DNA of 64,000 nucleotides from a virus. Lineage: Duplodnaviria; Caudoviricetes. The stretch covers positions 44,613-108,612 of IMG/VR virus record IMGVR_UViG_3300010998_000002; one strand, 5' to 3'. This document shows, piece by piece, positions 1-64,000 of the stretch; within the stretch, counting starts at the first letter, position 1; each line of letters starts with the position of its first letter. Made by a program: the position numbers and the translations under genes. The notes below the pieces were generated by a model. It had not been told where the DNA came from and did not search any database. It worked only from the letters and a program-made list of their open reading frames with translations.

Positions 1-1883
1 GCATTAATAACCGATAAATCTGCCAATGTTGTAGGCTTGATTTCTCGGCATAAATGTTTCATTATATCAGATTCTAACTGAAACACACCGCCTGTATTGC
101 CGGCAGATATTAAATCAAATGTTTTTTTATCATCAAAAGTTATATCTTTAAAATTAAATTTCTTATCACCTAATCTATTCATAGCATCTTTAACGATAGA
201 TAAGTTTTTTAATCCTAAAATATCAAGTTTTAATAATTTTAAATCTCCATCAATTTCTGTCATTTCAAATGCAGAACAGTTGATTTTCTTTCCACTAGCA
301 TCTTCTATCCACATGACAGGTGTCAAATTTTCTAATGGCTGATTAGAAATTACAACTCCGGCCGCATGAACCCCACGTTTATCAATACCACCTTCTAATT
401 TTTTTGCAACATCAATAATTTGCGCAAATAAACTATCGGTTTTATACATTTTTTGTAATTCTTCCGATTGAGCAATATTCTCATCAAGAGATAAATTTGT
501 ATCTAATAACTCTTGCGAAATTCTATTTGCTTCAACAAATGGCATTTCTAATACACTTGCAACAGCCTTAAACGATGCTACACTTGTCAAACTACCATAA
601 GTTGCAATATTACATACTCGTTCTTTTGTATATGTTTTTTCAATATAATCAATAACTTTTCCACGATTTATATCTTCCACATCACAATCCACATCGGGCG
701 CTGATATACGTTCCGGATTTATAAATCTTTCAAAAAGTAATTTATGTTCTATCGGGTCTAAATGTGTTACATAAAGACAATAAAGAACTAATGAGCCTGC
801 TCCAGAGCCACGACCAAAGCCTGTGGCAATATCGGCTTCATCCATAAATTTATATAAATCATGCAATACAAGAAAATAATCGGTAAAACCAATTTTATAA
901 ATTGTTTCCAACTCATATTTTAATCGTGCAACATATTGTTGCATATTTATATTTTTACCGGCAAATCTTTTCTTAAATCCTTCTTGTGCTAATTGCATTA
1001 ATTTCTGTAATGATTCTTTTTTATCGCCAAAAGTCGGATAATTATATTGATGTTGTAAAATATCATAATTTTCAATTTTATTATAAATTTCTTCCGAACT
1101 TGCTAAAACTTCATTAAAAATATCTTCACCCAAATAAGAGATTGCCTGTCGCATTTCTTCTGTATTTTTTAAATAAAATTCATCAGTTTCAAAATTCATT
1201 CTATTCGTATCTGATATTTTTTTATGAGTTTGTTTACATAATAAAACTTCATGCGCAAAACTATCTTCTTTTTTTGCATAATGAGAGTCGTTTGTTGCAA
1301 TGAGTTTTATTCCATATTTTTTTGCAAGTTGCACCAAAATCATATTAACAGGTTTTTGTTGTTTTAATTTATGGTCTTGTAATTCTAAATAAAAATCATC
1401 ACCAAATATTGACTTAAACTTTTTTAAATACTCGTCAATTTTTGGCATATTTTGAGCAATAATCATTTTAGGAATAATGCCAGCCAAACAAGCACTACAA
1501 GCAATTAAACCTTCGGAATATTTTGCCAAATCGTCAAAAGTTATCCTATTTTTATAATAAAAATTATAATAAGACAAATTATGTAACTTAATCAAGTTTA
1601 ACCAACCCTGCTTATTTTTAGCCAATAAGACTAGGTGATAATTATCTCTAGTTTGATTTTCTAAATCTAAAGTCATATAGGCTTCCATGCCTAAAATTGG
1701 TTTAATTTCCTGTTTATTGCATTCTTTATAAAATTTTATTGCGCCAGCCAAAGACCCGTGGTCTGTAATGGCTAATGCAGGCATATTGTTATCTTTACCC
1801 CATTGCACATAATCTTCAACTTTAATTAAAGCATCCAATAAACTATAGCATGTATGTGTATGTAATGGTATTAATTCTGACAT
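1..1883 (-). CDS. dnaE: DNA polymerase III alpha subunit, N-terminal part (runs off the window; absent from the ORF track)
   Basis: Manual translation from ATG at 1883 gives MSELIPLHTHTCYSLLDALIK...AITDHG...KPILGMEAY (PHP domain), then GFGRGSGAGSLVLY, FERFINPERISAPDVDCD and GVHAAGVVIS. Confidence 0.96.
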   Translation of the reverse strand, partial: MSELIPLHTHTCYSLLDALIKVEDYVQWGKDNNMPALAITDHGSLAGAIKFYKECNKQEIKPILGMEAYMTLDLENQTRDNYHLVLLAKNKQGWLNLIKLHNLSYYNFYYKNRITFDDLAKYSEGLIACSACLAGIIPKMIIAQNMPKIDEYLKKFKSIFGDDFYLELQDHKLKQQKPVNMILVQLAKKYGIKLIATNDSHYAKKEDSFAHEVLLCKQTHKKISDTNRMNFETDEFYLKNTEEMRQAISYLGEDIFNEVLASSEEIYNKIENYDILQHQYNYPTFGDKKESLQKLMQLAQEGFKKRFAGKNINMQQYVARLKYELETIYKIGFTDYFLVLHDLYKFMDEADIATGFGRGSGAGSLVLYCLYVTHLDPIEHKLLFERFINPERISAPDVDCDVEDINRGKVIDYIEKTYTKERVCNIATYGSLTSVASFKAVASVLEMPFVEANRISQELLDTNLSLDENIAQSEELQKMYKTDSLFAQIIDVAKKLEGGIDKRGVHAAGVVISNQPLENLTPVMWIEDASGKKINCSAFEMTEIDGDLKLLKLDILGLKNLSIVKDAMNRLGDKKFNFKDITFDDKKTFDLISAGNTGGVFQLESDIMKHLCREIKPTTLADLSVIN

Positions 1884-2024
1884 ATCTTCCTCTTTCTTCC
1901 TATAAGTATTCTATCATACTATAAGTATAAAGTCAATATAAAGAAAAGACACATCCTAAAGAGAATATGTCCTACATAATTTTTCTAAAAAACATTTACC
2001 ACTAATATATTACCATATCTTATA

Positions 2025-2543
2025 CTAATTGTCAAGAGTAGAATATTTAGTATAATGTATTGCTTTAATTCCATTAGCACGATACATTTCTACGTTACGA
2101 ATATCATCATCTATTGCCAAATCAATAAAAACTTTAGGTATAATATGAGTATGTAAAATATTATTTTTTACTTCGGCAGTAGGTGAATAATCACAAGTAT
2201 TTCTCATATAAAGATATTTTTTAATCCTATTCCAACCTTTAATATTTCTAAATACTGCATTTAATTGACCTTCCGTAATTTCTCGCATTTTATGTATATC
2301 TTCTCTAGCAGTAATAAAATAAATATTTTGCAAACCTTTTTTAATAAGAATATCAATAAAATCTATCATATCGGCATTTTCACTCACAAGATAATAATGG
2401 TCGTGGTATCTATCCCAACCTTCTCTAGTATTATCTATTGGAATATATTTTTCCCATTCCCTGCTATCTAAAACACAATTATCAATATCTAAAATTAAAT
2501 TTTTAATATTATCTGGTACGATTTCACCATTTAACTTAACCAT
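2025..2543 (-). CDS. HAD-family phosphatase (like the PseT 3'-phosphatase domain)
   Basis: LILDIDNC (DxD motif I), FITAR (motif II), AIDDDIRNVEMY (motif IV). Confidence 0.75.
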   Translation of the reverse strand: MVKLNGEIVPDNIKNLILDIDNCVLDSREWEKYIPIDNTREGWDRYHDHYYLVSENADMIDFIDILIKKGLQNIYFITAREDIHKMREITEGQLNAVFRNIKGWNRIKKYLYMRNTCDYSPTAEVKNNILHTHIIPKVFIDLAIDDDIRNVEMYRANGIKAIHYTKYSTLDN

Positions 2544-3138
2544 TTTTCCAGCCTTCCTTTATTAAAATACTCTCACGATTTTCATCTATGTTATGATAAA
2601 TTTTTCGCATATTCATAACATCATATAAATTCATTATTTGCATATTATTAGCATCTAAACCTATATCCATTGCCCTTAAAAATGGTTTGATTTTTCCATG
2701 CGTATGTCCGAAACAATGAAAAGCATCTTGGTAAAACCCTTCCCATTCTAATAATGGTAAATGTTGCAAATGAAACAAATTATCATTCCACCGAATTTTA
2801 TAAGCCTGTTTACAATCTTGAATCACGCCCATTTGCCATAATTTTCGCAACTGTTTTTCTTTATCATGATTGCCAATGCTAACTTTTATTATAGGTGTTA
2901 ATGACCGGATAAATTTTATTAACTCCTCATCTTCATCCTTAAAACCAATATCGCCTAAAATATAAAGTGTAGCACTTTTACTCTTAATCGTTGAATTAAT
3001 AATATTCCTTATATATTGTGTATGCTCCTGCGGATTACTAAAACCTCTTAAAGAAATAGTCCTATTAATAATATTAGACAAATGCAAATCTGCCGTAACA
3101 TATATATCTTCAAAATTATGTAATGTATTAAATCCCAT
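2536..3138 (-). CDS. calcineurin-like metallophosphoesterase
   Basis: ADLH, ILGD, GNHD, HLP and FGHTH metal-binding motifs. Confidence 0.9.
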   Translation of the reverse strand: MGFNTLHNFEDIYVTADLHLSNIINRTISLRGFSNPQEHTQYIRNIINSTIKSKSATLYILGDIGFKDEDEELIKFIRSLTPIIKVSIGNHDKEKQLRKLWQMGVIQDCKQAYKIRWNDNLFHLQHLPLLEWEGFYQDAFHCFGHTHGKIKPFLRAMDIGLDANNMQIMNLYDVMNMRKIYHNIDENRESILIKEGWKNG

Positions 3139-3518
3139 TAATTACTCTCTTTCGGAATATTATCAACTCTAATAACATGCACGATTCTTTCACCGTTTTT
3201 AGCAATATTAATTGTATGCTTTGTACCCTTACTAATACCATTCCAAAATGCTATTACCATATCAGCATGTCTTACAATATCATGATTTCTTAAATAACCG
3301 GCACACTTACCATGACTATGCCATTTTGCTCTATAAATTTCTTTGGCATAATTATATTTATCTGCAAATTGTTCGGCTAATGTATCAACCCCTCTTGCAC
3401 CACCAGAAACAATAATAAATTCTAAATCTTCTTTTGGCATCAATTCTTTAACTTTAGATTCTACATAATCATAATTATTAAAATCTCTACTGCCAATAAT
3501 CGCTATTCTATATTCCAT
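3138..3518 (-). CDS. SLOG family (YspA/DUF2493-like) protein
   Basis: IAIIGSRDF, VSGGARGVD, AGYLRN, AFWNGISKGT; likely start MEY at 3518. Confidence 0.85.
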   Translation of the reverse strand: MEYRIAIIGSRDFNNYDYVESKVKELMPKEDLEFIIVSGGARGVDTLAEQFADKYNYAKEIYRAKWHSHGKCAGYLRNHDIVRHADMVIAFWNGISKGTKHTINIAKNGERIVHVIRVDNIPKESN

Positions 3519-5034
3519 AAGCGAACTCCAGCAATTCATCAACCGCCCTATGCTCTAATTTATTTTTTGCTCTTGTGCAAGCAACATATAGCAAATTTGC
3601 TTCATCCGGACTTGACATAGACCATCTATCACCATCGGCAATTTTTACCCATGACCATTCTAAACCCTTTGACCTATGCGCTGTAATAAGCGTATATTCT
3701 CTATCAGGATTTTCACAATCTTCTGACTTTCTTAATCTTTCTAAAACATCAATTAAATTATGTGCATTAAGAATAAAGAAATCAAAGAATTTTTTAAAAT
3801 CTAAACTTAAAACATTACTATTTCTAACTAAATAAGGATATAAATCAAAACCTTCTTTTTTTGCTATATTCACATAAGCATCTACATTTTTTGAACGTCT
3901 AATTTTAAATTTAGAACGATATACTTCTAAATCATCTTCACAACCAGATTTACTTGCTAATAATTGGTCGTAAAAATACAACATTTCTGCAAATGCTTCC
4001 TCAAAACAATCTGAATTAGTGCCATTAACAACATCCATAAAATGTACTTTGATATTATCTACTTCCTTCATTAAATTAACAGCATATTCAAACATACAAG
4101 AATTTGTCCTAAATAAGACGGTTTTCTTTGTTGTATCTTCAACATCTATTTTGTTATGAAAATTCTTAATTGAACCAGGCTTAAATTCTTTATATTTTTG
4201 TGCTAATATTTTATTAGCAATTTCGCACACTTCATCATTAAACCTAAATGATATAGTTAATGGAAGCGTGATACCATCAAATTTATCCATAGAATTGATA
4301 GCATGATTCCATTGATAAATCTGCTGATATTTATCTCCAACTATCCAAATTTTTTCTCGTTGAACTCTTTTAATAATGCTTAACATAAAAGGGTTTAAAT
4401 CTTGACTTTCGTCTAAAAACACATATTTATAACCTTTTACGGTATCTGCTGTATTAAGTGCGTATTCTTTAAGATACATATTATGGGTAAATTTCCCATG
4501 ATTAAGAAAATAGGTATATAAATCTTTAAAAAATTTTATTTCATAACTTTTTAAATAATTGCTTTCTAATCCATATTTTTTGCTATCACCAGATAATAAA
4601 GTTTCACAAAATGTATCTAAATCATCAAAAGTTGCGCAATAAGAGTTTAACATATCAAGCACATTTTTATATTTTGCATATTTATAAGATGTGTTTAAAT
4701 TTTTTACTTTCATATAATCTGCATAATCTAAACTCGGCATTACTTCAATATCGCCACCACGCAACAACGAAAAACGTCTTAATGCAAAAGAATGAGTTGT
4801 ATAGCATTCAACATTCAAATCTAAACTATCAAATTTTCGTTTAGAATCTTCAACCATTGATTTATTAAAAACCAAATATAAAATTTTAACTCCTGGTTGT
4901 GTTTTTCTAATTTCTTTAACTATTTCTACTAACGTAGAAGTTTTACCAGAACCGGCAAAAGCATTAATTTTAATCGTATCTTCTTTACCATATATTGTAT
5001 TTACTATGTCCTTTTGCTCTTGGGTTAATTCCAT
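3508..5034 (-). CDS. UvrD/Rep-like SF1 helicase
   Basis: AFAGSGKT, FLDESQD, VGDKYQQIY, SFRF, TAHRSKGLEW, LYVACTRAK. Confidence 0.92.
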   Translation of the reverse strand: MELTQEQKDIVNTIYGKEDTIKINAFAGSGKTSTLVEIVKEIRKTQPGVKILYLVFNKSMVEDSKRKFDSLDLNVECYTTHSFALRRFSLLRGGDIEVMPSLDYADYMKVKNLNTSYKYAKYKNVLDMLNSYCATFDDLDTFCETLLSGDSKKYGLESNYLKSYEIKFFKDLYTYFLNHGKFTHNMYLKEYALNTADTVKGYKYVFLDESQDLNPFMLSIIKRVQREKIWIVGDKYQQIYQWNHAINSMDKFDGITLPLTISFRFNDEVCEIANKILAQKYKEFKPGSIKNFHNKIDVEDTTKKTVLFRTNSCMFEYAVNLMKEVDNIKVHFMDVVNGTNSDCFEEAFAEMLYFYDQLLASKSGCEDDLEVYRSKFKIRRSKNVDAYVNIAKKEGFDLYPYLVRNSNVLSLDFKKFFDFFILNAHNLIDVLERLRKSEDCENPDREYTLITAHRSKGLEWSWVKIADGDRWSMSSPDEANLLYVACTRAKNKLEHRAVDELLEFAYGI

Positions 5035-5036
5035 CT

Positions 5037-5303
5037 CTATCCTTCTTTCTTCATTTTCTGCTCTCTTGCAATTTCTCTTGCTCGTTGTTCAACACATTGC
5101 TTACAAAACCAAAATTCTGCCCCTGTATTTTTATCAACATGCTTCATAAGATTATAAACATTGCCACATTTTTGACATCTAATTTGTCGTGGAATTGGTC
5201 TATATTTTGCACTTCTATAAGGTTTTGTGCCTTTTTCATATTTATCAATAGCCTTTTCTTCCATTTCGGCTATTTGTTCTTTATCTAATTTCTTTTCTTC
5301 CAT
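5037..5303 (-). CDS. small zinc-finger protein
   Basis: CQKC...CKQC pairs; RBS and its own TTGACA promoter upstream. Confidence 0.6.
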   Translation of the reverse strand: MEEKKLDKEQIAEMEEKAIDKYEKGTKPYRSAKYRPIPRQIRCQKCGNVYNLMKHVDKNTGAEFWFCKQCVEQRAREIAREQKMKKEG

Positions 5304-5360
5304 AACTCTCTCCTATGCCATAATTATACTACAAATTAATATATAATGTCAATAGTATAA

Positions 5361-5903
5361 TTATAACCTATTCAAATCATCTCTGGTAATTCTATCACCA
5401 TCTTTAAAACCTAATTCTAATAATCTTTGCGCCATTTTTTCACTTTCATGAGTATTATCTGCATCATATCTTTCACTATGATAATCACAAAAAGTTATTT
5501 TAACTTCGGCTTTCCAACTGTTTGATAATAATGATTCTAATTCATTTTTATATCTAGCATCAGAAATACAAATATTATTATAACCCATAGATATTGCACG
5601 TTCTATTTTTGCTTGATGTTGCTTTACCCAAAAATCAGGGTCTATTTCACGCATAGTTGCACCAATTCTTTGTAATAATAAACGACCATTAATTTTACCA
5701 TATCTCGGAACAAAAAACTTACCCTTTTTAAATAAATCATATTCTTCTGCATTTTCCGGTTGCCAATCCAACATTTTCCACACCATATCTCTTAAACAAT
5801 CGGCAAAATCAATTTGAATAAAATCTTCATTATCTATTAATTGTTGGCACGAATAACCCTTACCACTTCCCATTACTCCACAAAAAGCATAAATCTTAAC
5901 CAA
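5361..5903 (-). CDS. deoxynucleoside monophosphate kinase (T4 gp1-like)
   Basis: GVMGSGK P-loop, FADCLRDMV, GRLLLQRIG, DPDFWV, ISDARYKNE, HESE; likely TTG start at 5903 (ORF track extends to 5951). Confidence 0.88.
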   Translation of the reverse strand: MVKIYAFCGVMGSGKGYSCQQLIDNEDFIQIDFADCLRDMVWKMLDWQPENAEEYDLFKKGKFFVPRYGKINGRLLLQRIGATMREIDPDFWVKQHQAKIERAISMGYNNICISDARYKNELESLLSNSWKAEVKITFCDYHSERYDADNTHESEKMAQRLLELGFKDGDRITRDDLNRL

Positions 5904-5932
5904 ATGAATACCTACCTTTCTTTTCCAATTTA

Positions 5933-6586
5933 TTAACAAATCTCCAAACATTCTCTTTCTCCTACCAAACTTAATAAAATTGCTTCGGCTATATTATCAT
6001 CTTCTTTTTTGCAACCCTTACGAATTAAAAAATCTTCGGCATTTTTAAAATTATCTTTACAAAATTGAATACTTTGTATTTTAATTTCTTCTCGTTTTTC
6101 TTTTTGAGTTTTAGTTGTTAATTTATAATCAAATAATTTATGCCATTGAGTAGGTGAATATAACTTATACGATAACTCCAATATTGAACATATAGTGGTA
6201 TAAACACCTAAAGTCTGTGCATTTGCAAAAATAGCATCAATAGATGTCGCCAATCCAGATACTTGTCGTATTGGTTCTTCTATTATAACCTCTTGGATAT
6301 TATCCTTATATTGCAATAAAAAATCATATATCGCCTTATAGTTCCTAATGGCTCGTCTTTTTAACGCCTTTTTTTCTGCTTTTAATATCTTGATTTTTGT
6401 CTTTGTTTTTTCTTGCGTTTCCAAAAACTTAATTTTAGCATCTATTAATTTTTCAGCATTTTTATCGTATTCTCTATCCGGATATTTGAATACATTTACA
6501 ATTTTATCTCCACATGTAACAGCAACACAACCTGTAGTAGCCGTATCAATCCCTACCCGAAAAATCCTTTTATTTTCTTCGCACAT
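5933..6586 (-). CDS. RuvC-like Holliday junction resolvase
   Basis: VGIDTATTG, IIEEP, DDNIAEAILL acidic catalytic pattern. Confidence 0.75.
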   Translation of the reverse strand: MCEENKRIFRVGIDTATTGCVAVTCGDKIVNVFKYPDREYDKNAEKLIDAKIKFLETQEKTKTKIKILKAEKKALKRRAIRNYKAIYDFLLQYKDNIQEVIIEEPIRQVSGLATSIDAIFANAQTLGVYTTICSILELSYKLYSPTQWHKLFDYKLTTKTQKEKREEIKIQSIQFCKDNFKNAEDFLIRKGCKKEDDNIAEAILLSLVGERECLEIC

Positions 6587-6936
6587 TTATTTTTAAAATT
6601 TCTCCAACCTTCTCGCACTTCGTACTTAAACACTACAACTGCATCTTGAATAGCATTTTTTAATTCAATCTTTGACATTTTTAAAGTATTTTCAAACATT
6701 CTATAAAAAAGGTTTACATACTCCTCTATCTCACTAACCGTCATGGTTTCGGCTTCATACCCATAATAAGTTTTCAAATGCCACTTCTCTCTGTCAGAAA
6801 TATGTAAACCATTTTCTATTTTATAAAAAAGTATTGATAAATACTCATAACTATCTATACCAACAAATTGTCGTATTAAATCAATTTTATTATTTTGTTC
6901 TGCATCAAACGCTTCAATATATACCTTATTTTTCAT
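6553..6936 (-). CDS. hypothetical protein
   Basis: Coupled between dnaB and the resolvase; GGAG RBS before ATG 6936. Confidence 0.6.
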   Translation of the reverse strand: MKNKVYIEAFDAEQNNKIDLIRQFVGIDSYEYLSILFYKIENGLHISDREKWHLKTYYGYEAETMTVSEIEEYVNLFYRMFENTLKMSKIELKNAIQDAVVVFKYEVREGWRNFKNKCAKKIKGFFG

Positions 6937-8365
6937 TGGGCGCAACTCCACTAAACATTTGTTCTACAGTATCTTCCATTCTCGCTTGAACTTCCACGCT
7001 TTCTTTCAATCTTCCATCTTCAAATTCAAGCATAACATCTCGCATTAAATCTAAATCTCTATTTTTATCATTCGTGATAAACACTTTACCAATCCATTCT
7101 GGGTGTTTTTCCCTAATGCTCGGAAAAATATCTGGCTTATATGTATGAATTATTTTATGAGATTCATTTGCCGGTACTTTAGAACCAGCCAAATCTTGCA
7201 TTGTACCCCTAAATTCCTTTTGGTCTTTAAGTTGCTTTAAATATTGAAGTAACACTATAAAAGGAATTTTTGTATCTTTAGCACATCTTGTCCATTCTAA
7301 ATATGCCTTTGCTACAACTTGCCAATCTTCTTGACCTTCTCCATCACCCATAACTTTTCCAGCATGGTCTATATAAACGCAAGCAATACCACGTTTTAAA
7401 TGTTCTTTTTTAACTGTTAATGCTATTTGCTTTGCCGTTAAATTTGAACTATCATCAATTAAAATTGGCAATGAATTTATAAATTTTGTAGCATCTGCCA
7501 CACGTTGCAAGAATTTTTTGATTTCTTCTTCTGTTGGTTTAATACCCTTTTCAGTAAAATATAATCTTGGTCGTTTTAAATATTTAGCATTAATTCCTGC
7601 TTGCATAGCAATTAAACGATTATAAATTTGCTCTTTTGTCATTTCTAACGAAAAGAAAATTATATATTTCTTAATATTATTAGCCTTTAACCACATAGCC
7701 ATATTAAACATAATACTTAAAGAAAATTGTGTCTTGCATCCGCCATTCATACCGGCTAAAGTAATAACCTCTCCAGGACATGCGCCATCTAATCCTGCAT
7801 CTATCGTAGGATAGCCGAATGGAATACCTGTAATTTGATTAGGATTCATCATTTTTTCTAATATTGATTGTGTTACGGCTTTTGTATCAATATTAATAAC
7901 GGAAAGTTTTGTTGTTGCTTGTAATCTATCCGATAATTCTAATGTTAAATCAGACAATTCACCCAAAATCATTTCTGGTGTTGCCATATCCTTTGCTTTT
8001 TCTAAAAACCCTTCATAAAGATTAAGTGTTTTACGTTTAAAAGCAGATGTTCTAATGATTTGCGAATATTGCTTAACTTGTTTTTTTGTAACAAAAGTTC
8101 TACTATTAGCAAGTTTTCGCACCAACTCTGGTTCAATATCATAACCTAATGCACAAGCCTTATTCATAACCATAACATCGTCTGGCTCTACATCATCTTT
8201 ATATAATTCAACAATACAATTATAAATTTGCCCAAATGCAGGAACGGAAAAATTAGCAGGATTTAATTCATCTATAACTTCAATAAGTTTGTCTGGCTTA
8301 TATAATAATGAGCCTAGCAACATTTCTTCTGCCATTTTTGCATCTATATCTTTTTTTGCTACCAT
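6926..8365 (-). CDS. dnaB: replicative DNA helicase, DnaB-like (divergent)
   Basis: N-terminal AEEMLLGSLL, ITGIPFGYPTIDAGLDG, Walker A variant GMNGGCKT, FFSLEMTKEQI, ILIDD, DKNR. Confidence 0.9.
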   Translation of the reverse strand: MVAKKDIDAKMAEEMLLGSLLYKPDKLIEVIDELNPANFSVPAFGQIYNCIVELYKDDVEPDDVMVMNKACALGYDIEPELVRKLANSRTFVTKKQVKQYSQIIRTSAFKRKTLNLYEGFLEKAKDMATPEMILGELSDLTLELSDRLQATTKLSVINIDTKAVTQSILEKMMNPNQITGIPFGYPTIDAGLDGACPGEVITLAGMNGGCKTQFSLSIMFNMAMWLKANNIKKYIIFFSLEMTKEQIYNRLIAMQAGINAKYLKRPRLYFTEKGIKPTEEEIKKFLQRVADATKFINSLPILIDDSSNLTAKQIALTVKKEHLKRGIACVYIDHAGKVMGDGEGQEDWQVVAKAYLEWTRCAKDTKIPFIVLLQYLKQLKDQKEFRGTMQDLAGSKVPANESHKIIHTYKPDIFPSIREKHPEWIGKVFITNDKNRDLDLMRDVMLEFEDGRLKESVEVQARMEDTVEQMFSGVAPNEK

Positions 8366-8433
8366 TAAAATATTCTCTCTTTCGTTAATATAATCTTATC
8401 AAAATTTTTAAATAAAGTCAAGAGTAAAGAAAA

Positions 8434-8455
8434 ATGCTAGGAAAAATCCTAGCAT
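8434..8455 (-). terminator. intrinsic terminator
   Basis: ATGCTAGGA-aaaa-TCCTAGCAT hairpin followed by a T-rich tract on the minus strand. Confidence 0.75.
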
Positions 8456-8484
8456 AATAATCTCACTCTATACTATCAACCATT

Positions 8485-9198
8485 CTAAAATGGTATTTCT
8501 TCTGACACTTCCGCATCAACTTTTTTCTTTCTTCCTGCCTTTGCCTTTGTAGCCTTTTCTCCATCATCCACCGATGTTTCTTCCGTCTTTTTAACTTCTT
8601 CTACAATGGGATTATCAATTACAAAATTATTTTTTGCAATAACTTCTCGGCTTAATAATGTAGTAAATTGTGATACTATACTATGCGCTTCTTTAATATC
8701 ACCAGCCTTACTATCTTCCTTTTCAAGAATTTTACTAACGGCTTTTAAGGCTTTAATTTTTGAATTACCCAACGATTCTAACACAACGCCATACAATGAA
8801 TTATATCCGTTCATATATTCCCTACATTTTTCATTGGCTTCTTCTTGTGAAATTTTAACAACTTCACCATTTTTCAAAAATTCAATAGAATTAAAACAAT
8901 TATTAAAGGCTTGATTTAACATTGCACCAATCATTTTAATTGTAGGATTATCAGATACTTTATAACCTTCAAAAAGATTAGTAAAACTATCCGGCACTTC
9001 TACATTATAGTATTGTTTAGATTTCTTCAATGTAATTTTAGCACCTACACCGGAGAAAAATAAATATGCTACTTGATTTTTTAATGCAATATAAATTGCT
9101 TCGGAGTTTTTGGTAATATCTGCATCATCCACCCAAATTTGGGCGAGAGGATTACCCTGTGCTGACACCGAAAACAGCATCTTTTTAACTTCACACAT
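8485..9198 (-). CDS. hypothetical protein (replication-associated)
   Basis: 237 aa ORF in operon with the SSB-like gene; acidic C-terminus ending EEIPF. Confidence 0.6.
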   Translation of the reverse strand: MCEVKKMLFSVSAQGNPLAQIWVDDADITKNSEAIYIALKNQVAYLFFSGVGAKITLKKSKQYYNVEVPDSFTNLFEGYKVSDNPTIKMIGAMLNQAFNNCFNSIEFLKNGEVVKISQEEANEKCREYMNGYNSLYGVVLESLGNSKIKALKAVSKILEKEDSKAGDIKEAHSIVSQFTTLLSREVIAKNNFVIDNPIVEEVKKTEETSVDDGEKATKAKAGRKKKVDAEVSEEIPF

Positions 9199-9201
9199 GA
9201 T

Positions 9202-10227
9202 TTACTCTCCCAAATTTAAGTCTGCCATATTCATATTAGCCAAAGCACTAAAATCAATTTCAGTATCAGCCGTTGCAGTTTCTTCTACTTTAGTTTCTGC
9301 CTTCGGAGTTTCTTTAACTTCTTCTACTTTAGTTTCTTGTTTTACTTCTGCTTTTGGCTGTTCTGTTTTTACGGTTTCAGTTTTTGGAGCAGTTGTAGTT
9401 GCTACAGTAGTAATACCACCAAAAATATCACCTAGAGCATTAGCATCTACAGAATCCGGTGCTTCTTTAGTTCTTTTTGAACTTCCACCTGTTCTACCAA
9501 TACCTTTATCCCATGCAGTTTGGACAATTTCTATTTTTAACAAATTATATTTCAAAGAAATATCACCTGTATTATTATTTTTACTTCCAAAAGGTCTGAT
9601 GGTAATATTAACTGTATCACCACTATTTACATATAAAGGTGTTTCTTGTTTTGTCTTTGGAGATACAAAAGATGTAACTTTTTCACCATTTTCATATTTA
9701 AAGATTTCTGGTTCAACACCTTCACCTGTAAATTTATCAATAACTCTAAAATATTTAACTACCGGAATACCAATAGCCTTTTCAGCCTTATCAATTTTAG
9801 TAAATTTGTCTTTACCATCTTCATCTTTAGTCTTATCAAACATGCAAGTATTTGAAATTCTAATATCAAGATAATGTCTGCCGACATATTTTTCCGGATA
9901 TTTATTATTCAAAACATCTTTATCAGTAATAGCCTTAACAATACCTTTTACTACTTCAAGATTAGGATTGTGTACTTGTTCGGCTTTAAGATAATTTTGT
10001 CTAATTGCTCTATCTTTAGCCGGAAAATCGGTATCTGCCGGTAGCAAGATTTGAATATTATGTCCAAATTTTGCTTGTTTTGAACTTAAAGATGAATACA
10101 ATACTTCACAATTTTCAATTGTAAAAACAGGAATTTTTAACAAATCCAAAGGATTTTCATAAGTTTCCTTTAAGGTAATAATATCATTTTCATATACTAC
10201 CTTATTTTTTTCTTCTGTCGTAGTCAT
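9202..10227 (-). CDS. putative single-stranded DNA-binding protein
   Basis: Beta-rich core (YVNSGDTVNITIRPF...ISLKYNLLKIEIV), low-complexity linker and acidic tail; strong RBS and promoter; replication context. Confidence 0.5.
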   Translation of the reverse strand: MTTTEEKNKVVYENDIITLKETYENPLDLLKIPVFTIENCEVLYSSLSSKQAKFGHNIQILLPADTDFPAKDRAIRQNYLKAEQVHNPNLEVVKGIVKAITDKDVLNNKYPEKYVGRHYLDIRISNTCMFDKTKDEDGKDKFTKIDKAEKAIGIPVVKYFRVIDKFTGEGVEPEIFKYENGEKVTSFVSPKTKQETPLYVNSGDTVNITIRPFGSKNNNTGDISLKYNLLKIEIVQTAWDKGIGRTGGSSKRTKEAPDSVDANALGDIFGGITTVATTTAPKTETVKTEQPKAEVKQETKVEEVKETPKAETKVEETATADTEIDFSALANMNMADLNLGE

Positions 10228-10328
10228 AAAAACTCTCCTCTTTTCTTTTATCTACTCATGGAATTAAAGCAATTCCAACAACACCAATAGCATATCAAAT
10301 TTTTAAGTAAATGTCAATACTAACATTT

Positions 10329-10580
10329 TATACACTCCGAAATATATGATTTCATAATACTTTTAACTTAATTTTATATTATTTAAGTTCATGAACTTTA
10401 AGTTAAAATTTTAAATTATATGAACTTAATTATTATACACTTCAATTTTATATTACTTTAAGTTTATATACTATACACTCCAGATATTGTATGAACTTTT
10501 ATATACACTCCAATACATGAACTATAGGTATATATTATTTAAGTTCATGAACTTAAAATATTATATAATTGGAGTGTATA
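10329..10580. repeat. AT-rich iteron-like and palindromic repeat region (candidate origin or regulatory site 1)
   Basis: TATACACTCC at 10329, 10472, 10502 and inverted at 10571; AAGTTCATGAACTT palindromes at 10385 and 10541 (20-bp perfect at 10538-10557). Confidence 0.7.
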
Positions 10581-10671
10581 TATTAGCATAATATAATAAT
10601 ACCCTTAATATATTAAAGACCTTATGATATTATACTCTTTTTTTTTAAAATGTCAAGAGTAATTTTTTATC

Positions 10672-10700
10672 TTGACTTATATAGAAAAATTTGATAGTAT
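10672..10700 (+). promoter_or_regulatory. sigma70-type promoter for the tdk-dnaG operon
   Basis: TTGACT-N17-TAGTAT with TG extension; the same class occurs at 1908-1936, 8393-8421 and 10289-10317 (minus) and 13033-13061 (plus). Confidence 0.75.
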
Positions 10701-10705
10701 GTAAT

Positions 10706-10768
10706 AGGATAAGAAATGCAGATATACTGTCATAAAACTCCTTTCTAAATAGTATTTCTTATCCTTTT
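10706..10768 (+). ncRNA. putative small hairpin RNA or leader with an anti-RBS loop
   Basis: Stem AGGATAAGAAATGC / GTATTTCTTATCCT starts at the predicted TSS; loop contains GTCATAAAACTCCTTTCT; followed by a short T run. Confidence 0.45.
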
Positions 10769-10787
10769 AATGGGAGAATTTACATAA

Positions 10788-11375
10788 ATGATAACAGTTA
10801 TTTCAGGGCCGGTCAAAGCAGGAAAAAGTAAAAGATTAATTGAATATTATGAACAATTAAAAGATTATGGTGCTATGGTATTTTCATCAAAATTTTCATT
10901 AACTCATGGTGAAGATGTTGTATCACGATATGGCACAAGTGTTAAAGCCATTCCGATAAATAGTTTATTTGATATACCTAGTCATATACCATCAGATAAA
11001 AGTGTATTTCATATTTTGGTTGATGAATTTCAATTTTTACAAATGAGTACAGGTGAATTAAAAGCATTTTTTGATAAGTATTATTACTATTATGACTTTT
11101 ATTTATTCGGATTGAATAAAGATTATCGCCGTTATCCGTTTAAGTTAATGGGTAGTGCAATGGCTTTAGCCGATAATATTAAAATTATTGGTGGATATTG
11201 TGATATTTGTGGACAAGAGCCTAGTAAATATTCATTAAGATTAGAAAACGATAAACCGGCAGATATTGACAAAGAAGGTCAAGTTATCCTACTTGACGGA
11301 GAATATGAAGATGTTAAAATAGATTATAAAAGCATTTGTGATGATTGTTGGAGAAAGATTTATAGAAAAGGTTAA
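10788..11375 (+). CDS. tdk: thymidine kinase
   Basis: GPVKAGKS, VSRYG, ILVDEFQFL, GLNKDYRRYPF, CxxC...CxxC lasso. Confidence 0.93.
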   Translation: MITVISGPVKAGKSKRLIEYYEQLKDYGAMVFSSKFSLTHGEDVVSRYGTSVKAIPINSLFDIPSHIPSDKSVFHILVDEFQFLQMSTGELKAFFDKYYYYYDFYLFGLNKDYRRYPFKLMGSAMALADNIKIIGGYCDICGQEPSKYSLRLENDKPADIDKEGQVILLDGEYEDVKIDYKSICDDCWRKIYRKG

Positions 11376-11379
11376 TTAG

Positions 11380-13020
11380 ATGTTTTCACACGAACAAATT
11401 GTTGATTTCAAAAATAAAGTTAATAAACGAGAATTTTATAGACAATTTTTAGAATTAAGACAAAGCGGTAAATTGTTATGGGCAGTATGCCCATTTCATA
11501 ACGACCATAGTCCTAGTATGTCTATTGATGAAGATACAGGAATTTTTAGATGTTGGTCTTGTGGTGCGCATGGTGATATTTTAGATTTCTATCAAAGATT
11601 AACAGGCAAATCATTGTCCGAATCAATAATGGATATTGCTAAAAGTCAAAATATAAAAATTGAAATATCGGAAGAATTACGCAAAGAATTAGAGTTAAAA
11701 CGTGCATTATATTTGCTTAATGATAACATTGCAAATTTGTATCAACGAGCATTGGCGCAAAATAAAGAAGGGCAACAGTATTTAATCTCTCGTAATTTTT
11801 CACTTGATATAATCAAACAGTTTAGAATTGGTTATATTCCATCATTACCACTAAAGGATTTGGGCGAACAATTTATACCACTTCTTAAAACTGCGCAACT
11901 TGTTAATGTAAATGAAGATGGAAGTGTTTATAATTATTTTGGTACTCATAGAATTTCTATACCATTTTTTGATGAATACGGACATATTGTCGGATTTTCT
12001 TCAAGAACAACTGATAATCGTTATCAACCAAAATATTTACATTCACGAACAAGTAAACTGTTTCAAAAAAGTGAATTACTTTATGCTTATAATTTTGCAA
12101 AAGAAAAAATTAAAGAAACAAAATCAGTAATTATTACAGAAGGACAAATAGATTGTATTAGATGCCATCAATACGGCATAACAAATACTATTGCTACTTG
12201 TGGTTTGGCTTTATCAGACAAACAATTAAAATTATTAAAAACTTATGTTAAAAATTATTATATTATAGTTGAAGATAAAGCCGGTGAAAATATGGTTGAT
12301 AAATATTATGATGTTATATCAACAAGTAATTATTGGGCGAATATTAAAATTATTCGTTTATATGAAGGTGATGAAAAATGTGATGCTGATGAATTTTTAC
12401 AGAAATATGGTAAAGGTGCATTTTTAGATAAGATTAAACATGCTAAACCATACCATGAATATAAACTTATTGATTCATTAAAAAATATTAATTATAAAAC
12501 CATTGAAGAAAAAAAGTTTCATATTTATAATAATAGAAAATATATTGCTAAAATTACACATCCGGTAGATAAAAAACAGTATATTGAATTACTAGCAGAA
12601 AAATTAGAATTACCGGAAAATGATGTACGAAAGATTATTGCTAGGTCAGAATCTACCGATAATGATATTAAAATTGGAGATTATGATGATAGGCGCACAA
12701 CATCACAAAAATATATTTTAGCAACATTCTTTTCGGAATTTGGTGTGCAAACAGCATACGAAGTCATGCATAATAAATTAAAAATTTATAATAGACTTGA
12801 CAATAAATTCAGAAAAATATATAATAAAATAGTAGATGTCATTTTACTATACGGAGCAAATGCAGATATTATAAATGCAGTTCATAGTTTAGATATTATG
12901 ACACAAGAGGAATTATCTATACTAGATGATGCCTATTTTAAGAGAGATGAATTTAATTATCTTGAAGATGAAGAAGAATTAGCACTTTTTCTCAAAGACC
13001 AAATAGAAAATTTAAGGTAA
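11380..13020 (+). CDS. dnaG: DNA primase
   Basis: CHC2 zinc finger CPFHNDHSPS...CWSC, RISIPF, GFSSR, PKYLHS, TEGQID TOPRIM domain. Confidence 0.95.
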   Translation: MFSHEQIVDFKNKVNKREFYRQFLELRQSGKLLWAVCPFHNDHSPSMSIDEDTGIFRCWSCGAHGDILDFYQRLTGKSLSESIMDIAKSQNIKIEISEELRKELELKRALYLLNDNIANLYQRALAQNKEGQQYLISRNFSLDIIKQFRIGYIPSLPLKDLGEQFIPLLKTAQLVNVNEDGSVYNYFGTHRISIPFFDEYGHIVGFSSRTTDNRYQPKYLHSRTSKLFQKSELLYAYNFAKEKIKETKSVIITEGQIDCIRCHQYGITNTIATCGLALSDKQLKLLKTYVKNYYIIVEDKAGENMVDKYYDVISTSNYWANIKIIRLYEGDEKCDADEFLQKYGKGAFLDKIKHAKPYHEYKLIDSLKNINYKTIEEKKFHIYNNRKYIAKITHPVDKKQYIELLAEKLELPENDVRKIIARSESTDNDIKIGDYDDRRTTSQKYILATFFSEFGVQTAYEVMHNKLKIYNRLDNKFRKIYNKIVDVILLYGANADIINAVHSLDIMTQEELSILDDAYFKRDEFNYLEDEEELALFLKDQIENLR

Positions 13021-13032
13021 AAAAATCTACTC

Positions 13033-13061
13033 TTGACTTTTAAAATTAAATATGATAATAT
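13033..13061 (+). promoter_or_regulatory. promoter upstream of the large ncRNA candidate
   Basis: TTGACT-N17-TAATAT with TG extension. Confidence 0.7.
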
Positions 13062-13221
13062 AATAATGTTGAACGATGACAAGTAATTCAGAAGTAATTG
13101 TAAAATGTAGTGAAGCAACCATTCAAACTAACTGCAAGTAGATTTTGAGTACCTGTGGATTTGACGAAGGACTACCTCTTTAGGCATATAGAATGAACGA
13201 AGGTAATTAAGTAAACAATTT

Positions 13222-13234
13222 AGAACTTTGAAAA
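13222..13234 (+). promoter_or_regulatory. boxA-like antitermination motif
   Basis: AGAACTTTGAAAA resembles rRNA-operon boxA (cyanobacterial GAACCTTGAAAA) and abuts the 25-bp stem. Confidence 0.5.
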
Positions 13235-13707
13235 TCAAATATTATAATGAGAATCTGTGCGAGAATAATCCTTTCTAGGGATAATCGGATGCAAACAGAG
13301 TTTTGCAATAGACTTCATAGGCTTGTCAAAGCCGAATGTTTGTAGGTTATTTTGATGGAGATACCGTAACGCACACGTTGAATCGTAGAACGCTACTTTG
13401 AATTTATGGCTTATATGGCTGTATTGGATAAGAATGTCAGTATATTTGCTGGACTATCCTAGCGTATAGGATAGATTAGATTTTGAACGTGGTACGCTTG
13501 CATAAGGCAGTTTGTAGTAAATGGCTATATTACATTCAGATGATGTCATAGAATGTGAGCATATAGGTAATCACTCCTACCGGCACTTTAAGTATTTTCT
13601 TGACGAAGAAAATATGGCTGATGGCGGAATAACGGCAAATGGCTATATCATCAAGATTTGTGGGTAACAGATAACTCCCATTAGATTCTCATTATAATAT
13701 TTGATTT
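13232..13707 (+). ncRNA. large structured non-coding RNA candidate (ROOL/GOLLD-like size class; family not identified)
   Basis: No ORF; perfect 25-bp inverted repeat 13232-13256 / 13683-13707; internal hairpins at 13290-13307, 13320-13333, 13454-13474, 13593-13614; richer in G+C than its flanks. Confidence 0.75.
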
Positions 13708-13730
13708 GATAGTTTTTTGAGAGGGTTAAA

Positions 13731-14480
13731 GTGGAAGTAAAATTAATAAGTTATAATGATAATATCATAGATATTATTCATACGGCTTGTCGTACTTGTT
13801 ATTCAAAATTAACACCGATAGAAATCTATAATAAAGATACTTACGCTGGTGAAGAATTTGATATATCAATAGAACAAGTTAAAGAAGATAGAATAAAAAA
13901 AATTGAACTTATTAAAAAAGTTATGAATAGTGGGCATTTAAGCACTACAGAACATGCTTATTTTACTTTCGCTATTGCCGGAGTATCAAGAGCATTATTG
14001 GCTCAAATCACAAGACATAGGCTTTGTAGTTTTTCTGTTCAAAGTCAAAGATATGTAGAAATTAAAGAAAACCTAGAAGATTTAATTGTATTAAATACTT
14101 GCGGTACTAAATATCAAAAAATAGAATTATTATCAAAATATTTTGTATTTAAAGATGATAATGATTTATTTATTGATAGTTGCTTAAATGCTTTAATTCA
14201 ATATCTTCAATTAACAAAAGAAGGATATAAAGCCGAAGATGCAAGAAATGTTTTACCAAATGCAACAAAAACAAATATTGTTTTATCTTGCAATTTAAGA
14301 CAATTAATGCACATTTGTAATTTAAGATTATGTAAACATGCACAATTAGAAGTTAGAACTATGGTTGGTAAAATGAAAAATGAAGTTTTATCTAAACCGG
14401 AATGTGAATGGTTAAAGCCATATTTAGTTCCTAATTGTAAAAATTGTACTGATTTTAGAGATTGTAAGGAGATTAAGTAA
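13731..14480 (+). CDS. thyX: FAD-dependent thymidylate synthase
   Basis: GHLSTTEH, ThyX signature RHRLCSFSVQSQRY, EDARNVLP, HAQLEVR. Confidence 0.96.
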   Translation: MEVKLISYNDNIIDIIHTACRTCYSKLTPIEIYNKDTYAGEEFDISIEQVKEDRIKKIELIKKVMNSGHLSTTEHAYFTFAIAGVSRALLAQITRHRLCSFSVQSQRYVEIKENLEDLIVLNTCGTKYQKIELLSKYFVFKDDNDLFIDSCLNALIQYLQLTKEGYKAEDARNVLPNATKTNIVLSCNLRQLMHICNLRLCKHAQLEVRTMVGKMKNEVLSKPECEWLKPYLVPNCKNCTDFRDCKEIK

Positions 14481-14639
14481 ATGACGTGGTTAGCAATTTT
14501 AACAGCATTTTCACCAACATTAGCCTTTAAAGGTTTAACATTAACAACATTATGGAGTTGGTTCAACGTGCATCCATTTTGGGCATTTTTCACAATTGGA
14601 ATGTTATGCAAATCAACACATATCAATATAAATAAATAA
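14481..14639 (+). CDS. small hydrophobic protein (52 aa)
   Basis: AGGAG RBS, ATG at 14481, MTWLAILTAFSPTLAF...; below the ORF-track cutoff. Confidence 0.55.
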   Translation: MTWLAILTAFSPTLAFKGLTLTTLWSWFNVHPFWAFFTIGMLCKSTHININK

Positions 14640-14652
14640 GAAAGGATTAATA

Positions 14653-15609
14653 ATGTATTTTTTAAATCGTGGTGATACAGATACATATATTACAATTCAT
14701 AAAGAAGATGAGCAAAATTTTTATGATATTATCAATTCTGGAATTTTTACAAAAGAAAATAAATTTCGTCTTATTAAAGATAAAGCCGAAATTAAAAAAA
14801 TTCTTGAAGAAAGATATGCAAGCCGAAACAGAGGAGAAGATTATACTGCCGGTTTACCTTCTGCAACATTAATTTCTTCTTCATTATTTCCGTATAATTT
14901 AGATTCGCATGCACCACATAATCATGTTGCTTTATTAAGATGGAATAATGATATTGATGTTGCAGAAATGCAGGGGCAAAAAGTAACAAATAAACTTTCA
15001 ACCGATAGTGGTACTTTTATTCATGAAGTTTTAGAACTTGCATTAAAAGATAGGCAAACAAGAGTTTTTGACAAGTCTAAAGGTTTGCAGAAATATATTG
15101 ATATGGTTTGCCAGGATAAAAATATTATTAATCTTATAGAAAATTTTGAAGAAAGAAAACCATATTTTGTAGAAGTTGCAACTAATGTTTTATCAAAATT
15201 TTTTAAAGAAGAAGTGCCTTTAATAGACCCAATTTTTGATGAATTATTTTTAGTAAATAAAGGCATACAGGGTGCAATTGATTTAGTTAATTACAAAAAT
15301 GGACATTTGTATATTTCGGATTTTAAAACATCTAAAAAACCTATGTCTTATAATCAAGTTGCCGGTAAAGGCTATTTGCGACAATTATATATATATAGTA
15401 GAATGCTTTTAAATGCTAAAATTATTTCAAAAAAAGAATATGATAATTTGCATTTTCAAATTTATTTCTTTAATTGGAATAGTGGTAATTCTGCAATATA
15501 CGAATTTCCAAAATCGGAAGTTGATAAATCAAAAGGCTACTGCGAATTTATATTAAAATGGTATTATAAAATGCGAGATATGGATATTGATATTCATGAA
15601 GTAATATAG
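14653..15609 (+). CDS. PD-(D/E)XK exonuclease (RecB/Cas4-like fold)
   Basis: GTFIHEVLE, QGAIDLV, ISDFKTS, RQLYIY. Confidence 0.82.
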   Translation: MYFLNRGDTDTYITIHKEDEQNFYDIINSGIFTKENKFRLIKDKAEIKKILEERYASRNRGEDYTAGLPSATLISSSLFPYNLDSHAPHNHVALLRWNNDIDVAEMQGQKVTNKLSTDSGTFIHEVLELALKDRQTRVFDKSKGLQKYIDMVCQDKNIINLIENFEERKPYFVEVATNVLSKFFKEEVPLIDPIFDELFLVNKGIQGAIDLVNYKNGHLYISDFKTSKKPMSYNQVAGKGYLRQLYIYSRMLLNAKIISKKEYDNLHFQIYFFNWNSGNSAIYEFPKSEVDKSKGYCEFILKWYYKMRDMDIDIHEVI

Positions 15610-15622
15610 GAGAAAATTCAAA

Positions 15623-16088
15623 ATGAATGGAATTTTAGACAAAATTTTCGGAAGTAAAGAAGAAGCGCCAAGTATATCTGATGTTACAAAAAGAAATACA
15701 ATCGGATATTGAAAATCAAGTTTCAAATTTGGAAGTTGCAACAGTAGAAGGTTCAATTGTAACAGATGATATACCACCTTCAATAGTTCATACACCTGTC
15801 GTAGAAGGTGAAAATAATATTTCTGTTGAAACAACACCTGTTGTAATTCCAGAAGGTGTAATTCCACATATAATTGGTGTAGCACCTATTCATCATGATA
15901 TATGTGATGGAGCAATAGATTATGGCGAAGTAGTAAAGTTAGAGCAACCATTATCTGATTCTGATATTAAATTTGATAATTTTAAATATGAAATTAAAAC
16001 GGCTATTAATAATTTTCAAACATTAGATTTAGAATCTGTTAATTTTAAAAATACATTATTGGAGATTATTGATAAATATAATGGGTAA
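15623..16088 (+). CDS. hypothetical acidic protein, apparent +1 indel at A5 (15688-15692)
   Basis: RBS-led ATG 15623 reads MNGILDKIFGSKEEAPSISDVTK; removing one A joins it to EIQSDIENQ... of the 15681-16088 frame. Confidence 0.55.
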
Positions 16089-16683
16089 TATGAGTTGGGG
16101 TTTACCTTCCAATTTAACTAATTATAAAATAGAAAAAAATAGCGACTACTTAAAATTAATAGTCGCTAGTTATTTTCGTTTTAAACGTGGTTGTGATGTA
16201 GTATGTTCAGAATTTGAAATGTCGCCAAAAAATAGAGCAGATATTATTGCTACTAATAAAGGTATGCTAATAGAGGTTGAATGTAAAACGTCTAAATCAG
16301 ATTTAAAAAATGAATTTACCGCATCCACAAAGCAGTTAAAACATTTTTCTTTTTATAATTTTAAGAAAAAGTCTAAATATTATCCTGTGCCTAATTATTA
16401 TTATATAATGATAACTAAAGAAATGGCGCAAGATAATGAAGTTATTGGATTAATTCATCAACTTAATCCTAATTATGGAATTTTGGTTGAAGATGGTTGG
16501 AGATTTCCGCCAATTTCAAAATATCCTGCTAAAAAACTTCATGATAAAAATATATTGACCGGAAGTTTTATGAATAAAATTTATCAAAGATTATGTGCCG
16601 ATAATATTTCTTTAAGAAGAAAAAAATATTTTTCTGATTTAGAACAAAAAAATGATGTAGCATTATTAAAAACTACATCATAA
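16081..16683 (+). CDS. PD-(D/E)XK nuclease-like protein (MmcB-like)
   Basis: NRADII...IEVECKTSKSDL...PNYYY...NYGIL. Confidence 0.7.
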   Translation: MGNMSWGLPSNLTNYKIEKNSDYLKLIVASYFRFKRGCDVVCSEFEMSPKNRADIIATNKGMLIEVECKTSKSDLKNEFTASTKQLKHFSFYNFKKKSKYYPVPNYYYIMITKEMAQDNEVIGLIHQLNPNYGILVEDGWRFPPISKYPAKKLHDKNILTGSFMNKIYQRLCADNISLRRKKYFSDLEQKNDVALLKTTS

Positions 16684-16716
16684 AAATATTAGACTTAAAA
16701 ATTTTAGTTTTGAAAA

Positions 16717-16750
16717 GCCGTACTACGAGAGGGTTCGTAGTCGGTATTTT
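16717..16750 (+). terminator. intrinsic terminator ending the rightward operon
   Basis: CCG-T-ACTACGA / TCGTAGT-CGG hairpin followed by TATTTTT. Confidence 0.6.
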
Positions 16751-16815
16751 TATATCAATGCTCATTTTTGAAAGTTTAAGTATAAGGATATAACTTTATA
16801 CCTAAATAAAATAAA

Positions 16816-16839
16816 AACGCCAAATTTTTGTTTGGCGTT
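16816..16839 (-). terminator. intrinsic terminator ending the late operon
   Basis: AACGCCAAA / TTTGGCGTT hairpin with a T tract on the minus strand. Confidence 0.7.
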
Positions 16840-16866
16840 AATAATATTATTATAGAATTATGAAAA

Positions 16867-17235
16867 CTATTGATTTTTTTCTTTAACTTCTCTTATCATA
16901 TCATATATAATATCAATCTTTTCCATTCTAGGTAAAATTTGCGCTACAGTTTCTTCAACTTTAGCAATACGAAAATCATGCTTATCAGCCATTTCTTTTG
17001 TAAAAAATTTATCATCTACATCATGCATAATTTCGTTTTGCACCTTTCTAACTTTTTCACCCATATCACCAAATGATTTTGTAAAAGAAAGTTCTATATT
17101 ATGTATGCTTTCGGTAAATTGTTTTTCTAATTGAGTGCCGGCATCTTTTGAAGTAAAAAGATATTTACCGACAAAGCCAATGATTATACAGACGAGTATT
17201 ACTATTAGTGGATGTGCGAGCATTATTGATTCCAT
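16867..17235 (-). CDS. putative holin or lysis-associated membrane protein
   Basis: One N-terminal TM helix plus coiled coil; adjacent to the amidase. Confidence 0.5.
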   Translation of the reverse strand: MESIMLAHPLIVILVCIIIGFVGKYLFTSKDAGTQLEKQFTESIHNIELSFTKSFGDMGEKVRKVQNEIMHDVDDKFFTKEMADKHDFRIAKVEETVAQILPRMEKIDIIYDMIREVKEKNQ

Positions 17236-17288
17236 TTATTTTTCTCCATTTTCATATTCTACATAATACTATCTTATAATCATCAAAA

Positions 17289-17813
17289 TTAAATATATTT
17301 TAAATTATTTTTATTTTTAACTTTATTAACTATATACCATTTAACTTTATTTCTTATAAAGTTTCCGACATTTTCTTTGTTTGCTGTTTCTTTAGGATAT
17401 GATGGTATAAAGATTATATCCACTTTTCCGCTAGGTTTTTTTAACTTTCTATCTCTTTCGTAATGTGTTTGAACTTCATTTACGTTTATATTATATTTAA
17501 CACATAATTCAGCCAATACATAAAATGCTAATTCAATTTGTTGTGCCGTAATTGGATATGTAGGTGAAGTATTTGTTTTAAAATCATAATTTAGATTTGC
17601 ACAAATAGCAACTCCGATATTTCCTGTATTTGCTAAAGCACAATGCGGTGCATATTTTCCATCACCTGTATTATCATTATCTTCTGGTTTGTATATACCT
17701 TTTTTAACATACGCTTGTTTTGTTTTAGGATTATAAGCAATCATGTAATGATAATCATTAAAAAATTGTTCATATCTGCCTACCGTATGATGTAATGTTA
17801 TTCTATAGGGCAT
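17289..17813 (-). CDS. endolysin, N-acetylmuramoyl-L-alanine amidase (Amidase_2 type)
   Basis: ITLHHT, YHY, HCALANTGNIGVAIC, QTHYE zinc-amidase motifs. Confidence 0.8.
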   Translation of the reverse strand: MPYRITLHHTVGRYEQFFNDYHYMIAYNPKTKQAYVKKGIYKPEDNDNTGDGKYAPHCALANTGNIGVAICANLNYDFKTNTSPTYPITAQQIELAFYVLAELCVKYNINVNEVQTHYERDRKLKKPSGKVDIIFIPSYPKETANKENVGNFIRNKVKWYIVNKVKNKNNLKYI

Positions 17814-17823
17814 TATGTTCTCC

Positions 17824-18702
17824 TTATTTAATACGAACTACATAATATCCACTACCGTTAATCGGTCTGCATTCTGTAACTCCATTTTGATAAACACTAG
17901 ATGAACGAGAAGCATCAAATGCCAATGTTTCAAACCAACCTCTCGTACCATCACAACCATTACCGGCTTGTGCTTGACGATAAAAACAGCCTGTTGGATT
18001 TTTAGGTAATCCGGTTTCATTTTCTTGCGAATCAAAGAATGTGCCTGTGATATTTGGTGATGCACTACCTTGTATAGTACCAAATACACGACCCCTATCT
18101 CTATTCGTGCCACCATCCCAACCACGAATAAACATACCACGATAATCTGGTACGTTAAATGTAGTAGAGCCATTTCCAGCACCAAAGGCAGTTCCAACCA
18201 TTGCAAAATATCCTGCATAAGTAGTACGAGAAATAGCACGCCCATCACATGGTACTACGACAACATCTGCCGGAAGTGAAGGTATAGTTGGATAAGACAA
18301 ACATTTAACTTCTCCTAGCCACATACTACCATTAATTGCCTTATCAACATATTCTTTATTAACAGCATCCGTATTATTAGACGGTGTATAAGTTAATGTA
18401 ATTTTATTATTGCCCATATTAAGCAATCCTGTCATTACACCGCCTGCTTTAGATAATTTATCATTATATAATTCTTCAATATAATCAACTATCCATTTAA
18501 CAGTAGAATGAACTTGATACCAAAACATATTAAATTTATTTGCATCTGGTCTTGATGTTAAATCTGTTTCAGTTTCACCGTCATTATTATAACCATCAAG
18601 AATTTCACCGGTAGTCATAGCCGATTTTGAACTATTATTACTTGCAAATAATGTATCAAATGGTAATATATTATCGCCTGTCGGTTTTATAGGGTATGAC
18701 AT
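17824..18702 (-). CDS. tail fiber protein with tail collar domain
   Basis: CDGRAISRTTYAGYFAMVGTAFGAGNGSTTFNVPDYRGMFIRGWD collar signature; DAVNKEYVD repeat. Confidence 0.88.
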   Translation of the reverse strand: MSYPIKPTGDNILPFDTLFASNNSSKSAMTTGEILDGYNNDGETETDLTSRPDANKFNMFWYQVHSTVKWIVDYIEELYNDKLSKAGGVMTGLLNMGNNKITLTYTPSNNTDAVNKEYVDKAINGSMWLGEVKCLSYPTIPSLPADVVVVPCDGRAISRTTYAGYFAMVGTAFGAGNGSTTFNVPDYRGMFIRGWDGGTNRDRGRVFGTIQGSASPNITGTFFDSQENETGLPKNPTGCFYRQAQAGNGCDGTRGWFETLAFDASRSSSVYQNGVTECRPINGSGYYVVRIK

Positions 18703-19178
18703 TATTTTCCTTCCTGTTGTTTCTTCTCTTTATCCCATCCACAAAATTTTTGAAAATTATCAACTGCTAAAAACATAACTCTGCGTTTAATTTTATTAAC
18801 GCCTGCTACTCTTAATAACCTTTCAAAAATAATAGAACTTAAATATCTATCATATCCAATAAAATCATGATTTTCACATAATTTATCATGAATCATAGAC
18901 GGTATTCTAAATCTATTATCTGATGGACTTCCTATTAAATTCCATAAGCCAAAAGGAATATTAGCGCCATTCCAACGATAATGTTTCTCTACAGGAAATA
19001 TATAAGTTTTATCACCATATTTAACAGTAACTTCAATTTCGTGTAAAAGTAAATAAGGTTTTTTATTAATGTCTTTTATTTCTTCTGGCGTAGAATTTGG
19101 AGTTGCATTTAATGTTTCTGTTCTAGGCATACGACTAAATTGTATAGTAACTATTTCATCTGCATACCAAGTAATCAT
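18702..19178 (-). CDS. DUF1353-like protein
   Basis: NGANIPFGLWNLIGSP...PSMIHDKLC...MFLAV. Confidence 0.75.
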   Translation of the reverse strand: MITWYADEIVTIQFSRMPRTETLNATPNSTPEEIKDINKKPYLLLHEIEVTVKYGDKTYIFPVEKHYRWNGANIPFGLWNLIGSPSDNRFRIPSMIHDKLCENHDFIGYDRYLSSIIFERLLRVAGVNKIKRRVMFLAVDNFQKFCGWDKEKKQQEGK

Positions 19179-19214
19179 AACATTATCTCCTATTTATTAT
19201 TATAGTAATTATTA

Positions 19215-19433
19215 TTACTTATCTTCTTTTTTAAATATATCGTTTATAATATCAGTTGCTTTTTCTTTTATGATAGCAAAGATTTCTTCTTTCTTTTCTT
19301 CAAGAAATGAAACAACTGCTTCTTTAACTTTTTCTAAAATTTCATCTTTGTTTTCAAGTAATTTTGCTTTATAGTTTTCAATCTGTTTAGCAATTACTTT
19401 TTCTACGATTCTGTCCAAGAATTTCATACTCAT
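19215..19433 (-). CDS. hypothetical helical protein
   Basis: AGGAG RBS, 72 aa charged helical ORF. Confidence 0.6.
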   Translation of the reverse strand: MSMKFLDRIVEKVIAKQIENYKAKLLENKDEILEKVKEAVVSFLEEKKEEIFAIIKEKATDIINDIFKKEDK

Positions 19434-19558
19434 TTCTCCTTATTATGTTTTGATGGATTTTTGCCGATAGGAATGGTGATTTGGAATCTCCAACCACCAT
19501 GTATATCTGTCGGCATTATCCGAAAGTATTTAAACCAATTAATTATTTTATTTATCAT
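19430..19558 (-). CDS. small hypothetical protein (42 aa)
   Basis: ATGA overlaps at both ends; MINKIINWFKYFRIMPTDIHGGWRFQITIPIG. Confidence 0.5.
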   Translation of the reverse strand: MINKIINWFKYFRIMPTDIHGGWRFQITIPIGKNPSKHNKEK

Positions 19559-19923
19559 AATGCACCTAGTTTTGTTAAGGTTTGCAATATGCCTTCTATA
19601 TATTTATCACCGTTAAAATTCGGTAATTTTATACCCATAAATTGAGATAAATAACGAACTATATTTTCTTTAACGGCATATCTGCGAATATCATCACAAC
19701 CCCTCGCACAATTATTTTGTTTGGTTGCCAAGACAAAATTCTCCAAACAGGATTTACCACCCTGCGAGTGTGGTTTCAAATGTTCTAATGTAACATTTTT
19801 AGGCGTTAATTTATCACCATAAAAGCCATAAATAACTTTTGGGAATTTTCCTTTTTTATATAAAGTTTTTAATGGTGAATTATAACCAAATGAAATTGGG
19901 TTGGGGTTAGATTCTATTCTCAT
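19555..19923 (-). CDS. HNH endonuclease-like protein with a host-like N-terminus
   Basis: TLEHLKPHSQGGKSCLENFVLATKQNNCARG HNH motif; begins MRIESNPNPISFG. Confidence 0.75.
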   Translation of the reverse strand: MRIESNPNPISFGYNSPLKTLYKKGKFPKVIYGFYGDKLTPKNVTLEHLKPHSQGGKSCLENFVLATKQNNCARGCDDIRRYAVKENIVRYLSQFMGIKLPNFNGDKYIEGILQTLTKLGAL

Positions 19924-19926
19924 ATA

Positions 19927-20646
19927 TTAGTCCATACTTGTATAACATTTTGCGATTAAGGCTTCAAGATACGTTAATCTTGAATCAAAAGTAGAATATC
20001 TTGTTTCTAATTCTGTAGTTTTTGCTAAAATGGTTGCAACGTCAATTTCTGACGTATTAACTATCGTATCACCCACACGATAGTACAAAAGTTTATTACT
20101 TGAAATATACTCTGTATTATTGTTATCGCTATATACCGTAACAGACCTATTATCATTTACTTTGTTTAATAAAGAAGTATCTAATGTAAATTGTTGATAC
20201 CACTTTGTTCTAGGCAAAATAAATTCTTCATTTGTTTGGTCTAATACATAGAAATCTGCAATTCCTGTGTTTACAAATAAACTATAAACCGCAGATTTTT
20301 GACTAACATCTGCTATATATCTGCCGTCAGCCGTCAGTTTACATGGAATATTCCGATAAGTTGTACTGACGGCACTTGCATCATTATATAATTCAATTAT
20401 TTTATCAACTGCTGTTGAATAAGTGCTAGTGATGGTTGAACCCTGCAATGCCCAACCAACCGCTTCATCACCAGATAATACATGGTCTGCTACCATCATA
20501 AAAAATAATGGTAAATTAGAGCCACCGCCACCACTTGCATTATCAACATAAGTTTTTATTGCCTTTTGGCTAGGAACGAGATAATCAGAAGCACTTGCAC
20601 CACCTAAACTTGTATCAGTATCTAGGTTGTAAAATTTTTGTGCCAT
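19927..20646 (-). CDS. tail fiber-associated structural protein
   Basis: VPSQKAIKTYVD fiber motif; shares a domain with the DGR target (FYVLDQTNEEFILPR). Confidence 0.6.
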   Translation of the reverse strand: MAQKFYNLDTDTSLGGASASDYLVPSQKAIKTYVDNASGGGGSNLPLFFMMVADHVLSGDEAVGWALQGSTITSTYSTAVDKIIELYNDASAVSTTYRNIPCKLTADGRYIADVSQKSAVYSLFVNTGIADFYVLDQTNEEFILPRTKWYQQFTLDTSLLNKVNDNRSVTVYSDNNNTEYISSNKLLYYRVGDTIVNTSEIDVATILAKTTELETRYSTFDSRLTYLEALIAKCYTSMD

Positions 20647-20653
20647 TTATCTT

Positions 20654-22150
20654 TTATCCTATAATTACTGCCTTATATGTTCCTGCTGTTATGCTTGCAC
20701 TTGCATTCATTTTAACAACGATATTGCTTGCACTACAACTAACTTCACAAATTACTTCATCACCAGATGATACTTCTTTAATCATAACATTAACATCTGC
20801 ATCACCTAGAGTATTTGAGATTGTCCAAGTAGCAACACCACTTGAAGGAGTTAATGCAGGGTTAGTTGCTGTTAATTTGCCTGTTTTGCCTGCTAATGCT
20901 GTAGCAATTGCCTTTTCGGATGCTAAAGCAGAATCGCTTGCGCTTGAAGTTGCACGAACCGATGTTTGTAATACACCAGATTTCAAATTAGAAGTTGTTA
21001 AATTTGAAATTGTATTATTATCAGCATCAATTGTTTTATTTGTTAATGTATCTGTGCTAGATGCTGTAATGAATGAACTTGTATCAACAAATCCTGCAAA
21101 TACATCATATTTATAAGTACCAGATGTATATTCAACGATTACAACATTTGTTCCTGCTGGATATGTGATACCAGCACCTTCAACGAAGTCCGCAGTTGTT
21201 GTAAATTCTGCTGACATATTATACATCCAGCCAACGTGTGCTTTAACCAATGTGCCTAAACTTGCTACATCTGCTACAGATGCTTTAGGTATAATTACAC
21301 TTGCTACAGCATTAGCAATAGCAGTTGCAACAGCACCAGAAGTAATTAATTTGCTTGAACTTTCTGTAACTGTCGTATCAACTTTTGCAGAAATTTGACC
21401 GCTAGTATTACCATATCCTAAATAATTTGCAGAACCACTAGCAATAGATAAATCTGTTAATGCAATTTTTGATGTGATAGAATTAATATCACTTGCAGTA
21501 ACCGTTACACCATCAAGAATGTTTAATTCTGCCGTAGTAATTGTTGCACCATCTAAAATATTAACTTCATCTTTAGATGCTGTAACATCTGTAATTTTTG
21601 CTAAAGTTAAATTTGGTATATCTGATGCTTCAAGCGTTGTTCCTGCTGTAACTTGACCTTCTGCATTGATAGTAAGTTTTGTGTAAGTTCCTGCTGTTGG
21701 TTTTGTAGCAAGTTTATCAACTTTGCCTGCTAATTGCTTTGGATTAACAGCCAATACTTCGGAAGTACCTGTTATTACTTCTGCATCTGTAGCAATTTCA
21801 ATAATACCTTTTGCAGATGTTGATGCTTCTGCTACCTGTGCTTTTAAGCCATTAGCATTTTGAGAAAGTGTAACATTACCAGCATTTGCGCCACTAGCAA
21901 GATTTAATTCAACTTTGCCAGCATCATCGCCTGTTAATTCTTTTACACCATTTTGGAAAGTATATACTTTTCCTTGACTTGTTGCATCTACCCAAGATGT
22001 ACCGTTGTAAATAAGCCATGTTTTGTTTGCCGTATTCCAATAGTGCTGACCTTCAACCGGTGCGGAAGGTGCTAACGCAAGATTGTGTTCAACGGCGTTT
22101 TGAATTTCATTTTGATTTAAGTTTAAATCTGATAATACTTGTTTTGCCAT
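20654..22150 (-). CDS. tail fiber or whisker-like structural protein
   Basis: Ala/Thr/Ser-rich; ASTSAKGIIEIAT, GTYTKLTINAEGQVTAG, TAELNILDG and TLTNKTI fiber repeats. Confidence 0.75.
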   Translation of the reverse strand: MAKQVLSDLNLNQNEIQNAVEHNLALAPSAPVEGQHYWNTANKTWLIYNGTSWVDATSQGKVYTFQNGVKELTGDDAGKVELNLASGANAGNVTLSQNANGLKAQVAEASTSAKGIIEIATDAEVITGTSEVLAVNPKQLAGKVDKLATKPTAGTYTKLTINAEGQVTAGTTLEASDIPNLTLAKITDVTASKDEVNILDGATITTAELNILDGVTVTASDINSITSKIALTDLSIASGSANYLGYGNTSGQISAKVDTTVTESSSKLITSGAVATAIANAVASVIIPKASVADVASLGTLVKAHVGWMYNMSAEFTTTADFVEGAGITYPAGTNVVIVEYTSGTYKYDVFAGFVDTSSFITASSTDTLTNKTIDADNNTISNLTTSNLKSGVLQTSVRATSSASDSALASEKAIATALAGKTGKLTATNPALTPSSGVATWTISNTLGDADVNVMIKEVSSGDEVICEVSCSASNIVVKMNASASITAGTYKAVIIG

Positions 22151-22164
22151 TATAAATTTACTCC

Positions 22165-22578
22165 CTAATTTAAAATTGCTTTACCCTTAAAAGGTGCTTT
22201 CATTGTAATTATGCAAGTATTAGTATCAATATGAGTAATTTCACATACTACTTCTGTACCAGCACTATCTACAACTGTCGCCGTTGGGTATTTGCCTAAA
22301 TTGTGATTAATTATCCATTCAGCAGAAGATTCATTTTGTTCATGAACAAAGTTTTTATCTTTATATTTTTCTATTTGTTCAATGGTTTGTTCTATGACAT
22401 CTTCTATTTGTTCAATTGCAGTTTCTAATTGTTCTGCATATTGTTCGGCTAAATCAGCAGATTCTTTGGCTTTTTCTGCCCAAGATTTTGCTTGATTAGC
22501 ATTTATACTCCCTCTGGTTTGTTGGCAATCAGAGTAAACCCTAATACCAACTTTATCATGATTATACATTCGTTGCAT
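22165..22578 (-). CDS. structural protein (fiber- or collar-associated)
   Basis: Coiled coil plus WIINHNLGKYPTATVVDSAG domain. Confidence 0.6.
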   Translation of the reverse strand: MQRMYNHDKVGIRVYSDCQQTRGSINANQAKSWAEKAKESADLAEQYAEQLETAIEQIEDVIEQTIEQIEKYKDKNFVHEQNESSAEWIINHNLGKYPTATVVDSAGTEVVCEITHIDTNTCIITMKAPFKGKAILN

Positions 22579-22972
22579 CTACAATACCCTCAACTATTTT
22601 AGGATAAACGTAGAGTCTATTCCATTTTCCAAAATAGCCACCATCGCAACAGCGACATTCTCCAACATGCAATGTATCTTCAAGTCCTGTTTCGGGGTCG
22701 CATAATTTAACTCCCCAATAAAACATAGAGCATTGACGGTTTATAGGTACTTCAAGTTTTTCAGACATTGCTTTTGTGATTTCAAATTCAACTTCATCTA
22801 AACCTTCACTATCTATTTTTAATTCGTCAAATATTAATTCTCTAGTTTCTGGATTTCTGATGGCTAAATATACTTCATAACTTTTATCGGTAGGTATGCC
22901 ATCTACGACAATACTGCCGGTGTCGCCCTGTATAATTTTTAAAACGCCATTTTTGGTAACTTCAATTGACAT
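22562..22972 (-). CDS. putative virion protein (BppU N-terminal-like Ig fold)
   Basis: IIQGDTGSI start and beta-rich pattern; has its own GTTTAC-class promoter. Confidence 0.45.
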   Translation of the reverse strand: MSIEVTKNGVLKIIQGDTGSIVVDGIPTDKSYEVYLAIRNPETRELIFDELKIDSEGLDEVEFEITKAMSEKLEVPINRQCSMFYWGVKLCDPETGLEDTLHVGECRCCDGGYFGKWNRLYVYPKIVEGIVDATNV

Positions 22973-23028
22973 ACTTATCCTCTTGTTCTAAATATATTAT
23001 AGAAATTTTTTGAGATTTCGTAAACTAA

Positions 23029-23661
23029 TTATCCCAAATTTATTTCTCCAATATTTAATGATGTATCAACTGCCAACATTTCTGCTATTGCCTGTCCTTT
23101 AAAATTAGCAATCCAAGTAGATGTATTTAATTGTTTAACAGTTGCTTGTTGTAGTATAGTGGTGTACTTATCTTCAACACCGAAACAATCCGTATCTATC
23201 ATTTTTGTAGCAAAGTTTTTAATTGCTATAAATTGTTCTCTTGTAAAATTCAAGAATGTTGGTTTGCCTTCTAAATCATAACATTTCCAATGATTTATAA
23301 CTTCAATTTCTGGATTACTAACAACGTCTAAATATTTTGTCGTTGTCATTAGAATAGATGTTGCGTTTGTTTCAAAAATATAACTACTATTAAGTGTTAC
23401 ACCACCATAAGCGACTTTTGCTTTTAATTGATATAATTGTTCTTGTAATTCTTTTGCAATTTTAACTGCATTTAATTCTTTTTCTTTATCAGTTCCGGTA
23501 ATATCAACTAATTGACCTTCAATAACATAGGCTTTATCTCTATCAACTATTGCATCATTTTCTTGTTCTGTAACTGTAATATAAGGTTCTGCAACATCAA
23601 GATGTTCTGGGTATGCACCTATTACTTTGCCGGTTTCTGCATTATATCTAACTTTAATCAT
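23029..23661 (-). CDS. putative tail fiber assembly protein (DUF4376-like)
   Basis: YNAETGKVIGAYP N-terminus, YGGVTLN and INHWKCYD motifs; lies downstream of the receptor-binding gene. Confidence 0.5.
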   Translation of the reverse strand: MIKVRYNAETGKVIGAYPEHLDVAEPYITVTEQENDAIVDRDKAYVIEGQLVDITGTDKEKELNAVKIAKELQEQLYQLKAKVAYGGVTLNSSYIFETNATSILMTTTKYLDVVSNPEIEVINHWKCYDLEGKPTFLNFTREQFIAIKNFATKMIDTDCFGVEDKYTTILQQATVKQLNTSTWIANFKGQAIAEMLAVDTSLNIGEINLG

Positions 23662-23987
23662 TATGCTTGTACCTCATTTTGTTGTCTATAATCTTCTAAA
23701 GCCTGTGTAGGATTATCAATAATTTCTTCTGCTTCTTCTACAGTAAATCCTAAACGGAATAATTTTGCATACTCATCTTCTTTTAATTCTAATTGAAGAA
23801 TATCATTATCTGATTCTTGTATCATGTGAGTTTCATCATCAATACCATCTTCTTTTTTTGCTAAAACTGCTACTATTTGCCAAGTATATCTGTCATCTAA
23901 CAAATCTTGTAATGTTGCAATGGCAGACACCATATCCTCATACAAATAGTTGAAAAAATCTGCTTTTGTGTTTAAGTAATATACCAT
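23661..23987 (-). CDS. hypothetical acidic protein next to the DGR
   Basis: LNTKADF...EDEYAKLFRLGFTVEE; GGAG RBS. Confidence 0.6.
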   Translation of the reverse strand: MVYYLNTKADFFNYLYEDMVSAIATLQDLLDDRYTWQIVAVLAKKEDGIDDETHMIQESDNDILQLELKEDEYAKLFRLGFTVEEAEEIIDNPTQALEDYRQQNEVQA

Positions 23988-24000
23988 GTCTAATCTCCAC

Positions 24001-24312
24001 TTATGTTAAAGTATAATAATTATTTTGTTTTATAATAACAGCACAAAAAGGTAATTTGCTTTTATATTTCATTATTTGTCTTTCTAATACTTGTGAAGTA
24101 GTAAAAAATATTTTGTACTGTGGAATATCGTCAATATATTCAGTTATAACTTGTATTTTATTATAAGTTTCACCTTTCTTAACTTTACTAGGTTCTTTTT
24201 TAATTCCTGTAATAAGAACTTCCTTATTTAAAATTTCATCAATTTTAATTTTGTCGCCTTTTAAGAACTCGTCATTTTCAAATTCGCAATACTTTGGGTA
24301 ATCTTGAAACAT
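24001..24312 (-). CDS. small DGR-associated accessory protein candidate (non-Avd, beta-rich)
   Basis: Overlaps the RT 3' end by 52 bp; GDKIKIDEILNKEVLI...FFTTSQVLERQI...LPFCAVIIK...YYTLT. Confidence 0.65.
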   Translation of the reverse strand: MFQDYPKYCEFENDEFLKGDKIKIDEILNKEVLITGIKKEPSKVKKGETYNKIQVITEYIDDIPQYKIFFTTSQVLERQIMKYKSKLPFCAVIIKQNNYYTLT

Positions 24313-25316
24313 CGTTTAACTTCTCTTATCCTATTTTCTAAATTGATATGCTTTCTAAAGTTATGACTATTCGCCCATCGTGTATATCCTTCAACGGAAG
24401 ATAAGTGAGATAGCATTTTTTCGGGATGAATATGACCTTTATCATATTCTTTATATAATTTCTTTAATCGGCGGATTATTCCTCTTGCTGTTCGTTTTCT
24501 TAAAAGAATATATCCTTTAAAATAACGATACCCAAGAAAATCCACTCCTCTTGAAACATGAAACAAATCACATTTACTCATCATTAAATGTAATTTTGTA
24601 TCTAAAAATTCTTCTATTCGTTTTGCAAAATCACGAAGTTGTTTTTTATCATTGCTAAACACTAAAAAATCATCACAATATCTGATATAATCTTTAGCCT
24701 TTAATTCTTGTTTAATAAAATAATCTAATTGTGTTAAATAAATATTGCCAAACCATTGACTTGTTAAATTGCCTATTGGACAATTAGTTTCGCCTTCAAA
24801 TGAATAAATAATATCCTTTATTAACCATAAAACATTTTTATCTTTAATTTTTCTTTCTATTAGATTATATAAAACTTGATGATTTATGCTAGGATAAAAT
24901 TTTTTAATATCCATTTTTAAGCAATATTTATTTCTTTGAGCATAACTATTGGCTCTAACTAATCCTGCATGTAATCCTCTATTTGGTATGCAGGCGTATG
25001 TATCTTTTATAAAAGTTCTATGAAAGATAGGTGCTATTACATTCATTAAAGCATGTTGTAATATTCTATCTGGAAAAAATGGTAATATATAAATTACTCT
25101 CTTTTTAGGTTCATAAATTATTCTTGTATTATAATTTGCTGTTGTAAAATTATGATTTATTAAATCTTGTTGTAATTTTTTTAAATTACCTTCAACATCT
25201 TTTTCAAATCGTTTAACAGATTCTAAATTTCCTCTGCCTTCTCTTGCTTTTGTATAGGCTAAATAAAGATTTTCATAAGAAATTAATCTTTGCCATAAAT
25301 TTCCATATCGTTTCAT
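24261..25316 (-). CDS. DGR reverse transcriptase
   Basis: MKRYGNLW start, EPKKRVI, DRILQHA, LKMDIKKFYPSI, PIGNLTSQ, YIRYCDDF, GVDFLGY; 351 aa with no maturase or endonuclease domain; adjacent TR. Confidence 0.97.
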   Translation of the reverse strand: MKRYGNLWQRLISYENLYLAYTKAREGRGNLESVKRFEKDVEGNLKKLQQDLINHNFTTANYNTRIIYEPKKRVIYILPFFPDRILQHALMNVIAPIFHRTFIKDTYACIPNRGLHAGLVRANSYAQRNKYCLKMDIKKFYPSINHQVLYNLIERKIKDKNVLWLIKDIIYSFEGETNCPIGNLTSQWFGNIYLTQLDYFIKQELKAKDYIRYCDDFLVFSNDKKQLRDFAKRIEEFLDTKLHLMMSKCDLFHVSRGVDFLGYRYFKGYILLRKRTARGIIRRLKKLYKEYDKGHIHPEKMLSHLSSVEGYTRWANSHNFRKHINLENRIREVKRCFKITQSIANLKMTSS

Positions 25317-25365
25317 TTGGTAATGTTTCTTCTAATATTATTATACGAAAAATTACAAAAATAAT

Positions 25366-25414
25366 AAACACCCTCACTTTCGCTAATGAAATCAACTACT
25401 AGCGAAGGTGTTTT
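25366..25414 (-). ncRNA. structured TR-RT spacer hairpin (3' part of the DGR RNA)
   Basis: Minus strand AAAACACC-TTCGCTA-gtagttgatttcat-TAGCGAA-agtgag-GGTGTTT. Confidence 0.6.
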
Positions 25415-25542
25415 AATTGCTTTGTATTTTGCTTATTCAATCTTTCAGAATAAACAGGGTTATGGATTCAGCCTGCATATATTACATACACCCTAGCAAT
25501 TACAGGATGCGAATATAAATAATATTCAAGTAATATTACAAT

Positions 25543-25656
25543 CTCACGCCACGACAACCGTTGTTGGCATTCACGTTAGAACGAGTATTATTCGCATTAC
25601 GAGAACGAGAACCGCAGTTAGTGGAGTTATTCCAATTACCGCCTGCTTTCAGGATA
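25543..25656 (-). repeat. DGR template repeat (TR)
   Basis: 114 bp; reads ILKAGGNWNNSTNCGSRSRNANNTRSNVNANNGCRGV (11 AAY codons, 30 adenines); differs from VR at 18 positions, all TR adenines. Confidence 0.97.
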
Positions 25657-25659
25657 ATA

Positions 25660-25983
25660 ACCCATAACCTTTTCTCACCCATCATGCACTCTTTGAAATC
25701 AAACTTCCACAAAATTATTTTACAACGGTTTTATGGAAGTGAGATTATTCAAAGAGTTTAGACAGGGTATAGCGAGAAGTGGGTAATCTTTTGGGTAATC
25801 TATTCACTATATATTATATGTTTATTAATTATACACTTTCCGATTTGCGGTGTGGCAAGCCACACATACGAGTAGCGCTGTGCGACCTTCGTTTTGTTCG
25901 TAGCAACGAGAAGTCGGAACATCGTGTTAGACGAGGAGATACGCCCCTTTATCGTCTAAAACCCTCGCTACGCTTGGGTTTCC
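25660..25983 (-). ncRNA. structured non-coding region between target and TR (post-VR hairpins and putative 5' domain of the DGR RNA)
   Basis: Inverted repeats ACTCTTTGAA/TTCAAAGAGT (25688, 25748), ACTTCCA/TGGAAGT, GTGTGGC/GCCACAC, TTAGACGA/TCGTCTAA, AAACCC/GGGTTT; no minus-strand ORF in the track. Confidence 0.55.
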
Positions 25984-25986
25984 GTC

Positions 25987-27579
25987 TTATCTGGAAAATT
26001 TCGGCAGGCTCACGCCACGACAACCGACGTCGGCATTCACGTAAGAACGAGTACAAGCCGCAGCACGAGAACGAGAACCGCAGTAAGTGGAGCAACCCCA
26101 ATAACCGCCCGCTATCAGGATATATGGCATACCATAGGATTGACCTCTAGTTCCTTCATCACCATAGCCATTCCAACTGCTACCACCAGCAGGAGCAATT
26201 TCGTCAAGCCATTGCCATATCAAACCACAGCATTCTTCAACGAAATAGCCAGAAATCATACGTTTACCAGCAGTATCTAAATGTCCGCCAGCCGTAAATG
26301 GATTTGGTTGTGCCGAGCCAGCAACGGCAGTTTTTTGGTTGCTACCTTCTGCAAAAATCATAAATTCTACATCTCTTGCAGGGCGTTTTCCAACTAATTG
26401 CAAATCCCATTGATGTTGAATTGGGGTACGAATATTCGTCATGGTAGCACCATAAGCAGAAGCCGTAGAAGTTCCTGTACCGGATTGTAGATAAATATCT
26501 ACCCATAAATCAAGTAAATCAACGTAAACCATGCCGGCAGGATTACACATTGGTCTATGTGTTTCGCACCATACAGAGTTTGGAATAATATCGCCAGCCG
26601 AATAACCAATTGCCGGATGCGAACTCCATAACGAAGGTGCTGATGTAGGTAATGCTGGAGCATTTGAACTTGTAACAGAAACACATAATGTATGGAATCC
26701 ACCAATGCAGTATGCAGTATTACTATTATATCCATACGGATATGTAGCATTAAGTGATACTACAATATCATATTTGTTTAAATTTGCAGTTTCTACCAAA
26801 TAAACATAATAGTCTTTTCCTGCCGTAAAGCCAGACCCCTGGTCTAATTTTGCTGTTGCAGAAAATTCTAAATCTGTCGGATTATAATATGTTCTTTCGT
26901 AACCGTTTAATTTGAATTTAAGATATGTATCACCTTTTAAGATTAAAGATGTATGTGTACTACCAGGTTTTAAAAATTGCTCACGATAACAATTTAATTT
27001 TAATAAATTTTTATGTGCAATTACTATGTCTGTTAAAGGATTTATTAATCTAGGTAGATAAAACTGTTCATTAGTTGTGTCAATTATATAATATTCTGAA
27101 TAACCAATTAAAGCATAAATATTATCAACAATTGGTTTATTTGCTATATCTGTAATTTTAGTGCCATGTGATGTATATTTATAAGAAATTGAATAAGCAC
27201 CAATTGTATCTGTTCTAGTTTCTGTTGTAGAATTATATTCTGCTAATAATTGCGCATATCCTGTGGCATCATTTAATGCGGTTGCGCCAATTGTAAACAT
27301 ATTTGATAATGCAAGTTTATTATTACCGTCAGTATTAAGTAATGCTAATGTTGATAAGTTATTATATGCAGTATCGTAATTGGATTTTAATGTATCTGTT
27401 AAGTTGTTTTTGGAAAATCCTAAACCATCTGTTAATGTACTAATGTTATCAACCGTAAATTGTGATAACTGTGTAACCGTAATCTTTTTATCATCCGATG
27501 AATCAGAAATATCGGTGATTGGCAATATGTCGTTGCTTGCTACGGTTGAAATTTGTGCTTTGTCATTAAATCTAACCAT
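25987..27579 (-). CDS. DGR target: receptor-binding tail protein with a C-terminal CLec/FGE-like (Mtd-like) domain
   Basis: GKDYYVY, IGGFHTLC, IIPNSVW, PAGMVY, WVDIYL, EECCGLIWQWL; VR at the 3' end; follows the baseplate genes. Confidence 0.92.
   Translation of the reverse strand: MVRFNDKAQISTVASNDILPITDISDSSDDKKITVTQLSQFTVDNISTLTDGLGFSKNNLTDTLKSNYDTAYNNLSTLALLNTDGNNKLALSNMFTIGATALNDATGYAQLLAEYNSTTETRTDTIGAYSISYKYTSHGTKITDIANKPIVDNIYALIGYSEYYIIDTTNEQFYLPRLINPLTDIVIAHKNLLKLNCYREQFLKPGSTHTSLILKGDTYLKFKLNGYERTYYNPTDLEFSATAKLDQGSGFTAGKDYYVYLVETANLNKYDIVVSLNATYPYGYNSNTAYCIGGFHTLCVSVTSSNAPALPTSAPSLWSSHPAIGYSAGDIIPNSVWCETHRPMCNPAGMVYVDLLDLWVDIYLQSGTGTSTASAYGATMTNIRTPIQHQWDLQLVGKRPARDVEFMIFAEGSNQKTAVAGSAQPNPFTAGGHLDTAGKRMISGYFVEECCGLIWQWLDEIAPAGGSSWNGYGDEGTRGQSYGMPYILIAGGYWGCSTYCGSRSRAAACTRSYVNADVGCRGVSLPKFSR
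26009..26122 (-). repeat. DGR variable repeat (VR)
   Basis: Encodes ILIAGGYWGCSTYCGSRSRAAACTRSYVNADVGCRGV at the target C-terminus; ungapped 114-bp alignment to TR. Confidence 0.97.
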
Positions 27580-28766
27580 TATAAAAATCTCACTCCATTA
27601 TTAGTGCCTGTCGTACTTTCTTTTAAAGAGTCGTTGATTAATAACTCCCCTGTCGTATTATTTCTTAAATAAAAATTATATATTGAACCGGAATTAAAAT
27701 ATTCACCTTCGGAAGTTCCTAAAAATATTTTCATTCCTTCCCCTGCTGATACACTATGTTGTCTAGTATCTGTATCTACTACATTACCATTTATCAATAA
27801 ACTCCAAACATTACCAACTCTTTTAATTGTAACAGCAGTATTTTCATTTACTGTTAATGAACCACCCATTAAAACAACGTCTGCATCTGCATCCGCATAT
27901 CTATTTCCTAATCCATCATAATAATATGTTAAACCTATATCATTATCGGTATAAACATTAGGCTCTGTTTTAAACACAATACCGTCTAATGGATTGTAAT
28001 AACATTTAACAGATACAAATTCGCTTGCAAATGTTGTGTTTTGTGAAAATATTGGAATTATTGTATCGTCTGACGTATTGGTAAATACATCGGGTTGTAT
28101 ATTAAAACTTAATTCAAAATCATCATCTGCTGGAATGACTTGATTATAAGTTATAAACGCATTATTTTTAAATAAATTATAAAATTTGTGAAAAGTAACT
28201 TGATTTAAGGCTACTCCTGCCGGAAGTGCATTTTTTATAATTGCATGAGCATCTAATGTTTCTAAAAGTGATGCTCCGTAAAGTCTGATATATTCAATTC
28301 CTGCTGGATAATTTTCACCTATACGAACTAATTTTGCATTAAATAATAGTTTACATGCTTCAATTAATTCATCTAGCGAAGTATCGGTATTGTTTTGAAT
28401 TATCTTTGCTTTAATTGCATTTCTAAAACTTGCATCGGTTCTTGCTACTTTTGTACTTCGTAAAGAACTTGTACCTTTAAACTTACCAGCACCAAAGCCT
28501 TCTGGTGTTGTACCACCAAACGTAAAGGCATCTACAGGTGTTGGTGTATAAACCCTGTTTTGTCCTACTTTTTTTCCAATATAATCTAGCCAAGTTCCAT
28601 TTGCAGTTGTATAATCTAGGTTATATAACAATTGCCAAGCAATATTTTCAATAATTTGGTATCTATCACCGGATTGTTTGGCTAGTCTATATAATTCTGG
28701 AAATTGTAATAAATAAGGTATCATGTCAGATAAAGCAAGTTCATTATGATTATCTATCTGAATCAT
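27579..28766 (-). CDS. baseplate wedge protein (DUF2612-like) with a C-terminal LamG-like domain
   Basis: TANGTWLDYIGKKVGQNR, FRNAIKAKIIQN, LPAGVAL; C-terminal VTIKRVGNVWSLLINGN...GSIYNF. Confidence 0.75.
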   Translation of the reverse strand: MIQIDNHNELALSDMIPYLLQFPELYRLAKQSGDRYQIIENIAWQLLYNLDYTTANGTWLDYIGKKVGQNRVYTPTPVDAFTFGGTTPEGFGAGKFKGTSSLRSTKVARTDASFRNAIKAKIIQNNTDTSLDELIEACKLLFNAKLVRIGENYPAGIEYIRLYGASLLETLDAHAIIKNALPAGVALNQVTFHKFYNLFKNNAFITYNQVIPADDDFELSFNIQPDVFTNTSDDTIIPIFSQNTTFASEFVSVKCYYNPLDGIVFKTEPNVYTDNDIGLTYYYDGLGNRYADADADVVLMGGSLTVNENTAVTIKRVGNVWSLLINGNVVDTDTRQHSVSAGEGMKIFLGTSEGEYFNSGSIYNFYLRNNTTGELLINDSLKESTTGTNNGVRFL

Positions 28767-28779
28767 TATTATTTCCTTA

Positions 28780-29946
28780 TTATGAATTTTGTGTTATTGT
28801 GATATTTTCTGTACTTAATATAGCCAATTCCCTTTTGCCGATTGTTATATAATCTGCCCAAGTAGAATCTGTATGCTTTTTAATTTTAAATGCTGTTACG
28901 TTCTTAATTTCTGGATGAGCATTTAAAACATAATATAAATTATAAGCATAAATGCTATCGCCTACATTATATAAATCTTCAAAGGCTTCATATAATTCTG
29001 CTCTTAAATCTTCTTTCCATTCTTCTGTTTGAACAGTATCAGAAATAAACTCAATTAAATAATCAACTTGAATTTCACTAGGTCTTGTAAAGCCAATTGA
29101 AAATATATTGCCATCGTCATCCGTTACACTTTTAACAGTTGTACCGTATGCTTGTATTCCTGCTGGTTTTTTACCAAAAATTGCTCTTGCAATTTCATCT
29201 TCATCGCCACCCTTAACTACTATTTCAAATGATTTTGGTGGTAATGTATCAACAGTATTCATTGTATCATTTTCATAAGCATTAATATAGGTAACTTCCG
29301 AAATCTGTGATACACTTGCTTTTATAGAAGATAATATTGAACTTGCAGTATAAGAAACGGCATCTTCACGTCTTGCTCTTAATTCTTCATCTGTTTCTGT
29401 ATCACGACCTACTGTAGCCGTTCCTTCTGTGTTATATGCTACAGAAGATATACCCATACTAGGTGTTTTTAGTGAAAAATTAGATGTTGGTAATGCTGTA
29501 ATTGCTCCGTAACTTGTTGCTTGACAAGTAATATTAACAGTTCCATCTTCTCCAATCGCAAATGCGTTTTGATTTATATAATATTCATCTGTTCTTTCAT
29601 CAACAATTGTGATTTCACCAGCGTTTTTAGTAGTTCCTGCTGTACCTGTAATAGTTATAGGAATTGTTGATTTTGTTGCGGTATAACGAGAAATATTGTT
29701 TAAAGCACATATAAAATCTAGCCATATACCTTCTGCCTGGTCTGGGTCTAATTGCATAGCAATATAAAGTAATAATTCTTGTATTGCTAATTCTCTATCT
29801 GCATCAACGGCTTGAAGATTTGCAACGGCAGATTCGCCAGAAATATAAAAATCATCTCCATATAAATCTTTACAAACTTCTTCTCTTTCGGCTAATATTT
29901 CTGTCAAAGGTTGAATTATTAAACCATTAGCATCATATTCAATCAT
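28780..29946 (-). CDS. baseplate J-like protein
   Basis: DPDQAEGIWLD, GRDTETDEELRAR, LPPKSFEIVVKGG, KPAGIQAYG. Confidence 0.9.
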   Translation of the reverse strand: MIEYDANGLIIQPLTEILAEREEVCKDLYGDDFYISGESAVANLQAVDADRELAIQELLLYIAMQLDPDQAEGIWLDFICALNNISRYTATKSTIPITITGTAGTTKNAGEITIVDERTDEYYINQNAFAIGEDGTVNITCQATSYGAITALPTSNFSLKTPSMGISSVAYNTEGTATVGRDTETDEELRARREDAVSYTASSILSSIKASVSQISEVTYINAYENDTMNTVDTLPPKSFEIVVKGGDEDEIARAIFGKKPAGIQAYGTTVKSVTDDDGNIFSIGFTRPSEIQVDYLIEFISDTVQTEEWKEDLRAELYEAFEDLYNVGDSIYAYNLYYVLNAHPEIKNVTAFKIKKHTDSTWADYITIGKRELAILSTENITITQNS

Positions 29947-29951
29947 TTAAT

Positions 29952-30299
29952 TTATCCCTGTAAAATTTCAATTATATTTTCACTTGTTTCGTATATAGTT
30001 CTGACACTTGCATTAATTACAAATATTTGTCTATTTGTAGTATCTTTTTGTCGTTTAATCTGAATATCCGTAACGGCAACAACTCCATCAATGGCTTCTA
30101 TTTGTTCTTTAATAAATAACTTCATTAAAGTTTCATTATTCCAACTATTTTTATAATTAACTCCGTAATTATCATTTAAGAAAAAATCACCTAAAAAACT
30201 TCGTACCCCAACTATAATTTGCTGGTGTATTCTATCTCTATTATCAACAAATTCATTAAGTGCTTTTTTATTTACAAAGTCTAATTTTATATCTTTCAA
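29952..30299 (-). CDS. baseplate wedge or sheath initiator (gp25-like)
   Basis: FLGDFFLNDNYGVNY, IEAIDGV; lies between spike and J. Confidence 0.7.
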   Translation of the reverse strand: MKDIKLDFVNKKALNEFVDNRDRIHQQIIVGVRSFLGDFFLNDNYGVNYKNSWNNETLMKLFIKEQIEAIDGVVAVTDIQIKRQKDTTNRQIFVINASVRTIYETSENIIEILQG

Positions 30300-30357
30300 A
30301 ACTATACCCTTCTACTTTTGTTATATGCAAAATTTCAAATTTTGTAAACTTTTATTA

Positions 30358-31066
30358 TTAATTCGGTGGAGATGTAGGAGAGCCAAGATTTCCGGTATGC
30401 GTATGAGATTTACCAGACTTACCACCGGCTATAAACATCGGTATCACCTGTAATTGTACCAGAAGATGTAAAATCTCCGGTCTGTGTATAACTTCCTGTT
30501 TGTGTAATATCACCATTTACTACCAAATTACCATTTAAAGTCATAGTAGGAGTTGATACCACCAATGTATTGTCAGCACCAACAGTAAATGTAAATACGT
30601 TATCAGAAGTTGCCATAATAATTTTAGCATTAGAATCAACAGGAATTATTTTACCTAATGGCAAAAATCCATTAGTGAATAAACCATAATTTAAACTATG
30701 CCATTCTTCTGTATAATCAAAATCAAAGTTGCCTGTAGTAATTAAATCATCAACAGAACTATCAAAAAATTCTATTGTTCCAATATCACCAATTCTAACA
30801 GGAAGTATCATATACGCACTTCCACTATAAATAGGTTGTCTAATCGGAATATTTGGTATAATAGGATAAGGTACTAGATTTCCTGCTTCGTCATAATCAT
30901 AATCTAAAATTTGTATATCTACTTGATTATTAGCATAATCAACAGCCGTAACTCTTGCTGGTAATTGTACTTTTATTTCCGATTTTAAATCATTTAAACG
31001 ATTTGCTAATACAGCACCAGGACTCATACTAGCCTTTTCGTATTTTTCTTCATAACTTTTAGGCAT
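30358..31066 (-). CDS. baseplate central spike (Gp138/gpV-like), apparent +1 indel near 30433
   Basis: VQLPARV, LPVRIGDIG, HSLNYGLF; removing one T from GTTTATA restores DVIAGGKSGKSHTHTGNLGSPTSPPN with the HxH tip motif. Confidence 0.8.
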
Positions 31067-31069
31067 ATT

Positions 31070-31957
31070 TTAATTAACCTTTAATACTAATTTTGTTTCA
31101 TAATCTTTGCCAAAATTATCTATTTTAGATTCAATTTTAACAATAGGATAAATGCCTTCTATATCTTGAAAATCTAATTTGACAAAATTACCAATATTTA
31201 CAGTAGGTAAAAATGGTGCTTCTATAGATACTTCTTTATTTGCATTAAAATCTGGTCTAGGACAAATACCACCATGAAGATAATATCCATAAACATCCGA
31301 TTCTGCATTTTTGGCAAAAATATTTATAATATTATTTTCAATTGAACAAACACAATTTCCGGTAGCGCATATTTGTCTTAAAACATTTCCAAGCGTGCCA
31401 TGTGCTATATATCCTTTAGCAAATGTTTTTTCTACTAATGGTGATATATTGCCGATACCAATTGTAGTTTGTCTTTTAATATAATAAATTATATCATTTA
31501 AAATTTTAGTATTAGTAACAGTACCTTTATATGATTGAGAATAATAATTATTAATAAATGTAGATTTAATACTATCTTGTAATTCTATTACTGTTGCTAC
31601 ATCATTGCCATCATTTTCTCTTACAATTGGTGGTGCTTCGTATTCAATTTTAGCAGGCTTTTTAGATTTTCTTTTAGATGTAGAAGATTTATATTTTTTC
31701 CATTTTTTTATATCTCTTAAATCGCCCTGAAATATTAAAATATATCCTTTATCATTAGTATCGGTATATACTCTAATGTGCGTTGCTTTACTATTTAATA
31801 AATTATAAGTTGCTTCGGATAAATTATATAAAGTAACGCTACAATAATTAGGTGTGCCATCATCGGATTTTTTTAGTTCTACACTAATATCGGCTTCTTC
31901 AATTATAACGTCAGCACCGACAATTTCTAATTTAATTTTAGTGTATAACTGTTGCAT
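31070..31957 (-). CDS. baseplate hub protein
   Basis: PNYCSVTLYNLS, LIFQGDL, FLPTVNIG; position in the module. Confidence 0.72.
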   Translation of the reverse strand: MQQLYTKIKLEIVGADVIIEEADISVELKKSDDGTPNYCSVTLYNLSEATYNLLNSKATHIRVYTDTNDKGYILIFQGDLRDIKKWKKYKSSTSKRKSKKPAKIEYEAPPIVRENDGNDVATVIELQDSIKSTFINNYYSQSYKGTVTNTKILNDIIYYIKRQTTIGIGNISPLVEKTFAKGYIAHGTLGNVLRQICATGNCVCSIENNIINIFAKNAESDVYGYYLHGGICPRPDFNANKEVSIEAPFLPTVNIGNFVKLDFQDIEGIYPIVKIESKIDNFGKDYETKLVLKVN

Positions 31958-32310
31958 TATTCATCCTCGTCTGCGAAATAATTTATACAAAAATCTGTAT
32001 GAAAATTATCTACACGATATTCTGTTTCATCTAAATTTTCAATTTGGGCAAAAAATAATTTACCACTCCAATCTGTATCGTAAATATGTTTAGATATTTC
32101 AATACCATTTACCAAGCAAATATTTCTTACATAATAGTAATCTTCATTATCTTTTTTTGTAAAAATAGATAAATATACCTTTTCATGCCTAATATTCCAA
32201 GCAAATTCAAAAAAGTATAAATTACCGTTTAATTCTACTTGTTCAACAATATATGGATGTTGCAATATATTTGGTAAATTTATTGTTACATATTCTAAAA
32301 AACCAGCCAT
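31957..32310 (-). CDS. small baseplate protein (plug-like)
   Basis: VELNGNLYFFEFAWNIR...YLSI...LVNG; position in the module. Confidence 0.6.
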   Translation of the reverse strand: MAGFLEYVTINLPNILQHPYIVEQVELNGNLYFFEFAWNIRHEKVYLSIFTKKDNEDYYYVRNICLVNGIEISKHIYDTDWSGKLFFAQIENLDETEYRVDNFHTDFCINYFADEDE

Positions 32311-32320
32311 TCAAATTATC

Positions 32321-33547
32321 CTATATATTATGAGTTTTATTATAATTTTTAATATCTTTTATTTCTTGTTTGGTATATTTTCTTGAACCAGATAGCCAAC
32401 CTTCTTTTTCAAACCTAGCAATATCACTTTCTGTATATGGTAAACCTTTATCTTTACACATTTTTGCCATTTCGGTTGCACTTTTACCTAGTTTATATTG
32501 CCTTCTTAAAAATTCATCTGCTTGTCTGCTTGCAGGATAAATTCTATTTTGGTTTGTTTTAGTTGCTGTTTGCGCTTGACTTTTTACACTATTAGTGCTT
32601 TTTTTAATACCACTTTTAACATTGCCATTTTTAGCAGTACCGGCTTTGCCACTATTTTTTTGAGCATAATTTTCTAATTTAACATATTCCAATGTCCATT
32701 CTGGTACTTCTACTACAGACATATTGCAAGTTAAACTATTCATGCCCTGTGGTGTAAAGGTTAAGTTAGTAAAAAGACAATTTGTTAATTTGTATTGATG
32801 ATAAACATCTTTATCATTTATATAAACATCAAAAGGAATTTTATCATTTTTTAATTTTTCTAATTGGTCTTTAATCTGATACATATCAGTACCTTTACGA
32901 CTATTAGTTGATAAAAGCAACTCAAAATCTTTTGTTTTATTTTGATTACTAACAGCCGTTGCGATTTCAAAACCTTTTTCAGTTTTTCTGGTAGGTACTT
33001 CAATACCCCAAGTTTCATTATCTGTAGTGATGATTTTAAGTTTTAAAACTTGAACATCAATATCATTAATACTCTGTTCTTCTTCTTGATTTTCTTTATC
33101 CATATTTTTAGATAAAAATTTAGAAAAATCTTTAGAAATAACCCCAGAGCCAAATGGCATTAAGGCAGTATATAATGAAGATGGGGTAGGAAAACCCATA
33201 TCAGTTGCAGTATTATCCAAAGCATTAGTACAACTACCTACAAAATCCTCTGCTACTTCCGGTACTGTAATTTTACCATCAGACATAACATCATAAACAG
33301 AAGATGATATTCTACCTAAAACAGCAGTTGATAATGCTTTTCCTGCGATATTTTGACCTATTTTACTTGTAAAGCCTGCTAATGCCACAGTAGCAATATT
33401 AGACTTTAAAACTGTATTCAAAAGATTTCTACTTGATTTTGCAATTTTAACATCATAAGGTTTAACTTGTACCTTATCTCTATCTTGCCCATATACAATC
33501 ATTAAGTAGGCATCATTTTCTAATTCTACATTAGCAGTTTGTACCAT
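32321..33547 (-). CDS. tail tube initiator or Dit-like protein
   Basis: Follows the tape measure; PTRKTEKGFEIATAV, LEKLKNDKIPFDV pattern. Confidence 0.55.
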   Translation of the reverse strand: MVQTANVELENDAYLMIVYGQDRDKVQVKPYDVKIAKSSRNLLNTVLKSNIATVALAGFTSKIGQNIAGKALSTAVLGRISSSVYDVMSDGKITVPEVAEDFVGSCTNALDNTATDMGFPTPSSLYTALMPFGSGVISKDFSKFLSKNMDKENQEEEQSINDIDVQVLKLKIITTDNETWGIEVPTRKTEKGFEIATAVSNQNKTKDFELLLSTNSRKGTDMYQIKDQLEKLKNDKIPFDVYINDKDVYHQYKLTNCLFTNLTFTPQGMNSLTCNMSVVEVPEWTLEYVKLENYAQKNSGKAGTAKNGNVKSGIKKSTNSVKSQAQTATKTNQNRIYPASRQADEFLRRQYKLGKSATEMAKMCKDKGLPYTESDIARFEKEGWLSGSRKYTKQEIKDIKNYNKTHNI

Positions 33548-33556
33548 TATTATATC

Positions 33557-35236
33557 CTATTTTTTATTTTTACTATCTGCGTAAATATGTTTAAGATATT
33601 CTGTATTATCTTTATTAGTTTTATTTAATACTGCTTCAAGTTCACTTGCAGACAATCCATTAGCGTTAATATGATTATTATAAATAGGATTAATATTTAC
33701 ATTAGATGAACTTGCAGGATAATTAGCCAAAGGACTACTGATTAATTGTTGTTTATAAATTTCATCCCAACTATTTTTATCTGGCGTTACACCTGGAAAA
33801 GTTGATTGATTTTTACTTTTATTAAATGCCGGAATCCACTTCCATAACCAATCTATTAACCAATGCCATTTCTCCCACCACATTTGAAGCGAAGTGCCTA
33901 AATGGGTAAAGAAATCGGTAATTTCACTCCATAATAATTTTAATGAAGTCGTAACTTTTGGAAAGAATAAATCTAATAAATCCCATAATAATTTAATTAC
34001 ATCTATTACTGTCCAAATTACAAAAACAATTTGTCCAATTACAGGAATAAAATTAATTAATCCTTTTAAACCAAAAGCAAGTAAACGTCTAACAATAAGT
34101 GATATTGCTTTTAATGCAATTTTACCAGAGATGCCTTTTTTAAATAATATTTTTAAAGCACCACCGACAGTATTTCTTAATTTTGTAAAACTACCTTTAA
34201 CTACATTAAAGCGTTTACCAATTTTATCAATAAAACTTAATCCGGTCTTTCCACCTTTTCCAAAACGTCTGAACATTCTGCCTAAATGTCGGAAGTATTT
34301 AAACATCCTAGAAAATAGTTTAATACCAGAGATTAATAAAAATATTGCAACAATATCTTTTAATATTTTATAAAATTTATCGGCATGTTCAACAATTTTG
34401 TCTAAAGTATCATTTAAACGTGTTAAAACATTTGCTAAATCAGTACCAAATCCTGCATCTGCAATTGCATATCTTACCCTATCCCATTGATTTCGCAACC
34501 TTAACATTTGAGCATCGGGTTGTTTCATTGCTTCTGCTAATGCTTTCGGGTCTGCAAACTGTTGTTTTGCATATTTTGAGAAAAGCATTAAGAATTGGTT
34601 AATCATTTTTTGATTACCTTTAGATTGCTTTTGAAATTTCTCAAACCAATCTGTGCCGGTAATTCCTAAATCATTAACTGCCTTTTCTGCTAAACCTATT
34701 GCGTTCGGAACATGAGTACCAATTTGCATACGCAAGTCTTGTGAATAAACAACACCTTTAGATGCCATTTCACGAAGGGCGTATGTTACACGTTCAAATT
34801 GATATTCGGACATGTGAAGTACCCTAGATACCTCTGTCCAATCTTGAAACACTTGCTGTGCGCCACTATCACCCAAACCCTTTGCTGTCGCAGCATAGAA
34901 AATAGAGTATGAATCTGCAATACTTTTCATAGGCATTGCTGTCCTTTCTGCCAACTTAAATGCCCATTGTAATTGCTCATTGGCTTTTGCTTGTGATTGA
35001 GTAATAGCAAAGAACCTAGATTTCATAGCACCCATTTCTCTGGTTGCATTCACTAGGCTCATACCAAATTGTTTTAACCCAGAATAAACGTCATAACCAA
35101 TAAAAGTGCTAAAAAGGTTTTTCAAACTAAACAAATTGCCATACGTTGATTGCATTTGTTTATTTAAAACTTGAAAACCATTACCTTTGACGGTGGGTTT
35201 GAATAATAATAAAAATTCGTCTAATATTCCAGCCAT
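33557..35236 (-). CDS. tape measure protein
   Basis: ALREMASKGVVYSQDLRMQIG tape-measure domain; hydrophobic, Trp-rich C-terminus. Confidence 0.88.
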   Translation of the reverse strand: MAGILDEFLLLFKPTVKGNGFQVLNKQMQSTYGNLFSLKNLFSTFIGYDVYSGLKQFGMSLVNATREMGAMKSRFFAITQSQAKANEQLQWAFKLAERTAMPMKSIADSYSIFYAATAKGLGDSGAQQVFQDWTEVSRVLHMSEYQFERVTYALREMASKGVVYSQDLRMQIGTHVPNAIGLAEKAVNDLGITGTDWFEKFQKQSKGNQKMINQFLMLFSKYAKQQFADPKALAEAMKQPDAQMLRLRNQWDRVRYAIADAGFGTDLANVLTRLNDTLDKIVEHADKFYKILKDIVAIFLLISGIKLFSRMFKYFRHLGRMFRRFGKGGKTGLSFIDKIGKRFNVVKGSFTKLRNTVGGALKILFKKGISGKIALKAISLIVRRLLAFGLKGLINFIPVIGQIVFVIWTVIDVIKLLWDLLDLFFPKVTTSLKLLWSEITDFFTHLGTSLQMWWEKWHWLIDWLWKWIPAFNKSKNQSTFPGVTPDKNSWDEIYKQQLISSPLANYPASSSNVNINPIYNNHINANGLSASELEAVLNKTNKDNTEYLKHIYADSKNKK

Positions 35237-35238
35237 TT

Positions 35239-35921
35239 CTACCCTATATTCGCAGTTGCCTTTTCTATTTCATCGCCTATTTCTTTTATTTGGTCGGCTT
35301 CTTCTAAATATTTAGAAAATAATAAAACCATATCCGGCAAACACCAATCTTCAATTAATGAAGGTTGCATGTGTTCTTTTCTACTAATAGTGGCGATAAT
35401 CGCTTTAAAAAACTTTTCTTCTTCCGTATAATAATCAACGGTATCTAACCAAGATTTTGTTTCATTTCGTTCGTTAGTTGTGTTAGAGCCGTTTCCAAGC
35501 CTTCTGCTTTCGGCAATGAGTTGGCTTGTAGTCTTTCGTTTAGTAGATGCAGACCCCTTTCTATTAATGTAGGCAACGATTGAAAAAAATCTTTGTCATT
35601 CTCCATAATTACTTTATATAGTAATTGAGGAATCTCCATAAATCTACCGGCAAAATGTTCATCAAAATCTGGTATTAATCTATCATCACAGTAAAGTTGA
35701 TTTTTATCAACAAATGTATCTAATAAATAATCAAAATCATTCATTACCAATTCATATAATTTGGCATTAAATTCTTCAACTTTTCCCTGTGTTAAACATG
35801 GCAATAAAGCACCTGTTTTAGCAGTAAATCTTCTCGTTGCTTCAAATGCTTTACGACCACCAATTAAATAAAACTTGTATCTGTGTTCGCCTACTTTAAC
35901 TTCTCTTTGTGGCATTCCCAT
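35239..35921 (-). CDS. tail assembly chaperone GT product via -1 frameshift at T7 (35583-35589)
   Basis: GAT TTT TTT C slippery site; the -1 frame is open to TAG at 35239-35241, just before the tape measure start. Confidence 0.75.
35445..35921 (-). CDS. tail assembly chaperone (G)
   Basis: Between tube and tape measure; FDEHFAGR...ENDKDFF motif; AAGGAG RBS. Confidence 0.8.
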   Translation of the reverse strand: MGMPQREVKVGEHRYKFYLIGGRKAFEATRRFTAKTGALLPCLTQGKVEEFNAKLYELVMNDFDYLLDTFVDKNQLYCDDRLIPDFDEHFAGRFMEIPQLLYKVIMENDKDFFQSLPTLIERGLHLLNERLQANSLPKAEGLETALTQLTNEMKQNLG

Positions 35922-36034
35922 AATTCTCAATCTCCTTAAAATGTCTAATATTTTTAAAACGAGATGCGAGGGTGGTAAAAATTACCACCCATATCTCTAT
36001 AAATTTTATACAGAAAATTTTATATTCCGTAAAC

Positions 36035-36442
36035 TTACGAAATTTCAAAATCTTCTTCACATTCAATTGTAAATGCGTACCCATTACCACCTGTTAATGC
36101 TACTGCATCATAAGATTTTACGTTAGATGCTGTAGAAGTCCAAGTTCTTTGTCTGTTAGGGTTTGTATCTTTTACAATTAAGTTTTCAATTTGTTTCTTT
36201 TGATTATGATAATTTTCTAATTTGTAACTTGAAGCACTATGAGAAAATAGTGTAAAAGTCAATTGGTCTATCTTATCATATTTCCAAACTGTTTCGTGTC
36301 CGCCAGATTTTCCTTTGATAACATCAGAATTTTCACCACCGGCGGTAATTTCAATATCTGCATCACCAAATTCATCTGGGTTAATAGTATATCCATCAAA
36401 TGAGATATAGATATACTTCGGGTCTATTTGATTTCCTGCCAT
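36035..36442 (-). CDS. tail tube protein (DUF3277-like)
   Basis: IDPKYIYISFDG, LTFTLFSHSASS, LIVKD; follows the sheath. Confidence 0.75.
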   Translation of the reverse strand: MAGNQIDPKYIYISFDGYTINPDEFGDADIEITAGGENSDVIKGKSGGHETVWKYDKIDQLTFTLFSHSASSYKLENYHNQKKQIENLIVKDTNPNRQRTWTSTASNVKSYDAVALTGGNGYAFTIECEEDFEIS

Positions 36443-36456
36443 AATTCATTATCTCC

Positions 36457-37608
36457 TTATGCTTGATATACTAAATTAATTTCAACTTTCTTTGCGTTAA
36501 GTGCTATTTCAACATGCGCTTGAACAACAAAGCATTTTTCAGCAAATTTAGATGCAAATTGTTCTTTAACAGTTTGTCTTGAAAGAACTTTTAATTCTTG
36601 ACCTTTTTGCAAAGTGCCATCTTCCGATAAACTATCAGATGCAATTAATTCTTCATTTTGTAACTGTTTCAAAACTGCTTTTAATTTGCCTTCAAGTAAT
36701 GCTCCACCCCTATCATCATAAGGCGGTTTCATTTCAAGAGCATCCATACCAGCAGATTGTAAATTCAAGATAATTCTATCTAAAATAACTTGCTGTTGAA
36801 TTTCATCACCATTACTCATATAACCACCAGCAGTTAAAACTCTTGTCATATAAGAGCCTGCTTGTCCGATATATGGAGTATAGTAGTTTACATAGTTTTT
36901 GTCTAATTTAGATTTCTGATTATCTGATAATTCATCTTTTGTAATTCCAGACGGTTTATCAAATACACCGGAAATTCTACCAGGTGTGCCAAAACAATGT
37001 ATAGCACCCATAGCACCATTTAAAAATTCATCAGTTAATTCATGGTAATATAAAACACCTTTTGTGTTTTTGTCAGCCAATCTTTTAGCGATGTTGTCTA
37101 TTTCTTCTTCGCCACTTTCGCCTTCAACTGTAACTTTTCCATCTGTTAAAACTTCTGGCTCATTTGTTTGAGCATGAGGGATTTTTCTTTTATCAGCAAA
37201 ATAACCCATAAATGACATAATATCTTCATCGTCAGCAGAAGTTAAAACCCAATGATAAGCATCTGTATAACCTATACGGATTAACGCAGATTCAATATCG
37301 TTGTCGGTTGATAACACTTGACAAATGGCAACTTTTTCTACAGCAGATTTGTTCATACCTGTATTTACTTTTTGTGTAAATACATCTTTTGCACACTTGT
37401 AAACAGGGTGCGTAGTAGGAAATTTCTCACCAACTCCTGTAAGTGATTCAAATTCTTCATATCCATCTGTGGAGAAAGTTTGACCTTCAAGCAAATCAGA
37501 ATTTTCAAATCTTGCTACAATTGCCAAATTTTTGAAATAACCATCAATACTTGTTGTGATTATTTCTTGCTCATTGACGATTATGATGTTATCAATATTT
37601 GTACTCAT
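36457..37608 (-). CDS. tail sheath protein (DUF3383-like)
   Basis: FDKPSGIT, NYVNYY, GYMSNGDEI, KPPYDDRG. Confidence 0.8.
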   Translation of the reverse strand: MSTNIDNIIIVNEQEIITTSIDGYFKNLAIVARFENSDLLEGQTFSTDGYEEFESLTGVGEKFPTTHPVYKCAKDVFTQKVNTGMNKSAVEKVAICQVLSTDNDIESALIRIGYTDAYHWVLTSADDEDIMSFMGYFADKRKIPHAQTNEPEVLTDGKVTVEGESGEEEIDNIAKRLADKNTKGVLYYHELTDEFLNGAMGAIHCFGTPGRISGVFDKPSGITKDELSDNQKSKLDKNYVNYYTPYIGQAGSYMTRVLTAGGYMSNGDEIQQQVILDRIILNLQSAGMDALEMKPPYDDRGGALLEGKLKAVLKQLQNEELIASDSLSEDGTLQKGQELKVLSRQTVKEQFASKFAEKCFVVQAHVEIALNAKKVEINLVYQA

Positions 37609-37646
37609 TAATCGTTTCTCCTATATTTACAATTTTTTATTACTTT

Positions 37647-38324
37647 TTAATTTGTATCTATATCAAAATCTACAGATTGTGCAATTCCATCTTCATCTTC
37701 GTATTGCACTTCGGCATATATACCATGAGCCACATCCTGTTCACGTTTAGAAATTTGGTCGTATCTAAACACACAAGAAAAACGATTTGTATGCCTACTT
37801 TTTGTATCTTCAAAAATGCTAATATCTGTTATTTCGGATAAATTCTTATTCTGGGAGCATACCAAAATAGGAGTTAAATAATCATTTTCATAACAGAAAT
37901 AATCCGAAGCCGAGCCAGACTTCAATAACATTCTTAAATATGAACAAGCGTTGTGTGATAAATTTTGAGCCTGCAACGCTGTTAAGTTTAAATTTTTATT
38001 TTTCATTGAACTAACCGTAAAATTTACAGTTATTTCATGAAATTCTTGCATTTTATAATAATATTTACCATCTGTATCTTGATAAAATTCGTCATCAACA
38101 CCCCAATTTACTGTTTCATCGCTTATCACGTCTAAATAGCAATAAGTAGCATCTAATGGTCTATCTTTAACGGTATCAGACCAAAATACATTTGGTGAAT
38201 TTTTTATTGTTTCTCCATCTAGGTTTACATAACTAGATAGATTAAAATATTCGGGAAATTCGGCATGAAGGGTATTATATGCCCATTTTAAAACTGCCGT
38301 TTTAAATAAACTTATTTCATTCAT
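37647..38324 (-). CDS. neck or tail terminator protein
   Basis: Directly upstream of the sheath; DRPLDATYCYLDV. Confidence 0.55.
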   Translation of the reverse strand: MNEISLFKTAVLKWAYNTLHAEFPEYFNLSSYVNLDGETIKNSPNVFWSDTVKDRPLDATYCYLDVISDETVNWGVDDEFYQDTDGKYYYKMQEFHEITVNFTVSSMKNKNLNLTALQAQNLSHNACSYLRMLLKSGSASDYFCYENDYLTPILVCSQNKNLSEITDISIFEDTKSRHTNRFSCVFRYDQISKREQDVAHGIYAEVQYEDEDGIAQSVDFDIDTN

Positions 38325-38739
38325 CTAATAATGCACCTACTGTTCCTAACGATGTTTCTTCTTCGCCAATATAAGTTCTATAACAATGAACGATACCGCC
38401 TGCCGTCATAGGCTGACTAGGAACAATAACTTTAAATTTAACATTGTCAAATAAAGAAGTTATTGTTGCACCATTTGGAATAGGCTTTTTAGAAAAAATA
38501 CGTCTAGTAACTTTACTTCGTAAACCTTCCGGAATATCTTTTAAATCATCTTTATAATTAATTGGAATTAATGCCAAATTAATAGGTGTATCAACAGATT
38601 CGCCTTCAATTTCACCTTCTTCAAAATCATAAGTAATTTCTGATGGTACGGAAATTATACAGGGTTGCGCACCTAAATTATGGTCTATCATATCATCAAC
38701 TACTTTTTTAAACTTATTCCAATTTGGTGGTAACGGCAT
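38317..38739 (-). CDS. head closure or neck protein
   Basis: DLKDIPEGLR motif; synteny. Confidence 0.6.
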   Translation of the reverse strand: MPLPPNWNKFKKVVDDMIDHNLGAQPCIISVPSEITYDFEEGEIEGESVDTPINLALIPINYKDDLKDIPEGLRSKVTRRIFSKKPIPNGATITSLFDNVKFKVIVPSQPMTAGGIVHCYRTYIGEEETSLGTVGALLDE

Positions 38740-38742
38740 TGT

Positions 38743-39402
38743 TTATTTCCTATTAAATTCTGCTATCATTTTATCTATTTGAGTTAAAAATTTTAGGCTT
38801 TGTTCTTTAACCATTCCGGATTCTGCGGTTCGTTTATTTTTACCACGAATAGCCTGTAACATTTTTGAACTATCTATTAATGGAAAATCAAAACCTTTAA
38901 TTTTTTGTGTAATTTCAGAGTTTCGTGCCTGTTGATTAGTCATTACTTCTCTTTGTTTTACTGCCATTTCTTCTGCAATTGCATCTATGACATGTTTGGA
39001 ATTTGTACGACCACCACGAATTGTTGTTTTATTAAGATAAGTTATAATAAACGCCCTTACTCTATCTCGCATATCATTCCACGCATCCTTTAACTTCCAT
39101 AACATAATAAATGGTCGTGATGGTCGGTGTAAAATTGCACCCTTTGGAATAGTAATTGTATCTCCATCTGCCGTAGGAATAGTGGCTGTTTTAGTTTGTG
39201 TCCAACTAGCATCAGTTTCTAAAACACTTGCTAATTTGGCTAATTTTATTTTTTTATTTCCACTACCGGCAGATACCCATTGCCTACCCTCTTGTCGCCA
39301 AATTCCAGAACAAGCAGAAAAAGCCTGTAACCAAATAATTTTTTTGACTAAATTCTTTAAACCTTTTCTCTTGCAAATAATTTGTACGGTTGATTGCGCC
39401 AT
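38743..39402 (-). CDS. neck or virion morphogenesis protein
   Basis: PSRPFI and NSEITQKIKGFDFPLIDSSKMLQAI motifs. Confidence 0.65.
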   Translation of the reverse strand: MAQSTVQIICKRKGLKNLVKKIIWLQAFSACSGIWRQEGRQWVSAGSGNKKIKLAKLASVLETDASWTQTKTATIPTADGDTITIPKGAILHRPSRPFIMLWKLKDAWNDMRDRVRAFIITYLNKTTIRGGRTNSKHVIDAIAEEMAVKQREVMTNQQARNSEITQKIKGFDFPLIDSSKMLQAIRGKNKRTAESGMVKEQSLKFLTQIDKMIAEFNRK

Positions 39403-39406
39403 TTAT

Positions 39407-39868
39407 TTATCCTTCGTAATAAGGGCCGGTCTGTTCATCGTTATTTCTACGAACTTCGTATTCTAAATCAGAAGTTTTAGGCGGTATAATTTCGCCATCT
39501 TTCATTCTTTGATAATTTTCATGCCTATCTTCCTGATAAATTCCAAAGGTATATGGCACGCCAGCACACAATGGATTTAAACCATCTTTAATACTTTGCT
39601 CTAGGTTGTTAAGCAATGTTTGATAATTGCTTGCTTTTGATTTACCTTCTTCATACTCAATTGTATCAAGACGATATGTATCGCCACCACTACTAGCATA
39701 TTTTGATACTAATGCTCGTAAAGCCATAATTGCAGATTGAACAAGATTGCAATATGACATTTGGTAATATGCTTCTAACTGTTCATTGGAAAATTCAAAA
39801 GCATCTTCATTTGTATCATTAATTAAGGCTCTAATTTGCCCTATGTAATTTGTGTAATCTACAGCCAT
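39407..39868 (-). CDS. head-tail adaptor protein
   Basis: GQIRALINDT...FSNEQL; synteny. Confidence 0.7.
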   Translation of the reverse strand: MAVDYTNYIGQIRALINDTNEDAFEFSNEQLEAYYQMSYCNLVQSAIMALRALVSKYASSGGDTYRLDTIEYEEGKSKASNYQTLLNNLEQSIKDGLNPLCAGVPYTFGIYQEDRHENYQRMKDGEIIPPKTSDLEYEVRRNNDEQTGPYYEG

Positions 39869-39873
39869 TGATA

Positions 39874-40407
39874 TTACTTACCTAAAACTTTTAAAATTTC
39901 TTTCTTTGTTTTTAAAGGCACTTTTTTTCTCATGTCCTTAACTTCTATACCCAACTTATCAAAAATCGTCTTTTTGAAAGTTATTTTATCCAAACCCAAT
40001 TTTTGAGCAAGTATAGTGTACGTTTCAGAGGTCGTTTTTTTAGCCTTTTGATTTTTTGATTTATTTGATGAAGTATTTTTTTGTGGTTTAAATATTTTTT
40101 GAATATAACCTACATAACATAAATTTTTAATTACTTCATCACTTGTATTTTGTATATCTTCATCTGCAATTTTTTCACCAACTTGATAATATTTTCCATT
40201 AAGCATAATATCTGGATATTGGCAAATAAATTTGCATAACTTATTTTCAATTTCTTCAAAGCATCCATGTTCATCAAGTTCTACATGTACTTCATGAAAA
40301 GGATTATATAAAAATATATCGCCTGCTTTATAAGAAGGCATAGCCATTTGATTAAGACTAGGGATGTCATAACGACATTTCATTGGTATTAAAATTTCTT
40401 CCATCAT
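39874..40407 (-). CDS. hypothetical protein after the major capsid gene
   Basis: 177 aa ORF with RBS and a basic C-terminus. Confidence 0.55.
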   Translation of the reverse strand: MMEEILIPMKCRYDIPSLNQMAMPSYKAGDIFLYNPFHEVHVELDEHGCFEEIENKLCKFICQYPDIMLNGKYYQVGEKIADEDIQNTSDEVIKNLCYVGYIQKIFKPQKNTSSNKSKNQKAKKTTSETYTILAQKLGLDKITFKKTIFDKLGIEVKDMRKKVPLKTKKEILKVLGK

Positions 40408-40436
40408 ATCATTTTTCCTTAAAAGTGTAAAAAGAA

Positions 40437-40469
40437 AGTGGGTGTTTAACGAAAGGGATTACACCCACT
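40437..40469 (-). terminator. terminator after the major capsid gene
   Basis: AGTGGGTGT / ACACCCACT stem followed by TTCTTTTT on the minus strand. Confidence 0.7.
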
Positions 40470-40579
40470 ATTAACTGTACGAGGATTTAACAAGTGGGAT
40501 AAAAAATCCCACAAGTCATAATCCACTATATAAAACATATTAGGCTTACATAATGTAACCTAATACCTACGCTACATCA

Positions 40580-41539
40580 TTAAGATATAACATTTGTCAA
40601 AAGAACTGCGCCTTCTTCCATTGAAACAACAATTGTGAAGTCTTGTACTACACGAATAACATCAGCAGTAATTTTTTCTTCACGATATGTTTGAATGATG
40701 ATACCGTTAGAACCAGCACCATAAGTGTTAGTGTTGTAGAAACATTTAACAGCAGATGGATTAGTAGCACCAGCAACATCACCTTTGTAGTATAACAATG
40801 CTACATTAGAAGTTGCGATAGTTCCGATAGTTTGTTGTGCCTGTCCATCAGCAGTAGTTGTTTCGCAACCAGCCATGATGTAAAGGTTTTTCAAACCGAA
40901 GAATTGAGCCAATTTTTGTGCTGTCAATTCTTTATCAGCATCACATCTTAATCTAGCCAAGATAGTTGCATTTTCAGTTAATGCGTTAAATATATCTTCT
41001 GTGATTAAAAGTGAATCTGGGTTTACGCCTAAAGCATGTTTGATTTCAAGTTTCATTTTCTTGATGTCTGCGATAGGATTAGAGTTAGCAACATCCCATT
41101 TAATGAATTGTTTGCCTGTTGCTCCAGATGCTACGCCAGAATATACATGAGAGAAGTTTGCAGAAGTTAATTTTTCAGCAAGTCTAATGTCAAATTGTGC
41201 ATAAGCATCTTCTACCATTTTTGCAGAGGTATCTTCTGCTTCGTTTGCAAGTCTGTTTCTGTCGCCGATAGGAATTTCATATCCTTCTTGTTCGCAAGCA
41301 AACTGTTTTTCTTTAACGCCAAGATTTACTCTCTTGAACTCTGTACCTTCTGCTCTTTTTTCTATATTACGTCTGCGGAAATCGCTTGCAGACCAAACTT
41401 TGTAATTGCCGTTAAATACTTCCGTAGGAATCATCGGAATAGCACCGTTTACAACGGCAAAATCTTCTCTACCTTCCAAAAGTGCGATAGCACGTTTTGT
41501 TAGGGTTTCGTCAAATTGTGCATCAGTATGTTGTATCAT
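40580..41539 (-). CDS. major capsid protein
   Basis: KRAEGTE, KWDVANSNPIADI, GVNPDSLLI, LTAQKLAQFFG; position after scaffold and decoration genes. Confidence 0.85.
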   Translation of the reverse strand: MIQHTDAQFDETLTKRAIALLEGREDFAVVNGAIPMIPTEVFNGNYKVWSASDFRRRNIEKRAEGTEFKRVNLGVKEKQFACEQEGYEIPIGDRNRLANEAEDTSAKMVEDAYAQFDIRLAEKLTSANFSHVYSGVASGATGKQFIKWDVANSNPIADIKKMKLEIKHALGVNPDSLLITEDIFNALTENATILARLRCDADKELTAQKLAQFFGLKNLYIMAGCETTTADGQAQQTIGTIATSNVALLYYKGDVAGATNPSAVKCFYNTNTYGAGSNGIIIQTYREEKITADVIRVVQDFTIVVSMEEGAVLLTNVIS

Positions 41540-41588
41540 TTTAATTACTCCTAACTTTTAAATTTACTCTACTTTTTGCTTTTACCAA

Positions 41589-41921
41589 TTAAAGTACCAC
41601 TACATAGATAAGGTCATTTTCAGCACCATCTTCTAATGCTTTTGCAACAGCCAAAGCACTTTCAGCCTGTTCAACGAACTTACCATTTGCATCAACTGCG
41701 AGCAATGCACCAAAATCAACAGCACCACCCAATTTTGCCTTTGTGATTTCGCCTACCATAGCGACACCAACTGCTTTTCCTTCTTTGCCGTCATTCATAA
41801 GAATACCCAAGCAATCTACTCCTGCTTCACCAGCAATTTCAACGCCATTTGCGCCTGCTACGATAGCAAATCCGTATTTTCCGGTTAAATCTTCACCAGC
41901 AATAAATGATTTCTTTGCCAT
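41589..41921 (-). CDS. capsid decoration or cement protein (DUF2190-like)
   Basis: AGEDL, LGILMNDGKEG, LAVDANGK, AKALEDGAENDLIYV. Confidence 0.75.
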   Translation of the reverse strand: MAKKSFIAGEDLTGKYGFAIVAGANGVEIAGEAGVDCLGILMNDGKEGKAVGVAMVGEITKAKLGGAVDFGALLAVDANGKFVEQAESALAVAKALEDGAENDLIYVVVL

Positions 41922-41963
41922 TTTTAATTTCTCCTAATTTTTTATATCAAATCTTAATTTCTA

Positions 41964-43013
41964 TTATTTTCTGTTACGAACTTTACTAGAAAACTTTTTA
42001 GCATCAGCCAAAGTTCTATCACCATTTACATAAAGAAATGCTTGATTTTCTGTTAAACCATGCTCTTTCATAGCCTGTTCAACTTTTGCATTTTTTTCTG
42101 CATTTTCGTCAATTTCAACTTCATTATCATGTCCAATTTCTTCACAATCTTTAAGATTTTTAACTGACAATTGTTTTAATGAATTAAAAATAACTTTTTT
42201 AGTATCTTCTGATAAAGCAGAATTTTTGATTTCAAAAATCATATCAACTTTATCTTCTAATTTTCCTGGAACACCACCAAAGTCTTTTTCAACTTCTTTA
42301 GATAAAGCCATTTTTTGCAATTCTAATTCTTTTTCAGCCTTTTCAGCCTTTAAGTTTTCAATTTCTTGCAATAATTGGTCTTTTTCAGATTCTTGAACTT
42401 CATCAGTAGTTTCCGGTATTTGAATTTCGTTTACTTCTGTAACTTCAACAGAGTTTTCTTCACCTTCTTCAACTTGCTCTTGTTCTTCCGGTTGTTCTTC
42501 TGTTTCTTCTACTTCTTCCGCCGGTTGTTCTTCTTCAACAACTTCTTCTTCTGGTTCTTCTTCAACAGGTTCTTCTTGTCCATCTTCGGCAATTTCTTCT
42601 TCTGCCTGTTCTGTTTCTACGGTTTCATCATCAGATGGCTCATTTTCTTCTGATTCATTGCTAGGTTGTTCGTCTTGCTCTTGACTTTCAACTTCCGTTT
42701 CTTCTGATACAGATTCTTCCTGGACATCCTCGTTTACTTCTGCGGTTTCTTCTGTAACGACTTCATCTTTAATACCTAATGCAGATTTTACAGCATCTAC
42801 AACTGTATTGATTTTATCTAAAATCAAATCATTTTTTTCTTGTTCCATTTTTAATGTATTCTCCTTATTCGTACTTGCTATGCTAGGTGCAATGTCAATA
42901 GTTTTAAGAACATCATCAGTAGTTAATTCTTTTAATTGTTCTTGCTCTTGTTCATCCTCTAGTTTTTGCATACTTTTAGAGAACCACATTGTAGTCGGAT
43001 TAAACATTTTCAT
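41964..43013 (-). CDS. capsid scaffolding protein
   Basis: Glu-rich low-complexity centre and coiled coil; between protease and capsid genes. Confidence 0.65.
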   Translation of the reverse strand: MKMFNPTTMWFSKSMQKLEDEQEQEQLKELTTDDVLKTIDIAPSIASTNKENTLKMEQEKNDLILDKINTVVDAVKSALGIKDEVVTEETAEVNEDVQEESVSEETEVESQEQDEQPSNESEENEPSDDETVETEQAEEEIAEDGQEEPVEEEPEEEVVEEEQPAEEVEETEEQPEEQEQVEEGEENSVEVTEVNEIQIPETTDEVQESEKDQLLQEIENLKAEKAEKELELQKMALSKEVEKDFGGVPGKLEDKVDMIFEIKNSALSEDTKKVIFNSLKQLSVKNLKDCEEIGHDNEVEIDENAEKNAKVEQAMKEHGLTENQAFLYVNGDRTLADAKKFSSKVRNRK

Positions 43014-43116
43014 CTTTGCACCTTCCTCTCTTTTACACTAATGTTTTTTAACACATTCGGAGCATCTTTTGGCTTTTCCGCAATGGTTAGTTTTACATTT
43101 TTAGGATTGGTTATAA

Positions 43117-43752
43117 TCATAATGTACCCCCTCTCCTATTTTCAAAAGGAAAGTCATTATTATAACCGAGTTCATATTGGTTTTTTCTAGCCAAATACTC
43201 GTCATAAATTTTATCTAATGACAATAATGCTGTTGCTCTACTCATTTTAATATCAGCAAATCTATGTCTTATTGTTTCATCTGCCGATAACCACAAATCA
43301 GCGTTATTTATTTCTTTTATTAAGTTTTGAGTGTAGCCTTTTTCTCTATCTGCATTTTTATCAAAAGTTCCATAAACCAATTCGTCAGTTGTTCTTTGAA
43401 TATTTTTTGCTTCTGATACAATGTCAGATGTTTTACCCCAAGCCATTCCACTTGCTTCGTGAATAAGCATTTTGGTATTTGCACCAATTACCCTTAAACC
43501 TGGAGTTCCTGCTGTGGCTAAACAAGCACCACAACTTGCTACAATTCCACTTGCTATTGTAATAGTATCTTTTGGACTATCTTGTATTAAATCTAGTAAA
43601 ACACTTAAACACCAACAATAACCACCTGGACTATCTACTACAATAACATTATAGCGTTGGTCGGGATTAGCCTGCATTTGTATAAAGGCATTTGTATAAA
43701 GGTCGTTATATGCCGGATGAAAGGTGTTTACGGTTAAATAACTAATTCCCAT
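43117..43752 (-). CDS. ClpP-like prohead protease
   Basis: VDSPGG, GIVASCGA (catalytic Ser), MLIHEAS, DLWLSADE, RFAD. Confidence 0.85.
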   Translation of the reverse strand: MGISYLTVNTFHPAYNDLYTNAFIQMQANPDQRYNVIVVDSPGGYCWCLSVLLDLIQDSPKDTITIASGIVASCGACLATAGTPGLRVIGANTKMLIHEASGMAWGKTSDIVSEAKNIQRTTDELVYGTFDKNADREKGYTQNLIKEINNADLWLSADETIRHRFADIKMSRATALLSLDKIYDEYLARKNQYELGYNNDFPFENRRGGTL

Positions 43753-45191
43753 TATTTATCCTCATCTTCTTTTTTCTGTTCATCATCTTCTATTGGTTCT
43801 GCTTCGTCTGGATTGACAGCACTATCGGCTGTTTTTTCCGCTAATTCTTCTGAACCGTATGCCCAAGTATTGACTTCTCTACGTCTTTGATAGTTATCAA
43901 ATTCTTCTTGTGTTATAGTAGGTGTATCATTACCAAGTAATCGTTTCAGAATTGCGTTACACATACCTAATGTTGGCGGTACTAAACCAGATTTATCGGC
44001 AGATTGAATAAATAACATTAAGTTAGTTAAATCCAAATCACCAATTTCAGAAAATTCAATAGTTGGCATAAGAGATAAATCTATTAAATTCTTTTCCAAA
44101 AGCGTTGGAATTAATTTAAAATTGATTACTCTTTTTATTTCATCTAGCATTTCTTTTACTAAATTAGTAAAAATTTTAATTTTAGATTGTGAAAAACTAC
44201 CAGAAATACCAGATTTTTGTGCTGTTAAAAAGAAATCAGATAATAATGCAACGGAGATATTTCTATCTTCTCTTGCGATAATTTTATCTGCATCTGGTAT
44301 ATTTCCTGCTCCACTAGAAATAATGCCTACTTTAATATATTCTGGATGTGCAATTGCTACGTCTGTACCGGCTCTAATATTTTGCGCCGTATCTTTTATC
44401 CATTTTTGAGTTTGTAAATATGCAGGGTTTTTTGTTGTAGGGTCTAGGATTGGTGCTGGCGCTTGAATATCCAGCAACCCATCAAATCCTCTCTCATATC
44501 GTATATCTTCATTTAAAGAAGTCCGCTTTTTCTTTAAATACGGTGTTACACAATTGAGATATAAACTAACACCCTCTGGATTATTATTAAAACTACGATG
44601 TTTGAAGTGTAAAAGTTTTTCATAAGGAATTTCTTTTTCTTCAAATTTATTGGGGTCTTTTTGGCTCACGCTAATTATATTGCGGTAGTTTTCGTCATAA
44701 TTCCACTTTGTAATACTGCCCTGATAACGAGATGCTAGTTTTGCTAACCCTATAAGTCCATCGTCAAACTTTGAACTTTTATCTTTATCCTTATTTTCTC
44801 CGTTTCTAACCTTATAAACAGGTTCTATAATAGCAAAGCCATACTGTGAGGCGGTTAAAGCATTAGCAATTACTTCTTGAAACGAATGATTAAGGTCTTG
44901 AAATAAACATTGGTCTATAAAATCTGCAATTTTTTTTGCTTCGGCTGTATCATCTTTAGGTTTTATACTCCATTTAACAGAAGATGCAGTTGATTGATAC
45001 ATATTATTAAAAGCACCAATGGTTGAGTCAAATTTAACCATTTCTTCTAATAATTTTATCTTTTTCGGCCCCCGTAATGGAATTATACTTTCTTCTCTTA
45101 CTTTTCCATTACTAATGGCTATACCTGTATAACCTAATTCTTCGCCAACAGTTTTTTTTGTTTTATAACTTGTACGATTTCTTTTTGACAT
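43752..45191 (-). CDS. portal protein (DUF935/Mu gp29-like)
   Basis: ELGYTG, YGFAIIEPVYK, IPYEKLLHF, NNPEGVSL, LIPTLLEKN. Confidence 0.85.
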   Translation of the reverse strand: MSKRNRTSYKTKKTVGEELGYTGIAISNGKVREESIIPLRGPKKIKLLEEMVKFDSTIGAFNNMYQSTASSVKWSIKPKDDTAEAKKIADFIDQCLFQDLNHSFQEVIANALTASQYGFAIIEPVYKVRNGENKDKDKSSKFDDGLIGLAKLASRYQGSITKWNYDENYRNIISVSQKDPNKFEEKEIPYEKLLHFKHRSFNNNPEGVSLYLNCVTPYLKKKRTSLNEDIRYERGFDGLLDIQAPAPILDPTTKNPAYLQTQKWIKDTAQNIRAGTDVAIAHPEYIKVGIISSGAGNIPDADKIIAREDRNISVALLSDFFLTAQKSGISGSFSQSKIKIFTNLVKEMLDEIKRVINFKLIPTLLEKNLIDLSLMPTIEFSEIGDLDLTNLMLFIQSADKSGLVPPTLGMCNAILKRLLGNDTPTITQEEFDNYQRRREVNTWAYGSEELAEKTADSAVNPDEAEPIEDDEQKKEDEDK

Positions 45192-46906
45192 TATAAAATC
45201 CCATCATTAGAAATGTTGATTGCGCCAAATGCACATGGCATATAAAAATCATCTCCCATTTCAGCACAAGCGAATACAATACTGTCTGCCAAGTCTGATG
45301 ACCTATCTATTTTGTTTTTAAGTTCCGCCTTACTGATAATTTTAATCTTACCACTTTCGTTACGGCTATAAGTAATTGCAGACAACTCTTGTCGTAACAT
45401 TACCGAATCTGGTAATAATAATGGTAATTTACCCTGTGATTCCGGTACTTGTGGTCTTAAAGGATTCATTAAAGTTCTTAAATTCCACCATACTTCATCA
45501 CGTTTACGAGAAAATGTTTTTTTGCGTTCATCATTTTCTGCTTTATTAAAAATAAAATCTGTATCTTGTTGTCCTGCTCCACCACCTGTTTGAATGCCAA
45601 ACACCGGTAGTCCAGAATCTTTTAATATTAAATATTTATCTCGCCCAACACCATCTTGTTCTATGTTAATGCGATTAACTTCATATTGTTTATGAAGTTC
45701 AGTGATTTTAGCGATTAAATCAAATAACTCTAAATTAAATGTTTGAGCAAAAACAATTTTATTACCATTTCTTATTGCTATTGCTGATTTATCGTTTCCT
45801 GTACCCTGTCCGATGTCGCAACCCATTACTATTTCTCCAGGTTGCCAATAACTATCATTATGATAATTATTCATCGCTTGATTTATCCAATCTTGTGGAA
45901 ATACAGCGTTTTCATCTCCGCTAGGAAATTCAGCCAAGCAACGAGTTTTAAATTCATAAGAATCTGGTGTACCACCATAATCCATTAAAATTCTATATGC
46001 TTGAATTGGATTAATCAACCATTTAGAAAATGGTAATAATGCTTGTTTAACATCATTTTCCCAACCGGACAAATTATCTTCTTGTTTGTATTTATAATAA
46101 TTAGTTTTACAATATTTGTCTAATTTATTGCGCCAATAGGTTGGGTCTTTTTCATCTTTTAAATAATCTTCAAGTTTAATATTTGGATTAATAAAATTAG
46201 GTGTATCAAAACAACTAATTTTAATTTGATGCCATTCGGAATTTTCTTTAAAACTATTAAAAAATGTTCCGAAATTGCCATTAGGTAATGTTGTGTTTCC
46301 AATCATTACTTTCTTAACAATTAAGCCAGAAGATGTAATACCTTCAAAATCAGAAAATGCACTATCACTTATACCCTGTGCTTCATCAAAGATACATAAA
46401 ACATAAGTGCCATGTTTACCTACATTTTTATTCTCGCCTTCGGTAGAAACACCCATAATGTAGTTTTTATTTCCATAGCGAATTTCTGCTAGGTTTTTAT
46501 TTTCAGACAGTTTACCAAAAAGAGTAATTTCTGGATTACCTGTTAATTCTCTTAATTTTTCGGTAGCCTGTGCGATAAATGCTCTTATAGGATTATATAC
46601 ATTCTCTCTAACCTGTGCAAAATTAGGTGCTGTAAACAAAACTATTGTATTATCAACATCATCTTCCAAATAGCAATAAAAAAACCATATTGCTACAGCA
46701 GATAAAAGTGTAGATTTACCAACTGCGTTTGCAGAACGAATTGTTACGTTATTGTGTTTAACAATTGCAGATAACATTTTCTTTTGGTGATATGCTAGAT
46801 TAAGTCCTAGAATTTCACTCATAAATTCTGCTGGATGTGTTCGCCAATATTGACGTTTACTCGCCAATTCATCAAGAGTATATTTTTTCTTTTGTTTATC
46901 AGCCAT
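45191..46906 (-). CDS. terL: terminase large subunit
   Basis: RSANAVGKS Walker A, IFDEAQGI, MIGN, CLAEFP, MGCDIGQGTGNDKS, RSSDLADS. Confidence 0.93.
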   Translation of the reverse strand: MADKQKKKYTLDELASKRQYWRTHPAEFMSEILGLNLAYHQKKMLSAIVKHNNVTIRSANAVGKSTLLSAVAIWFFYCYLEDDVDNTIVLFTAPNFAQVRENVYNPIRAFIAQATEKLRELTGNPEITLFGKLSENKNLAEIRYGNKNYIMGVSTEGENKNVGKHGTYVLCIFDEAQGISDSAFSDFEGITSSGLIVKKVMIGNTTLPNGNFGTFFNSFKENSEWHQIKISCFDTPNFINPNIKLEDYLKDEKDPTYWRNKLDKYCKTNYYKYKQEDNLSGWENDVKQALLPFSKWLINPIQAYRILMDYGGTPDSYEFKTRCLAEFPSGDENAVFPQDWINQAMNNYHNDSYWQPGEIVMGCDIGQGTGNDKSAIAIRNGNKIVFAQTFNLELFDLIAKITELHKQYEVNRINIEQDGVGRDKYLILKDSGLPVFGIQTGGGAGQQDTDFIFNKAENDERKKTFSRKRDEVWWNLRTLMNPLRPQVPESQGKLPLLLPDSVMLRQELSAITYSRNESGKIKIISKAELKNKIDRSSDLADSIVFACAEMGDDFYMPCAFGAINISNDGIL

Positions 46907-47040
46907 ATAATCCTTAAAGTGTCAGCATCCTTAATAAAAAGTGCCAAAATAAAAATGAATTAAAATAAAACCTTTGTACTATTTTGGCACATAAACACTT
47001 TTAAGGATGATTGATAGTATTATTTTCTCTTTCTAAAAAT

Positions 47041-47070
47041 GTTATACTCACTATTTTAAAAAGTGTAAAC
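47041..47070 (-). promoter_or_regulatory. GTTTAC-N18-TATAA class (putative late) promoter for the terL operon
   Basis: The same motif and spacing occur at 22996-23025, 30320-30349 and 36005-36034 (minus) and 47436-47465 (plus). Confidence 0.7.
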
Positions 47071-47172
47071 TTTTTGCTTAAAATATTATAATTATTTAAT
47101 ACTATTAAAACAGTTATAAACCAATAGTAATCTATATTATAAGATATATGATATTTAATTATATAAATATTA

Positions 47173-47298
47173 AAGTTCATGAACTTAAAGTATATATAAT
47201 TTTAGGTATATTTAATTTAATTATATAATTTTCTTCTTTATTTTATCTTGAAATAAAATAAAGAAGAAAAACTAGAGTGTATATAATTGGAGTGTATA
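47173..47298. repeat. AT-rich palindromic region sharing motifs with 10329-10580 (candidate origin or regulatory site 2)
   Basis: AAGTTCATGAACTT at 47173; TATATAATTGGAGTGTATA at 47280 is identical to 10562-10580; 18-bp perfect inverted repeat 47229-47270. Confidence 0.7.
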
Positions 47299-47482
47299 AT
47301 AATTAAGTTTATATTAATTAAAGTTTATGAACATGTAGTTAATATATTAAGATGTTTATATATAAGGTGCTTATATAATAAGGGAGTTATATATTTTACC
47401 ACAAAAATTTTAAAAGTCAAGAGTAGAATTTTAAGGTTTACAAAATATTAAAAAAAAACTATAATATTTTTGGAAGGATGAT

Positions 47483-48196
47483 ATGGATAAAATAGAAGAA
47501 AAAGTTTTAAAAAAATATAAACGTGAAATTTCACGAATTATTAAAAATAAATATCGTAATAAATCTCAAATAGAAGCAGAAAGACAAAAATACTGTCTAA
47601 CGGCAACAAATAATATGCGTAAATCCATATCAGCATTAGCACAAGATATTTTTAAAACCTATTTGCCTATTATTGAAGAAGAAATAAATACTAAATTAGA
47701 AAAATTTAGACAATCAGATAAATTCCAAAAAGCAATACAGGCAGAATTAAAAGTTAATAAAAAAAAGATTAGTTGTAAATCTTTAAAAAAATTTCAAGAG
47801 TTTGAGATAGGAGTAAATAACTCTTTATTGGATAATCTTTTACAAGAGATAAATTCCGATACAAAAGAGCCAGAAATTAGCCGAGAAGAAGTAAAATATA
47901 TTTTATTATCAATTTTATATAAAATTATTGATTATCTTAAAGAAGGTTATAAAATCAAGATTGGAACAATGATGTCTATTTGGTTAGACCAAAGAGATAT
48001 AAGAATTAATTTACCGGAAGTTAAAGAAAGAATTTTATCTGATAGATTAATTCCTAAAATTGCTTTAGGTAGTGCTTTTAGTTATAAACTATTTCAAGCA
48101 ATTAATGAAGATAATGTAGCGATAATGAATTACTATCAAGCAAAAATGGAAAGATTTTTGATGTTGATAAAGAAACGAAATCATGAAAACAATTAG
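47483..48196 (+). CDS. basic protein with a degenerate C-terminal HU/IHF-like domain
   Basis: SREEVKYILLSILYKIIDYLKEGYKIKIG...RDIRINLP...RLIPKIALG follows the HU helix-helix-strand-arm pattern. Confidence 0.5.
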   Translation: MDKIEEKVLKKYKREISRIIKNKYRNKSQIEAERQKYCLTATNNMRKSISALAQDIFKTYLPIIEEEINTKLEKFRQSDKFQKAIQAELKVNKKKISCKSLKKFQEFEIGVNNSLLDNLLQEINSDTKEPEISREEVKYILLSILYKIIDYLKEGYKIKIGTMMSIWLDQRDIRINLPEVKERILSDRLIPKIALGSAFSYKLFQAINEDNVAIMNYYQAKMERFLMLIKKRNHENN

Positions 48197-48473
48197 ACTT
48201 ATAGATTTAATAAATGATATTAAAGGCAATAAAAATATCAGTAAAAAAAATATAATGCGTGTAATTAGAGCATTGCCAAAAGTTATGGCAATGATGCTAA
48301 TAAAAAAAGAAGAAATTAAATTTACTTCATTTTTTAAATTAGGTTTTAGAATTGCTAAAGATAGAATTATAAAAAGTTCTATAACAAAAGAAATGTTGCA
48401 CATACCACAACATTTACGCTTTAAAGCCACGTTTTATAATGAATTTAAACATTTTTTAAATAGAGAAAAATAA
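48183..48473 (+). CDS. HU/IHF-like DNA-binding protein
   Basis: 96 aa, basic; DLINDI...ISKKNIMRVI...IKFTSFFKL...AKDRIIKSSITKEMLHIPQHLRFKAT. Confidence 0.72.
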   Translation: MKTIRLIDLINDIKGNKNISKKNIMRVIRALPKVMAMMLIKKEEIKFTSFFKLGFRIAKDRIIKSSITKEMLHIPQHLRFKATFYNEFKHFLNREK

Positions 48474-48835
48474 TGAAAAACATTAAATTAGCATACCTTA
48501 AATTTGCCGATAAATTAGATAATTGTCTAATAGAAGTGGCATTAGACTATCCAAAATATGAGGATATTAAAGCATGCTATTTATATGAATTATTTTATTT
48601 TGATACTCTGAAAGAAAAGATTACCCAACGAGAAGAAGAAATAGTGCAATATGGCATTATTAACGGAGAATTAGCACCATTTTACATACAAATTGAAGAA
48701 AATATCTATAACCAATTAAAAGAATATTTTAAAAATACAACCGAATATGAAGAATGCAAATGGCAAGATGATGTGTCGTTATTAAATGCTATATTGAATG
48801 TATATAGACAAGACCCAAAATCATGGGAAACATAA
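48473..48835 (+). CDS. hypothetical protein
   Basis: TAATG-coupled 120 aa ORF. Confidence 0.6.
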   Translation: MKNIKLAYLKFADKLDNCLIEVALDYPKYEDIKACYLYELFYFDTLKEKITQREEEIVQYGIINGELAPFYIQIEENIYNQLKEYFKNTTEYEECKWQDDVSLLNAILNVYRQDPKSWET

Positions 48836-48842
48836 GGACAAT

Positions 48843-49340
48843 ATGGCAATTAACCCTCTTAACGGCTATGACAGAATTGCAAAATTCATAGCCAGCAAAC
48901 CGGTGCAAAAAATCATCCGTTTTGCCGATAAGAATCCGGCATTATTCCAATCGGCTACTGTATTTACTACAGCATCTTTATTTCGCCCTGCAACCATAAT
49001 GGGTACTCCTGCAAAAACAGAAGATAGACGTAAAGATAATTTGTATAGTGCAAGTAAAAGTGTAGCATCTGGCATAACAGATTTAGCATTTTCTACAGCA
49101 TTATTTATTCCTGCTAATAAAGGAATAAATAAAATTTCCGATAAAATGTTTCAAAATCCAAAATCATTATTGTATCAAGATGCCAAAGCATGTAAAATGT
49201 ATAAAAATCTTGTTAATCGTGGTTTAAAGATTGCCGTAGTGCCAATAATAGCATATTTGAATTTTAAATATTTAAAAAATATTGCTAATTTTATAAGCGA
49301 TAAAATAATTGCGAGAGGTAATTATAATGAAAATACCTAA
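48843..49340 (+). CDS. host-like membrane protein
   Basis: LFRPATIMGTP...KDNLYSASKSVASG; amphipathic and TM helices; AAGGA RBS before ATG 48843. Confidence 0.6.
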   Translation: MAINPLNGYDRIAKFIASKPVQKIIRFADKNPALFQSATVFTTASLFRPATIMGTPAKTEDRRKDNLYSASKSVASGITDLAFSTALFIPANKGINKISDKMFQNPKSLLYQDAKACKMYKNLVNRGLKIAVVPIIAYLNFKYLKNIANFISDKIIARGNYNENT

Positions 49341-49788
49341 AATCTCGCAAGCAATACAAAAAATGGCTAAAAGAATAGCCAACGATGAAAAACTTTATGA
49401 TAAAATGAATAATGTCATACTTCCTATTGGTGAAACAACCGTAGCAACAGGAATGTATGCTTATTTTATTGAAAAGAATAAAAAAATTGAAAAAGAACGT
49501 AAACCAGCACTTCAATATCAAAATTTAATTTGTGGTGTTGCTGGCGCAACTTTGGCAAATGGTGTTAATAATTCAATACAAAAACATCAAGCCAAGATTA
49601 TTGAATCTTTAAAAAGAAATAAAAGCATCCAAAATCCGGAAGGATTAATCAACGGATTAAAAATTGCTATGCCGGTAATTATTTTTACTTCAATTATTAG
49701 GTTTTTAATTCCGGTCATCTCAACTCCGATTTCTTCTAGGATGCATGAAATTCAAGAACGTAAAAAAGCAAATTCGCTTAACTCATAA
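49327..49788 (+). CDS. host-like membrane protein
   Basis: KNKKIEKERKPALQYQN...IIRFLIPVISTPIS; TM helices. Confidence 0.6.
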   Translation: MKIPKISQAIQKMAKRIANDEKLYDKMNNVILPIGETTVATGMYAYFIEKNKKIEKERKPALQYQNLICGVAGATLANGVNNSIQKHQAKIIESLKRNKSIQNPEGLINGLKIAMPVIIFTSIIRFLIPVISTPISSRMHEIQERKKANSLNS

Positions 49789-49811
49789 AAACCTCTTAAA
49801 TTCTTTTGACG

Positions 49812-49840
49812 AGCAGGGTATCACACCCTGCTTTTTCTTT
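49812..49840 (+). terminator. intrinsic terminator
   Basis: AGCAGGGT / ACCCTGCT hairpin plus T tract, followed at once by a TTGACA promoter. Confidence 0.8.
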
Positions 49841-49895
49841 GTCTTGACATTTAAAAAATAATTTAGTATAATTGGTTTATCAAAGAGGTTAAAAA

Positions 49896-50366
49896 ATGAG
49901 AGTAAAAAAATTTATAGGTAAAATAGCAAAAATTTGTGCGTATATTCCTGTATTATGGAACGATGAAGATTGGGATTATTCTTATTTACTAGATTTAATA
50001 AAATTTAAGTTAAATAGAATGAAAAATACTATCTATAAAAATAATTTTATTGCTAGATATGAAATTAGAGATATTTGTATTGGCATAAATCAAACAATAG
50101 ACCATATCAACAATTATCAAAATGATTCTAAAGCCTATAAAGACATTAATGGTAATTTACCATTTAAAGTTGGTTTTAAACATAAACAATTAGAAAATGG
50201 TTGTTATAATTTAATTACATGGAATGAAGATGAAGATAGACAACTTAATAAACAAGAAGAAGAAATATACGATAAGTATATCAAAGATTGCTATGACTTT
50301 GAACAAAAAGAATGGGAAGCAATTTTTGATACAATAAAGAAAGAAGGTCAAAAATGGTGGGATTGA
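49896..50366 (+). CDS. hypothetical phage protein
   Basis: PVLWNDEDWDYSYLL...WWD pattern; promoter and RBS. Confidence 0.65.
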   Translation: MRVKKFIGKIAKICAYIPVLWNDEDWDYSYLLDLIKFKLNRMKNTIYKNNFIARYEIRDICIGINQTIDHINNYQNDSKAYKDINGNLPFKVGFKHKQLENGCYNLITWNEDEDRQLNKQEEEIYDKYIKDCYDFEQKEWEAIFDTIKKEGQKWWD

Positions 50367-50731
50367 AGTCAAAAGAACCTGTATATGTTACATATACTTG
50401 TAAAAAATGTGGTAGTGCATTTGTAGATTTAGACCCAAATGACGATATTAACGAAACACCATTAAGAACTAGATATTGTCCAGATTGCGTAGCAAAAGGT
50501 TATGTTAATGATAAATTTGTAAAAAAAATTACACTAGAACAGCAAAGACAAAAAGATATTAAAACTAAATTAAAAGCCAATAATATTACTGATGATAAAG
50601 ATATTTCTTTTATAAAAAAATATATTAATAAACAAATTGCACACAAAGAATCTACAGGGCAAAGAATAATTTTAAACTATATTTTTAAAGATGCTTTAGA
50701 AGTATTAAGTTATCAATCATGGAAACAATAA
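50354..50731 (+). CDS. zinc-finger hypothetical protein
   Basis: CKKCG...YCPDC. Confidence 0.6.
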   Translation: MVGLKSKEPVYVTYTCKKCGSAFVDLDPNDDINETPLRTRYCPDCVAKGYVNDKFVKKITLEQQRQKDIKTKLKANNITDDKDISFIKKYINKQIAHKESTGQRIILNYIFKDALEVLSYQSWKQ

Positions 50732-50813
50732 TAAAACTTAATTTACTATTGACAAAAATTGAGTTATGAGTTATACTTATAATAGATAGAATAAAAAATG
50801 AAAGAGGTCTAAA

Positions 50814-51056
50814 ATGGGTTTAATTCAAGAATTAACAAGATATTTAGAAGTTCAAGGTGATGTCGCAGTTTTAACTAAAGAAAACGATGAATTGCGAGAA
50901 AAACTTAACAAAGTATTAGAAGAACGAGATAATTTTGAATATTTATATGAAGTTCAAAAACAAAGAAAAAATAGTGCTTTAGACGAAATTATATCATGTC
51001 AAAAACGAATTGACTCATTATTAAGACAATTAGCGGAAAAAAATGGTGGAAAATAA
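50814..51056 (+). CDS. coiled-coil hypothetical protein
   Basis: Promoter, GAGG RBS, 80 aa. Confidence 0.6.
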   Translation: MGLIQELTRYLEVQGDVAVLTKENDELREKLNKVLEERDNFEYLYEVQKQRKNSALDEIISCQKRIDSLLRQLAEKNGGK

Positions 51057-51355
51057 AAAAATTCAAACATACGAATATTATTGCAATATTCTTGATACAA
51101 TGTTAAGTGATATGTCAAATGTTACATTAAACGACATACAAGATGTGATGGATGAATTACATACAGAGATAAATAAGATAGAGATTGAGGAAAAAGAAGA
51201 TGAGATGTCAGCCGATAAAACCAATAGGGGCGAATATTAGTTTTTTAAATAAAAAACAACAACCGGAAGAAAAGAAACAAGTTGTAGAAATTAAAATTAA
51301 GACTCAAACAGGCGATACTTTTGAAAAATTACCGCCAAAAGACGGACAAGAATAA
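51043..51355 (+). CDS. hypothetical protein, apparent +1 indel at A4 (51217-51220)
   Basis: Removing one A extends MSADK into PIGANISFLNKKQQ...DGQE, ending TAATG-coupled to the next gene. Confidence 0.5.
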
Positions 51356-51600
51356 TGAATGATAAAGAAATCGCTAAAAGAGTAATAAATATGATTTCTA
51401 ATTTAAAGAAATCAAAAACTGTTTTTCGTGTGATTATTGAAAAAACTAAACTACCGGTAATAGAAAAAACAGAAGAATTTACCGTAGTGAAGGTTCATGA
51501 ATTAGAACGTCTGCGAGAAATTGAAAAACGATTTTATGATATTGGCGATATAGCACGAAATACTTATCATTATTTACGAGGAGAGAAAAATGGGAATTAG
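51355..51600 (+). CDS. hypothetical protein
   Basis: Coupled 81 aa ORF. Confidence 0.55.
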   Translation: MNDKEIAKRVINMISNLKKSKTVFRVIIEKTKLPVIEKTEEFTVVKVHELERLREIEKRFYDIGDIARNTYHYLRGEKNGN

Positions 51601-51976
51601 AGAAAATATTGTAGATTTATGCACTATTTTGAGCAAATCTCAAAAGGCAAAAGAATCACGTCAAAAAGAAGTTTTAGATTTTATGCAATGGGCAATTATT
51701 AACATTCCAGATGCTATTAGAAAACAAATTGGCACGATTAATAACATAACACTTAATTATAAACAACAAAATTATGGCATAGAATTAAATTTGCAAGATT
51801 ATAATTATTGGAAAAATGAATTAAAATTAAGACCGGATATTTTATTTATTGAACCAAAAAATATTGAACAGGCAATTTTAAAGAAAATAACTGATATTTC
51901 GGTAAATGAATATTATACATCTAAAGAAGATTTAGAAAATATAATTGCAGAAATTAATAAAATTTATGAAACATAG
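51590..51976 (+). CDS. hypothetical protein
   Basis: GAGGAG RBS, 128 aa. Confidence 0.6.
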   Translation: MGIRENIVDLCTILSKSQKAKESRQKEVLDFMQWAIINIPDAIRKQIGTINNITLNYKQQNYGIELNLQDYNYWKNELKLRPDILFIEPKNIEQAILKKITDISVNEYYTSKEDLENIIAEINKIYET

Positions 51977-52009
51977 TTAAACTCCTTTAAGATTTGTATT
52001 TACAAATTT

Positions 52010-52037
52010 AGCACCTAGAAATAGGTGCTTTTCTTTT
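52010..52037 (+). terminator. intrinsic terminator
   Basis: AGCACCTA-GAAA-TAGGTGCT plus T tract, followed by a TTGACT promoter. Confidence 0.8.
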
Positions 52038-52089
52038 GTCTTGACTTTTATAGTATAATATGATACTATTAAATAGTGAGGAATTTAAG

Positions 52090-52434
52090 ATGAGTATTAA
52101 AACTTTATATAGATTAGATAACCCAAAACATAATTTATGGGCAACAGAAGGATGGTTTGTTAAACCCATAGAGATAAATAAAGAAACAACTAAAAGTTGG
52201 GTATTAGATGAAGGGTATCAATTAATTAATATTAACGAAAAATCTTTATTAGGTACACCGGATAAATTTTCCGGAATACAAGAAAGATTTTTTGAATCAG
52301 AACAAGATGCTAAAGATTATTTATGGTGGAAAGAACATCGTAGTGATGTATATCGTGCTTTTGAAAGATGCACTAATATAGACAAACTTTTAAAAATAGC
52401 ACAGATATTAGAAGTGAGAAGTTTATTAAAATAA
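52090..52434 (+). CDS. hypothetical protein
   Basis: GAGG RBS before ATG 52090. Confidence 0.6.
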   Translation: MSIKTLYRLDNPKHNLWATEGWFVKPIEINKETTKSWVLDEGYQLININEKSLLGTPDKFSGIQERFFESEQDAKDYLWWKEHRSDVYRAFERCTNIDKLLKIAQILEVRSLLK

Positions 52435-52445
52435 GGAGAGTAAAA

Positions 52446-52757
52446 ATGAGTTTACCAAAGTATTTTGAAAATTTAACAATTGGCATTAGCACAATTACAG
52501 GACAGCCAAGAATTTTATCTGTTAAGCAAGACGAGCAAGACAAACCAATTAAAAATACAGATAAATATAAAGACATAGACGATAAAACATGGCATGATTG
52601 TATTATGCTTTATTTCCAAAAACAAAATCCGACATTTGAAATTTTAGAAGATTTTACATTTCTTATCGCCGGAAAAGTAGAAAATAAAGAGCAATTATTA
52701 AAAGTCTTAAAAGGCTTAACGGAACACGTTGAAGGATTAGAAGTAAATGCCAAGTAA
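52446..52757 (+). CDS. hypothetical protein
   Basis: AAGGAG RBS, 103 aa. Confidence 0.6.
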   Translation: MSLPKYFENLTIGISTITGQPRILSVKQDEQDKPIKNTDKYKDIDDKTWHDCIMLYFQKQNPTFEILEDFTFLIAGKVENKEQLLKVLKGLTEHVEGLEVNAK

Positions 52758-53052
52758 AGAATTTTTATGTGTAAATAAATTTATTAGCGACAATGGTTTT
52801 ATGTTGGAAGCCGAAATCCCAAAAACTATGGGAATTTGTGCTAAAAACATTACCATTGAAGTTGATAAAGAAGGCAAAATTGTAGATTTGGCTGTTATAG
52901 GTGGTTGTGCCGGTAATTTAGAAGCGGTTGCACGTTTAATAAAAGGCTTATCCGTAAATGATGCAAGAGAAAAACTTAAAGGTATTCCATGCGGTAAAAA
53001 AGACACTTCTTGCCCCGATACCATAGCAAAAATATTAAGGATTTACGCATAA
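52747..53052 (+). CDS. TSCPD-domain protein (TIGR03905-like; related to the class II RNR C-terminus)
   Basis: GICAKNI...GGCAGNLEAVARLIKG...LKGIPCGKKDTSCPDTIAK. Confidence 0.88.
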   Translation: MPSKEFLCVNKFISDNGFMLEAEIPKTMGICAKNITIEVDKEGKIVDLAVIGGCAGNLEAVARLIKGLSVNDAREKLKGIPCGKKDTSCPDTIAKILRIYA

Positions 53053-53375
53053 TGGAATTAACGGCGGGAGAATTATTAGAAGCATTGGAAAAAGTGCCTA
53101 AAGATAGCGTTATTCGTTTTCAAAGAATAAACGATGAATACATTGAAGGCAGAAACGAAAATCATCTTTGGTACGGAGAAGAAGATAAACAAATTCCTGC
53201 CTTCAAAGAACGTGCCGGCTGGACAACTTATGATATGCCGTGTGATATGGCATCAGAATCATATTGTAAGCATTATCCAAATAGTTGCCCAAGATGTGAT
53301 GCGAGAAATCAATATATTACAGCAAGTAGATATTTTTATCATGATAATCAATTATTTATAGATGGACACTATTAA
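53052..53375 (+). CDS. hypothetical Cys-containing protein
   Basis: MELTAGELLEALEKVPKD start; four Cys near the C-terminus. Confidence 0.55.
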   Translation: MELTAGELLEALEKVPKDSVIRFQRINDEYIEGRNENHLWYGEEDKQIPAFKERAGWTTYDMPCDMASESYCKHYPNSCPRCDARNQYITASRYFYHDNQLFIDGHY

Positions 53376-53376
53376 T

Positions 53377-53769
53377 ATGGCAAAATTACCAAAAATAACA
53401 TCACCAGAATTAGCGGATTATAAAATATTAACTTTTGATTTGATATTATTAAAAGATGGTATTTCTGGTGCTGTTTTTGGTATTTTTCTTGCTAAAAATT
53501 TTCTTTATCCGGTAGAAATTAAAGATAATATAAATTATTTAGCCAATCATATTATGACATTATCACAAACACCAATATCCGTTACTCCAATAGCGTATAA
53601 TATAAAAAATACATTGATAGATGGCATGTTAAGAGTAAGCAGGAATGGAAGTCTTGTTACAGATACTAGCAAAGGAATATGCTATGATTGCCTTAATTCT
53701 GATGTCGCAGAACAATTATATAACTGTTTAATATATATACACTCAAAACTTTGGGAGCATAAAAAATGA
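53377..53769 (+). CDS. hypothetical protein
   Basis: ORF in a contiguous operon. Confidence 0.55.
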   Translation: MAKLPKITSPELADYKILTFDLILLKDGISGAVFGIFLAKNFLYPVEIKDNINYLANHIMTLSQTPISVTPIAYNIKNTLIDGMLRVSRNGSLVTDTSKGICYDCLNSDVAEQLYNCLIYIHSKLWEHKK

Positions 53770-53990
53770 ATTTTGAACTTAAACTTAATGAACCGGATAG
53801 AAAAATATCCGATATGACAATAGGTGAAATTGTAGATATTATTAGAAATGTAGTATTTTGGGAAATACACAAACAAATCAATAGCCATACAGGAAGATAT
53901 GATTTTCAAAAGGGGTATTTTGTCGGTGATAGACCACCGTTTAATCAAAATGATGTTATATGTGGTAATACTCTTGACATTAATGGATAA
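53766..53990 (+). CDS. hypothetical protein
   Basis: GGAG RBS, ATGA overlap. Confidence 0.55.
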   Translation: MNFELKLNEPDRKISDMTIGEIVDIIRNVVFWEIHKQINSHTGRYDFQKGYFVGDRPPFNQNDVICGNTLDING

Positions 53991-54028
53991 ATATGATAAT
54001 ATTTTACTATAAGAAAAGAGGGAATTAA

Positions 54029-54238
54029 ATGCGAATTGATAGATGGTTTGAAGTTAATGTAAAACAAAAAGAAAGTTGGCGAGCAGTTATGGAGAAAAGT
54101 TTAGTATATACTTTACCAAATGGCTTGCAATTTTATAATAATTTTAACGACCATAGCCTATTTTTAGTGGATAAAGATATGGTAATATTATGCCGTATTT
54201 ATGCCGATAATTTAGATTTATTTATAGAGGAACGATAG
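54029..54238 (+). CDS. hypothetical protein
   Basis: TTGACA promoter and RBS upstream. Confidence 0.55.
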   Translation: MRIDRWFEVNVKQKESWRAVMEKSLVYTLPNGLQFYNNFNDHSLFLVDKDMVILCRIYADNLDLFIEER

Positions 54239-54682
54239 ATGGATATTCAAGAAAAAGCAAAAGAATATGATAAAATGGTGGAAATTATTAAACAACATAA
54301 CATTGAATCTGATGGTATGTTTGCACAGCCATTTACATATAGTGTGGTTTTAGAAGATATTTTAGAAAGATATTTAGATAATCTTAACACTAAATTAGAA
54401 CCAATAGATGAAACAAAATGTGAGGAATGTGATAACTCTAAAAAATTAGTTAAAAAGACATGGTATTTTATTGCTTATTCCTTAATTACCGATGATTTCC
54501 AACCATTAACAGGATGTGGTGAATTTATGCAAGTCGGTGAAAAATTTAATTTTAAGCAAATGGCTAATTATATTAAAGATGTTGTGTTAGAACAAACCAA
54601 CAAAAAATCATCACAAGATTTAGTTATTACTTTTTATAAAGAATTATCAACAGAATGGGTTGAAGAAAGTGAGTTAAAGTGA
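54239..54682 (+). CDS. hypothetical protein
   Basis: GAGG RBS, 147 aa. Confidence 0.55.
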   Translation: MDIQEKAKEYDKMVEIIKQHNIESDGMFAQPFTYSVVLEDILERYLDNLNTKLEPIDETKCEECDNSKKLVKKTWYFIAYSLITDDFQPLTGCGEFMQVGEKFNFKQMANYIKDVVLEQTNKKSSQDLVITFYKELSTEWVEESELK

Positions 54683-54927
54683 GTTTTACTGAATTAAGCC
54701 ACGCAAAAAGAAAAGCAAGAAAAGAACATAGATGCGAATGGTGTGGCGAAAAAATAGAAAAAGGACAAGAATATTTTAATTATACAGGAATTGGCGATGG
54801 CGAATTTCAAGATAACAAAGTGCATTTAGAGTGTTTAGATGCTATGCAAGAACATTTTAAATATAATACTTTTGATGATGAATTTATGCCATACCAATTT
54901 AAACGTGGTAGTACGGAAGAAAAATAG
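54679..54927 (+). CDS. zinc-finger hypothetical protein
   Basis: KARKEHRCEWCGEKIEKG...HLEC. Confidence 0.65.
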   Translation: MSFTELSHAKRKARKEHRCEWCGEKIEKGQEYFNYTGIGDGEFQDNKVHLECLDAMQEHFKYNTFDDEFMPYQFKRGSTEEK

Positions 54928-54941
54928 AAAGGAACAAAATT

Positions 54942-55852
54942 ATGACATTTGTTAGCAAATCGGGGGGTGTAATGTTTTATCCCTATTTGATGGAATTTCT
55001 TGTGGGCAAGTAGCACTAGAAAAAGTCGGTATTAAAGTCAATAATTATTATGCAAGTGAAATTAATAAAAATTCTATTGTGGTTACAATGGATAATTACC
55101 CAAATACAATACAAATTGGAGATGTTGAAAATTGGAGAAATTGGAATATTGATTGGAGTTCAATAGATTTGTTAATTGGTGGTAGTCCATGTCAGGGATT
55201 TTCAACAGCAGGCAAATTATTAAATTTCCAAGACCCAAGAAGTAAATTATTTTTTGTATATTCGGATATTTTACAGCATATTAAAAAATTTAATCCAAAC
55301 GTCAAATTTTTATTAGAAAATGTAAAAATGAAACAAGAATTTCAAGATGTAATTTCTCAATATTTGGGAGTAAAACCAATTTTAATCAATTCAAGTTTAT
55401 TATCGGCACAAAATAGACCTCGCCTGTATTGGACTAACATTAAAAATATTGATTTACCAAAAGACAAAGGAATAGTATTAAAAGATATTATTGAAAAAAA
55501 TGGCGATTATCAATATATAGAAGATACAAAAACAATTAGACGTATATATAAAGAAAATTATTTACAATATGATATAAACGGATTAGGACATGGTAGCCAA
55601 GACCAAAGAGCATTTTATTTAAACGGTAAACACGGTTGTTTAGATACAGGAGCAGGCGGAAAAGCAAAATTACTTTGTGAAGATGGAAGGGTAAGAAAAT
55701 TAACAAGAATAGAAGTAGAAAGATTACAGACATTGCCGGATAATTATACAAAAGCCGTATCTGTTAGTGAGGGTAAAAATAGATGTGGTGATGCATGGAC
55801 AGTTGATGTAATAGTACATATATTAAGTAAATTAAAAGAAAGAGAGGTTTAA
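54942..55852 (+). CDS. C5-cytosine DNA methyltransferase, out of frame at G6 (54962-54967)
   Basis: NVLSLFDGISCG (motif I), GGSPCQGFS, FLLENV, AQNRPRLYW, ERLQTLP; needs G7 to join ATG 54942. Confidence 0.88.
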
Positions 55853-55853
55853 A

Positions 55854-56512
55854 GTGAAAGTGTTAGTGGCTTGCGAAGAAAGCCAAGAAGTATGCAAAGC
55901 GTTTAGGGCAAAAGGGCATGATGCGTTTTCTTGCGATATTTTGCCTGAATCGGGGGGCATAGTGAATGGCATATACAGGAAGATGTATTAAAGGTTATTA
56001 ACGGCTGTCAATTTATTACAATGGATGGTAAATTGCACACAGTAAATCAATGGGATTTAATAATAGCACATCCACCATGCACATATTTAACAGTTACAGG
56101 CAACAGGTGGTTTAATGTTGAAAGATATGGCGAAAAGGCTATTGAACGACAAAAATTAAGAGAAGAAGCAATAGAGTTCTTTTTAAAATTAGCAAATGCA
56201 AATTGTGATAAAATAGCAGTAGAAAATCCTGTTGGTATTATTTCATCAGTATATCGCAAGCCAGACCAAATAATACAACCATATTATTTTGGCGATGCTT
56301 TTGAAAAGAAAACATGTTTATGGTTAAAGGGTTTACCAAAATTAAATCCAACAAATATGGTAGAACCACCACCAAGAGTAAAATTTAAAAGTGGTAAAAC
56401 CATGCCGGAATGGTACTCAAAATGTTGGCATCTTCCGGCAGAACAAAGGTCAATAATGCGTAGCAAAACTTTTCCTGGTTTTGCAAAAGCAATGGCAGAG
56501 CAATGGGGTTAA
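55854..56512 (+). CDS. phage C5-methyltransferase-like protein, out of frame at G6 (55952-55957)
   Basis: VKVLVACEESQ...FSCDI...SGG / HSEWHIQEDV...DLIIAHPPCTYL...AVENPVG...RSKTFPG; needs one extra base at the G run. Confidence 0.82.
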
Positions 56513-56520
56513 AATAATCA

Positions 56521-57300
56521 ATGTGGTTAATGAATGGTGATTGCAAAGAGAAGTTAAAAGAGATAGAAGATAACGTAATTGATATGGTTATCACTTCTCC
56601 ACCGTATGATAATTTACGAAAATATGAAGGCTATATATTTGATTTTGAAGCAATAGCAAAAGAATTATATAGAGTAATTAAACCTGGCGGAGTAATGATA
56701 TGGGTAGTTGGAGATTCTGTAAATAATGGCTCTGAATCCGGCACATCATTCAAACAAGCATTGTATTTTAAAGAGATTGGATTTAATTTACATGACACAA
56801 TGATTTATAGAAAATCAAATTATGTTCCTTTAAATCATAATCGGTATGAGCAGGAGTTTGAGTATATGTTTTGTCTATCAAAAGGCAAGCCAAATACTTT
56901 TACTCCGGTGCGAATACCCTGCAAATATGCAGGACACGAAACATGGGGCGAAAGGTCATTTTATAAAGAAAACAATAATAACGATTTGATAAAGACCGGA
57001 AAAAGAGTTATTAATGATACTAAAATTCATGGTAATATTTTTGAGTATAGAGTTGGTTCAACAACTTCAACTAAAAAATATAAGCATCCGGCGATGTTTC
57101 CTGCCGAATTAGTACATGACCAAATTTCAACATGGAGTGAAATTGGGGGGTTAATTTTAGACCCAATGATGGGTAGTGGTACAACAGGTGAAGTAGCATT
57201 AAGGTTGAAAAGAGATTTTATTGGCATTGAAATATCGGAAAAATATTTTAATTTAGCAAAAGAACGATTAACTACTCTTGACTTATCGGCAGAAAAATAA
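56521..57300 (+). CDS. N4-cytosine/N6-adenine DNA methyltransferase (beta class)
   Basis: ITSPPYD, HPAMFP, ILDPMMGSGTT, FIGIEIS. Confidence 0.93.
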   Translation: MWLMNGDCKEKLKEIEDNVIDMVITSPPYDNLRKYEGYIFDFEAIAKELYRVIKPGGVMIWVVGDSVNNGSESGTSFKQALYFKEIGFNLHDTMIYRKSNYVPLNHNRYEQEFEYMFCLSKGKPNTFTPVRIPCKYAGHETWGERSFYKENNNNDLIKTGKRVINDTKIHGNIFEYRVGSTTSTKKYKHPAMFPAELVHDQISTWSEIGGLILDPMMGSGTTGEVALRLKRDFIGIEISEKYFNLAKERLTTLDLSAEK

Positions 57301-57325
57301 TATAATATAATAAAGAGGAAAAGAG

Positions 57326-57787
57326 ATGAGCATAGAGATTTTTATTCCAGATGAAAATACATCAATAGAAGAACAATTTTATTCAGTATTAGATATTCCT
57401 GGTTGTTATTGGCAATGGGTTACAGATAATTGTGGCAATAATCCTCGTATTGTAGTTGCAAAAACTCTTGAAGAATTATTTGAAAGAACAGGCTATAGTG
57501 AGGTTTTAGGAGAAGATAATTTTGAATTTTATAAAAATTTAAGTGATACATGGTTTAGGGGTTATATTGATATTACTTCCAATGTTTTGTTGCAATTATT
57601 AGCAATCAAGATAAAAAACTACGTTGAAAACGGCGTAGGTACGCACGTTTCGGTGGCAGGAACTACATTAAAAGAGATAAAAAATGACATATTATTATCA
57701 ATAATGGCATACAAAGAACCAATAAAAAATGAAATAAAAGAACTTTTTGAAAAATTTATTGCAAATAATACAGATATTTTGCAATAA
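57326..57787 (+). CDS. hypothetical protein
   Basis: Own TTGACT promoter and GAGG RBS. Confidence 0.6.
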   Translation: MSIEIFIPDENTSIEEQFYSVLDIPGCYWQWVTDNCGNNPRIVVAKTLEELFERTGYSEVLGEDNFEFYKNLSDTWFRGYIDITSNVLLQLLAIKIKNYVENGVGTHVSVAGTTLKEIKNDILLSIMAYKEPIKNEIKELFEKFIANNTDILQ

Positions 57788-57809
57788 GATAAAAAAATAA
57801 GGACAAAAT

Positions 57810-58100
57810 ATGAATATATCAAAAATTTTTATGTTAGATGAAGTAAATTTAGTGTTTGGAAAAAGAAATTTATCTTATTTTCCGACAGGATATTCATATT
57901 GGTATAATGGCAGAGAAATTAGCAATAAAACATATTCGGAATCAAAATGGAAGAAAATAAAAGAAAAATTTAATAAAGGTTTTGGATGCACAATTGAAAG
58001 AAATCCGGAATATAGTTTTCAAGTTGCATGGGAAGCAGATAACCAAATTGCTAATGCTGTTAAAAATGATATAAATAGCAAAAGAAAGGTGATATATTAA
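57810..58100 (+). CDS. hypothetical protein
   Basis: AAGGA RBS, 96 aa. Confidence 0.55.
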   Translation: MNISKIFMLDEVNLVFGKRNLSYFPTGYSYWYNGREISNKTYSESKWKKIKEKFNKGFGCTIERNPEYSFQVAWEADNQIANAVKNDINSKRKVIY

Positions 58101-58244
58101 TGTTTAAAAAAATAAAAGACGATATATTATTTTTAACTATAATACCAGAGGTTATATGGCATTTATTACATAATCGCTTTGATGACGATATGTTTAGTAA
58201 ATATGCTCGTTGGGTATTAAATACTGTATGTGAGGATGATAAAA

Positions 58245-59532
58245 ATGAGTGAAGATTCACCAACTAAAAACGCAATAACAGGTTTTGTAATAGCAATAAT
58301 TGTTACAATATCAATATTAATAGGTTTAATGATTCCTATTCCTTCACCGTTGGAAGAAGAAACTCCAAAGCAGATACATAAAGCACCCGTAAGAGTTGCT
58401 CCGATTCCGCCGTCAAAGGTTTTAATAGATTTGAATGAAGATGATATTCCGGAGTGGTATTATGTTATACCAACATTAGAAGGAGAGGAATAATGGGTTT
58501 TTATGCTGGATTTATAACTTTAATATTTATATGTTATTTTATACATACTATGGTGGAGCATAATGAATATTGGCTTTATTTATTTATTTGTATAATGGAA
58601 AGTACACTTATATATAGCATAAGTGCATTATTATATCATTTCGGATGTCTATTATAAGGAGAAGAATAAAGTTATGGCTGTAGTAATAGATGAAGTATTT
58701 AATTATAGACATTCAATGATGATAAAACATGCATTGCAAGTATTAATCACATTATTGCATCAGAATCATATTTTATCTGATGTTGATAAAAAAGCATTGT
58801 TGGATATTATGGATTTGAATAAACAATATGGAGATAAATAATGAATTGGTATTTAATAGGTAAAATTATCACATTTCCATTTATAGTAATATTTTTTATT
58901 TTATTTGGTATTTGGTATATGGTAGTATTTTTATTATGGTGTTTAACATTGCCGTTTTATTTTATTATAGGTATATGGCTCAATGATATTCCTAGTGTAT
59001 TTGAATTTTGGTGGGAATTTATATCAGCACCATTGGGAATATGACGGAGAGATTGGTGAGATAAAGTTTTTAGAGAAGAAATATCAAGAAAGGGTGGTTA
59101 GCAGATGGATAATAAAAAATCATTAAAATTTTTAGCAGGATATTGTTCTACTGCTTTTAGTGCGTTAGGATATGTTTGTGCAAGTATGTTAAGTCCTAAT
59201 CCATTTATTTGGTGGCTGACAATTCCTTTAATAATTTTTATTACTATTACTGATGTTTTAATGTTAATTGATTGGATGGATAAATGATTTTTATTGTTAA
59301 ACTTATGTTAGGAATGTTGTTATTTGTAGAATTTATCGGAATTATGATATTATTCTTTTTATCTGCTGTTATAGCAATAGGTGTAGCATTGGGGATTATC
59401 ATTACAATTGCAGGAATTATTGCTTTCATAATTTCAATTATTTATACAATAATAATTGCAATAATACAATTTTTGCAATATATATTTAAAATAATTAAAA
59501 ATAAAATAATAAAATTATTAAAAGGTATATAA
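58245..59532 (+). other. cluster of small, mostly hydrophobic membrane proteins
   Basis: ORFs 58245-58493, 58493-58657, 58674-58841, 58841-59044, 59105-59287 and 59284-59532; most are dominated by TM-like segments. Confidence 0.6.
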
Positions 59533-59847
59533 TGAATCAAAAAGATAAGAAACTAATTAGACAATGGTTGCATAAAATTTGGGTTGAAGATATTGAAAAT
59601 GATAGTCAAGCCGAAGATATAAATGAATTTTTATCATTGATGGCTTGTTTATCTGATTTTGATTATATGCAGGCAGTAGCAGAAGTAAGGGGTGAGCAAT
59701 GACAGCATCTATTATATTACTCTTTATGGTTATGTTTATTTGGTTGGTAGAATAATGGGGGGTATTATACCGGAGTGTATATAAGTGTCTTATTGTTAGT
59801 GTTATTAATAGGGGTGTTAGTGCAATGTTGTTAATAATAATTTAGTA

Positions 59848-60045
59848 AATATATCGTTGGAATGTAATAATGAGTTATGTGGGATAAAAAAATTAGCAAA
59901 AATATCGTTGGAATAATACAAATAATATGATGGGTTAAAAAGATAACAAATATTTCGTTGGAATATGCCCCCTACCCCTTTTGTTAAGATTTGTAACAAA
60001 CCATGACCGGCGGGGGGTTACTTAACAAAACTTTACAAACCCCCT
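59848..60045. repeat. three ~50-bp-spaced repeats plus an inverted repeat around a GC-rich core at the strand switch
   Basis: TCGTTGGAAT at 59854, 59905 and 59955; TTTTGTTAAG / CTTAACAAAA flank CATGACCGGCGGGGGG. Confidence 0.6.
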
Positions 60046-60473
60046 AAACTCAATAATAACAATACTTTACACCGCTTAATATTACTTAATATTTAATATT
60101 ATATATTTATTATATATTTTCTGTATATATTCAGTATATAAAAGAATGGCATGCGGTTCATATCGGCATGTATATGCCTGTTATATATTGATTACTATTA
60201 AAAATATATATTAACTACTATATAAAAGTAATATGATGTTATACTATCCAATAGTAAACAATTTACTATATTTATTTTAGTATAATATAATACTAATTTA
60301 AAAGCGGTTTAAATGTCCGTTAAGGCTTATAAAATAAAAAATAAATAGTTTTATATTATAGAGGTATTAACACACCTTAAACGGCTTGTAAATGCCCTTA
60401 AATTTAATATTTGATTCTGCTATTGTAAAGCCTTGTTATTATTGGCTTAAAATCATAAAATTAAACAAAATAA

Positions 60474-60496
60474 AAAGCGGTTAATAATAACCGCTT
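60474..60496 (-). terminator. intrinsic terminator (AAGCGGT family)
   Basis: AAGCGGTTA / TAACCGCTT; a related copy AAAAGCGGT / ACCGCTTTT lies at about 60775-60798. Confidence 0.7.
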
Positions 60497-60976
60497 GTAA
60501 AATAGTGTAAAGGAGTTTATATATAAAATATTTTAATCACATATTGCATTGGGATTATTTTGCATGTATTGCGTGCAATATTCCACCATGTCATGGTTTA
60601 TTCTCTCAAGTTCTTTAAGTTCAAAATGCCTGTTAATAGCTTTGTAAATGTTTGTAACTGCTACAAATAAAATAATAATAATAAAAAGTTTTTTCATGCT
60701 CATCTCCTATATTTTGTATCACTCTGTTATACTATCATAAATATTTTATTATGTCAAGTATTTTAAGAAAATAAAAAAGCGGTATTTAAACCGCTTTTAA
60801 AATCCATTTATTAACTAATTGCCCATGCTCAATATAATTTGTAAATCCTACTTGCTTATATTTTATTAAATCATTAAAAATTTTGTCAAATTCTTTATAA
60901 TTTACTTTTTTGCCGTCTATATAGCAATCATTTAAAATTTTAGTTAATATAATTTTTTTAGCCATGCCGATTCTCC

Positions 60977-61117
60977 TTAAAATAATTGTAACTTTTTTTG
61001 CTTTTTTATTAGTATGTCCAACACTTGCGACTCATTCATGTTGTTTAATTTTGCTATCATTTCAAGTTTTTTGAGTGCATCATGTGAAATTGTCCGAGTA
61101 ATTTTGATTTTATTCAT
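60977..61117 (-). CDS. small ribbon-helix-helix DNA-binding protein (46 aa)
   Basis: MNKIKITRTISHDALKKLEMIAKLNNMNESQVLDILI fits the RHH pattern; not in the ORF track. Confidence 0.6.
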   Translation of the reverse strand: MNKIKITRTISHDALKKLEMIAKLNNMNESQVLDILIKKQKKLQLF

Positions 61118-61128
61118 GCTTTTATCTC

Positions 61129-61491
61129 TTATGCTACAAAATCAATAAATCTATCTTTTTTGCGGTCATATACAAACATCATAACATTGTTATTATCTGT
61201 TAAAAATAGACTTTTAATTGTGTATCGTTCGTTTATTTCGTAACCTTCAAAATCCATTAAATATAATTCATTATCAGAGATTGAAGCCGAGTTAATAACA
61301 TCGTTTAAATTTTGGTTGTAATAGTCTTTTAAATTGTCCTCATTGTTTTGAGCAATTAGAGTTAATGCACCATAAAGCATTAAATAATCATTGCTTTTAA
61401 GTTCTTTTTTTACTACCTCATAATTTGCCTTAATAGGTTGTAAAGTGTTGTAAAGTCCTTGAATGTCTAATTTGATAAAATGATTTGCCAT
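61129..61491 (-). CDS. hypothetical protein
   Basis: AAGGAG RBS and TTGACA promoter upstream. Confidence 0.65.
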   Translation of the reverse strand: MANHFIKLDIQGLYNTLQPIKANYEVVKKELKSNDYLMLYGALTLIAQNNEDNLKDYYNQNLNDVINSASISDNELYLMDFEGYEINERYTIKSLFLTDNNNVMMFVYDRKKDRFIDFVA

Positions 61492-62563
61492 GTTTGATTC
61501 TCCTTTTTTATTTGTTTTGTACTGCTTACATATACATATTAAACTAAAATTTTTATTTTGTCAAGTGTTTATTTTTAAAATATTAAGAAATGTAAACAAA
61601 AAAATAAAATTTCAAGTTATTACTGAATTACATCAAGTTTTTAGTGGTATAAAATATGTATGTTAATAATATGATTATACATAAAACATACTATTAAAAG
61701 TGGTAAAAAGTACCGCCCCTATTGACTTTTAGCGGTTTATGCTCCATAATAAGCATGTAAAGCAAAATAAAAATATAATATTTTACAGATATACAAAAAT
61801 TAAATTTATATAAAAAAACACTATACTAATTTTAGTAACAAATTATTAAAAATCTGAACATTAAAAACTTAACATTTTTTAACATTGTATATATCATTTT
61901 ATATACTGCCAATAGTATAGAATTTGTATATACAATATATTACTATCGGCAAAAGGCTTGATTTTAAAGGCTTTTATGTGATTTTCATTAAGGGATTAGA
62001 AAAATTGTTAAGTGCATAAGAAATATTAACAAATATTAAGCGGTCAAGGTGTAAATTTCACCTGTCAAGTGTAAATTTTTGTTAAGTTTTGTTAAGGGTT
62101 TTAGGCTACTCAAAAACAATATTAAAAATCAAAAAAAAATAATACTAAAAATCAAAAAATTTAATCTTACTTTATATATTCCTCACATCTATATTACTTT
62201 ATTTTTATACTTGTAATATATTAACTTTTATATATTCCTCACATTATAAGATTCTGCAAATACCAGCCGTAAAGTATATTATAATAAACCTTATACCACT
62301 TAACATACATTATACTAAAATATTCCAACTTTTTGAAAGAATTTAAAAAGTAAATAATCTTGAGTAAATGACATGCCCATATTATAACATTACAATTTAA
62401 TAATCTTAATGAGTGCTTTTTAATATACATGATAAAAAGTAAAATTTTGCAAAAATATAAATCTCAATTTTATATAAAAAACACTATACTAATTTTAGTA
62501 ATTTTTTTGTTAATTATTTTTCACTATTTTTTTACTTTATTTTTAGTATAGTATTTTTAGTAT

Positions 62564-62770
62564 TTAAAACAAATTTACATTTAACATTTCATTTTTTGCC
62601 TGTTGTAATGTTTCACACTCAAAACTAATAAAATTATTTTGAGATGGTTTTCCAAAAGCATAAAAATATTTTCCATTAGTTCTTTGTTCTATCCAACCTA
62701 TAATTTTATTGCCTTCTTTTAATAATTCTCTGTATGCTCCATAATCAGTATTAGATTTTACAAATTTCAT
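62564..62770 (-). CDS. hypothetical protein
   Basis: AGGAG RBS and TTGACA promoter. Confidence 0.6.
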   Translation of the reverse strand: MKFVKSNTDYGAYRELLKEGNKIIGWIEQRTNGKYFYAFGKPSQNNFISFECETLQQAKNEMLNVNLF

Positions 62771-62833
62771 GATTCTATCTCCTATTTATTACTTACATTA
62801 TTAGTATAACTTATTACTACTTATTTGTCAAGT

Positions 62834-63118
62834 TTAAATATTAAATCTGTTACAATTCTTAACTTCTCTAATCCCAATAATATGTGCTATACTGTATTGT
62901 CTTTCTAAATCTTCAATACCAAAAATTTTGCCTGTTTTCTCCGATTCATAATTTTTACTATTTGGTTTTTTATGCCATGTATCAAATTTTACATTTAATA
63001 AAGTTTTATTCATTATATCGTTATTTGCCGTTATCCTTCCGATATTATCCTCTTTAAATTCGCAACGATATTTTAATACATCAGCATTATAAAAATATTC
63101 TACTTCGATTTTATCCAT
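62834..63118 (-). CDS. hypothetical protein
   Basis: AAGGA RBS, 94 aa. Confidence 0.6.
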   Translation of the reverse strand: MDKIEVEYFYNADVLKYRCEFKEDNIGRITANNDIMNKTLLNVKFDTWHKKPNSKNYESEKTGKIFGIEDLERQYSIAHIIGIREVKNCNRFNI

Positions 63119-63121
63119 TTT

Positions 63122-63496
63122 TTATTCCTTTGTCGTTTCGTATTCTCTTAATATTATTTGCTTAACTTCTTCTATTGTAGGAATAGCAAAAAAGTTATTT
63201 TTCTTAAATCTTTCATCTTTTGAAAATGTCCAACTGCCATCCCCTAATTGAATATACGCAAATTTTTGAGTAAAAATATCATATTTAAACGGTTTATCAT
63301 ATGTCCATAATGTCGGATGTATAAAAACATTGCCAGCATTTTTTGTTTTAATAATAAAACTATCCGCCATTGTTTCATATTTTCCGTTAAAATTATTATT
63401 CAAATCATATTTTCTAAATGTGTAAACATCACATTCATAGTTTGATTCTAAAAATTTCTGCATTTCTTTTAAATATTTTTCTTCTTTTGTTGCCAT
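63122..63496 (-). CDS. hypothetical protein
   Basis: AAGGA RBS and TTGACA promoter. Confidence 0.6.
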   Translation of the reverse strand: MATKEEKYLKEMQKFLESNYECDVYTFRKYDLNNNFNGKYETMADSFIIKTKNAGNVFIHPTLWTYDKPFKYDIFTQKFAYIQLGDGSWTFSKDERFKKNNFFAIPTIEEVKQIILREYETTKE

Positions 63497-63592
63497 GTTA
63501 TCCTTCTTTCTTTGTTTTATTGTTTTCTATACTTTAATTATAAACTATAAAATAGTATATGTCAATACTACAAATTAAAAAGTTTACAAAAC

Positions 63593-63778
63593 TTAATGTT
63601 TTAATTCCTCGTACTTATCAAAGCCGATAAGTTGAGTTTTAACCGCTCCATGCTCATCTGCCAGCACATTAACGGTATATTTATTATTATTACATTCTAT
63701 AATGATTTCTAATTTATCATTTATAATTAAATGTTGTTTATCGTTATTATCTAATACAATATATAAACTTTTTAGCAT
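63593..63778 (-). CDS. hypothetical protein
   Basis: AGGAG RBS, 61 aa. Confidence 0.55.
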   Translation of the reverse strand: MLKSLYIVLDNNDKQHLIINDKLEIIIECNNNKYTVNVLADEHGAVKTQLIGFDKYEELKH

Positions 63779-64000
63779 GACTTTCTCCTATTCGTTACAA
63801 TCTATTTGTATATAATTATTTGTTATATGCTCAATAGGTGAGTATAACTCATATACACCGCTTTTAACATCTATATAATAACCATAATCACATGGTACTA
63901 TTGCATTGATTCCTAAAATTAAACTTAATAACATTGTTAGCATCGGTTTATATCTCCATAATATATTCTAAATTCAAATTCCATTCATCATCCTTAAAAA

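Follow-up and report, generated by a model that had tools for sequence, protein, structure and literature searches.

The 710-bp gap between dnaG and thyX in a gut phage encodes, with high confidence, a conserved structured RNA read from the + strand. This RNA of ~475 nt, which comprises a core of ~426 nt, ~20 helices and a long closing helix, is by comparison with the known RNA families a new class. In what we regard as the best reading, to which we assign a probability of roughly 55%, it would be a stable RNA produced in the style of rRNA, excised by the host RNase III and acting in trans, an interpretation that is drawn by analogy.

The dnaG-thyX gap and its inverted repeat

The window analysed, a stretch of 64,000 nt, corresponds to bases 44613-108612 of a complete 108,612-bp gut-phage genome with direct terminal repeats. 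Within this window, dnaG (11380-13020; Pfam Zn_ribbon_DnaG/DNAG_N/Toprim) is followed by the gap (13021-13730) and then by thyX (13731-14480, + strand, GTG start at 13731; Pfam Thy1, E=1.9e-50), with the Shine-Dalgarno sequence GAGAGGG ahead of it at 13719-13725 on the + strand. The neighbourhood forms a module for replication and nucleotide metabolism that includes TK, dnaG, thyX and a PD-(D/E)XK nuclease. No tRNA or tmRNA was detected in the 64-kb window by ARAGORN.

A preliminary description of this DNA had noted that the gap of 710 bp lacked an ORF and that a perfect 25-bp inverted repeat enclosed ~425 nt of it, and both observations held. The only ORFs in the gap encoded 31-53 aa, and no ORF was conserved across the homologues described below, in which the longest stop-free frames reached 34-95 aa. 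The repeat search returned two arms of 25 nt each (13232-13256 and 13683-13707) that were 100% complementary and separated by 426 nt; such a repeat is expected by chance in 700 bp at an order of 1e-8 or less. The GC content inside the gap was 0.36-0.38, compared with ~0.25 in its flanks.

Homologues in a narrow clade of gut phages

Relatives of the phage at graded distances were identified by a DnaG search of 5.8 billion proteins, which returned at least 48 dnaG clusters with identities of 65% or higher, and contigs were retrieved for twelve of the relatives. All loci whose DnaG was at least 65% identical had a gap of ~620-1,020 bp before thyX together with a full-length match to the RNA. Full-length homologues were found in 14 further contigs representing ~9 independent lineages, always in the order dnaG-RNA-thyX (nhmmer E 1e-17 to 1e-138), and pairwise identity in the resulting 15-sequence alignment ranged from 50 to 99% with a median of 59%. 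Each genome had a single copy of the element, and its locus did not differ between relatives. Neither the RNA nor thyX was present in two sister clades (DnaG identities of 54% and 46%), where a 336-bp gap or other genes lay directly 3' of dnaG. Thus, the RNA and thyX were co-present or co-absent across the clades examined, and the RNA was restricted to the phage clade that bears thyX.

Searches of other collections added few members. A blastn comparison with 50,697 GenBank phage records gave no match to the RNA, and locus searches of IMG/VR anchored on thyX and dnaG returned one relative only, a 104.7-kb phage (L004) with the same order TK-dnaG-gap-thyX-PD-(D/E)XK nuclease. Two DNA pattern scans of IMG/VR derived from a two-sequence alignment yielded only chance matches besides this known relative. 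A refined 22-base pattern again recovered only the known relative in IMG/VR and had no match in 185,579 GTDB species genomes, and it revealed two additional members among JGI metagenome contigs. The family is narrow, being confined to one clade of uncultured gut phages. The closest cellular DnaG proteins (33-35% identity) came from RF39-like MAGs that carry the labels 'Bacilli', 'Tenericutes' or 'Mycoplasma sp. CAG:611', a resemblance that offers weak evidence for RF39-like Bacilli as a pointer to the host.

Covariation supports a + strand RNA fold

The fold was derived from an alignment of 15 sequences (A3; MAFFT and RNAalifold), in which columns 144-170, 245-300 and 338-366 were variable and poorly aligned. 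RNAalifold predicted 120 pairs in 22 helices. The cells at predicted pairs were paired in 91.6% of cases, compared with 37-42% when the 3' partner was slid by 1-3 columns; changes on both sides occurred in 82 of the 120 predicted pairs and in 31-38 pairs of the slid controls, and the covariation score was 0.53 against ~0.10. None of 500 column shuffles reached any of the observed pair-count values, and the covariation outcome was the same when the 3' domain was tested separately in a realignment (A5). The large structured + strand RNA of the preliminary description, for which covariation among homologues had been named as the check, is thus borne out by strong covariation in 15 sequences.

The asymmetry of the substitutions identified the strand. 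Within helices, G-U or U-G pairs were counted 265 times and A-C or C-A pairs 36 times, and the alifold energy was -146.6 for the + strand versus -106.0 for the reverse complement, which is worse by 40 kcal/mol. Both the excess of G-U over A-C and the poorer fold of the reverse complement indicate that the + strand is functional and that the molecule is RNA rather than DNA. Folding of the single sequence including the stem gave a z score of about -5.5 on both strands, and without the stem the core was only slightly better than shuffles (+ strand, z = -1.7; - strand, z = -1.3). Energetics therefore reveal little beyond the stem, and the case rests on the comparison with relatives.

The closing helix P1 (+ strand, 13232-13256 with 13683-13707) is formed by the perfect inverted repeat. 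Across the family it was 96.6% paired over 24 aligned pairs, 15 of which showed double compensatory changes, and RNAduplex predicted a nearly uninterrupted duplex of 24-38 bp in every lineage, including L090, where matching insertions of ~12 nt had occurred in both arms. The structured core (13257-13682, + strand) contained ~20 helices, as determined by RNAalifold and by pair counts with controls. Its long-range helix P2 (13349-13357/13649-13657), found by the covariation scan and RNAduplex, can form in 15/15 sequences despite their being quite different in sequence. H16 (13521-13528/13639-13646), in which AUGGCUAU pairs with AUGGCUAU, was 93% paired in the A5 realignment, with G-U replaced by A-U in five sequences and C-G by U-A in L091. 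H7 (13298-13303/13310-13315), H9 (13374-13379/13486-13491) and H22 (13660-13664/13677-13681) were called by RNAalifold. All these helices lie on the + strand. Junction words that are unpaired and invariant, such as GAAUAA, were also observed.

The hairpins proposed in the preliminary description fared unequally. GGCTT/AAGCC (H8, 13320-13324/13329-13333, + strand) and TATTTTCTT/AAGAAAATA (H20, 13592-13601/13606-13615, + strand) were strongly supported, with double changes in 5/5 and 10/10 of their pairs, respectively, and covariation also supported the TAGG/CCTA pairing (H18, 13564-13567/13576-13579, + strand). The hairpin TGCAAA/TTTGCA was not a conserved pairing, and covariation backed H6 in its place, in which ATGCAAACA pairs with TGTTTGTAG (13289-13297/13337-13345, + strand). 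The CTATCCTA/TAGGATAG hairpin sits in a variable insertion that is absent from L072 and L085, and TACATTC/GAATGTG falls in a poorly aligned, variable part. For the candidate GUGA/UCAC pseudoknot, three pairs were invariant; the fourth was G-C, A-U or G-U in five sequences and G-A in eight. A further candidate feature, five AUGGCU repeats as protein-binding sites, was rejected, as conservation across the family was limited to the pair of copies making up helix 16.

The RNA matches no known family

The whole window had no match to Rfam 15 (4,227 families) at gathering thresholds; the region gave noise only at E<=10, and nine homologue loci gave no match at E<=0.5. The covariance models of ROOL (RF03087), GOLLD (RF01998) and OLE did not match at the thresholds used, nor did those of RNase P RNA, tmRNA, 6S, group I and group II introns, HEARO and raiA. 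ROOL and GOLLD are typically sited in or beside phage tRNA islands, a setting that was not found here, the RNA lying between dnaG and thyX in all homologues. Of the two assignments offered by the preliminary description, a divergent member of GOLLD/ROOL or a new class, the absence of an Rfam 15 match speaks against the former, and the latter stands. No published description of an RNA in the dnaG-thyX gap was found in the literature. An existing catalogue of short RNAs from IMG/VR, with entries that average 67 nt, needs three or more IMG/VR regions for each entry, and the RNA described here, represented by two IMG/VR regions only, is below that minimum.

Promoter, leader and boxA-like word

The putative sigma-70-type promoter that had been placed at 13033-13061 (+ strand) was recovered by the consensus scan as TTGACT and TAATAT separated by 17 nt, with an extended-10 TG, and transcription would start near 13066-13069. 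Promoter-like hexamers were no commoner in this AT-rich DNA than in shuffles (16 found, 13.8 expected), and the promoter call therefore rests on conservation: a promoter of the TTGACA ... TGATATTAT type lay directly 3' of the dnaG stop in 12/12 homologue loci examined. The 5' leader (13068-13222, + strand), which was defined by upstream comparison and a MAFFT/RNAalifold leader alignment, measured 119-482 nt in the homologues. It carried one of two alternative conserved modules, and L004 had neither; a module of ~100 nt (about 13085-13200) was common to some lineages only.

The leader ends at a boxA-like 12-mer, GAACTTTGAAAA (13223-13234, + strand; family consensus GAAC(T/A)TTGA(A/T/C)AA). As described earlier, it directly precedes the stem, which it abuts and whose first 3 bp it overlaps, and this zero spacing to P1 was found in 15/15 sequences. 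The word agreed at 11/12 bases with the Bacilli 16S-leader boxA G[AT]TCTTTGAAAA, and likewise at 11/12 bases with the cyanobacterial boxA GAACCTTGAAAA. Its 9-nt core CTTTGAAAA is identical to the core of the Bacilli 16S leaders; the full word is one base off every real boxA compared, and its GAAC reading did not occur among the Bacilli leader matches listed. The reference pattern G[AT]TCTTTGAAAA was located 45-75 nt before the 16S start in 44/401 Bacilli genomes, with 0 for a reversed-pattern control, and the 16S leader of one Bacilli MAG consisted of a promoter, a hairpin and GATCTTTGAAAAC, followed by 72 nt to the 16S gene.

All twelve loci shared one layout, namely a promoter, a leader, the boxA-like word abutting P1, the RNA and the ribosome-binding site of thyX. 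The thyX start followed P1 by 11-45 nt in every homologue, with a spacer that varied in length and sequence, and no terminator was found between P1 and thyX. The only terminator-like sites in 12700-14700 were two hairpins inside the RNA (13320-13333 and 13454-13474). Judged from this arrangement, thyX is probably co-transcribed with the RNA.

The cassette recurs ahead of tRNA genes

One further copy of the promoter and of the 14-mer AGAACTTTGAAAAT was confirmed on the minus strand, at genome positions 39,240-38,400. This second cassette heads an unannotated RNA of ~500 nt (RNA2), which is followed by tRNA-Met, and the promoter of this tRNA/RNA2 operon is nearly identical to that of the dnaG-thyX RNA. 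A degenerate boxA motif occurred twice in the 108.6-kb genome, both times at the RNA loci. In the relative G404, the same promoter-boxA cassette lies directly 5' of tRNA-Met, tRNA-Glu and tRNA-Asp.

Proposed production and maturation

The rRNA-like layout of the unit is consistent with stable-RNA-style production and maturation, which by analogy with rRNA operons would be the most economical reading; three features speak for it, namely this layout, the use of one and the same cassette ahead of a tRNA operon, and a P1 that is long and nearly perfect in every case. The parts of this proposal that we infer are the transcription itself, the antitermination, the excision by RNase III, the function in trans and the self-association. 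The + strand would be transcribed from the predicted strong sigma-70 promoter just 3' of dnaG, and the transcript would pass through the variable leader to reach the boxA-like word. Host factors of the NusB/NusE type may be recruited by this word, as the analogy with rRNA and tRNA operons suggests, and would let RNA polymerase continue across the structured RNA as far as thyX. RNase III would then cut the long, perfect closing duplex, so that the thyX mRNA would be separated from a discrete and stable RNA of ~430-475 nt. P1 is long enough for an RNase III substrate, for which ~20 bp or more of dsRNA with few interruptions are expected, and the enzyme is assigned to the host, as no gene for RNase III is present in the phage. 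The freed RNA would act in trans, in the favoured case as an RNA with a structural or scaffolding role, similar in kind to ROOL and GOLLD and possibly self-associating.

The strict linkage to thyX and the missing terminator make a cis-acting element in the thyX 5'-UTR the main rival. Such an element would stay on the mRNA and control its stability or translation, either as a block to 5' exonucleases or through a pyrimidine-rich 3' arm (UUCUC-type) that alternatively pairs with the thyX Shine-Dalgarno sequence. The constant proximity of thyX to P1 without an intervening terminator and the joint presence or absence of the two across clades would fit this explanation, as would a conserved GAGA purine tract at the inner end of the 5' arm of P1, which faces a CU-rich tract in the 3' arm. 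However, the stability of P1 is much too high for switching (RNAduplex -29 to -43 kcal/mol, including some pairing beyond P1), and neither an alternative terminator/anti-terminator nor a conserved helix sequestering the Shine-Dalgarno sequence was seen in the region of the variable spacer, so that no riboswitch-type expression platform was found at the P1-thyX junction. Moreover, ~20 conserved helices are far above any known leader or riboswitch, and the same promoter-boxA cassette serves a tRNA operon. We therefore consider control of thyX in cis possible but unlikely.

A more specific version of the trans-acting RNA is that it would self-assemble into a dimer or cage through the AUGGCUAU strands and the loop of helix 20, after bulk production with the hijacked antitermination and RNase III maturation machinery of host rRNA. 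The quasi-palindrome AUGGCUAU makes up each strand of helix 16, and the helix-20 loop presents the 6-nt perfect palindromes UAGCUA (as in L079 and L081) or UAAUUA in five lineages (5/15 sequences), which differ by a symmetric double change that keeps the self-complementarity. By analogy with ROOL and GOLLD, such palindromic loops hint at a signature of kissing-loop self-association. Self-association is rated low because the loop is a GACG tetraloop in the other ten of the 15 sequences, including that of the window, and this assembly model is accordingly a doubtful one on our estimate. A variant of it holds that a retained boxA leader may also titrate NusB/NusE from the host rRNA operons. If self-assembly were true, the phage would have an RNA-only assembly like those of ROOL and GOLLD, yet on an unrelated fold. 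Separately, a kissing contact of UGUCAA in the loop of helix 8 with UUGACG in that of helix 20, which looked good in the window, was rejected, as UGUCAA persists where the helix-20 loop became UAGCUA.

The remaining readings, as an intron, an origin or a transposon, fit poorly. Group I introns classically reside in the thymidylate-synthase genes of phages, and a catalytic or self-processing RNA, that is, a large ribozyme or a degenerate intron-like element, would suit this neighbourhood, the size and helix density of the RNA, which are within the range of large ribozymes, and the unpaired junction words that do not vary. Nevertheless, none of the models for Intron_gpI, group II introns, RNase P and self-cleaving ribozymes matched the region (E<=10) or nine homologue loci (E<=0.5); the element lies between genes and not within an ORF, which leaves no exons for joining, and P1 closes the whole element, unlike in group I and group II introns. 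A catalytic role is thus very improbable. An RNA that primes replication or marks an origin beside the primase gene, comparable to ColE1 RNA II or to T4 origin R-loops, would agree with the surrounding replication and nucleotide-metabolism module and with the strong predicted promoter, but we give it scarcely any weight: the RNA is followed directly by thyX, and neither an AT-rich unwinding element nor a set of iterons lies downstream of it, the cumulative GC skew has no inflection at the gap, and the sister clades replicate without the RNA. An element acting as DNA, either a miniature transposon whose terminal inverted repeats measure 25 bp or a cruciform site, would account for perfect repeats around ~430 bp and is effectively refuted by the single copy at a constant locus, the lack of a target-site duplication (the flanks AA|...|GA differ), the G-U versus A-C asymmetry that fits a + strand RNA only, and internal helices that covary while the arms change length by paired insertions.

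The natural RNAs known to exceed 400 nt and to have a dense, conserved structure are few, and the formation of RNA-only assemblies by ROOL, GOLLD and OLE is a recent finding. An unrelated new class with strong covariation support is a fresh target for structure determination and is relevant to the question of which functions large phage RNAs serve. The arrangement of promoter, boxA, long closing duplex and downstream mRNA provides a testable model of how a phage may use the host stable-RNA machinery, and the strict linkage to thyX provides a genetic handle that is absent from ROOL and GOLLD. The immediate reach is limited by the narrowness of the family, that is, one uncultured gut-phage clade.

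Comparison with known systems

The phage unit shares with the bacterial rRNA operon the order of promoter, leader, boxA word and the 5' strand of a duplex that encloses a structured RNA. In the rRNA operon, boxA is bound by NusB/NusE and the leader-spacer duplex is cut by RNase III, steps that are proposed for the phage unit. In the latter, the enclosed RNA is not an rRNA, the unit continues into the thyX mRNA, and the 12-mer is unlike Bacilli leaders at positions 2-3 and unlike the cyanobacterial boxA at position 5. In early transcripts of T7 and lambda, RNase III cuts at double-stranded sites and thereby splits upstream RNA from downstream mRNA. There the cuts fall in local hairpins, which are short and contain internal loops, in contrast to a duplex closing a conserved structured domain of 426 nt.

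Among large phage RNAs, GOLLD is likewise ornate and is frequently found beside tRNA-Met, and the second RNA locus of this phage, with the same promoter and boxA, precedes tRNA-Met. However, the dnaG-thyX RNA has no match to the GOLLD model, measures ~475 nt compared with >800 nt for GOLLD, and differs in architecture. ROOL forms RNA-only cages that are held by kissing loops and A-minor contacts (10.1101/2024.12.08.627333). The dnaG-thyX RNA resembles ROOL in being a large (about 500-600 nt in ROOL), multi-helix RNA from gut and rumen phages, and its self-complementary loop motifs hint at self-association as well. It differs from ROOL in having no covariance-model match, in not lying beside tRNAs at this locus, and in being closed by a helix of 25-38 bp after a boxA word and running into a protein gene. 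The boxA word, the long closing duplex and the position ahead of thyX make it distinctive among the large ornate phage RNAs.

Recurrence of the promoter and boxA cassette

The promoter of the structured RNA encoded between dnaG and thyX was found to recur, together with an identical AGAACTTTGAAAAT, at a second non-coding locus of the same phage genome. This locus lies outside the window on the minus strand, at genome positions 38,400-39,240 (about 2440-3240 of the extracted stretch L022). A stretch of ~500 nt at this locus contained no ORF and no Rfam match, and its fold z was -2.6. The non-coding stretch was followed first by tRNA-Met(CAT), then by an element weakly resembling a tRNA and finally by a terminator. 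The cassette was also identified in the relative phage G404 (locus L186, 1480-2086) with the boxA variant GCACATTGAAAA, where genes for tRNA-Met, tRNA-Glu and tRNA-Asp were located directly 3' of it and the 500-nt RNA of the second locus was absent.

Leader modules and helix-20 loops of the dnaG-thyX RNA

Between promoter and boxA, the leader of the dnaG-thyX RNA carried either of two alternative conserved modules, each of ~100 nt. The first type, with the core ACUAACUGCAAGUAGAU..GAGUACCUGYGGA, occupied 13085-13200 in the window and was shared by the leaders of the homologous loci L072, L080, L088 and L090, while the second type (UAGAACUUCAUGAAG...GAACAUUGGACACUUCAUG) occurred in those of L073, L075 and L079. 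Neither type was present in the leader of L004. The two modules may represent further structured RNAs or antitermination elements.

In the re-alignment of the 3' domain (A5, columns 97-120), the GACG tetraloop of helix 20 was replaced by loops of 7-10 nt in five lineages (L079, L081, L090, L074 and L091). These longer loops contained a perfect 6-nt palindrome, UAGCUA or UAAUUA, which in the same lineages also made up the 5' strand of helix 16. Intermolecular kissing and an alternative intramolecular pairing are both conceivable.

Neighbourhood and relatives of dnaG

A perfect 12/12 match to the sigma-70 consensus (TTGACA, 17 nt, TATAAT) was located at 12797-12825 on the plus strand, within the 3' part of dnaG; the RNA promoter lies ~240 bp further downstream. 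In L080, dnaG was separated from the thymidine kinase gene by an inserted gene (1663-2499) for a 278-aa protein with a NUMOD3 domain, which is typical of homing endonucleases; this insertion was absent from the other relatives. Within the sister clade lacking both the RNA and thyX, the gap 3' of dnaG (L082, 4636-4971; 336 bp) began its series of features with a consensus promoter, after which came a G+C-rich hairpin carrying a T-run and, last, a small ORF; it may give rise to a short transcript.

The closest cellular relatives of the phage DnaG, at 33-35% identity, were encoded by RF39-like MAGs (GTDB genomes L094-L173) labelled 'uncultured Bacilli', 'Tenericutes' or 'Mycoplasma sp. CAG:611', a protein sequence kinship that might serve as a weak pointer to the phage host.

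Follow-up and report, generated by a model that had tools for sequence, protein, structure and literature searches.

Evidence for a recently active DGR in a gut phage, with predicted BPP-1-like RNA elements and candidate accessory genes in place of Avd

DGRs that diversify the receptor-binding proteins of phages are well known, and a cassette of this kind is therefore ordinary as such. The closest described system is that of the Bordetella phages BPP-1 and BMP-1, in which the elements are arranged as mtd - avd - TR - Sp - brt and Avd acts as a helper.

Not all DGRs are built this way. Wu et al. 2018 (PMC5758913) classed 29% of DGRs as lacking an accessory gene and inferred an 'Avd-independent' mechanism, naming no factor for it. 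Among the Avd-less elements they described an Architecture A, as well as a Lineage 3 with an acidic CH1 protein of 160-169 aa in Bacteroides elements, e.g., hankyphage, and they found GC-rich inverted repeats in only 34% of DGRs (PMC5758913).

A DGR cassette in the tail module of a complete phage genome

The phage genome described here is complete (108.6 kb), originates from animal guts and carries a DGR cassette within its baseplate and tail-fibre module; a 64,000-nt stretch of it is referred to hereafter as the window. All parts of the cassette lie on the minus strand, in the order target with VR, TR, spacer, RT and then the genes of a 103-aa and a 108-aa protein, and genes matching Baseplate_J and DUF2612 (Pfam) are located directly upstream of the target. 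With BPP-1/BMP-1 the locus shares the order of target-VR, TR, spacer and RT on one strand, a target homologous to Mtd in both sequence and fold with its VR at the same C-terminal place, adenine-specific mutagenesis, a GC-rich 3' end common to TR and VR, and a predicted RNA duplex around TR accompanied by a hairpin and then adenosines (cPRT Stop). It differs in that avd, present in the Bordetella phages, is found nowhere in this genome, its position being occupied by a 330-nt non-coding stretch (a GC-rich segment followed by a structured leader), and in that the RT is succeeded by two small genes of unrelated families. The original prediction had likened the locus to BPP-1, an analogy that holds for the mutagenic signature, the CLec-fold target and the DGR RT but breaks down at the missing Avd, the different accessory pair and the structured leader.

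Similar cassettes were found in the archaeal virus vir525 (BK063673, host Methanosarcinales) and in L002, a relative from IMG/VR, both of which have, in this order, an Mtd-like tail protein (phrog_11262), a TR, an RT (phrog_1423) and an overlapping gene of ~95-103 aa that belongs to the 103-aa family. In L002 the entire arrangement is the same, down to the long leader and the 108-aa gene. The gap between VR and TR measures 50-120 nt in vir525 and most relatives, and ~350 nt only in this phage and L002. The Avd-less DGRs of Wu et al. resemble this cassette in having no avd, a small ORF overlapping the RT end and an acidic small protein in the module. The hankyphage RT (p00) falls within the same large subclade as the RT of this phage, yet its 161-aa CH1-like protein (pI 4.7) is unrelated to the 103-aa and 108-aa families (hhalign probability ~0.1%), and the two small proteins were accordingly rejected as forms of CH1.

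The RT gene (24261-25316, minus strand) is uninterrupted and encodes a 351-aa RVT_1 protein, in which YCDD is found at residue 213 and GNLTSQ at residue 182. This protein matched phrog_1423 (E 3e-113) and is 36% identical to the BMP-1 bRT over its full length (E 3e-66). Its closest PDB match was 8ub7 (E 3e-57, full length), with group II RTs following at ~1e-20, and its scores against the NCBIfam models for group II, retron and DRT RTs all fell far short of the cut-offs. In the RT tree, DGR RTs, including the Bordetella bRT, were split from the outgroups (group II and Cas1-linked RTs) with an SH-aLRT of 100, and the RT of this phage grouped with the former; both the intact enzyme and the DGR affiliation that had been proposed beforehand were thus confirmed. 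A clade of loci carrying the 103-aa gene and lacking Avd received a support of 92 in a quick search, and it constitutes a biased sample, since the loci of the tree were picked by their similarity to this phage's RT.

Two additional ORFs were rejected as genes, namely a plus-strand ORF across VR and the spacer (25779-26150, 123 aa) and a 58-aa ORF over TR, neither of which had a family match or was conserved in L002. Rfam yielded nothing credible, at gathering thresholds over the whole window or at permissive thresholds over 25250-26150, and no tRNA or tmRNA was found. A scan for sigma-70 promoters and terminators returned counts close to the shuffle expectation, with no terminator after the target.

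The target protein and its repeat pair

The target gene (25987-27579, minus strand) encodes a protein of 530 aa, the C-terminal ~300 of which are Mtd-like and comprise the Mtd second domain and a CLec-fold variable domain. It matched the Pfam family mtd_2nd (PF21916, E 6e-17) and phrog_11262 ('tail protein'), and a phmmer search of the PDB aligned its residues 238-523 to Mtd (1yu3, E 1e-8). The AF2 model (pLDDT 85) had the Mtd structures 1yu0-1yu4 as its top Foldseek matches (E ~3e-18, TM 0.71-0.74, ~305 columns) and also matched TaqVP, TvpA and FGE-type CLec proteins. Pfam, phmmer and Foldseek agreed in assigning an Mtd-type CLec fold to the target's C-terminus, as had been anticipated. The N-terminal ~230 aa, which are extra relative to the Bordetella Mtd, have no family match and differ from the Mtd N-terminal domain. 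Given that the target is homologous to Mtd and is encoded among baseplate and fibre genes, this phage may use the cassette to switch its tropism.

A repeat search found a single 114-nt direct repeat, consisting of TR (25543-25656) and VR (26009-26122), both read on the minus strand, which align without gaps at 84% identity. All 18 mismatches, read on the coding (minus) strand, fall at TR adenines (hypergeometric p 2e-13), such that 18 of the 30 adenines of TR are changed in VR, to G nine times, to T seven times and to C twice, and 17 of the 18 changes lie at codon position 1 or 2. VR forms the C-terminal end of the target (aa 487-523 of 530), within the CLec-fold variable domain; in the frame of the target, TR contains 11 AAY codons, and of the 37 residues encoded by VR, 11 are not those that TR encodes. 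The theoretical diversity amounts to ~1e18 DNA variants and ~1e16 protein variants. The final 18 nt (CGGTTGTCGTGGCGTGAG) are GC-rich and the same in TR and VR, which diverge beyond them. Hence the gapless alignment, the adenine-restricted mismatches, the 11 AAY codons and the invariant end on which the original prediction had been founded were all reproduced. In BPP-1/BMP-1 IMH and IMH* differ, whereas here the 18-nt block, a putative IMH, contains no IMH/IMH* difference. In L002, too, TR and VR end in 18-nt blocks that match each other, and these differ from the blocks of this phage.

The putative DGR RNA

The MFE fold of the region 25317-25790, taken on the minus strand, had a z of -8.7 and is predicted to contain several discrete elements. 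A leader (25673-25782) is predicted to form a long stem-loop upstream of TR and is highly conserved in L002. It is followed by an 11-bp duplex that would bracket TR, its 5' strand (GGUUAUGGGUU, 25659-25669) pairing with a 3' strand (GAAUCCAUAACC, 25458-25469) located in the TR-RT spacer. The spacer continues with a hairpin and then CAAAAUACA (25423-25455), and with a second hairpin of the MFE structure (25368-25411), directly upstream of the RT start and nearly identical in L002. The computed succession of a TR-bracketing duplex, a hairpin and CAAAAUACA is that of cPRT Stop, and the layout of the hairpin and adenosines matches the 'stem-loop followed by adenosines' element described in bioRxiv 10.1101/2023.10.23.563531.

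L002 keeps all 11 pairs of the duplex, one of them through a double change from G-C to A-U, as read from the alignment. In a swap control across 44 loci, duplexes formed with the locus's own upstream segment were more stable than those formed with swapped segments (-22.7 vs -18.4 kcal/mol, p 1e-6), with the own segment ranking first in only 3 of the 44, and the support for the duplex is thus moderate. The spacer motif at CAAAAUACA, CAAAAYACA, is not found in BMP-1; in 27 of 46 non-redundant loci the TR-RT spacer contains a single copy of it, and its density there is 4.5 per kb compared to 0.16 per kb in the rest of the locus sequence (~27-fold enrichment). As the TR-bracketing duplex, the hairpin and the A-run are conserved, we infer that this RNA works as it does in BPP-1.

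The non-coding stretch 3' of the target stop codon (25838-25986, minus strand) is GC-rich (~50%) and holds local hairpins 27-150 nt after VR, e.g., GTGTGG-CTTG-CCACAC. We rejected it as a 'cluster of GC-rich hairpins', since as a whole it was no more stable than its shuffles (DNA fold z = -0.96, not significant); unlike BPP-1/BMP-1, the locus has no convincing GC-rich hairpin directly after VR. The sequence of this stretch is not conserved in L002, where a hairpin lies at the same relative place.

Accessory candidates, natural variation and rival explanations

Searching the complete 108.6-kb genome with the Avd models (PF05635 and bAvd PF22296) gave no match at E <= 1, while as a positive control the bAvd model found the Bordetella Avd at E 7e-36. 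The two small genes downstream of the RT, both unrelated to avd, are the candidates for its role. The first (24001-24312, minus strand) starts within the RT gene, overlapping its 3' end by 52 nt, and encodes the 103-aa protein (pI 8.4); the second (23661-23987, minus strand) begins 13 nt after it and encodes the acidic 108-aa protein (pI 4.05).

The AF2 model of the 103-aa protein (pLDDT 90) has five strands (residues 31-41, 49-60, 63-71, 89-96, 99-102) and a helix (74-82). Its best structural neighbours were the OB domains of SSB, PriB, RPA and editosome proteins, at modest scores (Z 5-6), and in one neighbouring ESM Atlas cluster Phi29_Phage_SSB is assigned to 44% of the members, by which the protein is predicted to be OB-fold-like. 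It had no significant sequence match and no Foldseek match below E 0.1. The possibility that it is a cryptic Avd was rejected on account of the lack of a Pfam match in 34 family members, a hhalign probability of 0.1% and the beta-rich fold. The family has 1,230 representatives, all of them unnamed, and the literature searched contains no description of it, although the tentative PAG1-4 genes listed by Wu et al. could include this family or that of the 108-aa protein.

Members of the 103-aa family were present in 54 of 80 viral loci selected by their RT, and never together with Avd. In L029, L031, L032, L036, L040, L096 and L103 the family occupies the avd slot itself; the avd-slot ORFs of L042, L045, L046, L048, L069 and L071 had no Pfam match. 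Fusions to RVT_1 occur in P0020 and P0103 and in an ESM Atlas cluster of 55 members, some of which could reflect frameshifts introduced by assembly where the two genes naturally overlap. When 27 loci were chosen by the small protein alone, its gene adjoined a DGR-type RT in all 25 that could be tested, spanning ~ten phyla and an archaeon, a sample biased towards one subfamily since sub-alignment A3 of the family was used for the selection. The 108-aa family was found in 35 loci, nine of them bacterial, and wherever a 103-aa homologue was seen the gene followed it by 9-18 nt, save for one 4-nt overlap; the protein has no Pfam or PDB match. We regard the 103-aa protein as a likely required accessory of the DGR, and propose the 108-aa protein as an accessory only tentatively.

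It is also conceivable, if rather unlikely, that this genuine DGR operates without a dedicated accessory or with a host factor, and that the two small proteins do another job, such as ssDNA binding or regulation for the phage. Such an arrangement would fit the 29% of DGRs that Wu et al. (PMC5758913) list without an accessory gene and the 12 of 58 RTs of the subclade for which no 103-aa gene is visible in the available DNA, and the proposed link between the small proteins and cDNA synthesis comes from sequence context. However, most of the loci without a visible gene end at contig edges, and the 103-aa gene adjoins the RT in every testable locus, moves between the avd slot and the position after the RT while staying within the cassette, and in several clusters forms one reading frame with the RT.

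Two other explanations concern the activity of the cassette, and they were weighed against natural variation. Contigs of three independent animal-gut metagenomes matched the window almost exactly in the RT, TR and spacers. Among the differences listed, VR held 19 variable places in its 114 nt, of which 18 fall at TR-A positions (p 4e-12) and one outside, and TR held none; the region 25000-26008 held six per 1,009 nt. These are differences between samples (contigs) and not polymorphism inside one population. Receptor-binding tips of phages are commonly hypervariable, and the target upstream of VR also showed more differences than the RT-TR side (14 per 678 nt, among those listed), as might be expected if ordinary positive selection or recombination, not retrohoming, had shaped the tip. 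Yet 18 of the 19 listed places coincide with the 30 TR-A positions out of 114, and all 18 TR/VR mismatches within the genome are at adenines, and we consider this explanation extremely improbable. A recently inactivated relic, in which the TR/VR pattern and the differences between populations record past activity only, is less far-fetched but still very unlikely: contigs cannot show ongoing VR polymorphism, but in the three populations the RT and TR, the two small ORFs and the RNA elements remain intact and almost unchanged while VR differs, and the flanks are ~99.4% identical, indicating that the changes in VR are recent. The near-exact RT, TR and spacers next to a VR differing at TR-A positions argue that the cassette was recently active in nature, which bears out, at the level of differences between populations, both the adenine-restricted variation and the probable activity claimed by the original prediction. 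That this DGR is real and recently active we hardly doubt.

Taken together, we find it probable that the locus is a complete, recently active DGR with a BPP-1-like RNA, in which the helper role of Avd is taken by the 103-aa protein, possibly along with the 108-aa protein. According to the mechanism we propose, a structured RNA of ~460 nt (leader, TR and spacer) would be transcribed from the minus strand and its TR copied by the RT into cDNA, with misincorporation opposite the 30 template adenines; the cDNA would then take the place of VR, at the 3' end of the gene for the Mtd-like target, and would recode as many as 16 codons for the ligand-binding face of the CLec domain. The OB-fold-like protein, translationally coupled to the RT, would fill the role that Avd has in BPP-1, and the 108-aa protein may contribute to it. 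Possibly, though here our confidence falls below even, the two proteins form a two-subunit replacement for Avd that loads the RT onto a BPP-1-like self-priming RNA, defining a distinct and widespread class of DGRs.

These findings bear on how about a quarter of DGRs work without Avd, for which the locus offers a concrete, testable pair of candidate accessories. The cassette bears marks of activity in nature, and its predicted RNA elements are similar to ones that BPP-1 has been shown to require. The DGR-based directed-evolution tools that are being built on bRT-Avd could likewise profit from a compact RT paired with a small OB-fold helper. If true, a two-subunit replacement for Avd would set apart, by its mechanism, a class of DGRs that extends over phages, bacteria and archaeal viruses, with this phage as an example active in nature.

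A diversifying cassette directed at an Mtd-like protein

The window contains a single 114-nt direct repeat, identified by repeat search at 25543-25656 and 26009-26122 on the minus strand, the strand that carries all genes at the diversity-generating retroelement (DGR) locus. In that orientation the copies align without gaps and differ at 18 places, all 18 at adenines of the copy proximal to the reverse transcriptase (RT) gene, the template repeat (TR, 25543-25656; p ~2e-13). Altogether 18 of the 30 TR adenines are altered in the variable repeat (VR, 26009-26122), being replaced by G, T or C, and 17 of the 18 mismatches fall in codon position 1 or 2 of the 530-aa target ORF, in whose frame the TR holds 11 AAY codons; the theoretical diversity is ~1e18 DNA variants and ~1e16 protein variants. 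The final 18 nt are common to both copies, which diverge beyond that point. Every element of this repeat pair, from the adenine-only mismatches to the invariant end, had been part of the original prediction and was recovered here.

The RT gene (24261-25316, minus strand) is an uninterrupted ORF with YCDD and GNLTSQ motifs, and was thus intact as predicted. Among solved structures the RT is closest to 8ub7, to which it aligns over the full length (E 3e-57), whereas hits to group II intron RTs are no better than ~1e-20. A direct comparison with bRT from Bordetella phage BMP-1 gives the same alignment (36% identity, E 3e-66). The RT scored far under the curated cut-offs of every one of the NCBIfam group II, retron, Abi and DRT models. 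We also built a tree of 67 rows (a quick search under LG+G4, with the ingroup picked by similarity to the window RT and an outgroup of four annotated group II RTs and one Cas1-linked RT), in which a branch with SH-aLRT 100 separated all DGR-type RTs, including those of the window, BMP-1 (bRT), VHML, FP_Lagaffe and hankyphage, from the outgroup, placing the window RT where a DGR enzyme was predicted to fall.

The target gene (25987-27579, minus strand) encodes a 530-aa protein with the VR at residues 487-523. Pfam detected an 'Mtd second domain' in it, and phmmer aligned its residues 238-523 to Mtd 91-374, placing the VR over Mtd's own VR. The predicted structure of residues 231-530 (pLDDT 85, pTM 0.85) matched five Mtd crystal structures (Foldseek E ~3e-18, TM 0.71-0.74), followed by other DGR variable proteins and FGE-type CLec folds, suggesting that the C-terminus adopts an Mtd-type fold. 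Its immediate upstream neighbours are Baseplate_J and DUF2612 genes, a fibre-like 498-aa gene follows at some distance downstream (20654-22150), and the target can reasonably be regarded as a putative receptor-binding protein. Between the DGR module and the 498-aa gene we observed a 137-aa ORF (22165-22578, minus strand), whose weak PHROG matches include an HNH endonuclease family. To summarize, the finding is real and these data support its interpretation as a DGR; as a phage DGR acting on an Mtd-like tail protein, it belongs to a known kind.

Variation of the VR in natural populations

The phage is present in animal-gut metagenomes of 11 studies, including goat and bovine ones; a single raw-read run that we examined contained no reads from it. 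We compared contigs of three independent runs with 25000-26800, counting variable places among the best-supported rows listed; these are consensus contigs, and the counts are between-sample differences. The 114-nt VR showed at least 19 variable places across the three metagenome runs, 18 of the 19 listed lying at the 30 TR-adenine positions (p ~4e-12). Over the 1,009 nt made up of the RT 5' end, the spacer, the TR, the leader and the stretch after the VR there were at least 6, with none in the TR among those listed. Since the strains are ~99.4% identical around the cassette and their VRs differ at TR-adenine positions, the VRs differ exactly as a DGR writes, strengthening at the level of consensus contigs the earlier view that the cassette is probably active. 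In L002, the closest IMG/VR relative, whose RT is 78% identical, the 18-nt TR and VR ends depart from the window phage at 3 positions yet are identical to each other, as would be expected from repeated copying of TR into VR; this sequence pattern is a second line of evidence for activity.

The sample of run X3 also contained a second, related phage (~83% identity over 25000-25621), in which the 3' part of the TR is kept and 268 other nt take the place of the 321 nt that separate RT start and TR; its spacer RNA is therefore a different one. The X3 and X6 contigs end within VR and TR.

An RT module without Avd

The window cassette departs from the BPP-1 DGR in having no Avd, the usual DGR helper protein. 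The genome record is complete (108,612 bp, terminal repeats), and neither Avd family (PF05635, PF22296) had a match in it even at E 1, while the bAvd model found Bordetella Avd as a positive control (E 7e-36). The VR-TR interval is 330 nt and non-coding. The predicted BPP-1-like DGR acting on a CLec tropism protein holds with respect to its adenine pattern, DGR-clade RT and Mtd-like target, the analogy having left the missing Avd out of account. Wu et al. (PMC5758913) reported avd in 74% of DGRs and classed 29% as lacking an accessory gene, described an avd-less lineage for which an Avd-independent mechanism was inferred, and listed HRDC, MSL, CH1 and four tentative proteins as alternative accessories.

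The RT was used to retrieve 80 viral loci. Of these, 62 carry an A-biased TR/VR pair on the upstream side of the RT gene, and in most of the 62 the VR-TR gap is only 50-120 nt, leaving no room for a gene. A recurrent feature of the RT-selected loci is a ~100-aa gene overlapping the RT 3' end, represented in the window by a 103-aa gene (24001-24312, minus strand; 52-nt overlap). Homologues of its product are encoded by 54 of the 80 viral loci, by the archaeal virus vir525 and by 25 loci from bacteria or archaea; an Avd-like gene accompanies them at none of these loci. The homologue occupies the canonical avd slot between VR and TR in L029, L031, L032, L036, L040, L096 and L103, and in P0020, P0103 and P0061 an RVT_1 protein carries it as a C-terminal fusion; in the ESM Atlas, a 55-member cluster of 431-aa RT proteins carries a tail that matches the 103-aa fold (TM 0.72). 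In the reverse test, 27 loci from prokaryotic genomes were chosen by the small protein alone: in 25 of them a DGR-type RT lay no more than ~1 kb away in the same orientation (the two exceptions being a contig edge and a partial match), and in 18 there was an A-biased TR/VR pair. The module, with such a pair, was also observed in the cultured methanogen Methanogenium cariaci JCM 10550 (L103) and in vir525 (L110), a methanogen virus with Methanosarcinales as host, and therefore spans the boundary between bacteria and archaea.

By profile search the family comprises 1,230 representatives at 50% clustering, all named members being 'hypothetical protein' with no Pfam domain. It is mildly basic (mean pI 8.5 vs 9.5 for Avd), and kinship of the 103-aa protein with Avd was ruled out (hhalign probability 0.1%). 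The protein was modelled as a beta-barrel with one helix (pLDDT 90); the structures most similar to it are those of OB-fold single-strand binders (Z 5-6), and there were no significant matches by Foldseek or by sequence. In the literature searched, no paper tied an OB-fold protein to DGRs. A related IMG/VR subgroup (L042, L045, L046, L048, L071) has very small targets of 118-161 aa, with the VR ending ~76-80 nt before the target stop, a 103-aa homologue after the RT, and in the avd slot an unannotated 119-158-aa ORF with no Pfam matches.

Behind the 103-aa gene lies one for an acidic 108-aa protein (23661-23987, minus strand; pI 4.05) with no matches in Pfam or PDB. Its family occurs in 35 loci, nine of them bacterial and from several phyla, and starts 9-18 nt after the 103-aa homologue where one was seen, with the single exception of a 4-nt overlap. 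Hankyphage (Bacteroides phage p00, L117) encodes at 3802-4287 an acidic 161-aa protein (pI 4.7) that overlaps the RT stop and fits CH1 as described by Wu et al.; it is unrelated to both the 103-aa and 108-aa families, and by this comparison the 108-aa protein was rejected as CH1.

The putative DGR RNA

The minus-strand stretch from leader to RT start (25317-25790) folds far more stably than shuffles (z = -8.7), and the leader and TR-RT spacer are the cassette parts best conserved between the window phage and L002. In a predicted duplex bracketing the TR, 11 nt ending 3 nt upstream of it are matched to 12 nt of the spacer, and every pair is retained in L002, one of them through a double change from G-C to A-U. 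In a swap control over 44 non-redundant loci, the TR-upstream segment paired better with its own spacer than with those of other loci (-22.7 vs -18.4 kcal/mol, p 1e-6); support for the duplex is moderate, because a locus's own segment came out on top in only 3 of the 44. The duplex is followed directly by a hairpin and CAAAAYACA; in 27 of 46 loci the spacer contains this motif exactly once, ~27-fold above the remainder of the loci. The layout matches the stem-loop and adenosines described in bioRxiv 10.1101/2023.10.23.563531, whose survey covered Avd-bearing DGRs only.

As an alternative to the minimum free energy structure, the leader (25722-25746, AAUCUCAC...ACCGUUGU) can pair with the TR 3' end and flank (25540-25564, ACAACGGU...GUGAGAUU) in two 8-bp helices, possibly in competition with the pairing of primer and template; L002 conserves both arms, and hence there is no covariation. 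The ~150 nt directly after the target stop (25838-25986) have ~50% GC, against ~28% for the genome, and are non-coding, unconserved in sequence in L002 and without significant structure as a whole.

By analogy, we infer that priming and termination would closely resemble those of BPP-1, the protein partner being a different one. What makes this variant worth testing at the bench is the combination of a missing Avd, a conserved module of RT, 103-aa and 108-aa proteins and the evidence of natural activity.
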